From contig MCFH01000010.1 in NCBI GenBank assembly GCA_002104945.1, forward strand, positions 496,001 to 560,000: a stretch of 64,000 bases of DNA. The letters run 5' to 3'. Source of the stretch: Piromyces finnis finn (Eukaryota > Fungi > Neocallimastigomycota). Each line of letters opens with the position of its first letter. Position 1 is the first letter of the stretch. Under the pieces are notes generated by a model. It was not told where the DNA came from, did not search any database, and worked only from the letters and a program-made list of their open reading frames with translations. This document shows, in pieces, positions 1 to 64,000 of this stretch. Both the position numbers and the translations under genes were made by a program.

Positions 1-564
1 TAATATAAATTTTTAAAAAAATGAAACTGATGAATATTAATAATATTGTGTTAAATTCTTTTTTTATTTTTATTTTTTATTCATTTATCCGATAAACTAA
101 AATAAACAAATGATAATATGATATACATTTTCTATAATTTAAATTAATAATTTAGAATGAAGGAAGAAAATGAAAAAAAAAAAAGAAAGAAAAGAAAAAT
201 AGAAAAAAAAAAGGTATTAGAAAATAGTAAAGTATGTATACTGATAATTTTTTAATTCTTCTTTCTATGTAAATTATATAAAAGATTTATATTTAAAATA
301 GAAAAAATTATGTTATATTATTAATTTTAATATGTAATGAAATATATATATATATAATGTATAAATTTTTAACTGATAAAATATAACTACATTTTTTTTT
401 GCTAAAATAAAAAAAAAAAAAATGAAATATGATGTGTTAATTAATTGTCTATTTCTATATAATTGTTAATAATATTTTTTTCTTTTATAAAAATAATTTA
501 TATCATTATCATTTATCATTTTTTTTAATTTTTTTCTTTTTTAAAAAAAAATCTAAATGAATAT

Positions 565-2495
565 TTATTGTCTTGGATGTAATAATAATACTGAGTGTTG
601 ACCTCCAGCTTCTGCCTTAATTACTTTTCTGCCCTTTAAATCAATAATTGTTGGTTTTTCTTCATCATTACCGCTGTTACCTAATTGTCCACATTCACCA
701 TATCCCCAAGCCATAAAATCACCATCCTTAGTAACACCTAAGGAAAAAGCTGAACCACAAGAAACACTAACTAAATTCTTTAATTCTGGAGCTAAAGTTG
801 GTGAATAATGTGGTTTATTATCACCAAGGCCAAGTTGATAGGAATCATTTCTTCCAAAGGCATAAGCATCACCTTTTTTTTTAATATTCAATTATATAAT
901 AATAACAATGTTTATATAAAATATTAATTATATACCATTAGTTATTTTAATATATACTTATTCCATAATATGAAAGAATAAAGAAAATAAAAATATTTAT
1001 AATATACTACATTTTTTTTAAACTTACCATTTTCTCCTAGTATAATAGTGTGATGTTCTCCAACACCGATATCTTTAATAACAAAACCTTCTGGTAATTC
1101 AACTTGTTCTGGTTGTTCACGAGAAATTTCATCTCCTAAACCACTATTAATTATAATATTTTTTTTTAAATTAAACATTCATTAATGTCTATTAAAATAT
1201 ATTCATATTTTTTAATCAATCAACAAATTATATGTTAAATTATGATATCGTACAGTTGACCATAGTTATTTAAACCAAAAGTAAAAACTTCATTATTATT
1301 AGTGACGGCAAATGTATGGTAACCTCCAGAATAAACTTTAACAAATTTCTTAGCTCTGGAGAAGTTAATAGCTCTTGGAATTAAAGATGATCCAACCTTA
1401 TGACGTTCCATAATCTTTCTACCTAATTCTCCATGTTCACCAACACCCCATGTATAAAGCTTACCATTAACGGTAATAGCAGCGATATGATTAGCACCAG
1501 CAGCAATTGAAATTACGTTCTTTATACCTTCAACTTTAACAAACTTTCTTTGTTCTTTAGATGCTGTATCAAAACCAAAAATACCATTATTTGCCTATCA
1601 TTTATTTGTATATCGATGAATTAAATTATATATAAAATATAATCATTATTTATTATTTTATTAGTTTAAGTATTTCTTTTACTTTCCTTTTAGTAATAAT
1701 ATTTTTAATTATCATCTAATACATACTCTGTATGTACCACAAGCATATACTAAACCCTTGTCACTTAAAACAGCTGTAATAGAGTCACCGGCTGCAACTT
1801 CAACAACATGGACTCCTTCTAAACCTTCGACTGGGAAAACTTCAGTTTCTTCATTACCTCTACTTAAACAACCTTGATCATTACAACCCCAAGAATAAAT
1901 TGTTTGAGCATCCTGGATTTATTTTTTTTAATTTATTATTAAAATAATTATTTTATTATTAAATAATCTTTTTTTTTATTCTTTTTCAATATTTTAATTA
2001 TATAAAAAATTCTTACATTATCGTTACTAATAGCGAAAGTACTCATACCACCAGCAATAATATCTGTTATTTTTTTTTCAGCTAAAACCTTAATTTTGGC
2101 AGGTCTTAATCTTTCGACTTCATCTGGACCTAAACCTAATTGACCACATTCACCAGAACCCCTTTATTAATAATGATATTATTTTATATTAATGATTTAT
2201 TTTTATTTTTACTTTTTTTAATATTTCTATTTTTTTTTATTATTTTATGAAATCAAAGTAAAACTTACATAACAAAAACTTCACCAGCATCCTTTAATTC
2301 TTTTGGTAAAGAATCTGCTAATTTTTGAACTATATTTTTGTTATGTTATATTTATTTTAATTACTATTATGCCTTTTTATTACTTTTATATATACATATC
2401 AATAATAGATAAATATATTTACATAAAAGGTCAGTTCCGGTTCTTTTTAAAGGTTGTTGTGGGATATCATCAGTAGCCTTACGTTTGTTAGTCAT
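565..2495 (-). CDS. RCC1: RCC1-family beta-propeller protein (Ran GEF; Prp20/Pim1-like), multi-exon
   Basis: Exons encode RCC1 repeats: GSGECGQLGLGPDEVERLRPAKI, AAGANHIAAITVNGKLYTWGVGEHGELGRK, AFGRNDSYQLGLGD, AWGYGECGQLG, AEAGGQHSVLL. N-terminus MTNKRKAT is NLS-like. GT-AG introns; stop at 565. Confidence 0.85.
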
Positions 2496-3217
2496 TTTTA
2501 TTTATTGCTATTATTATTATTATTATTATTAATATAAATCATTATAGATTTTATATTTAAAATAAAATTGATAAATAATAAACATTTAATGAGATTTTAT
2601 ATTAACATAATTTAAATAATTTTTATAAAGCGATTTTAAAATCTATCTTTTTTTTTTATTTCATATTTAACTCTTGAATGCTTTAAACACTAAAATTAAA
2701 ATGCTCAATAGTTTTTTAATATTAATAAAAACGTATTGCTTATAAAATTAATACTTGTTCATATTCTAAAATTATTTTATCATTTTTAATATTTAATATT
2801 GGCTAAGTTTGTAATATAATCTTATTTATTAAAATACTATCTTCATCTTTGCTTAAATCAAGGTTTAATTTATATATATTATTTCTTTTGTAATTTATAT
2901 TTTTGTTAATATCAACTTTAATAACATTTATTGAATTAATTAACATTTGATAGTGCTATTGCATATAAATAATTATAATATGTTTAAAGGAAGCTTTAAT
3001 ATATGAAATAATTTTCAATATGTCGAACATTTTTAATATATTATTATTCTTTCAAGAAATTTCTTTTAAAATAAATATGATAGTTACTTTTTTGGTATAT
3101 ATATATTTTTTAATTAATTATATAATAGAAATTGAATTTTGCAATATTTAAATGGTATAATTTAAAATATTTTTTTTTGTATATAAATTATAAAAAAAAA
3201 AAAAAGTAAATTAATAT

Positions 3218-3251
<34 letters not shown>

Positions 3252-3454
3252 CCTAAACTTTAATTAAATTTGGTTGGCTAATTTTTTTTATAATTCAATC
3301 ATAATACATAAAAAAAAACAAAACTTTAATTTCTTTGTTTATTAATAAATTAAAAAATTTCATTTCTTTAATTTTATTTTTTTTTTATATAAATTTTAAT
3401 TAGTAGTTATTAACAAAAATGTTAAAAAGTACTATTTATTAATATCAAAAATTT

Positions 3455-3790
3455 TTAACTTCCGAGTACATTTCTCCTATAAATCAGAGTAAGCCCCAAT
3501 GGTGGTTCTAAGAGAAATGTTGCCTCTTTCCTATTGCTAGGTGGTTGTGACCCTCCTGGTCCATCAGATTGTATCTTCATCTTCGACACACTTAGTCCAT
3601 GTACATTAGATGCATGTCGTTGTACGATATTTTCAATCACAATAATAAGCCTCATATAGTAAATTTGATCACGTGCCAAAATTTACACTTAAATTGATTA
3701 ATATTGCATGTAGCCTAAGATACCACTTTTAAAGTTAAACGTTGAAATGTACCATGTACACTTCAACCCTCTCAGGCCGGAATATCAAAA
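3455..3790. other. Unexplained GC-richer ~330 bp island (candidate structured ncRNA or SINE/LINE remnant)
   Basis: Markedly GC-richer than its flanks. Hairpins at 3741-3767 (12 bp on the minus strand with one G-U) and 3468-3476/3512-3520. No convincing ORF; followed by a (TAAA)n tract. Confidence 0.35.
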
Positions 3791-3839
3791 TAAAATCCTA
3801 CAATACGTCTATATCTTTTTTTTTAATCAAACTTTTCTA

Positions 3840-4025
<186 letters not shown>

Positions 4026-4334
4026 ATATAAATTATTGAGAGATGTTATTTATTTGAGTATATTGATTTTGATTATTTATTTAAAATTAAACTCTATAAA
4101 AAATTAAAATCAAAAATCAAACTAATAATAGTGAATTAACAATATCGTATTTTAGTATTGTTAAGGTATTAAAGAAAATCTTTCCTTTAACAGTTAATTA
4201 ATAAATCTTTATAAATAGATATATTAAGAAAATAATATAATAATGTCAATCATGTTAATAATAATATATAAATAAGATTAAATATTTAAATATATTTTTT
4301 AATAAATTAGTGCTTTTTATACTTTAAATTATAT

Positions 4335-7300
4335 TTATTGGTATATTTTCCCGTTACTATTATCACTTAACATTTGATTTAATTTGGATGTAATAAATTG
4401 TTGAATTTGTCCTTCATTATGTGATTTTAATAATATATCTTTGGAAGAATTTGATGTAAAATCACTTCCGTTGTATTTACTACTAATTGAATATGTTCGT
4501 GAATTAGAATATTTTTTATGACTATTATAATTTATTTTTTCTTTTTCTTTATTATAAATATTATTATTGTTAATATTACTTCGTATATTATGATGATAAT
4601 TATATTTATTATCATTATTAAATCGATGGGTATAATTATTAGAACCAACATAAGTATTTTCTTCTTTTTTATAAGTAATATCATTAAAATTAGTGGAGCT
4701 ATCAGAATGATCTTTAATAATATTGTTATTAAGAATTTTTATTCTACTTATATTTGATCTTATGTCATTATTATTATTGCTATAACAATTTTTTTTTCTT
4801 TTGTATATATTTATGTTTTTTATATTATCATCATTATAAACTGATTGAATGGTTTCAGTAATTTTATCGCATATATTAGTGGGATTTTCAATACCATCTG
4901 TTTTTTCATTTACATAATTGATTTTGTTTTTGTGTTGAATTTTATTATTTTCAATAGTACTATTTCCTTGAATTGATGAATTATTTTTATATGAATATAA
5001 AGAGTTATTGCTACTAATATTTTCACTATAATCACTTCTATTGGTATGAACGAATTGATGATAATATGGGTCTTTGATTAAGTTATATAAATCTTGCTTG
5101 CTATATTTATCAAGATAAGAGTTATCAATATTAGCTTGATTTGGACTATTATAAGGACTCCCATTACCATTATCCCCACTATTTTCATAATGTCGAGATT
5201 CGTAGATAATATTTGGTATATTTTTACTATTAATTTGCTCGTTACACTTGGATACATTAGATTTGTTATTAACTCGTAAATATGATAATGAATCATTTAG
5301 ATTTGATGACATTGGTGATAATGGTGCATGACATTTTAATGAACTTAATGAATTGCTCTTCATCAAACAGTATGAATTATTAGAACTTTCTTTTTCTTTA
5401 GTTTCCTTTTTTTCATTATTTGAATAGAGTATCCTTGACCTACTGGAAAAATTATTATTTGACATTAAATTATTAATTGATGATGATCTTTTGGACTGGA
5501 AATCTGAAGTTTTATCAAATGATTCTGAAATATTATTTGAATACTCAATAGAATATTCAGAAGAATCGTTTGATTCATTATATTCAATATTAGATGATCT
5601 TTCATTAAGTACATCATTACTACATATTGAAAATGTTATAGATTGTGTACTTGATTTACTTTTATTATAATGTGATGAAGATGTTGATAAAGATGAATTT
5701 ATTGTTGATGAATACGATTCAGTTTCATTTGAATATGAATATGTATCACTGATAGATGTTGATGAAGAAGAAGAAATGGAATATGACCTTTTCCGATTTC
5801 TATGTCTTTTTCTATATTTCGTAGTTTTAATTTTTTCTTTCTTTTTTACATTTTTAATTAACTTATATTTTTCCTTATTACTATTGCTTTTATTTTGTAA
5901 TATTTGATTTTTCTCTTTATTATTTTTTTTAATCTTACTTTCCCCCTTTTTTTTATTATTTTTCATTTTTTTATTATGATCTTCTTTTAGTGAAGATTTC
6001 TTTTTATTCTTATTTGTTTCATTAATTATTTTATCTTTATTTTCCATATTAATATCATCATCATTATTATTATTTACTATTTCCTTGCTACTATTTGGTT
6101 TCTTATCACAACAATTAGCATTTACGTAAATATTTTTATCGGTAATACTATTTAATACATCTTTACTATTTCTATTATTTATACTAGCATTACTTTTAAA
6201 TAATTTATTATTACTATTACTATTACTATTATTATTGCCATTATTTTTGTTCTTATTGTGATAATAATCAGGCATTTCACTACTATCATTTATATTTTTA
6301 ACTAATGGGAAATATGAATTAATATATTCTTGACTATTATTATTATTTAAGTGATCATTATTATCATAATAATTTTTACTGTATGGTAATTCATCAATGT
6401 TGGCATAATGATCCTTATTATTATTAATTAATTCAAATTGGTTATTAGGTATATTTTCTTTATTGGATTTATATTGATTATTATTTATATTATTATTATT
6501 AGTTTGATTTCTTGGATTTAGTTTTCTATTAGAATCAAATCTATTATTTGGATTGAATGTATTATCCGGATAAAATTTGTAATTAGAATTGGATTTATTG
6601 TTTGGATCAAATATGTAATTTGGATTGAAGTTATTCTTTGGATCATAAATACTATTTGGATTATAATATGGATTAAATTTATTATTTGGGTTATATATAT
6701 AATTTGGATCAAAGTTATGATATGGATTAAATTTGTAATTTTGATTATATGCATAATTTGGTTCAAATCGGGGATTGATATTATTTGGGTTAAATCTATT
6801 ATTTGGATAATAAAAATCTGATGAAAACATACTTATCGAATTATTATTATAATTATCATTGTTACATAGGCAATCTTTATTGTTTGGATCATAATTACAG
6901 TTTGAATCACTAGAATCAAAAATTATTCCTTTATTTCTTTGTTCAATGCTATTATCCATATCTATATCAATATTACTGTTGCTTGATAAAGAACTATCAA
7001 TTTTATTAAGAATTTTAGAATCACTATTTGACAAACCACTTAAATTTTCATTATTAAAGTCATCATCCGATAAGATTTCTTTGCTATCATCTACATTATT
7101 TGGATTATATTTTGTTTTGTTTTCATTTTTTTTCTTTTTTTTGTTTTCATTATTTTTGGACTTATTTAATTTATTTATTTTTGTATATTTTGGGTATATG
7201 TTATTATTGTTATCATCGTCGCTTTTTATATTTTTATCTTTATTTTCATTATCAATACTCCTTTTTTCATTGTATATACTATCATCAAAATTATTTGTTT

Positions 7301-8336
7301 CATTTTCTGATTGTTTTCCATAATTTTTGAAAAAGCCATTATCTTCACTCTCATCACTTGATAATGATATTATGGATAATTTTTCGTTAATTCTTGAAAT
7401 ACTTTCGTTCTTCATATCATCAAGATCATCATATTTATAAATATTAATTGGTATATACGGTAAATCACTGTAAATATCTTCTTCAGATGAAGATGAAGAA
7501 AATGAATATTCTGAATTGTAATATTCTTTTTCTATTTTTATAGGTCTTTTCTTCTTTTCAAATTTAGGTTTGCAATATCCTTTTATTTCAAGTACTATTT
7601 TTGTTTTTTTACACTGTATGTACCATTGCTGATTATACTCACCTGGTACTGGCGGTTTAAAAGTTAATAATAACTTTTCACTTTCAAAAGGTTCTACTGA
7701 ACCATTTAGTTTATTAAATGAAAAACAACTAAAAAGTTCATTAAAGCTATATTGATATTCATGATGTTCATCATTATTAGGATCATAATTTACTGTTCCA
7801 ATTGTACATTGAATTAATTTCCACAAAACTTTGCAGTCTACAGGATTTATTAATTTTACATTCATTATTTCTTTAGATCCTGGGTATACTTTATTATGGA
7901 ATTCAAGTGTAATTCGTGGATGGTGGATAGGCAATTTATAAAATTTAGATACTGGATCTACTTGTTTAAAGATCCTTGTTTCTGGAAGGATGATTTCAAC
8001 TATTTCTTTTATTTTATGCACTCTTCCATTGTTGCCTTCATTAGCGTTATCTAGCGATTGATTTGATGGAGTTTTCATTAATTCGGAATATGATGTTTGC
8101 CTTGAATTAGGAGGTTCATTATTTTGTAGTATTGTATTTATACTATTTCTTTTGGTAATATATTTTCTAGGATCATCATTATCATCTCTATTTTCAAAAT
8201 CATCATAATCCTTTAATGTATAATATTGATATTCATTTACGTCGTTGATTTCATTTATTGATACGTTTTTTTTAATATTTGTCAAACTTGAATTTGTTTT
8301 TTTTATGATTGATGAAAGAGTGTCTGATCTATTCAT
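4335..8336 (-). CDS. Intronless 1333-aa protein with an N-terminal Cep192/SPD-2-type ASH (Ig-like) domain and a long Asn/Ser-rich disordered tail
   Basis: Single ORF. About aa 140-255 (PGSKEIMNVKLINPVDCKVLWKL...FSFNKLNGSVEPFESEKLLLTFKPPVPGEYNQQWYIQC) resembles, from memory, a Cep192 ASH repeat (…GDYAQFWDVEC). The remainder is low complexity. Confidence 0.6.
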   Translation of the reverse strand: MNRSDTLSSIIKKTNSSLTNIKKNVSINEINDVNEYQYYTLKDYDDFENRDDNDDPRKYITKRNSINTILQNNEPPNSRQTSYSELMKTPSNQSLDNANEGNNGRVHKIKEIVEIILPETRIFKQVDPVSKFYKLPIHHPRITLEFHNKVYPGSKEIMNVKLINPVDCKVLWKLIQCTIGTVNYDPNNDEHHEYQYSFNELFSCFSFNKLNGSVEPFESEKLLLTFKPPVPGEYNQQWYIQCKKTKIVLEIKGYCKPKFEKKKRPIKIEKEYYNSEYSFSSSSSEEDIYSDLPYIPINIYKYDDLDDMKNESISRINEKLSIISLSSDESEDNGFFKNYGKQSENETNNFDDSIYNEKRSIDNENKDKNIKSDDDNNNNIYPKYTKINKLNKSKNNENKKKKKNENKTKYNPNNVDDSKEILSDDDFNNENLSGLSNSDSKILNKIDSSLSSNSNIDIDMDNSIEQRNKGIIFDSSDSNCNYDPNNKDCLCNNDNYNNNSISMFSSDFYYPNNRFNPNNINPRFEPNYAYNQNYKFNPYHNFDPNYIYNPNNKFNPYYNPNSIYDPKNNFNPNYIFDPNNKSNSNYKFYPDNTFNPNNRFDSNRKLNPRNQTNNNNINNNQYKSNKENIPNNQFELINNNKDHYANIDELPYSKNYYDNNDHLNNNNSQEYINSYFPLVKNINDSSEMPDYYHNKNKNNGNNNSNSNSNNKLFKSNASINNRNSKDVLNSITDKNIYVNANCCDKKPNSSKEIVNNNNDDDINMENKDKIINETNKNKKKSSLKEDHNKKMKNNKKKGESKIKKNNKEKNQILQNKSNSNKEKYKLIKNVKKKEKIKTTKYRKRHRNRKRSYSISSSSSTSISDTYSYSNETESYSSTINSSLSTSSSHYNKSKSSTQSITFSICSNDVLNERSSNIEYNESNDSSEYSIEYSNNISESFDKTSDFQSKRSSSINNLMSNNNFSSRSRILYSNNEKKETKEKESSNNSYCLMKSNSLSSLKCHAPLSPMSSNLNDSLSYLRVNNKSNVSKCNEQINSKNIPNIIYESRHYENSGDNGNGSPYNSPNQANIDNSYLDKYSKQDLYNLIKDPYYHQFVHTNRSDYSENISSNNSLYSYKNNSSIQGNSTIENNKIQHKNKINYVNEKTDGIENPTNICDKITETIQSVYNDDNIKNINIYKRKKNCYSNNNNDIRSNISRIKILNNNIIKDHSDSSTNFNDITYKKEENTYVGSNNYTHRFNNDNKYNYHHNIRSNINNNNIYNKEKEKINYNSHKKYSNSRTYSISSKYNGSDFTSNSSKDILLKSHNEGQIQQFITSKLNQMLSDNSNGKIYQ

Positions 8337-9081
8337 CTCTCAAAGTATATAGAATTTTTTATAATTATATTATTATTTTAATCAATTTTTAATTCTTATT
8401 TATAATTTATTATATTATATAAATTTTTGGTTGTTGTAATTTATACGTATGTTTAGAAATGGTTAAATGATTTTAAATAAATACTAAAAGATAGTTAATA
8501 TTAAAATTATATAATAATTTATATAATAGATTAATTAATCATAATGGAAAAATTATAAGATAATAAAATGATAGCGTACATTATAAGTAATTTTTAATTT
8601 TATAATAGAGTTTTTTTGTGTCTTTATTAAATTTTTGTAAGAAAGAATTAACAAGGCATTATATCATTGATTATAATATTTATATAGTCAAGATTACATA
8701 TTGATAAAATCTTTAAATATTTTTATTCTTATTCAAAACACAGATTAATTTGAATAATACAAATTTTAATAAAACTTTTTCTTTTAAATAATAACAATAA
8801 CAAAAGAGATGAAAAAGAAGATTAAAATTATAATTATAAATAATATAATTTAAAGGTTACATTATTTAAAATTAAAGTTTTTTAAGAAATTTATTATTGA
8901 ATTTGACAAAAAATTATAAACAAAATTCATTAATAATATTTAAAGTTCAACATTTTTTTCTTTTTAAATTGAATTTTTATTAAATATTATTTTTTATTAT
9001 AAATTATTGTAGTATTTATAATTTATTTAATTTTTTTTTTTTTTTTTTTTTTATCTAATTTTGTAACATTAATCGTGAAAA

Positions 9082-14736
<5,655 letters not shown>

Positions 14737-14923
14737 AAAATAGACAAAATTTTATGTGTTAAATTTATATTTGCTAATATATCTATTAAGAAGATATTAT
14801 TTATATGAATTATTAATTTATTATTAATATGACAATATAAAGAAAGGTTTATTAAAATAATAAAAAGTTACTATATACATTTATTTATATTATGTATAAA
14901 TTTAATTGTTTCATATCTGTTGT

Positions 14924-16783
14924 TTATATCATATCTAATAATTTATCAATATCATCATCTGTAGAACTATCATCATTTTTTATTTTGTTATCTTTGTTAT
15001 TTTTTTGGTTTTTGGTTTTACTTGGCGTATCTAAACTAATCAAACCAACAGAATTATTTAATGTTGGTAATTTATTGCTTCCTGTATAGGTTCTAACTTC
15101 GATGTTCGGTATGAGGTTTAAAACACTAATATCACTATCACTATCACTGTTATTTTCTTTTTTTATCATATTATTATTTTCATTATTATTACTACTACTA
15201 TTATTAGTCACAGTATCATCATCATCTTCATTATTATTTAATTTTTTATTATTGTTTTTAAATTTATCTATATCATTATTACTATCTATATTAAATTCAT
15301 TAACAACTTTTTCATTGGATTTACTATCAATATTCACACCTTTTTTTAGTGATTTTTTATTATTTAATAATCTATCTTTTTCATATTCATATTCATTTTC
15401 TTCTTCTGACATATGATTTGTTCTTTTTCTTTTTCTTGAATTATCACTATTATTTATTTCATTATTATTTCCAAACACTTTTTCACTTTTAAGAGTATTA
15501 TAATATCATAATATAATATCATAATTAGATATTAAGAAAATAATTAAATATAATGAGAATTTTGTATAAAAAATTAAAAAATTTCAATATTACTTTGAAT
15601 TATTAAGCTGATTTTCATTTAATCTTTTATATTCATTGATTATTTCTTCTAAATATTAAATATTAGGTAAGTATTATTCATTATTTTTTTTAATAAATTT
15701 ATTTTTACATAATGTATTTACGCACCCTTTCTTTTTAATGTTGTCATTAGATTTTTTATTTTTCTCTTCTTCTCATTTAATAATTCTCTAAACTATATTA
15801 ATTTCATTAATTTATTATTATTATTATTATTATTATTAAATATATTTATTTTTATTATTAAACATAATTAACCTTTAATAAATAAACTTCTTCTATTTTT
15901 TTTTTATCTTTAATAATTTCTTCCATTTGTTCTGAAAATTCTTTTTGTACTTTTTGTAAGGAAGCATTAGCAGTTGAAAGAAGTGAATTTTCATCCTTTA
16001 TAATTAAAAATAATAATAAATAATATATTAAAAAATAAAATGTTATTCTTATTTTATTATTCTTTTTTAATTAACAATCATATCGAGTGTAATAATTACT
16101 TTTAATTTCTGATATTCATTTATCGTATCATCATATATTAATTGATAAATCTTTTTTTTATTTTCTTTTTTAATTGGCAACAAATCTATATTTCCAAGAT
16201 GATATTGAAATTTATTTTGACTATTATTGTTTGAATTTGAAATTTCAAGTTTTATAGAAAACTTGTATATAAATGAACAATAGATTAATTATAAAAAATT
16301 TAGTTATTTTTTCATTTATTTTATTTCTATTTGTTTCTTACATTTGAAATATCATCTTTTAAATTCCAGTTATATAAAAACTTTTCTTTCTTATCTTGAA
16401 TAGTATAAGATAATGCCTTTTTCATTAGCTCATAATAATCCTTTTCCTTTATATTTTTAACATATGATAAAATATCCTTAACTTTAACTATGTTTATTAT
16501 AAAACAAAATCATGTTTTATGTTTTAATAATAGCTTTTGTAACTTTAAAAATTCAATAATAATTTCTTATTTTATATAAAAAAAAATTACTAGTTTGATT
16601 CCATAGTCGTTCACCATCTGATATAATTATTTCAAATACTTCTGAATTATTATTAAAATTTTTGTTTTCAATGTTATCTATATTTAATTTCCAATAAGTC
16701 CATATATATATTTTATTATTATTCAATTCATCATTTTCAAGTTTAAAGAAATGATATTTATTATTTTTTATTGAACTGCTCAT
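14924..16783 (-). CDS. XRCC4: XRCC4/Lif1-like NHEJ factor, multi-exon
   Basis: Head motif FEIIISDGERLWN (cf. FVITLTDGHSAW). Ligase IV-binding motif FRELLNEKKRKIKNL (cf. FILVLNEKKTKIRSL) at ~15730-15790. NLS RKRKR; CK2/FHA-type STDDD; acidic-hydrophobic C-terminus DIDKLLDMI. Confidence 0.8.
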
Positions 16784-16965
16784 ATAAAAATTATTTTTAA
16801 AATGGTATTATACAATTAAAAATTAAGTAAATTTGTTTAAGATTAATAAATAATTAAAATTAAATGAAATTTTGTTTATGAACTTTAATTTTTATTAATT
16901 TTTATATTACTATTTTTAATTTTAAAACTTATTTTATTATATTTTATAATTGAAAATAGAAATGT

Positions 16966-16977
16966 GATTGGTTGGCT
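16966..16977 (-). promoter_or_regulatory. CCAAT-box-like element in the 287-bp divergent XRCC4/PEX6 promoter
   Basis: GATTGGTTGGCT (reverse complement AGCCAACCAATC) between the two head-to-head ATGs at 16783 and 17070. Confidence 0.4.
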
Positions 16978-17069
16978 CATTTATTATTATTTTAAAATAT
17001 CAAGAAAAAAAAAAAAGATAATACAATTAAAAATAATTTACTTCCACTTGGTTAGGATATATTCTTTAA

Positions 17070-21865
<4,796 letters not shown>

Positions 21866-22560
21866 TAAGCATGAAAATTTTTTAATTAAAAATTTAACAT
21901 TATCTAAGTAGTTTATAAAAAAAAGAATAATCTAATAATATATTGGACTAATAACAACAAAAAAATTGTAATCAAAACAAGCAAAAAAAAAAGTAAAAAA
22001 GAAAGAAAAAAGAAAATAAAAAAAAATTATCTATCATAAATATTGTTTGTAATTATTTAATTGCTGTAAAAAATAATAGAAAACATAACAAAACTTTAAT
22101 AGTATTTAAAAAGTATTGTTAATTCTTAAATACATAAAGAAATAAATCAAAATAAAATAAATAAATTAGTATAATAAAGAATAAAATGACTAAAATTTTT
22201 ATAATTATAGTTTTTTTCCTTTTTTTTTTAAAAAAAAATGGCGGTAAAATATAGGAATGAAAAACTAACAGTATCATTTAATCTATATAATAAGCCATCT
22301 TTTTTATTTAAATTTATCAATTTATTGTGGTATTGTGGTAGATAGAATATTTTTTTTAGAATAATAAAAGGAAGTTAAATAGCAAGAATGATGAAGGTAT
22401 TATAAATACTTAAGTATAACATTTCTTTTTATCTTTCATTACCTTATTCTAATTATTATTGTTGTTGTTATATTATATTACTGTTATTAAATTCTTGTAA
22501 TTTATATAATAAATTTTCCTTTACTTTTTTTTATATGAATTATAATTATTTATTCATTTC

Positions 22561-22750
22561 CAGCCAATAAGCATTTTAAAAAAGAATATCAAAAATCAAA
22601 ATTATTTTCTAATTATATAGGCTGATTGTATTACTAATAAAAAAAATATAAATAAATAAGTATATTTAATATATTTATAATAATATTATTTAATTTATAT
22701 CAAAATATATTTATGGATTATTTGTTAACAAAAATCAATCAGCCAATAAG
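22561..22750 (+). promoter_or_regulatory. Two identical CCAAT boxes (CAGCCAATAAG) upstream of PDX2
   Basis: The same 11-mer occurs at 22561-22571 and 22740-22750, 130-320 bp upstream of the ATG; it fits an NF-Y/Hap consensus. Confidence 0.5.
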
Positions 22751-22880
22751 AAGTAAACTCTTTAAAGATATTTTTTTTATTTAAGAAATCCAAGATTCCT
22801 TAATTTCAAATACTATACCATATTATTCTAAAAAGTTATTTATTTAATTTTTACAAAACTTTTCAGTAATTTATAACAAA

Positions 22881-23781
22881 ATGACAGCAGAAAAATTCGT
22901 AATTGGTGTTTTAGGTATATTCTATATTATTGTCATATATATTTTATTTTATAAAAAAAGAAAAAAGGAAAAGTTTTAAAATTAATATAAAATTAATAAT
23001 ACAGAATTTAATAATTCCACATAACTCAAATATAATTATTCCATTGTTACTTTCAATCGTATTAATATTATTTAAATATAGCCTTACAAGGTGCTTTCCT
23101 TGAACATAAAAATTTATTATATCGTTTAGAGGATGTTAAAGAAGTTCGTGAAATTAGAAAACCAGAACAATTAGAAGGTATTGACGCATTAATTATTCCA
23201 GGTGGTGAATCAACCACAATGGCTTTAGTTGCTGAATCCTCTGGTTTAATGGAACCATTAAAAGATTTAGTTAAAGTTAAAAAAATACCAGTTTGGGTAT
23301 GTAAAAATAAAATAAAATTAAATAAATTATTTAATTTATATAACGCTATTTTAAGGTAGTATTAAAAATTTATTAATATATACACGTTATCATTCGTATA
23401 ATAAAGGGTACTTGCGCTGGATTAATTTTCCTTTCTGAACAAGCTGAAAAAGTTAAGAAGGGTGGTCAAAAACTTATTGGTGGACTTCATATTAAAACCC
23501 AAAGAAATGCTTTTGGTTCTCAAATTGATTCTTTTGTTGATGACTTAGATATTCCAGTTATTGGTGATAAAAAGTTTAAAGGTATTTTCATTAGAGCTCC
23601 AATAATAGAATCTGTTGCTGATGATGTCACTGTTTTATGTAGACTTAAGAGTGGTTCAATTGTTGCCGTTCAACAAGAAAACATAATTGCTACTGCTTTC
23701 CACCCAGAATTAACAAATGATCCAAGTTTCCATGAATACTTTATTAAACATATAAAAGAAAGAAAAGCTCTTGCTCAATAA
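22881..23781 (+). CDS. PDX2: Pyridoxal 5'-phosphate synthase glutaminase subunit (Pdx2/Sno1), 3 exons
   Basis: [20 protein letters not shown], catalytic WGTCAGLI, RNAFGSQ, FIRAP and FHPELT. Confidence 0.96.
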
Positions 23782-24268
23782 ATATAAATATAATATTATA
23801 AAGAAACTCAATAATAATTTAAACCATATATTTAACTTTACCCTAAACAAACCATATTCATATGTAATAAATATAATGACAAAACTAATTTAAAATATTA
23901 AATACAAAAATAAAAAATAAGAAAGAAAAAAAATCAACAATTCTAATAGAATATAATATAATAGAAAATATTAAAAATGCATATATATATATAATAAACT
24001 TAAACTTTTTTCATTAAATTAAAATATCTTTACAAAATAAAAAGTCTTTAATAATAAAAAAAAATTTAAAATAATTATTTATTTAAGAAAAAACTTTTGT
24101 AATTATATATAACTAATTACATAAGAAAGTTCAAATAATATAGAAATAAAAAAGAAATAATATGTATTTTTTTTTTTTTTTTTTTTTAATAATTTATTAT
24201 TATTATTATTATGAAAAATAGTAATGTATTAAATTATATTCAATAGTATAATATCTACTAAGTATTTT

Positions 24269-24300
<32 letters not shown>

Positions 24301-24431
24301 GAATGTTTAGTGTATAAAATAAATATTCTATTTAAAATACGAAAACTAACATCAATGTTATCTATTTTTATTAATTAAAATTTTATATATAATAAATGAA
24401 TTTCATATCAATATTTGATATTAAATTAAAT

Positions 24432-26676
24432 TTATTCCATTTCGACATCTTCCTTATCTTCTAAAGTTAATTCATCTAATAATTCTTCTAATTGAATTTC
24501 TGGGAAGTCTTCTTCAGCTTCAGATTCATCAAGCATTTCATCGTCTTGTGGTTGTTCTGGATGGTTATTTGGATCTAATTTTAGAGAATAAATGGTTAAT
24601 ATATTAATTCTTTTCAATATTTTAAATAAATTAATACATACTCTTATAAAGATTAATCATTCCTCTTAATTCTGGATCTTCTTCGATATCTCTTAAGAAT
24701 AATTCATAATCTTGTTCAGCCTTAGCAACTTCAGCCTTAGTCTTTTCACCATTGTTTTCTTCTTCCATAGCAAGTTCCTTCAACTTCCAGTTACGAGCTC
24801 TATTTCTTCTTCTACGGCTTGGGTATGATTTCTTAACTAATACAACATCTGGTACACTATTAGATCTACAGTAATCTTCGAAAATTTGATTGTTAAAGTT
24901 GGAATGAGCTAAGTTATAACTATTATATTTAAAAAAAAAAAATAATAATATTTAGTATAAATTTTTATTTCATTTATAATAATAATTAAGAAGAAAAGAT
25001 AAATATATACCCAAAAGCATGATCACCAGCCTTTAAAACATTACCAAGATGAGTTCTTGCTATGAAAGTGTTTGAAAAGTCATTTGATAAGCAGACTTCA
25101 ACAGTAATTTGTTGATATTTACCAACTCTTGGTCCGTATTCTATTACATCAATAATATAATATTCAACTAAATCTTGATAACTACAAAGAGCTTCAAATT
25201 GACTGTATTTACTTTCCCAATAAGTTTGTGGTCTAATTTCGGCAACTATAAAAATATAAAGATTAATTATTATTTACATGCAAAAAAAAAAAAAAAAAAA
25301 ATCCAATCCTTTATAAAGCTTCTTAATTAAATATAGCTTACTTTTCATAGTATTTGGATCAATAACTTGAATGGTGTTACTGATTCTACTACAAATACAT
25401 AATTGATTAATCATAGATGAATTATGAGCAATCTTTCTTGGAAGACATAATAAATCATCTTTACATATTGGAATAAGTTCACAAGAATAGGTAAATTTAT
25501 AACTTTTACTACCAGTGTGAATATCTGCAGATAATAATTGTTCTGAGGTCTTAACTCTATATAATATTAACATAGTCATTTATTGTTAAGGATATTAATA
25601 TTTTATTATATTATTATATAATTATGCGTATTTTATTCTTTAGTTCCTTTTACCTTATTGGGGTAATGCTTTGTAAAAATTCAACCATTTTAATTGCATG
25701 AGCACGTTGTGAATAATAGAAATCAATACCATCCTTTGCTTCTTTAATATTATTAGCATCTCTTTGAGCATTATGTTTTAAAATAACTTGTTCTAAGAAT
25801 AAGAAAGTTCTCTTATGATTGACCTTTTGTCTAACTTGAACACATGCCTTCCAAGTATTTTTAGCAGCAGCATCAGTACAATCTTCACAAATTTGATTAC
25901 AAACTAAGAAAGTAACAACAAATACTTGTTGAAGAATAGTATTGGCAAAAACCTTTTTGTTAATTTAAAGGAGAAAAAGTTATTTATATATAAAATAAAA
26001 TACTTAATTAATATATAATTATAATATAATAATAACATATTTATTTATTATGAATAAATAAATATAAAAGTTTAATACTGAAAAAGAAAAAAAAAATAAT
26101 TTTATTTTAAAACATTATATTAAATCATTTTCTCTCCAATAAACTAATTATTATAATTTATAATATAATCCAATCCAAGTAATAAATATGATGATATTTA
26201 CTTCTTTTTGAATAGTTAATTGAAGCTTAATACGCTTAGAGTGAGGTTCGGTGTAAAGAAATTGAGCATTGATTAATCTAACTTTACTTAAACCCTTTAA
26301 ACGCTTTAAACATAAAGCTAATAATTCTCTGGATTCTAATTCACAGTAAACCCATAAATTTGGTGGTTGAAGATAACGTTCACATGAACGACAGAAATTT
26401 AATGTACATTGTTTTGGGATTCCTTCAGTAATATCGACTTCATTTCTAATACAATCAATACACATATTTGCTGGATTTGGTGTAATTGGTACACCACAAT
26501 TACAACAAAGACTATAAAATAAATATATATATAATTATATTTTCATTATTAGTAATACATATTGAATATTACTATATGTTATATAATAACTACAATAATT
26601 CGAATAATTAATATTTTGTTATTTATTATTACATTGTTTGATTTGTAATAGTTGGATTATAATGTTGGTATTCCAT
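24432..26676 (-). CDS. NMD3: 60S ribosomal export adaptor Nmd3, multi-exon
   Basis: LCCNCGVPITPNPANMCIDCIR, FCRSCERYLQPP, TEPHSKRIK, CELIPICKDDLLCLP, acidic NES tail LEELLDELTL. Confidence 0.96.
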
Positions 26677-27288
26677 TGTTAATTATATTTTTTAAAAAAG
26701 AATTATATAATAAATAAATATATATATATATAGCAATAGAGGAATAAGGGGGAAAGAAAATAAGAAGAATTGATTTCAACGCTTAAATAAATAAGTAAAA
26801 CAAATTTCTAAAACAATTTATTCCTCTTATTTATAAAGTGTAAATTATAAAATTTGAACTTTTTTCTGTAAATCTTTTTAAAATTTAAAAAAAAAATTTA
26901 AAAAAAGTTATATTTTATTGGAGTTATTTTATCCAATCATATATTGTTTTTTTATATTAATAAATACTTTTTAATATATTGAAAATTAATTATGATATTA
27001 CTTAACCATAAATAAAATTTAAAATAATTTTATTATTATTTTTTAACTTTCATTAAAATTTATTAATAATTGATTTATTAATAAATGGATATATTATTAA
27101 GTTTACAATTTTTATTAATAATGAACTATTAATAATAAGTGGTATTTCTGTGGAAAAAGAAAAATATAAATTTGTTTATAAACATAAAAATATTTATGTA
27201 AAATTAAAAAAATGAATGAATTAATTTATGTAGATTGAAAAATATAGAAATTAATTAATATGAAGATAATAATTATAGTAATAACAGC

Positions 27289-28036
27289 TTAATGTTTAGG
27301 TTCTGTTGCTTCAATCATTTCTTTAACTTTTCCATTTCCATCATCAATAAGACAATTATTCTTCCATGCATTACATTTTAAACCAATTTCTTTATTTCTA
27401 TTGTACTCTCTTTTGATATCTTCTTCTCCGCCCTTCCAATCTTTATACAATTTAAGATTTTGTCTTCCAATTAAATGAATTGTTTTAATACGAAGATCGT
27501 TTCCTGACTTTGAATTAAAAATTAATAATTAATAATTTTAAATGATAAAAATAAATGTGGTTTTTAAAATTATATAACTAAAATATTATATTAACTTACC
27601 CACTTTGGTAATAAACTTTCTGAAATTTCACGGAAATGACCAATTCCATATTTTTCAATACCTTTGATTAATAAATTACGTTCTATAGAAGTCCATTTCC
27701 TTACTTCATTAGTTTTTAATACAGTACCTTTTGATAATCGAAAATATCTTTAAAATATTAAATTTCAAAATTTATATACGTTAGGAAATATTTATAAAAT
27801 GAGAAAAAAAAACATATAAATAAAATAATTGTTTGTTGCATAATTTTAAAGATAAATAATAGTTATAAATTTAATTACTCTTGATTTAATGTTCCATCTT
27901 CTAATATAAGATTTTTAGTATTCTCAAATTCTTTTCTAACACAAAACTTTTTTCTCATTTCTTTAACCCATTCATGTTTTTTATTTAATTCTTCTTTGAT
28001 TTTATTTTCTTGTGCTAAATCCTTTTCTACTACCAT
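27289..28036 (-). CDS. Small single-repeat Myb/SANT-domain protein, 3 coding exons
   Basis: Spliced peptide ...EDGTLNQEYFR...KWTSIERNLLIKGIEKYGIGHFREISESLLPKWSGNDLRIKTIHLIGRQNL...WKG. The start codon is uncertain (possible upstream exon). Confidence 0.7.
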
Positions 28037-28965
28037 CGTACTTAAATCACTATTATAATATTATAAAGTATTTATATAAAATAAAGAATAAAAAAGCTGA
28101 TATATAATTTTTTTTATTCATATATATTACATAAAAATCTTTTAATTAATAATTAATATTTATTATATATTTAATGTATACATTAAAAAAAATATTGAAA
28201 ATAGTTTACATTAAACAATTTAATATTTTTAAATAGTTATTAAAGTTAATTTAAACTTTGTTTTTGTATATATAGATTTTAATATTTTCTATATATTCCA
28301 ATTAATCAAATATGAATCTTATATTTTATCTATTTTCTTGGTATTTTTTTTTTATTTTTTAAATGAACAAAAAAAAAAAAAGAAATTTAAATAAAATATC
28401 GAAAATCTATTAAACTCTATAAAATAAATTAAATAAAATATAAAAAATAAAATATAAAAAATAAAATAAAAAAAGAAAGAAAGAAAATAAATAAAGAAAA
28501 GAATAACGATAAGAAAAGAAAGTGATTATAAATAAAATTAAATTCCGATGTTAAATTAAAATAAAATTTCTCTTTTTAAATTAATAAAAGCAAAATTAAA
28601 ATACTGAATATCAAAATTTAATAAAATAGAATATACAAAAACAAAAATAAAGAAAGCAATAAATTAAATCAAAGTATAAGTTTGAAAATTAAGAGTATAT
28701 TTTCAATATTAAATTTAACTCGATAATTCAATTCTAGAAATTTAATTTCAAATTTGAAAATTTGGAATTATATTCTTTTCCATTGATTTAATTAAAAACA
28801 TACAGAAGAAGAGAATAATATAAAAAAAATAAAATAAAATGAAATGATAAAAATGTAATATAATATGAATATAATTTAAGTATATAAAATCAAACTCTAA
28901 ATTTTTATTTAATACATTATTAAAAACAGATTCTTCAAATAATATTATAAAATAAAAATACAACA

Positions 28966-29037
<72 letters not shown>

Positions 29038-29068
29038 CGAAATAACAATAGAAAAAATAATAATAAAA

Positions 29069-30090
29069 ATGTCTGTAAGTTCATATAAAAGCCTTGAAGA
29101 AGGTATATATAAACCAACTCTATATGATAAGATTTTTCGAAATACTAGAGTAGTAAGTAATTAAATTTTTATAATATTGAGTAATATTTTCTGTAATATA
29201 TTAATTATTTAAAAATAATTTTTAAACATTAAATAATAAGGATAGATTTATAGATCACATTATAATATGTAAGTAATATATATATAATAAATTCATAAAT
29301 ATATATGTATACACACTGAATAATTATTAAAATATTAATATATATAATATATTTCAAAAAAAAAAAAAAGTTCTTGTGCTTGTTTTTGTAACGGTAAATG
29401 TTTATTCTTAAAATTTATATTATTATTATAATAATGATAATGGTAATAATAAATTAATAAATTTATTAGGGGACTTTTATATTTTTAATAATTGAAGGAA
29501 TAAGGCAAAGAATTGTATATATTTTTATAGGTTTGTTTAAGATTTTTAAAAATTATAATATAAAATATTATATTAAAATATAAATTAATATATGTTTTTA
29601 AATATAGCCTTATGTTTGTTTGCTTATATGTATTGTGAAATTAAGCTAGTATGTCTTTCCATAATTTTTAAAATATAATATTAAATTTTAAGAAATTATA
29701 TATTAATTTTTTTATTCTATATAATAATTAATATAAAACGGTGTAAATAGGTGAAGGTAATAATTTATCAAATAAATTAACAACAAATAAAATTTGAAAA
29801 TCTTTATTAAATATATATTCTATATACACTATATAATATATTATATTATATATTGAATAATATATATAAATATTAATTCATAAATTAATATTAAAAGTAT
29901 TATAGAAAAGGAGAATTAGTAAGTATATCAATATAATTTATATTGTCTATAATAAATATTAATTCTAATATTAATATTAATATTGAATTTTTACAAGGAA
30001 TCAAAATTTAAAAAACTGATATTAGGATTAGGATTTTCAATAGTACTTCAATGTGCTATATCAATATGTGTAATAGAATTCCACGTTTAA
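29069..30090 (+). CDS. TMEM243: TMEM243/DUF2678-like small membrane protein, 8 exons, 118 aa (absent from the ORF track)
   Basis: Exons 29069-29152, 29241-29268, 29371-29393, 29470-29530, 29608-29648, 29751-29756, 29898-29918 and 29998-30090 (all GT-AG) total 357 nt in frame. Protein ...DRFIDHIII...YYRKGELESKFKKLILGLGFSI resembles, from memory, TMEM243 DRIINLVV...WYRQGDLEPKFRKLIYYIIFSI. Confidence 0.7.
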
Positions 30091-30167
30091 AAAATTTGGA
30101 AATCAATTATAGATTTATCGAATAATATTAAGTATTTTCACTGAAAGAATTTAATCATAGATATAGA

Positions 30168-30205
<38 letters not shown>

Positions 30206-30616
30206 CATTTATTTAATAGATTGATTATTACTATAAAAAAATATACCAAAATCTATTAAATATATTCTTTCAATAAATTTCTTTTTATCATTTAAAAAAA
30301 AAATGTTTAAAAATTTTTGAATATTGTAATTTATATATTTTTAATAATTAAATTTAAAAATAAAAAAGTAAATATAAAAGCAGTTAAAATATTTCATTTT
30401 TTAAAATACAATATGTAAAATATTATTAATTTTATAACGCTATAAATTTTAAAATATAATCATTTATAATGTTTTCTCTATTTTAAATTTTTTATTTTTT
30501 ATTTTTATATATATTATCTTTTTTTATCTATTAATCTAAAAGATTATCATTTTTACTTTTATATTTTAATATATTTAAATAATACATTAGTAATATTTTC
30601 TATGTGTTTATTTTAT

Positions 30617-31132
30617 TTATAATAAAAGAGCTAATAAAGCATTAGCAATTAATAAAGCTGCACAAATTTTTGTAGTTTCAGCACCATCATTGTAATCTTC
30701 ACTTGTTAAAGTACTTTGAGAAGTACTTGTACTTGAACCTTGATTTTGGTTAGTACCATTTGGAGTGTTATCGGAATTTAAAGGAATATCGGTTTTACCT
30801 TCAGTAATTTCATTGTAAACATTAGCTGGAATACTTTTTGGATCTAAACCAGCAGAAGCACATTGACTATTAGTATCGGCTTCAAGTTGTTGCTTAGCTG
30901 TTTGAATAGTTGGTTCATCTGGGCAATAATCGTAACAATCATCAATTAAAGTATCATATACACAATTACACTTAAAAATTTCACTTTGTTTAGTTGCACA
31001 GAAGGTATCACGAGCATCAGTTCTAATTCTTACACAATCATTCATAGTTTTTAAAATGTCTTCTGGACATTCTGCCTTGGCACTAGCAAGGAATGTAATA
31101 GCAAAAATAGCATATAATAAGAAGGATTTCAT
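30617..31132 (-). CDS. Secreted GPI-anchored 8-cysteine (CFEM-like) surface protein, 171 aa
   Basis: Signal peptide MKSFLLYAIFAITFLASAKA; 8 Cys including CxC and CxxxC; S/T-rich stalk; omega-site region followed by a hydrophobic tail (GAETTKICAALLIANALLALLL). Confidence 0.75.
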   Translation of the reverse strand: MKSFLLYAIFAITFLASAKAECPEDILKTMNDCVRIRTDARDTFCATKQSEIFKCNCVYDTLIDDCYDYCPDEPTIQTAKQQLEADTNSQCASAGLDPKSIPANVYNEITEGKTDIPLNSDNTPNGTNQNQGSSTSTSQSTLTSEDYNDGAETTKICAALLIANALLALLL

Positions 31133-31949
31133 TTTTGATTTCTTTTTTTTATATAGTTTTTTTTTCTATTATTATTTTTTAATAGATAAAGAATTTAAAA
31201 AAAAAAAAAAAAAAAAAAAAATATTTATATTAAAAATTTGAATTAAAATGATATATTATAATATAATAAAATATTAATATATAATTAAAATAATTAAAAT
31301 AATTAACAAATAATTAAAGTAATATTACACAAAATACCATATGAAATAACTTAAATAATATATTTTAATTATTATAAGGTTTATTTAATTTCTATCATAA
31401 AATAAAATAAAAAAATTATTTTTAATTATTGTTAATTAAAGGATTAATTCTCTTCTTAATTATTATTATTATTATTATTAGGATAATGAAAACCTTTTTT
31501 TCAATAAATAATTAAGAACTATAATTCAAAATCAAAAAAAATGTAAATATATATATATTTAACATTTTTATTAAATTATAATTTATAATTATAATTTATA
31601 TTAAATACAGTTTTTTTAAAATATTGCTTGCTTTTTAGCATTATTATTATAATATATTGAATTTATAAATACATTATTTATAATTATTTGTTCTACGCCA
31701 TAAAGTTTTAAATTATTAAATTCTTAATTACATTATAAAATCTTTATATTTCAAGCCATAAAACATAATTTATTTTATTTTCTCCTATTTCTTCCAAAAT
31801 AGGAGGTGTGTGTTTGATGTATAAAAAAATAATTTTATAATTGATTTTCCTTTAATACATTATAATATTTACTTATTATTGTATTTACACTTTTATATTT
31901 ATTATATTATTTTTACATTTTTTTTATTTTTATTAATTAAAATAAAATT

Positions 31950-37166
<5,217 letters not shown>

Positions 37167-38338
37167 CTTTTTTTTTTTTATAAAGTAGTAGTTTATGTTA
37201 TTATTCATTTTTCTATTGATGATCCTAAATTTTTAAATATATCAAATCTTAATAAACATAAATTTTGATTATGAAAATTAAAATATTAAACATATTTAAT
37301 ATTAAATATAATTTTATATGTATTAAATAAACTTTATGCATCTAAGAAAAAAAAAACTTTTAACAATCTACAATAGTTACTTTTAAATAAAATGTTAAAA
37401 AAAATTTCAATAAATTTGAGCAAAAATTTTTAATTTTTCCTTTCTTGGAAATTTAATTATTGTTAATGTAAACTAATATTAATTATTTAAAATTTATTTA
37501 AAATTAAGGATATTATAAAGCTATTTTAAAATGAATGATTATTATAGTTTTTTTTTTTTTTTTTTTCATCAAAACAGTAAATTTTTTAATACAAAAATAA
37601 ATAAGATATTAATGATATATAATGACATTTATTTTGAATATTGAATAATTTTTATTATGAGTTTTTCAAAATTGTTAAAAAAGTTTAATTAACTAATTTT
37701 AAATTTTAAATATAAGAATTTTATATAAACAATAATATAAATATAAAAATTTTATTATTGTGTACCATGGTTTCTTTTTTTTTTTTAACTAATTAAATAA
37801 AGAAATAATTGAAATTTTTTTATGTTTTTTTTTAAAATTTCAATTTTAATCATATATTTAAATTGAAATAACTAAATATTATAAGCATATATAATAAAAG
37901 TATCTTTCAATATTTTTTTTTAGCATTTTTAGCAATTCCTTAATAAAATAATAAATCTCTTTTTTTTTGTCTCTATTTCAATTTTAACATAATATTGATT
38001 TACTATTAAACTTTATTATTAATCAAATTATTTATTAAACTTTATTATTAACATTCTTTAAATTAAAAATGATATTAAAATCAAATAATTTTTAATATAA
38101 AATGAAAATTTATTGTATATTAAAAGTTATTGTTTTTTAAATCAATGATATATTAATAATAGATTGTGTATATATTATATACTTATGTGATTGAATAATA
38201 AGTAAGCCACTAAAATTTACTTCATTATATCTTTTATATTTTAAAAAAAATATATAAAAAAGGAATTCGATATTTTTCATTGAAGTTTTTGAAATTTAAA
38301 TTTTAGAAATTTAATTAATTTAATATAGAAATAACAGA

Positions 38339-40978
38339 ATGGGTAAAAAACCATTTATTGATAAGAAAAATGCTAGATACTATGAAGTTGTTCACAGATC
38401 TCAAAGAGATCCTTTATTAGCTGATGAAAATGCTTCAAAATTTGTTTTAAAGCAAACATGCCCAAGTATTAATCTTCTTAAAGTAAATTTTATAAAATAT
38501 TTTATAATTATGAATATAATTGTATATTTATGAAAAGAAAAGAGTAGTCAATTATCTATTAAACAAAAATGTTTTATCAATATAAAATAAAAAAAATGAT
38601 TTATTTTATAAAATTATTTATCGGTTGGTTATAAAGAAATGAATTATAAAAATAATGAAATGAAATTTTGTCCCTTTAAATTGGAGATTACAACACTATA
38701 AATATTTGAATAAAAATTTATAGGAAAAAATAATTAAATAATCATTAGTCGTAAATAATTTAAATAAAAAGGCAATAATTAATATTTAACATTTAAAAAT
38801 TTAGTAAATAACAATTTATTTGAAAAGAATATTTTACATTATAAAATTTTTTGTTTAAACTTTATAATTCAATAACTTTATATTAATTAAAATCATTAAA
38901 TATTAATGGAAATATATATAGAAAGGAAAATATATGTTAAGACCAGAAGATGATGAAATTGGTTATGTTGAAGATTTCCCAGAAAATGACGCTAACTATG
39001 ATTATGAAAGTGTTGATGAAGAATTTTCTGAAAATGATATTTTTGATGTTAGTACTGATGATGAAGAAAATAAATTAACTGATGCTAAGGGAAATACCAT
39101 TAAACGGTAATTTATAAATATCAATATAATGGAATATATATATATTTAAATTCAAATGATATTAATTAATTTCCAATATAAATATTAAATATAAAGTGAA
39201 GCTGGTGTTGCTGCTTTGTATGGTATTGATTTTGATGATACAAAATATGATTATATGCAACATTTAAAGGTAATCGGTGAAGATCCAACTGCTGTATTTA
39301 TTCCATCAAAAGAAGAAGAAAAAAAAGAAGCTAAAGCAAAGAAGGGAATTAAATTCCTTGTAAATATTCATAAAGAAATAAATTAAAATTATTTAAGAAA
39401 TATTTATAAACGGAATATGATAATTAACATGGTATTTATATAATAGGATGAATCTATCGATCTTGATGAAAAGCCAACTCAAAAGAAAAAGGTTACTTTC
39501 CAATTACCAGAAGAAGCTTTACCATCAAAATATGAAGAAGAAGTTGGTTTAATGAACAGAGAAGATTCTGATAGTAAGTTTAAATATATAAAAAATATAT
39601 GATATATAATGAATATGGAATTAAAATAATTAACAATTTCTATTTTAAAAGTTTTAACTGCCAATCCATATGTCAGAGAAGTCTTATACTCTTTAGATGA
39701 TCCAACAACAATTGATGATGATATGGAAGATGATTTCATTTTACAATTAAATGCTGCCCCAGCAGAAGGTGAAGAAGAATTTGATATGGAAAAAGCTATG
39801 TATGGTTTAGATGACGAATCAGAAGATGATGAAGATGATGAATGGGCTGCTGTTAGAAAGTAATACTCAATATTAAAAATTAAAGTGATTTTATAAATAT
39901 TAATTATAAATATAATTTTACATATTCAATTAAAGATTCAAGAAAGAACAAAAGAAAGAAGAATTCTATAATGATGATGATGATGATGAATTTGAAGATC
40001 GTCGTACTGCTTTAACAGGATTCTCCATGAGTTCTTCAGCTATGTTCCGTAACAAGCATTTAACATTATTAGATGATAGATTTGAAAGAGTTATTAATCA
40101 ATATGATGATGATAATATTGGTGAATTAGATCCAGAAGCACCAAATGTTCGTGGTAATATTGATGATACTGCTCTCCCAGAACATTATGATAAGTTATTT
40201 GATGAATTTTTGGATAGTAAAGATGTATTAGGTAAAAAGGTAATAGAAAAATTTGCTGGTGGTGTACCAGAAGATCAAATAGCAGAATTACGTGAAGAAC
40301 TTAAAGCTGATGGTTTTGATATTTTAAAATATGAACAAGAAGAAAGTAAAAAGAAGGAAAAGGTACAAATGATTGAAAGAGAATTATCAAAGAATGAAAA
40401 GCGTGAAAAGAATAATTGGGATTGTGAAACTATTATTAGTAAGTTTTATTATTATCTATCTAAATAAATTTTCTAATTAAATCAAAAATTAAGCAAAATA
40501 AATAACCTTCAATTTTTTATAACTAATTTTATTTATATTTATAGCAACATATACAAATATCTATAATCACCCAAAAATGATTAAGGATGATACTGTTAAA
40601 AAAATTCATGTAACTAGAAAAGGTTTACCTATTGTAGAAAAAGAAGTTTCAGATGAAGAAGAAGAAGAAGAAGAAGAAGAATATGAAGTAAGAGTAAATA
40701 AGGGTGTAGCTCGTAACAGAAATGAAACAAAAGAAGAAAAGAAAGCAAGAAAAGAAATGATTAAGAATGCTAAAAAGGTAATAATAATAGAAACGATAAT
40801 TTATAGTAAATATTATAAATATACAATAAAAATATATATTAATCTAAATAATTTTAAAAAATAGGAACGTCGTGAAGCAAAGAAGGCCACTAAGAAGGCA
40901 TTTAAGAAAGAACATATGAAACAAGAAAAGATTCAAAAGAGAAAAGAAATGCAAGAACGTACTATGAAGATTGAATAA
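38339..40978 (+). CDS. LTV1: 40S ribosome biogenesis/export factor Ltv1, multi-exon
   Basis: MGKKPFIDKKNARYYEVVHRSQRDPL, YGIDFDDTKYDYMQHLK, FSMSSSAMFRNKHLTLLDDRFE, WDCETIISTYTNIYNHP, NETKEEKKARK. Confidence 0.95.
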
Positions 40979-41432
40979 GTAGACATTTTATGCCTAAAAG
41001 TGAAAAGGAAGAAACAATTTTTATAAAATAGGGATATTTGTATATAAACTATGCATTATTATTTATTTAAAACTAGAGAATCAATACATTTTTTTTTTTA
41101 ATTCATTCATCAAAAATCATTTAATTTATATTTTATTTATTAGAATTTATTACAACAGAGAGAAATAAAATAAAAAAAAATATATTATTTATAATTATAG
41201 TTTAATATATATATATTTTTTACGCATTCAGTATTTCACTTAGCAAAAAAAAAAAAAAAAAAAAATCTAAATTTATATATATATATTTTTCATCTTTATT
41301 TTTTTCTTTTATCATACCATAAAATATTTTTATATTCTCAAAAAAAAAAAAAAAAAAAAAAAAAACTTATTTTAATACTAATATACTAATACTACTAATA
41401 CTAATAAATAATACTAATACTAATATAAAGAA

Positions 41433-41463
<31 letters not shown>

Positions 41464-42992
41464 GACCTCTCTGAGATTTGATAATTTTTAGTTTTGATTT
41501 ATTTCTAGTTACATTACATTGTAGCTATGCATCTTGATAAAGTGTATCTTATAAAAAAAAGAAAAAAATTAATACTTTTAAAAAATTTTGGTAAAAAAAA
41601 AAAAAAAGGGGGGGTGTTGTGTTTATATCCTTTAAAAGATTACTTTTTTTTTTTTGGTATAAAAAAAAAAGTTTTAATATTGAAAGAAAATTTATTTCGA
41701 AAACTATTAGAAAAAAAAAAATTTTTTTTTTATTCCTTTTTCAAAAGATATTTAATTTCATCTTGTATCACCAACAACTTTAGGAAAGATGTAAATAACA
41801 CTTATTGGAATATACTAGAATTGAAAAGGAATGCTTCATTTGAGTTTTTAGTTTTGGTTTTATTAAATAAATATTTTATTTATTTATTTATTTTAATTTT
41901 TTATTATATTATATTATATTATTATATCTTTTTTAGTTTTATTATTATTTTAATTTTTTTTTTTTTTTTAAACTTTCTTATTATTTTATAATGATTGTTT
42001 AGTAAATAATAAAACAACTATTTAATAAATAAAAATGTTCAAAAAAAATTTTTTTTTTTAATCCATCATTTTACTTACTTAAAATAATTGTTTATATTGA
42101 TATAAAATAGATGTTTACAATTAAAATTAAAAATAAAATACTTTTTTATAAACAATAAAAACTATTTTTATATATACTATTATTTTATTATTATTTTTTA
42201 TATTTTTAATATATATTTTTTTTCTTTTTTTTTTATTAATTTAAGACAAAGATAAAAAAAAGATAAACATATATAAATTTATTATAAATTAAATTTTATC
42301 ATAATAATGTCTAATAATTATTCTAATTAATTATACAATATATTCATATTAATAATTTTTTTATTATTAATATAAATATATATTTATATATTTCCAATTT
42401 GATTTGATTTATGCTTTTTTTCTGCTAAAAAAAGATAAAAATTTAACCTTTTTATAAAACTATATATATATATAAAAGTAGATATATATATAACTATTTT
42501 TAAAAATTCATTTTAATTAATAAGTAAATTATATTATCTTTTTTCAAATTTAATTCTATATAAATTAATTAAAATGAAAGGTGAAATTTTTTCTTCGTAT
42601 TTCTTATTTTAAGCATTCATTAGCTTTAAACCTATAAATTGTATTTGAAAAAAATTTATTTTTCATGTATTATTATTTTTGTCTTGCTTGATTTTTAATA
42701 TTATTATATTATAATATAATTTTGTTTTAATGTCGTTTGTTTTTAATTGTGTTATTTTATTTTTATTTTAATTTATTTTTTCCTTTCTACCTTTAAAAAA
42801 ATATTTTTTGATTATATACAATTAATTTTCCTTTTGTCTTTTTTTTTTTTTTTTTTGATTTGTTTTTTTATTATTTTTATATTTGACTTTTGTATTTATT
42901 TTTTAATGATAAAACTTTTTTTTTATCATATGAAATATTTAAGATTAATGATCATTGATTTATGTTTCGTTTTAAACTATTGGAATGTTATT

Positions 42993-44813
42993 TTAATTTT
43001 GTGGTCTTTGCATAGGTGATCTTTGATAATAATTAACTCTTGGAGAAGGAGGTGTATTTCTATTTTGAATTGGTGGAGTATTACTTATTAATTGATTAAT
43101 AGGTAAATTCTTTGGATTTCTATTCATATAATTGAAATTTGGTGAACCCATTTGTGTGTTTGTTGGATTAATATTTGGAGAAGGTTGACGTCTATTTCCA
43201 TTTAATGGTGGTGAGTTCATTAATGCGGGTTGTGGTGAGTTTTTAGTAGCACCAACGTACATTGATGGAATTTTTTGATAATTACCACTAGCTTGTGACG
43301 ATATAGATGGTTCATATTTACCACTATATTGAGATGTATGTAGTGATGGTGATTTATAACTATTACCACCCATACTAGTGTTAGCATTAGAATAAAATGA
43401 TGGTGAAATTTCTGGAGAAAGGGATGGAGTTGGAACTCCAAATTTCATATTTTGAGTTTTTAAAGTGGTAGTATATGGTTCATTGGAATTTGGAATGGTT
43501 ACACCATTTGGAGCTGGAGGTAATGTTTTATCACGATATTTGTGAAGTTGAATAACTTTATTAATAGAATGGAGCCATTCATCCTTTTCTTCCTTGGATG
43601 AACATTCAAACTCAAAAACTTCTCTTTGCTTTTCATTATTTTTGACTGTAGAAAGTTCGAAATTACGAACACCAGCATAAATACCTGCCTTTGTACATTT
43701 AGTATTTTTATCAATAGTATAGTGAGTGATTAATTCAGCTTCAGATCTATCTTCCTTAAAAACGTATAAACGATGTGTGGTTAAAGCATAAAATAAAGTT
43801 TTTTTCTTATTAAATAAGATATTAGTGCAAATGGTTAAATTACCACCCTTATGGAAGTTATTTGAATTAACCAAATCCCTCATTATTTTTTTACCTTTTC
43901 CGGATAAAATAGATGGATCAAAGTTCATATCAATTTCAGCAGCAGCAGCTAAGAAAGATTTTGAATCCGACATTGATTCACTTACACTATCAGTAATAAA
44001 ACTTCTAGCTTGATGAGCTTCTAAATCAGCATTAAGATCAAAACTATTGCTAATACTTGATTTAGTCATGTTTACACCACTATAATCACTTTGTCTTTGT
44101 GGTATAAAGAATTCTCTTCCGGAATCATGTTTATAGTCTGAAAGATAATTTCCATATTCATCAATTTTTGGAATACTAGCATCATTATTTTGGAAACTTT
44201 CATTGTAAAAAGTAGCACTATCTGGAGAAAAAGCGTAAGAACTACTTGGGCTTCTCATTCTATCATAAGGAATTTGAGTACTTTGAGGATAAGAGTTTCC
44301 ATAGCTATTACTAGAGTATCTTGGCATATCAGTTTCATATGGAGATTCAACATTAAAAGTATCATCTTCACTTTTTGGAGCATATCTTGAATTTTGTTGA
44401 TTATAATAAGTATTTATAGAAGGTGGGGTTGGAGCTACTCTTATACTATTAATTTTAGGTGAATTATATTCATTATCTTTATCACCGTAAGAACCTCTGA
44501 CTCTTTGGCCAAGAGAATCGCTCCTTACAGAAGAGGAATATTTAGGAAATTCTGAATCTTGATAAGCTATTTGAGGAGAAGCTGCGTTATGTGGATCATT
44601 CATAGACAATTTTGACATTTTATCAACTATATTATATTGTTTCTTTATATCACTTGGGTTACCATTACTTGGTAAAGATAAAGGTGACATTGGAGGTTTT
44701 ATATTATCAGGTTTTTGAACCATGGAAGAAGAATTTTCATTTAATTCCTTTTCCATGGTTTCTAATTTAGCGTATAAGTTACGTAAAATAGTAGGAGGTG
44801 TTGGATTGCTCAT
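42993..44813 (-). CDS. Intronless PH-domain protein with S/P/N-rich disordered flanks, 606 aa
   Basis: KGGNLTICTNILFNKKKTLFYALTTHRLYVFK...FEFECSSKEEKDEWLHSINKVI is a typical PH fold with the C-terminal W helix. Confidence 0.8.
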   Translation of the reverse strand: MSNPTPPTILRNLYAKLETMEKELNENSSSMVQKPDNIKPPMSPLSLPSNGNPSDIKKQYNIVDKMSKLSMNDPHNAASPQIAYQDSEFPKYSSSVRSDSLGQRVRGSYGDKDNEYNSPKINSIRVAPTPPSINTYYNQQNSRYAPKSEDDTFNVESPYETDMPRYSSNSYGNSYPQSTQIPYDRMRSPSSSYAFSPDSATFYNESFQNNDASIPKIDEYGNYLSDYKHDSGREFFIPQRQSDYSGVNMTKSSISNSFDLNADLEAHQARSFITDSVSESMSDSKSFLAAAAEIDMNFDPSILSGKGKKIMRDLVNSNNFHKGGNLTICTNILFNKKKTLFYALTTHRLYVFKEDRSEAELITHYTIDKNTKCTKAGIYAGVRNFELSTVKNNEKQREVFEFECSSKEEKDEWLHSINKVIQLHKYRDKTLPPAPNGVTIPNSNEPYTTTLKTQNMKFGVPTPSLSPEISPSFYSNANTSMGGNSYKSPSLHTSQYSGKYEPSISSQASGNYQKIPSMYVGATKNSPQPALMNSPPLNGNRRQPSPNINPTNTQMGSPNFNYMNRNPKNLPINQLISNTPPIQNRNTPPSPRVNYYQRSPMQRPQN

Positions 44814-46791
44814 TTTATTTAAATTTTCTCTAAAGGATTACTAATATTACTTTTATTGAAAATATTTACAAAAATTTTTAAAAAAATAAAATTACTTTTA
44901 ATGTGTAAATTTTTTTTCTGTTATACAAAAAGAAAAAAAGAGTGTGTGTTGTTCAATTTTATTTTATATTAAAATATACTTCTTTATATTGACTTATAAT
45001 TATATATTTATACAGATAAATATGTTTTTTCAATACATATTCCTTTTTTTAAAAAAAAAAAAAAGAATGTTATTATTTTAATTTGAATATAAAAATTAAT
45101 AATTATTTAATTCATAGTTTTTTTTATTTATGTAACGGTTACTATTTATTAAACTCTTTTTTCTTCCTATATTGATTTAGGTTAGCAATAATAATAATAA
45201 TAATAATTAAATTAAAATTCTTTAGTTTATTTTTATTATTATTACTATTATTATTATTGTTAATAATATTTCAAGGTTACTACACTATATTCTTTTATTG
45301 AAAAAAAATTTAACAAAATTTAAAAAAAAAAAAGAAAAGAAATTCATCAATATTTAAATAAAATTAAAAAAATTTCATAATATGAATAATTTTATAATAA
45401 AAAATGTTATTAAACTTTATTATTATTTAAAAATACTATTTATCTATATATATTATATTAATTAACAATACTAAATATCTTTCAAGTTAACTATTTTAAT
45501 TTATTTAATATATAGTAATATATATCTAAAAAATCATTGTATATAATATATGTTTATTATAAATTTATTTTATATATTATTTAATATACATTTAAATAGA
45601 ATATAATTAATTATCAGTTTAATTAATTTATTTTAGTTGAACAAAAATATATATGTTAAATATATTATCAATAGATATGTATAATATATATTAATATAGA
45701 TTCTATAAGAAATTAATTATTTTTAATATAATTATTTTATTAAAAATTAATATATTAAATTCAACATTTTATTTTTATTAAATATACCACTCATATATTA
45801 TATTTATTCTAGAATTTATTTTGTCTATATATATGTTTATATTAACAAATATACTATTTTTACTCTAGATTTAATTTAATATACATATATAAATAGAGTA
45901 TACTGTAATATATTTAAAAACATAATTATATAACTATTAGAATAAAAAAATAAAGGTGGAAAAAAAAAATAATACTAATTAACATCAACTAAAAATTAAT
46001 ATAATTAACAATTCAATAAACATTAATTTGTGAAAAAAAATAATGAATAGGGTTTAAAGGAGAAATGGGAATGATTTTTTTGAAATCATCATTTCTTCCT
46101 AATGATGGGTGGATGATGTTTAATATTTTACTTTTACAATGAGCAAAGTATAATATTTTTATATGAAAAATAATTTGATTCTCTCTCTACATAGAATAAA
46201 TAGAATAAAAATGTTTAAAAAAAACAGAAATGGCAGTGAAGATATTCATTAGAACTTTTAATTTTTTTGAATATTTTTAATGATAATTTCCACAAAGAAA
46301 AAAAAAATAAAATTAAAATGAATATCACTAGTGAAACGTAAAACTATAATATGATATTTTTAATTAAAAAAGTTGGTATTATTAGTATTATTTGGTAGAA
46401 GAATTAGTATTTTATGTACGATACAAATACGATTCATTTTATTTTTATCACATTAAATAAAATGTTGTGGAAAAAGCAAAGATAAAACAAAGAAAAGAAT
46501 TTTGTATCTATGCTTATACTTTTTTTTTTTTTTTTGATTCTTAAAAGTTTTAATCATATAAAATCGTAATACTATTTTATTACACACAATAATGACATGT
46601 TTTTATTATTATTATATTAAAATAACAAAAGATTAATAGAAAGGAAAAAGAAAGAAAAATGACATTAATGTTATTTTAATTTAGAAATGTAATATTCAAT
46701 AGCTTTTCAAATGAACATCAAACTATAAATAAATGTCATATTTGAATCAGTATCATTATATCATTATAATAATAATAACATATATATGAAA

Positions 46792-46846
<55 letters not shown>

Positions 46847-49800
46847 AAAAAGACAGAATTATCATAATAGTAAAATTTGTGTTACAACTAATATGATTTT
46901 TAAAAAAAAGTTCCTTTAAATTTTTTGTGTAATCCTCGCTAACTATTATATTTTTTTTCTTTTTTACTCTGATTCTTAGGAAGAATAATAAGAATAGGAA
47001 GAATAATAAAAATATGAAAAAGAATAAAAAAGAATTATTAAGTTTATGTTACATTTAGGAATGTATTTATTTTTATAATACTTAAAGTTTATTATTTAAT
47101 ATACATTTAGAAATTTTCATTTTTATAGTATTTAAGGTTTATTATTTAATATAATACTTGAATAAATATAAATAAAAATAAAAATGACCACATCCTTTTT
47201 ACCCTGTACTACATATACAATATTAAAATCAAAGGAAGAATTAATAATAAAAAAGGATACATATTTATTAATAATATACAATTTAATATATTATATTAAT
47301 ATTATATGAATATATAATAAATATCACATAATCTATACTATAATAATACTATATAATATATAATATTATATATATAACAATATACAATAAGTATGAATAA
47401 TTATATATAATTGTTTTATTATAATATGGTTTTATTATAATAATCCATTTTATCATTATATATTAGCAATATATTCTATTAATATTATTAATATATTCAA
47501 TTTCTATTCTTTTGAAAAAACTTTTTTAAAAAAAAATGTATGATATTTCATATGATACATAATTATTAATAAATATTAATTGTAATTAATATGTGATTTA
47601 TATATGATAGAATATATTCACCAAATTTATTTGTTTTTTTTTTTAATATTCAACAACTATTTGTAAAACAAAAAAAAAGAGCTTTTTTATTCCTATAGTA
47701 TAATAATATTATAATAAAAATGGCAGGAATGAATATGAATGACTAGAATAAAAGTAGATTAAAAAAGTTTATAGACATATTTTTCAAGGATAGTATTATA
47801 ATTACATTGATTAGTAATTCAAAAAGTATACCTATAGATTAATAGTTTATTTTAGAATTTTTTGTATATACAAAATAATAATATTATCATTATTAAAGCA
47901 TAAATTAATAATATTAAAAAGAAAAATAAGTAATTGTTAATTTTTAATTTCATTACATTTTATGGTATACTCTTAATAAGGTTTCTTTTTAATAAAAATG
48001 TATTCATACAATGAATTACTACTTACTTATATTACTATTATTTTATCTTTTTCTAATGTTTAAAAAAATAAATTTTAATCTATTGGTTTTATATTTCTTT
48101 ACCTTTCTTACCATCACAAAAGAAATAACAATGGAATATTAAACAATGTATAATTAAATGGTATTATTTTGATCTTGACCTCGTTCCTTTTAATTATAAT
48201 TTTTTATTTGTATAATAAATAAAAATAAAGCGAATCCTTTTGAAAATTCAAAATATTAATAATACTAAATCTATTTTTATTTACCCTATTTCAATAAATA
48301 ATAAAGATATATTTTATATATTATTAATTTAATAATTGTATACATTTTAAAATAGAATGATATTGATAAAAAAAAAGTATAAAATGTAGAATAGAATAAT
48401 TATTAATGAAATAAAGTATTTTTCTATGGTGTAATGTATGACTAAACATAAAGTAATATAATAAAAATATTAACAAGATATATATAATCATAAAAAGAAT
48501 TATAATATAGCAATTATACATTACCTTTTAAAATTAATAAAATATAAAGATTTAGCCAAACTAAACACAAATCATTAAAAAATTACAAAATATTATAAAA
48601 TTAAATTTGAATACAAAATTTAATATTATTATTATTTAAAGTTTGTCTAAATTAAAATTTTGATAAAACTATATTTTACTATTATTTAAAGTTTATAAAA
48701 TAAGTAATATATTAAAAAATAGGTAAATTAAAAAATATGTAAAAATGGTTGTAGACATTTTTTAACTTTACAAATAACTTTGAATAAAAAGAGTGTGAGA
48801 TATCAAACAGTAAATACATAATTTATATATATTCATATAGTAAAACTTAGAAGAAATAAATTTTATCTCTATAATCTTGTTCTATAAACTTAAAGCTTTA
48901 TCAAGTAAAAAGAAATCAAGATTACAAAAATAAAAGTAGTAGATTCTAGGCATTAAACTTTTAATAGATAGAATTAACAAAAATAGTAAAATCAAGTTTT
49001 AAGAGATAATAATAAAAAAAAAAAAAGGGAATGATTTAATAATAAAAATAACTTTAACTATTTACTTGTTCAATTTTAAATTTTGTTATTTCTATACACT
49101 CTATATATTGTAAAATAAATAAAAAAAAGAGAATATTATTTAATATAAATAAATGAAATATCGATATTAGTCATACAAAAAAGAACTTTTATTCAATAAC
49201 ATGTTATAAAATATAATTTATTTTAATATATCTTTATATCGCACTATATATTTAAATACATAACTACTTAATATTAAACTTAAACCTTTTAAATAAAAAG
49301 AATTCAAAGTTTTGTTTTTATTTTTGTTTCGTAAAAAAAAAGCAAAATGCATTATCTGTTATTCTTTTAATAATATGAATAGATCATTATTGATTCATTT
49401 ATACAAAAAATGTTTATTTTTATAATTCATAAATCTAAAACTTTTAAAAAAAATCCTAAATAGATTATTTTAAATAATAAATTAGTTATGAAAATAGATA
49501 TAAAACATGGTATTTAAACGAAATATCATTGGAAGAATTTTATATTACATTAATCAAATATATAAATAAATAAAAATATTTTAACCATTTAAAATTTTCC
49601 TACCTACGGAATAGCCAAAAGCATAAAAAAAAAAATATCCCATTGACCTGAATACCTGAATAACTTTTTTAATATTATCTTTTTTTGGTAATAAAAAAAA
49701 TAATTAAATTCATCTTTTAATTATTTTGTGTTTACACTTTTTTAAATAAAAAAATTCTTGATTTTGTTTGGTTCTCACTAAATTATTCATATTATATCAT

Positions 49801-50361
49801 TAATTAAATTTTATTAATTATTTTGTGGCATTCAATACTAAATAATCTAAATTATTACTAATAAACTTTTTTCTTTATTTATTTATTTAAGGCGCAGTAT
49901 TACTAAAAGATACATTTTATCATACCATTTTTTTTTTTTGTTTTGTTTTGTTTTGTTTTTTCAAATTTAAAAAAAAAAAAAAGCAAGCCAAAAATCAAGA
50001 GTAGGTAGTGATTAACATTCATTATTCTTTTTTTTTTTTAGTTTTTTGTTTTTAAATGGTTTGAAAACTAACTAAATTTGTTCAAATGAATATTTAAAAC
50101 TTTTATTAAAAATGATGTACAAATAAAAATAAAGATTAAAATAAATTAGCACTTTTATATATATATAAAAAAAAGTTAAAATTTGATTTCCTAAAAAAAT
50201 GTTTCATATTTAATTGAAGAAAACTTTATTTTTAATTATATAAAAAAAAATAAATAAAAAAATCATAAAAGATGAAATAAATTAAAGTTTATTAATAAAA
50301 AAAAACGATATTGAGGAATATAAACCATCGACTTTTTTTTTAAAATAAATTCTTTTAAATG

Positions 50362-50424
<63 letters not shown>

Positions 50425-50653
50425 TATTAATTATATTTTATAAGATTCAATATTGAAAGAAAGGTAAAATACCAGTCCATAACCATCAATAACCACCACT
50501 TCAAAAAAAATAAAAAAATTTTCAATTGGTTGATCTTAATTAATATTAATATGAATTTAATAAATTAATAGGAATATTATAGATTTATATATGTAAATCA
50601 TAAATTTCATCCCATTAAAATATTTTAATCCTTTTATAATTTTTTATGTATTT

Positions 50654-50880
50654 AGTAAAAGTATTATTCTTAGTAGTTAATTATTTATTCAGTAAAAGTA
50701 TTATTCTAAGTAGTTAATTATTTATTCATTCATTCATTTAGTTAGTTAATTAATTACCTAATTAGTTAGTTACTTATTTAACTGTTTGGTTATTCACTTA
50801 ATTAGTTAGTTAGTTAATTAGTTAATTTCATAACTATTTAATTATTCATTTGTTTAGGTAATTAATTAGTTGGTTGGTTA
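50654..50880 (+). repeat. 37-bp direct duplication followed by a (TTAG/TAAT/TTCA)-type low-complexity tract
   Basis: AGTAAAAGTATTATTCTWAGTAGTTAATTATTTATTC at 50654-50690 and 50691-50727 (1 mismatch), then degenerate tetramer repeats. Confidence 0.75.
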
Positions 50881-51420
50881 TTTGCTCTTTATTACAATTT
50901 TCACTATCAATATAAAAGAGTAAATCATTACTGATTTAAGGAAATTTTTTGTTTTAAAATATTTTAATTAATTTATAGATAGGATTCTTTATTTTTATTG
51001 ATATAAAAATAATATGTGACTTGAACATATTATTATATTAGTAATTTTTCCTAATATTAAATTTATATAGTTTTATTATAATATTAATTGTTTCTGCAAT
51101 GTACAAGAATGTAATGAAAATGTATGACAAATGTAATATCATGTACTGTAAAGGAATAATGTAAATGAATGATCCATATAGTTCCAGCCTTATAATTGGA
51201 CAATTAATTATTAAGTAAGCCTCATTAGTATAAATAGATTAGAATAAATACTATTAAAAAGGGCTTCTTGTTTTAGTTAGAATTTTAATATTTGACAACG
51301 ACAGAACGTTTTAGTATTTAGACAGAATAGAAATATTGGAACGTTATAAATAAAATTATTAATAAAATATATATTAATTAAAGTTTAATTCTTTCTACAT
51401 AAAATTAACCCGTATCAACT

Positions 51421-51443
51421 TGGTGGAGATATCGGGGATAGAA
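51421..51443 (+). other. Primer-binding site complementary to the 3' end of tRNA-Ala
   Basis: TGGTGGAGATATCGGGGATAGAA is close to the reverse complement of a tRNA-Ala 3' end (…TTCGATCCCCGRYATCTCCACCA), 3 nt after the LTR-terminal CA. Confidence 0.75.
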
Positions 51444-51866
51444 AGAATAGTGTTTTTCGATTTTTTTTTTAAAAAAAAAAAAAAAAAAAAGTTTTATTGT
51501 TATTTTCTTCCTTTACTACTTAGAAGTAGAAAAGGATATAAAAAGTTATTATTCTTTTAATAATATAATATAATTAAGTAGTTTATACTTGACAGCTACA
51601 ACGCTTGCGTATAAATTATTAAAGTTTAGTATATTTACTCCAGTTATTTATTGAGGTTATTTAAGAGTTGGTAACTACCATATCAGTTCTTAAATATTCA
51701 TTAGGAGAGTAGAGCGCTTCCGGCAGCTATTAAAGAAATATCACCATTCTAACCCACTGTTAGAATAAAGTATTTATTAGTGAGGGCCCGAAGTGGAGGT
51801 CGAAAACTAAACTTGATAAATAAAATATATTAAATAATTAGTTTGTTATATTATTTTCAGTTAAAT

Positions 51867-51905
<39 letters not shown>

Positions 51906-51961
51906 TTTGTTTACTCATTAATACCTAACCCTTTAAATTTCAGTAAATTTTTGCTATAAAA

Positions 51962-52440
51962 ATGGCTAATAGATCTTCGTATTATAGACTTCCTATCTTG
52001 GACAAAACCCATTGCAACGAAGATGTGTGGAAACGTCAGATGGAAGCATGGTTTTCTAGAGAAGGCATTGTTGATAAGAATGAAAAGTTCGATACCATTG
52101 TCGGTTGTATAGATTTCCCAGAAATTGTTGATGAACTAATTAGGTTTGAACGCATGTGGAACAGGCCACCCTCTTTGGATGAATGTATGCCATCAATTAG
52201 GAATAGGTTAGCCTATTGGAACAACAAACAGGATGGTTTTCGCCGATTAAAGATTATGGTCATTCGTCCTGGAGAAACAGTGGATGAATTCAATAATAGG
52301 TTTTTGGACCTTTACCATTCTTTGGATGCGGAATATCGCCCCAGAGTTTCTGTGTACGACTATATGCATGCTATCCGTAGTCGTCCAGAATTACAACATG
52401 CCCTCACCATTCGCGAGCCCGCAACTATTGATGAGGCTTG
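51962..52440 (+). pseudogene. Interrupted retrotransposon Gag (capsid) of element C
   Basis: Contains the major-homology-region-like GETVDEFNNRFLDLY. The ORF-track tail VTNLLDN is read-through into element B's LTR. Confidence 0.75.
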
Positions 52441-52999
52441 TGTAACGAATCTATTAGATAATTAATATTGTCTTAATGGTTAGTATTTAAGACATTAATC
52501 TGGATCACTCGGGTTCGACTCACACCTTGATCCGAAATCTATTTTAGATTATTTATTTAACAATTTAATTTATGACTCATAGAAACTTATAGAACTTATT
52601 CGAAAAAGAATAAGTTCGAATATTCGAAAAATCAAATATTTTTTGTAATTTTATCACGGGATTCATTTTATGCAATTTTTAATTAATTTAAAGAACAATC
52701 TAGAAAGATAATTAAAATTTTTGATTTAGCCACATCAGATTTAGAAAAAGTATAAATAGAAGTGGTTTGAATCGAAAATTAAAAAATTGTGTTTTTATTA
52801 ACTATTAACTTTTAACTTTTAAATTTTTAAAAAAAAAAAAAAAAAAAAAAAATATTTATTATTAAAAAATAATTTAAATAAAAAATAATTAAAAAATTTT
52901 AATAAATAAAATTAATTGACTTATTGGGATCAAAATTATTATCTATATAAAGTTTATTAATTACCACATTATTAAATATTTATATAGATACGCGTTACA
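52441..52999 (+). repeat. 5' LTR of element B (559 bp)
   Basis: TGTAAC...GTTACA terminal inverted repeats; TATAAATA at 52751; first 10 nt identical to LTR-A (TGTAACGAAT). Confidence 0.88.
52469..52533 (+). promoter_or_regulatory. tRNA-derived A-box/B-box (Pol III type 2-like) cassette in LTR-B
   Basis: TAATGGTTAG (D-loop/A-box) and GGTTCGACTC (B-box, 52512-52521); G18-to-G53 spacing is 35 nt as in tRNA. Confidence 0.7.
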
Positions 53000-53183
53000 A
53001 TAAAAACACCAGTTGTAACATATTCCCTTTACCTTAATTAATTTGTTTATTTTTCCTACCTGTTATAGTGTCTACCCTTGGTTTAAATATCCACTTGTAT
53101 ATTAGTATCTACCTGACTTTTGTACTTTTCTGTTTTGCTACTTTAGATACTACTTCTGTTTACTCCTTTATTATTTCTCTAGG

Positions 53184-53612
53184 TGTAAAGAAATGTGTCT
53201 TTAACAATAAAACAAATTATAATATTTACTAAATAACTTAGTAATATTAACACTTTAAAATAATCTGTAAATTATTAATTTATAAAAATATCATTAAAAA
53301 CACATAGAATTTAACTTAATAAGTTAGTGTTTAATAATATAATTATTTATTAATAAAATCTCGATTCTTTAAAATATTTGGGAAAATTCACTCGTATTTA
53401 TACTAAAAATTTTTTAAATTAATTTATAAAATTTTTTCAACTTAAAATTCTTAACCAATCAATAATCTTCATATAAAATAAAATTTAAAAATAAAATAAA
53501 ATTATAATTTTTTTAAAATAGTATCTATGAGGTCTCGAACTAGTGTCATTCAGACTCAAAGTCTTAGCTACTAACCACTAAGACAATTTAGTTATTTCTA
53601 GTATTCGTTACA
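53184..53612 (-). repeat. 3' LTR of element A
   Basis: Minus-strand TGTAACGAAT...CTTTACA; matches 59266-59694. Confidence 0.96.
53521..53586 (-). promoter_or_regulatory. tRNA(Gln-TTG)-like A-box/B-box cassette in LTR-A (second copy at ~59603-59668)
   Basis: Sense TAGTGGTTAGTAGC-TAAGA-CTTTGAG-TCTGA-ATGAC-ACTAG-TTCGAGA-C: D-loop, 4/5-bp anticodon stem with canonical loop around TTG, 5-nt variable loop, B-box. Acceptor and T stems are not intact. Confidence 0.72.
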
Positions 53613-53624
53613 TGGTCCTCCTCC
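53613..53624 (-). other. Polypurine tract of element A
   Basis: Minus-strand GGAGGAGGACCA immediately precedes the 3' LTR. Confidence 0.8.
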
Positions 53625-53931
53625 AGGATTCGGATACCAGACGAATCTAGAATTTTAATATTTAAATATATGTTTTTCTTTTTTAATAAACTAAACTAAG
53701 GAGTGAATTTTCTTAATTATAAAAATACATTTAATATAATAAAATACATTTTTTTTTTTTTTTTTTTTTTAATATTACTAAAGTTAAAAATAAAATATTG
53801 ATAAATTTGATATTAATAAATTGTTTAATAATAAAATTGATATTGATAATGATATTAATAAGTTTTGATAATAATAATAATTGTGATTTTAATATTAATA
53901 ATAAATATAATTTGAATTTTTTAACTATTTT

Positions 53932-56900
53932 TTATTTCTTTCTATTAAATTTTTTAAGTAGCCCCTTGCAATTTAGATTTTCTTCAGGCTCCCACGAAGC
54001 TTCATTAATTGAGTAACCTTTCCATTTAACTAAATATTGTATTTTTCCGTAATGTTTTCTTTTATCCAGAATTTCTTCAACTTCATATTCTTCTTCATTG
54101 TCAACAATAATAGGTGGCGGTGGCGGTTGAGATCTTCCAAACTTATCGTCGACATATTTTTCAAGATTGGATACATGAATGACGGGATGGATCTTAATAG
54201 ATTTTGGGAGACTTAACTTAAATGTGACATTTGATATTTTTTCCAAGATTTTGTATGGGCCGAGTTTTCTTGGCTTAAATTTTTTATTTCCTTTGTGGAT
54301 AATTAAAGAACTATCCAGCCAAACTTTGTCACCAACTTTAAAATTCGGAGCTTCTTTTCTACGTTTGTCAGCATGCTTCTTCTGGGTTTCCATGGCAGAT
54401 TTTAAATTTTCTTTTAAGGTATTAATTAAAGTTTTAAAATCTCTTGTAAACTCTTCTGCTCTTGGGACTTTAGATAAGTCTGGAATAACTGGTGAATATT
54501 TTGGATGAAAGCCGTAATTCAAAAAGAATGGAGAAAATTTGGATGATTCTTGAACCACGTTGTTATAACTAAATTCTGCAAGACTAAGAAAACTTTTCCA
54601 ATTTGAACCTTTATAATTTGAGAAACATCTTAAATATTGTTCTATAACGGAGTTCACCCTCTCCGTCTGACCGTTTGATTGATGATGAAATGGAGTAGAC
54701 AACTTAAGTTCAATGCCAAGGGAGGAACAGATGGATTGGAAGAATTCAGAGGTAAATTGAGAACCTCTATCCGAGACAATAGATTCAGGTAGGCCATGAA
54801 GACGGAAAATATTATCAATAAAGGCTGTGGCTGTTTCGGCGGCGGAAGGAATACTTTTGAACGGAATGAGATGAACCATTTTTGTAAGACGATCAACAAC
54901 AACAAGAATGCAAGTGAAACCAGAAGATGAAGGCAAATCTGTAATGAAATCCATTGAAATGGATGACCAAGGACGCTCAGCAATATCAAGAGGATTCAGA
55001 AGACCATAAGGTTTATGACGAAAGGTTTTTGAACGACAACAAACTTCACAAGAACGAACGTAGTCTTTAACATCAGAAGAAATAGAAGGCCACCAGAAGT
55101 CTCTAGCAATAAGAGAAGATGTTTTCTTTATTCCGAAATGACCAGCTGAAGGAGAGTCATGACAGAGCTTTAGAATTGAAAGACGACAATTTGGAGGAAC
55201 ATAGATTCTGTCAGTAAAAAGGAGAAAACTATTGCTTAAGGAAAATTTGTCAATTTGAGGGTGAGGTATTGGAGGTTTCCTACAATCAAGATATTCACAG
55301 ATTTTATTGTAAAAGTCATCATTTATATATTCGGAAAGAAAAGAATCACTAATGGATGAAACAGAAGTCACAATGGCACAAAAGTTTTCAGGGCGAAGAA
55401 CATTAAAAGGAACATCAGAAGAGGAATTCGAATTGATAGCATAATCAGGACGACGAGATAGAGCATCAGGCTTACCGTTAGAAGAACCAGAACGATAAAT
55501 AATAACAAAGTTAAATTCAGAGAGGAACAGAGCCCAGCGAACAAGACGTTGAGACATTTTTTCAGGTTTCTTTTGATAGAGTAAATTTCGATGATCCGAG
55601 TAAATCTTAAAAGTAGAAGAAGAGCCTTTAAGTAGATGACGCCATGTTTCAAGAGCAGCAACGATAGATAAGAGCTCTTTATCATATATTGGATAATTAC
55701 GTTCAGGACCAGTAAGAGAGCGAGAAAAGAAAGCAACTGGATGGGTCATATTATCAATTGGAGAGACTTGCGAGAGAATAGCACCAATGGCAAAGTTACT
55801 TGAATCAGTTTCGACTATGAATGGAAGTTCACGATTAGGAAATATAAGAACAGGAGCAGAAACAAATAAGGACTTGAGTGAATCGAAAGCATCTTGAGCT
55901 TCTTTAGACCATACAAATTTAACATTTTTCTTCAAAAGTTTATGCAAAGGATGAGCGATCTTTGCAAAATTTGGAATAAATCGACGGTAGTAGTTCGCAA
56001 GACCAAGAAAAGATTGAACCTCTTTAACATTAGATGGAGTAGGCCAGTTTAAAATAGAAGAAACTTTATTTGGGTCCATGTGAATACCATCAGTAGAAAT
56101 CCTATGACCAAGGAAATCAATAAAAGAAACAAAGAACTCGCATTTTTCCAATTTAGCATAGAGCCCAGCATCCCTCAGGAGTTTCAAAACAGTTTTGACA
56201 TGAGATATATGAGATTTATAATCAGAGGAAAAAATAATAATATCATCTATGTAAGAGAAAGCGAATTTACCAAGAACGTCTTCAAGAACATCATTAATGA
56301 AATGTTGAAAAACAGCAGGTGCATTTTTCAACCCAAAAGGCATCACACAGTATTCAAAATGACCTAACTTGCAAGTAAAAGCGGTTTTATATTCATCACC
56401 ACTTTTAATCCTGACCAAGTTATAGGCAGAACGAAGATCCAATTTTGAGAAAATCTTCCCTTTTCCAAGATGTTCAAGCATATCTTGTATAAGAGGAAGG
56501 GGATAAGAATCACGAATAGTTATGGAGTTTAATTGGCGATAGTCAACACACATACGAAGTTGACCGTTTTTCTTAGGTACAAACAGAATAGGAGCTCCCG
56601 CAGGCGATTTTGATTTTCTAATAAATCCTTTCTTGAGATTTTCTTTTATATATTCTTCTAAAGCAATTGATTCGGTTTCTGTTAGAGGATAAATCGGTCC
56701 ATAAAACAGTTTTGAATTTTCTTTGAGTTTTATTTCACAATCGTATGGACGGTGTGGAGGAAGTTTTTCAGCATTAGATTCATTGAAGACATCAGCAAAG
56801 TCAGAGAGAACATCCGGAAGTATAATAGAAGAATTGGGTTCTGATTTAGAGTTTGAATCGGATTTGAGAATAGAATTGGATTGAATATTAGAATCAGAAA

Positions 56901-58374
56901 AAGAAGTCAAAACAGAAGTTGGTTCTTGATTTGAGAGAGACGAAGTAGAAAAGTTAACAGAAGACTTCTTAGAAACAGAATTGTTAATATTTTTTGAAGA
57001 ACCCGAACAGAGAATAGTACAAGTACGATTAGTTTCGTTTTGAGATTGGATGTTTTGTTTATCGACAAATATAGGGTAAGCGAATGAATCATGCGGAGGT
57101 TCGTAGGAAGGATCTTCCATTGCAGGAAAAGCAGATCTTTCTTCAGGAAATTCAGGGACATTATTGGAGAGTGTTATACAACGATTATAACAGTAATCGG
57201 ATACAAATGAAATTTTGTTCTTTGTGAAATCGATAGAAGGATTGTGTTCTTTAAGCCAGTCTATTCCAAGAATACAAGGATAATAAGGTAGATCAGTTAC
57301 ATAGAATTGTGTTCGACAGAGATGATCTTTGTAGCGAAGATTCAAAGGAGATGTAATTCCAAAAAGAGATTGTCGACCACCGATACCAACGATATTTGGG
57401 AGGTTACCATCATCATGATAAGGAATGTTATTATCGTTACAGTAATCTACATCAATTAAATTAAGTTTGGATCCTGAGTCAATAAGAATATCCGTATTTA
57501 GTTCATAAGAAAGTTTAAATTTAGTTGTCATTTTATTATGAGTTTTGTTTTCTTCTTTAGGAGCGGATATAAGTGTGGGAATAGATATTAGTGAAGGATT
57601 TTCACGATCTTTATTCTTTCTTTTTGGACAATTATTAAGCTTATGACTTGAAGCACCACAATACACACAAAGATTTTCTTTCTTTCTTCTTTCCTTTTCT
57701 TCGTTTGAGATAGGGCCATGGTTATTCCTGTTTGTAATGGACTTTGTTATTTTTGAAGAGTGATGAAAAGATCTTTTCTTTCGGTTTTGGTCATTGTTTG
57801 AACCAGAAGGGAAAAAGGTATGGTGTGTAGATAATCTTGAATCGATTCTTGAAGCAATAGTCTGTAATGAAAGAAGATCCCTAGGACCCGGAAACATTTC
57901 CAAAATACGAACGGCAACTTGTTGATTAAGGCCAGCTATAAATGCATCCATTTTGGCTTGTTCATTCCAGTTTGATTCATCAGCATAGCGGTTAAATTCC
58001 AAGATATATCCTCTAATTCCTCCTAATCGGCGTTGTTTTAAGGTTCTAAGCATTTGATTTGCAACATAGGTAGCATCGTTATATCCATAAAAAGCCTTAA
58101 ACCTGTCAACAAAAGCTTGGTAGTTATTAAGACACGGATCATGGTTGTTTATAAGAGTAGCAGCCCAATTCATAGCGTCCCCATAAAGTCTTGATATTAT
58201 ATAGAGAATTTTGGTTGCGTCGTCTTGATACCGTTCAGGATATAGCATAAGCACTAGCTCCACCTTAGCTAAGAAACCCTTCAGATACCTGCGATCCCCT
58301 GCAAAACCATCCTTAAGAGTTGCGTTTTCGAAAATATTATTATTATCCATGTGGTTGTTTTCGTTCTCTTCCAT
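53932..58374 (-). CDS. Gag-Pol polyprotein of element A (Gag, CCHC knuckle, protease, RT, RNase H, integrase, chromodomain), 1480 aa
   Basis: [43 protein letters not shown]...[38 protein letters not shown]...YLVKWKGY. Single ORF with no frameshift. Confidence 0.98.
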
Positions 58375-59255
58375 AGTACTTATGATGTTTTCTTTAATAA
58401 GCTTTAATAAATTTGTAAAAATAATAGAATAAAGTATTTAATTATATTTATTAATTGAGTAAATCTTTTTATTAAATAATAATATAAACCAGATTATATA
58501 GTGTTAAACCATCAAATATATAACCTGTTTTATTCTTTATAATAAGTCCTTCGTAGCTCTTCACGATAACACGTATAAAGTCGATTGTTAATATTAATTA
58601 AATTAATAAAAGAAAGGAACGGTGTAAAAATTTTTTTTAGTGTCTAACTTATTGTTAGCAATAAAAATTATTACAGGTTTTCTTTCCCTATATCAACCTT
58701 ATCCGAACGTAGAAGTATTATGTATAAGAGTTTAACTTCTCACGCTAAAGGAGTTATAAAGAATATTATTTTATATTATTACAATTTTAATAAATTGTCT
58801 TAACAATTAATAATTATAATTAAAAATTAGAAATTGTTTTATTAGAAAACTTAATTTTAAAATGTATTAATTAAGAAATATTATTTTATTAAAGTAAGGC
58901 ATTTCCGGCTATTTTCCGGTCTATAATCAAACAGCAAAAGATAGTATACAACTATAAATCTCACGCCAGCTTGCTTATTACAGCGTCTTGTACGTGGTGT
59001 ACCTCGGATTCTCCTACTTCCTTATTCAAAGTAGAATAGCTCAGAGCCTGCCAACCCAATTATTGTACAGGTTAAACTCGATCCCGTTAATCTTTTACTT
59101 TTTATAGTTTGAATTATATACCGCTTCTAAAGCGTACTAATTCTACTACTTTAAGTAAAAATATTTCTTTAAAGAAAAGCTTCAACAATAAAACTTAAAA
59201 GTTTTATCTATAACAATTTCTTAAACACTAAGGTATTAAGCTTTTATATTATAAG

Positions 59256-59265
59256 GAGATTTTAT
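59256..59265 (-). other. Self-priming PBS of element A
   Basis: Sense ATAAAATCTC directly after the 5' LTR is complementary to GAGATTTTAT inside the LTR (59435-59444), ~40 nt downstream of TATAAATA. Confidence 0.78.
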
Positions 59266-59694
59266 TGTAAAGAAATGTGTCTTTAACAATAAAACAAATT
59301 ATAATATTTACTAAATAACTTAGTAATATTAACACTTTAAAATAATCTGTAAATTATTAATTTATAAAAATATCATTAAAAACACATAGAATTTAACTTA
59401 ATAAGTTAGTGTTTAATAATATAATTATTTATTAATAAAATCTCGATTCTTTAAAATATTTGGGAAAATTCACTCGTATTTATACTAAAAATTTTTTAAA
59501 TTAATTTATAAAATTTTTTCAACTTAAAATTCTTAACCAATCAATAATCTTCATATAAAATAAAATTTAAAAATAAAATAAAATTATAATTTTTTTAAAA
59601 TAGTATCTATGAGGTCTCGAACTAGTGTCATTCAGACTCAAAGTCTTAGCTACTAACCACTAAGACAATTTAGTTATTTCTAGTATTCGTTACA
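59266..59694 (-). repeat. 5' LTR of element A
   Basis: 429 bp; no difference from 53184-53612 found by eye. Confidence 0.96.
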
Positions 59695-59731
59695 CTAGGC
59701 AATAGACACTACCTTTGTATATTGTTTTACA

Positions 59732-59810
59732 ACTCTTTTGGACTCTCTTGGACTCTTGGACTCTCTCGGACTCTTTTGGACTCTTTTGGACTCTTTTGGA
59801 CTCTCTTGGA
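59732..59810 (+). repeat. ~8 tandem copies of GGACTCT(C/T)TT in the element B leader
   Basis: Read directly, 55-135 nt upstream of the gag ATG. Confidence 0.9.
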
Positions 59811-59865
59811 TATATTATACGATTAAATTGAATTAAAATTAGATATTTTCAATAAAATAAAGAAT

Positions 59866-62800
59866 ATGGATGAAGAATTGATGAACCATGCTACGTTGAA
59901 GGATGGTTTCGCTGGAAATCGTCGTTTCTTTAAGGGTTTTCTCGCTAAAATAGAATTAATCTTTATGGTCTACCCAGAGCGCTACGCGGATGACGAAGCA
60001 AAAATCGTCTATATTATTTCAAGACTATATGGTGAAGCCTTGAATTGGGCTGCATCATTAATTCACAACCATGACGAATGCCTATTAAATTATGACTCAT
60101 TTGTTGCAAAGCTTAAATCTGTGTTTGGCAACAACGACTCAACATTTGTGGCTAATCAAAAGCTTCGAACTATAAAGCAAAGGAAAATCGGAGAAATTCA
60201 AAAATATATTCTTGAATTTAACCGATACTCTGATGACTCCTCTTGGAACGAAAGTGCAAAAATGGACGCCTTCTTAGCTGGACTACAAGATCAAGTCGCC
60301 AATAGAATTTTAGAAATGTTTCCCGGTCCACAAACGCTACTAAATTTACAAGTTATAGCATCAAGAATCGATTCTAGAATCGATACCAATAGAAGATTTT
60401 TCAACAACAATCACTCTAATAGCACCAATCAAAACCGAAGAACTGAAGCAAATAGAAAACCTTTCACTTCGAGAAATAAGAAAACTTACGGACCGCTTAC
60501 CTCAGAAGAAAAGGCTAGAAGAATTAAGGAGAATCTCTGTTTATATTGTGGTTCTCCAGATCACAAGTTAAACAACTGTCCAAAAAGAAGTAAAAATGAA
60601 AAAACAGCTGGGACTCATATTTCTAATTCTATGCCTGAAAAGAAACCTAGAATAAGATTCTCCGATAATCCCCATTTGAAACAACCAGTTTTTGAGTTCC
60701 AACTCAATACTTCCGACGTCTCCGTTAACACTAAACTACTAATTGATTCAGGATCCCAACTTAACCTAATAGATGTGGTCTTTGCAGAAGAAAACAACAT
60801 TCCTTTTGATAAATCCGTCTCTCTCGACAAAATCTCTGGTATTGGTGGGGAACAACTAGTTTTAGGTAAATCCATCCCAATTTCAATTAAATACAAAAAC
60901 CACCAATGTAAAACTATATTTTATATTGTAGACCTCCCGGGATATTGTGGTATCTTAGGTGCTGAATGGTTACATCAGCACAACCCTATTATTAACTTCG
61001 TTGAAAAAGAATTATCTTTTAATTCAAATTTCTGTTTGTCACATTGCTCTGTCATTCCAAATGTTGCCCCTACTTATGTTATTTCTTCTATTTCTAATGA
61101 TTCCAAACCTTCTTGTAGCACTTCAACCAATTCTTATATCCATGATTCTGTAACAAATCTTCCAAAAAGTCAAGATTCCACCACTAACACTTCTAGTAAT
61201 CAAGAAGTTATTCTACCCGCTGAACTTCAAGCCTTTGAAGATGTATTTAATGAAAAAGCCGCTGAACAATTGCCGCCACATAGGCAATACGATTGTGAAA
61301 TCCGTCTTAAGCCGGACTCCAAACTTTTCTATGGACCAATTTATCCTTTAACGGATAAAGAATCAATGGTATTGAAGGAATACATTGATGAAAATTTGCG
61401 AAAAGGTTTCATCAGACCTTCGAAGTCTCCGGCTGGTGCCCCAGTGCTTTTTGTCCCGAAGAAAAATGGTGAACTACGTCTATGTCAAGATTATAGGAAA
61501 TTAAACGAAATCACAATCCGTGATTCATACCCTTTACCATTAATTAATGACATGTTGGAACATCTAGGTAAAAGCAACATCTTCTCCAAACTTGATTTAA
61601 GATCCGCTTATAATCTTGTGAGGATCAAAGAAGGTGATGAATTCAAAACTGCTTTTACTTGCAAATATGGACACTTTGAATATACTGTAATGCCGTTTGG
61701 TTTGAAAAACGCACCTGCAGTATTTCAACATTTCATTAATGATGTGCTTGAGGGAATCTTGGGAATATTTGTCTTTAGTTATATTGATGACTTAATAATT
61801 TTCTCGGAAAATTTTAAAACCCATGTAATCCAGGTTAAAGAAGTACTTAAAAGACTTAGAAAAGCGGGACTTTACGCAAAACTTGAAAAATGTGAGTTCT
61901 TTGTCCCATTTATCGATTTCTTAGGTCATCGTATATCTTCTGAAGGTATTTTAATGGATCCAAAGAAAATTGCATCTATCTTGGAATGGCCAACTCCTAA
62001 AAGCGTTAAAGAGGTTCAAGCGTTTCTTGGGTTAGCTAATTATTATAGAAGATTCATTGCCGGTTTTGCTGAGATCGCACAACCACTGAATGCGTTACTT
62101 AAGAAGGATGTTAAATTCTGCTTCTCTCATCAGTGTGAAAATTCTTTTAGTTTAATCAAATCCAAATTTGCTTCTTCCCCTGTTCTTGCATACCCGAATC
62201 GTGATATACCTTTCATAGTTGAAACGGATGCAAGTAATTTCGCTATAGGAGCAATCCTTTCACAAACGAATCCAAAAGACAAGTCGGTTCATCCAGTGGC
62301 ATTTTTCTCTAGATCGCTTAGTTCTTCTGAAAGGAACTATCCGATCTACGATAAAGAACTTTTAGCAATTGTAGCTGCTTTAGAAACTTGGCGACATCTA
62401 CTCAAAGGAACTACTCAGCCTTTCAAGATTTTCTCGGATCATAGAAATTTGCTCTACCAGAAGAAACCCGAAAAAATGACTCAAAGATTAGTTCGTTGGT
62501 CTCTGTTCCTTGCCGAGTTTAACTTTATCATCGTTTATCGGTCGGGTTCTGCTAATGGTAAACCTGACGCTTTATCTAGAAGACCAGATTACTTAGAAAA
62601 TTTTAAGTATAACAATGACATTCCAAATTCCGTCCTTAGACCCGAAAACTTTTGTGCCATGGTTCTGGATAACAATCCCCTTATGGATAAAATCATTTCA
62701 AATAGCAAAGATGATAAATTTTACTTTGAAGTATGCAAATATTTAGAAACTCAAATTCCCCCAGTCCCTCATTCGCAAATCGAAAACTTTAAAATTCAAG

Positions 62801-64000
62801 ATGGTGTATTATTATTCAATAATAGGATCTATGTCCCCCAAGATTGTCGTTTGGAAGTTCTTAAAATTTGCCATGACTCACCCTCCGCTGGACACTTCGG
62901 ATTAAAGAAAACTACTTCCCTTATTGTTCGTGACTTTTGGTGGCCTTATCTCTCAGTCGATGTCAAAGAATATGTTAGGTCTTGCGAAATATGTTGCCGA
63001 TCAAAGGATTCTCGACACAAACCCTATGGATTTCTCTCCCCTTTGGAAATTGCTGAACGTCCTTGGTCTTCCTTATCTATGGACTTTATTACGGATCTCC
63101 CACCTTCCCAAAAGTATACTTGCATTCTTGTAGTCACCGATAGATTAACTAAATTATGCCACTTCATTCCTTTTGAGAACATCCCTTCTGCCTCCGATAC
63201 TGCTGATGCTTTCATGATCAACGTTTTTCGTCTCCATGGATTACCAAATGAAATTCTTTCGGATAGAGGTACTCAATTTACCTCTAAATTCTGGAATTCA
63301 ATTTGCAAATCTTTTGATATAAACCTAAAATTTTCTTCTTCCTACCATCACCAAACTAACGGGCTGACGGAGAGGGTAAACTCCGTTGTAGAACAATACC
63401 TAAGGTGTTACTCAAATTATAAAGGCTCTAACTGGTACAAGTTCTTACATCTTGCTGAATTTAGTTACAATAATGCCGTTCAAGAATCTACCAAAACTTC
63501 ACCATTTTTTGCTAACTATGGCTATAATCCAAAACATTCTCCAATTTTACCAAGTCGTACCGAGATACCAACTGCGGATGAATTCACAAGAAATTTCAAA
63601 GAAATAATTAAAACTCTTAAAGATAACTTGAAGAAATCCATTAATCAACAAGAAAAATTCGCAAACAAACACAGAAGTAAAGCCCCTGAACTCAAGGTAA
63701 ATGATAAAGTATGGATCAACAGTTCTTTAATAATGCGTAATGGTAATAAGAAGTTAAAACCTAGAAAACTTGGTCCGTACAAAATAATTGAAAAAATTTC
63801 TCCAGTTTCTTTCAAATTGGAGTTACCAAAAGAAATTCGCATTCATCCAGTCATCCACGTTTCAGAATTGGAACCCTACCATGAAGACAAGTTCAATAGA
63901 AAGCAACCGCCACCTCCGCCGGTTATTGTGGATAATAAGGAAGAATTTGAAGTCGAAGAGATATTGGATAAAAGAAGATATTATGGTAAAGTCCAATATC
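59866..64000 (+). CDS. Gag-Pol polyprotein of element B (open to the window end; reaches the chromodomain)
   Basis: [20 protein letters not shown]..., CLYCGSPDHKLNNC, LIDSGS, YIDD, ETDASNFAIGA, SDRGTQF, ...[20 protein letters not shown], all in one frame. Probably missing from the ORF track because there is no stop in the window. Confidence 0.95.
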   Translation, partial: MDEELMNHATLKDGFAGNRRFFKGFLAKIELIFMVYPERYADDEAKIVYIISRLYGEALNWAASLIHNHDECLLNYDSFVAKLKSVFGNNDSTFVANQKLRTIKQRKIGEIQKYILEFNRYSDDSSWNESAKMDAFLAGLQDQVANRILEMFPGPQTLLNLQVIASRIDSRIDTNRRFFNNNHSNSTNQNRRTEANRKPFTSRNKKTYGPLTSEEKARRIKENLCLYCGSPDHKLNNCPKRSKNEKTAGTHISNSMPEKKPRIRFSDNPHLKQPVFEFQLNTSDVSVNTKLLIDSGSQLNLIDVVFAEENNIPFDKSVSLDKISGIGGEQLVLGKSIPISIKYKNHQCKTIFYIVDLPGYCGILGAEWLHQHNPIINFVEKELSFNSNFCLSHCSVIPNVAPTYVISSISNDSKPSCSTSTNSYIHDSVTNLPKSQDSTTNTSSNQEVILPAELQAFEDVFNEKAAEQLPPHRQYDCEIRLKPDSKLFYGPIYPLTDKESMVLKEYIDENLRKGFIRPSKSPAGAPVLFVPKKNGELRLCQDYRKLNEITIRDSYPLPLINDMLEHLGKSNIFSKLDLRSAYNLVRIKEGDEFKTAFTCKYGHFEYTVMPFGLKNAPAVFQHFINDVLEGILGIFVFSYIDDLIIFSENFKTHVIQVKEVLKRLRKAGLYAKLEKCEFFVPFIDFLGHRISSEGILMDPKKIASILEWPTPKSVKEVQAFLGLANYYRRFIAGFAEIAQPLNALLKKDVKFCFSHQCENSFSLIKSKFASSPVLAYPNRDIPFIVETDASNFAIGAILSQTNPKDKSVHPVAFFSRSLSSSERNYPIYDKELLAIVAALETWRHLLKGTTQPFKIFSDHRNLLYQKKPEKMTQRLVRWSLFLAEFNFIIVYRSGSANGKPDALSRRPDYLENFKYNNDIPNSVLRPENFCAMVLDNNPLMDKIISNSKDDKFYFEVCKYLETQIPPVPHSQIENFKIQDGVLLFNNRIYVPQDCRLEVLKICHDSPSAGHFGLKKTTSLIVRDFWWPYLSVDVKEYVRSCEICCRSKDSRHKPYGFLSPLEIAERPWSSLSMDFITDLPPSQKYTCILVVTDRLTKLCHFIPFENIPSASDTADAFMINVFRLHGLPNEILSDRGTQFTSKFWNSICKSFDINLKFSSSYHHQTNGLTERVNSVVEQYLRCYSNYKGSNWYKFLHLAEFSYNNAVQESTKTSPFFANYGYNPKHSPILPSRTEIPTADEFTRNFKEIIKTLKDNLKKSINQQEKFANKHRSKAPELKVNDKVWINSSLIMRNGNKKLKPRKLGPYKIIEKISPVSFKLELPKEIRIHPVIHVSELEPYHEDKFNRKQPPPPPVIVDNKEEFEVEEILDKRRYYGKVQY

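Follow-up and report, generated by a model that had tools for sequence, protein, structure and literature searches.

A tRNA-like block near the LTR start of chromoviruses from Piromyces finnis and its possible role as a Pol III promoter module

Why do full-length chromoviruses carry, close to the start of their LTRs, a block that resembles part of a tRNA gene? The question arises at the right end of the window, as we call the whole 64,000-nt stretch of Piromyces finnis contig MCFH01000010.1 that was analysed, where two Ty3/gypsy elements, A and B, lie one inside the other in a genome with a GC content of 12-24%. The host genome is among the most AT-rich eukaryotic genomes known. An initial annotation, made from the letters alone, had described the block in two LTR families, beginning at LTR nt 28-29, and had taken it for a tRNA fragment domesticated in U3 as a Pol III promoter, insulator, small-RNA source or tRNA mimic. 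The strings it quoted are present as written, leaving the question of what the block is and why it has been kept.

Element A inserted into the 5' UTR of element B, splitting that UTR, and is the sole interruption of element B, the ORF of which is unbroken within the window. The two elements comprise the following features.

52441-52999, forward strand: 5' LTR of element B, 559 nt, with TG...CA ends
53179-53183 and 59695-59699: 5-bp target-site duplication of element A, read directly
53184-59694, reverse strand: element A, 6511 bp, an autonomous chromovirus with both ends and a single unbroken ORF
53184-53612 (3') and 59266-59694 (5'), reverse strand: LTRs of element A, 429 nt each, mutually identical
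53613-53647, reverse strand: purine tract and 6-bp hairpin adjoining the upstream side of the 3' LTR of element A
53932-58374, reverse strand: gag-protease-RT-RNase H-integrase-chromodomain ORF of element A, 1480 aa
59866-64000, forward strand: polyprotein ORF of element B, 1378 codons open, reaching the window end

The ORF of element A has Pfam matches to capsid, RT, RNase H, integrase, an SH3 domain of the Tf2-1 type (SH3_Tf2-1) and a chromodomain (Chromo, E 7e-16); being intact over 1480 aa, it agrees with the earlier view of these elements as autonomous. The ORF of element B has the same domain order as far as SH3, and the window ends before the expected chromodomain. The stretch made up of the purine tract and its upstream hairpin has 92% identity over 40 columns in nine lineages.

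All three LTR copies, two from element A and one from element B, share their first 10 bases, as had been noticed. Beyond a spacer lies a block of 55 bases at about LTR nt 28-82, the first base of which is nt 28 in LTR-A and nt 29 in LTR-B. The bit score below is from covariance model R1, a 62-column search profile built from ten blocks.

52469-52522, forward strand: block of LTR-B, with the A-box match at 52469-52479 and the B-box match at 52512-52522; 71.7 bits
53531-53585, reverse strand: block of the 3' LTR of element A, with the A-box match at 53575-53585 and the B-box match at 53531-53541
59613-59667, reverse strand: block of the 5' LTR of element A, counterpart of the block in the 3' LTR

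The boxes were scored against the published A- and B-box consensus of tRNA genes, with R allowed at A-box position 2 (PMC12193147). LTR-A departs from it by one mismatch in each box and LTR-B by two in the A box and one in the B box. When the first 130 LTR nt were shuffled 2000 times with dinucleotides preserved, the box scores of A and B were never equalled. The distance between the leading G of the D-loop GG and the G that precedes TTCGA is 36 nt in LTR-A and 35 nt in LTR-B, exactly as annotated, and the boxes start 44 nt (A) and 43 nt (B) apart, the canonical value in tRNA being 44. The same holds more widely: across 11 LTR types there are 0-2 mismatches to the 11-nt A-box consensus and 1-2 to that of the B box, 1-4 in total, with a start-to-start distance of 42-44 nt, and per type 0-6 of 2000 shuffles match the box scores. 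The lineage of element A has A instead of G at position 52 of the B box. The A- and B-box architecture with tRNA spacing proposed in the initial annotation is upheld by these scores.

The block is not a tRNA gene. ARAGORN at default settings called no tRNA, and Rfam searches of A, B and L095 at E up to 10 returned no tRNA (RF00005) match, only chance matches to snoRNA and sRNA families; the two programs agree with the earlier statement that the cloverleaf has been lost. The comparison with RF00005 that the annotation had suggested gave a match in the L001 type only, at 11.1 bits against a gathering score of 29, in which an acceptor-like stem, a D arm, a shortened anticodon arm and a good T arm align to tRNA. 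Rfam found nothing at gathering scores in the whole window, and no 5S rRNA match in block or window. With thresholds lowered to 70%, ARAGORN called 10 of 11 blocks vs 19% of shuffles; at 80%, it called two blocks vs 2.2% of shuffles. The anticodon arm with a TTG (Gln) loop that had been read in LTR-A did not hold up, as it is not conserved in the other types and was called by ARAGORN only at the 80% thresholds. A scan for sigma-70 promoters and terminators, not applicable to a fungus, stayed at background level. The picture is that of the head of a tRNA-derived SINE, with the boxes retained and the cloverleaf gone, and judged by its sequence the block is likely of tRNA origin.

Is the block conserved beyond what its neighbourhood would lead one to expect? 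In the best local alignment, LTR-A and LTR-B are matched over nt 1-78 of each, while the remainders align with a score of 42, shuffles giving a mean of 41 and a maximum of 56; the claim that the block is conserved and the rest of the LTR unalignable is thus correct. The GC content is 0.31-0.46 in the first 100 LTR nt vs 0.13-0.20 in the LTR remainder. Within the block, the conserved columns are those invariant in tRNA, namely T8, A14, G18 and G19 in the A-box part and G53, T54, T55, C56, A58 and C61 in the B-box part. Every type that has the region contains G53, T54, T55, C56 and C61, and L098 alone departs at A58. Free variation is seen between the boxes and in the spacer that separates LTR start and block. 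Sequence comparison confirms the block as a real and conserved feature.

Its distribution points to an origin early in one clade. About 30 close relatives were found by protein search, and LTR-start DNA came from contig look-ups and one metagenome scan; the latter, with the integrase-chromodomain alignment as query, brought back mostly distant fungal chromoviruses and one close relative (L013). One relative belongs to a named species, Pecoramyces ruminantium, in agreement with the initial annotation, which had looked to Neocallimastigomycota. The block was found in 12 LTR types of the clade, including one that is cut (L097, where the contig end falls after the first hairpin), one that is degenerate (L098, with an intact ORF) and one variant (L001/L002). 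It sits at LTR nt 28-36 in winA, L011, L013, L099 (= L100, L101) and L012p and likewise in winB, L012m, L095p, L095m and L097. P0001, L093 and L102 were left out for want of a usable LTR start, the contigs of L093 and L102 ending too early. The 5' LTR of L094 is apparently truncated. The LTRs of winA, L011, L012p and L099 align over their whole length and so form one LTR lineage, not four; the remaining types have little in common past the first 80-130 nt. As the LTR types are kin by descent, their sequences suggest about four independent block lineages rather than eleven.

Polyprotein identity is 65-76% within the clade and about 30% to the nearest outgroups. In a neighbor-joining tree of the polyproteins, which carries no support values, the block-bearing lineages sit on both sides of the clade, so the block was probably present in its ancestor. 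One lineage nested in the clade, L096, has a different LTR start without the block. It retains the purine tract and upstream hairpin almost unchanged, which shows that plus-strand priming relies on a nearly invariant signal just upstream of the LTR, to which the block does not belong; its polyprotein was called as two ORFs. This block-less lineage does not figure in the initial annotation. Outside the clade, neither motif scan nor covariance model detected the block in 80 chromovirus loci of other fungi (38-51% identity in the integrase region), where the sole motif match was a real tRNA-Leu gene. Only one real tRNA gene was present across all fetched loci (L043). A pattern scan of genome and viral contig collections for the junction of purine tract and LTR gave no match, and blastn of one block against phage records gave chance matches in protein genes and none in tRNA genes.

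These data bear on one explanation, that the resemblance arose by chance in a region conserved for other reasons or that the block is a neutral passenger, for example a recent SINE insertion. The finding had been picked by eye and there is no cloverleaf, both of which would fit. The shuffle tests of the boxes and of relaxed ARAGORN, together with the retention of the block across lineages of 65-76% protein identity while the LTR remainder cannot be aligned, make this explanation very improbable. Nor did the covariance model detect the block standing free anywhere in the window or across about 490 kb of loci, a small genome sample.

A second layer of conservation lies in two hairpins.

52470-52493, forward strand: hairpin 1 of B, 7 bp, with a 10-nt loop containing the GG motif
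52501-52517, forward strand: hairpin 2 of B, 6 pairs, three of them G-U, the 3' arm being B-box bases 1-6
53561-53584, reverse strand: hairpin 1 of A (3' LTR)
53536-53552, reverse strand: hairpin 2 of A (3' LTR)

The first is the co-varying hairpin already proposed as presenting the D-loop motif, and it is indeed found: it has 7 bp in both A and B, with a compensatory exchange of G-C for A-T between them, and across types it has 7 bp and carries the GG motif in a loop of 8-13 nt. The second, of which the earlier description makes no mention, has 5-8 bp across types and joins B-box bases 1-6 to an upstream complement. In a 12-sequence alignment, standard pairs occupy 83% of cells, vs 26-53% when the partners are slid by 1-3 columns, and both sides have changed at four pairs, in eight cells. 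Column shuffles reached the observed covariation score in 5 of 500 cases, for a small sample of related sequences. RNAalifold predicts both helices unaided, with five pairs that still pair after double changes, and sequences folded singly also take on this two-hairpin shape, their z-scores lying between -1.0 and -5.5. The G-U pairs are confined to the sense strand, which favours sense RNA over the opposite strand or duplex DNA as the form that folds. The register of the first hairpin is shifted in L095, L097 and L001, and L001 has, in place of the second, a stem like a T arm whose 7-nt loop holds the B box. Conservation of the hairpin-1 loop extends past the A box. Kissing of this loop with R/U5 or the 5' UTR was considered and rejected, as it yielded only 6-7-nt matches without co-variation.

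That both hairpins are maintained suggests constraint on an RNA, beyond that on the DNA alone. Which RNA is less clear. TFIIIC binding requires no hairpins, so their maintenance argues for some constraint on a single strand, which could equally act in the 3' UTR of the genomic RNA. U3 is part of that 3' UTR. The two hairpins may accordingly act in cis as a structure, either in the genomic RNA or in DNA strands derived from it, with the tRNA likeness reflecting ancestry only, and such a structure could serve in stability, export, packaging or a step of reverse transcription. The paired cells and two-sided changes, the unaided prediction and fold z-scores, the sense-strand G-U pairs and the loop conserved past the A box would all be expected of it. 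It accounts less well for A58 and C61, which are conserved although they lie outside hairpin 2, and for L096, which lacks the block yet retains the priming signals. The hairpin-1 loop moreover has no co-varying partner in the LTR or 5' UTR, and the hairpin register differs in L095, L097 and L001. Given both sides, a cis-acting structure as the whole explanation is the main rival to the explanation preferred below; we hold it possible, though rather doubtful. Conservation of box positions outside both hairpins suggests instead that the boxes themselves are recognised.

Could the tRNA likeness have to do with priming of reverse transcription? The relevant sites are as follows.

52751-52758, forward strand: TATA-like box of element B
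52789-52798, forward strand: PBS-complementary site of element B, taken as the R start
53000-53010, forward strand: self-priming PBS of element B
59255-59265, reverse strand: self-priming PBS of element A, complementary to LTR nt 251-260, 40 nt after the TATA-like box

In eight families, the 10-11 nt past the LTR are complementary to a site inside the LTR that lies 34-40 nt after a TATA-like box. The complementarity extends over 10-11 of 12 nt, and PBS and R-start sites co-vary; R would begin at about nt 251 in LTR-A and about nt 349 in LTR-B. Because the PBS pairs, with co-variation, with the element's own R start, the sequences imply that these elements prime on themselves as Tf1 does and that no tRNA primer is needed, in line with what had been proposed.

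In Ty3, U3 contains sequences that pair with a cellular tRNA in its D and T arms. The block might by analogy be a second primer-binding site of this kind, at which U3 anneals to the D and T arms of a tRNA and bridges the ends of the genomic RNA. Each hairpin does consist of one tRNA-sense arm and one antisense arm, and the latter could pair with a matching tRNA. However, the boxes have the same order and direction as in the sense strand of a tRNA, and the PBS pairs and co-varies with the element's own R start in eight families; of all the explanations weighed here, this appears the most remote. Integration next to the block in the manner of Ty3 or Tj1 was also considered and set aside, four nested insertions lying 96 to several hundred nt away or in coding sequence.

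The surroundings of the block were then compared with the layout of transcription units.

52542-52545, forward strand: first T4 run past the B box of LTR-B, 19 nt after the box
53515-53518, reverse strand: first T4 run past the B box of LTR-A (3' LTR)

In all 11 types, there is no T4 run between the spacer and the end of the B box, and the first run of T>=4 comes 10-23 nt past the box. The same geometry occurs at 2.4% of positions in the LTR remainders. It is consistent with a terminator and is not proof of one; the evidence is weak, as the block is GC-richer and T runs are common in this genome.

The block lies in U3, 130-180 nt upstream of the Pol II TATA-like box. Fungal upstream elements are usually found at such distances from TATA, and the block is the sole GC-richer part of U3. 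It may therefore be a Pol II upstream activating region or another protein-binding site in DNA, the box likeness having no functional meaning. Compensating changes in both arms of a helix are unfit for a fixed DNA-binding specificity, and a joint match to both boxes at tRNA spacing is very rare in shuffles. Given these points, an upstream element of this kind is unlikely.

The explanation we prefer, with a probability of about one half, is that the block is a putative tRNA-derived type-2 Pol III promoter module kept by selection in U3. Under this scenario, a tRNA remnant or the head of a tRNA-derived SINE would have entered U3 in the ancestor of the Neocallimastigomycota chromovirus clade, and selection would since have kept it as an internal Pol III promoter of the type 2 (tRNA-type) class. 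With TFIIIC bound to both boxes (LTR nt 28-82), initiation by Pol III would fall within the variable spacer, near LTR nt 10-25, and termination at the T run 10-23 nt past the B box, the product probably being a two-hairpin RNA of roughly 75-100 nt. The Pol II unit, with its TATA box and R start 130-180 nt downstream, would make the genomic RNA. From the sequences compared, a Pol III-type function of the block is plausible. The idea of a domesticated tRNA put forward in the initial annotation is thus retained in part: the architecture, the hairpin, the conservation and the autonomy of the elements speak for it, while the Gln arm and the novelty attached to it have fallen away. One LTR type and one lineage run against the Pol III reading, respectively L098 with a degenerate block despite an intact ORF and L096 with no block at all.

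What would a Pol III promoter module do for the element? The most likely benefit would be a TFIIIC-type chromatin barrier or a mark of open chromatin ahead of the LTR promoter. Such a barrier would suit these elements because a chromodomain integrase is expected to aim at silent chromatin (background in PMC4600332). More tentatively, the LTR may be a two-polymerase one throughout the clade, in which a Pol III gene of tRNA origin at the head of U3 yields both a structured small RNA and a TFIIIC boundary and is kept because it shields or aids the Pol II promoter; we consider this fuller version possible and less than likely.

If the Pol III reading is true, full-length chromoviruses with a Pol III block beside their Pol II promoter would widen a picture so far made up of miniature elements only. 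They would also make a natural system in which to ask how TFIIIC sites serve a mobile element when the genome is very AT-rich. The sequences further document self-priming of the Tf1 type in Neocallimastigomycota, with co-varying pairing sites. On the practical side, a clade of this kind would call for some caution, since tRNA-like matches in assemblies of anaerobic fungi can be LTR starts.

How do these elements compare with known systems? The initial annotation named no precedent among fungal LTR elements, which overstated the novelty, as tRNA-like LTR sequences, including fungal ones, were described in 2024 as Helenus and TRIMp3 (Kojima 2024, PMC10886601). Helenus elements are TRIMs, found in fungi, animals and a plant, whose LTR contains a tRNA-like sequence; with Cassandra and Ajax they are grouped as TRIMp3. 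Helenus is non-coding and 311-1263 bp long, uses tRNA primers, is believed to be transcribed by Pol III over its full length and was proposed to have arisen by insertion of a SINE into an LTR, with 5-bp target duplications in fungi (PMC10886601). According to a side remark in the same paper, tRNA-like parts occur in 'not a few' Repbase LTRs; the elements it describes are all miniature and non-coding, and it argues that autonomous partners need Pol II (PMC10886601). Our text searches of the literature found no such block described for Neocallimastigomycota or for autonomous LTR elements.

Helenus is the nearest kind described so far, in that the tRNA-like LTR sequence is conserved mainly around boxes A and B, mostly makes no functional tRNA and is accompanied by 5-bp duplications. 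The elements described here differ in being 6.5 kb long and autonomous, with a separate TATA box and R start downstream and, by their sequence, self-priming. They are also Ty3/gypsy chromoviruses of Neocallimastigomycota, a host group absent from PMC10886601. As they appear to be neither short and non-coding nor tRNA-primed, they should not be filed under Helenus. Cassandra and Ajax TRIMs likewise have the Pol III promoter of a small-RNA gene in both LTRs, as is putatively the case here; however, theirs derives from 5S rRNA (a type 1 promoter) and the elements are non-autonomous, whereas no 5S match was found here. In fungal AfuSINE2 the A and B boxes are degenerate, the fold is not a cloverleaf and the sequence ends in oligo-T (PMC5063351). 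The block shares all three traits, but SINEs are free-standing and moved by LINEs, whereas the block was found only near the LTR start, at nt 28-82.

In Tf1 and Tj1 it is the 5' end of their own transcript to which the PBS is complementary (PMC4600332). The present elements resemble them in their self-priming PBS, Tf2-1-like integrase SH3 and gag-pol organisation; no tRNA-like LTR block has been reported for Tf1 or Tj1, and the tie of Tj1 to Pol III genes concerns its integration site, not its own sequence. Chromatin barriers at TFIIIC sites and tRNA genes (PMC2040200, PMC4502379) and the B2 SINE as a boundary (PMC8136502) provide precedents for B-box DNA acting through TFIIIC on neighbouring chromatin, in the case of B2 from within a mobile element; function was measured there, whereas here it is deduced from the conservation of motifs. 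Taken together, the chromoviruses of Neocallimastigomycota look like the same idea as Helenus in a new setting, that of full-length self-priming elements with a separate Pol II promoter and two conserved hairpins.

Directly 5' of the 3' LTR of element A, the autonomous minus-strand chromovirus inserted in the 5' UTR of the related element B, lies a purine tract preceded by a short hairpin:

53613-53647, minus strand: purine tract with an upstream 6-bp hairpin (9-nt loop), adjoining the 3' LTR of element A on its 5' side

The same hairpin and purine tract directly precede the 3' LTRs of relatives at eight loci (L001, L011, L013, L095, L096, L097, L098 and L099). Across the nine lineages formed by element A's copy and these relatives, the stretch is 92% identical over 40 columns, while their 3' UTRs are unalignable outside it. 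In L095 the stem of the hairpin shows a G-C to A-T exchange. The hairpin and purine tract are probably the plus-strand priming signal. Among these relatives, L096 (6146 onward) belongs to a lineage nested inside the block-bearing clade; it keeps the probable signal, but its LTR has another start and lacks the tRNA-like block.

The 5' UTR of the relative at L012 has a GC-richer stretch at about 1640-1790 with a T-arm-like hairpin (loop TTCGAA), in which ARAGORN called no tRNA; element A likewise has GC-richer parts in its own 5' UTR (58375-59254), which is of similar make-up and spans about 880 nt. L043 holds a distant fungal chromovirus with a real tRNA-Leu gene (4387-4459, minus strand) downstream of it, ~0.8 kb from where the integrase ends.

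Nesting is frequent among these elements in the few contigs examined. In L012 (at 723 and 820) and L095 (at 568), LTRs belonging to separate lineages are arranged head to head or nested one inside another. In L001 (6368 onward) and L099 (5504 onward) a sequence resembling a primer-binding site (PBS) immediately follows the 3' LTR, reflecting either tandem copies with a common LTR or an assembly wrapped around the repeat. Immediately beyond the site where element A inserted, element B carries in its 5' UTR a tandem array of ~8 copies of a 10-nt unit (59732-59810). A 167-aa ORF of higher GC (51962-52465, plus strand) extends into the first bases of the 5' LTR of element B; Pfam gives no match for it and it does not resemble element A's gag, and it may be a gene or other element interrupted by element B. 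Elsewhere in the window, long ATA/TAT-type microsatellite arrays (11380-12000, 12850-13450, 33060-33400 and 50330-50430) lie in sequence of 12-16% GC.

Both elements also carry a PBS complementary to the presumed 5' end of their own transcript (R start):

59255-59265, minus strand: PBS of element A, complementary to the R start at 59435-59444
53000-53010, plus strand: PBS of element B, complementary to the R start at 52789-52798

This complementarity is kept in eight families, with both sites changing together. The paired sites mark these elements of anaerobic gut fungi as self-priming in the manner of Tf1.
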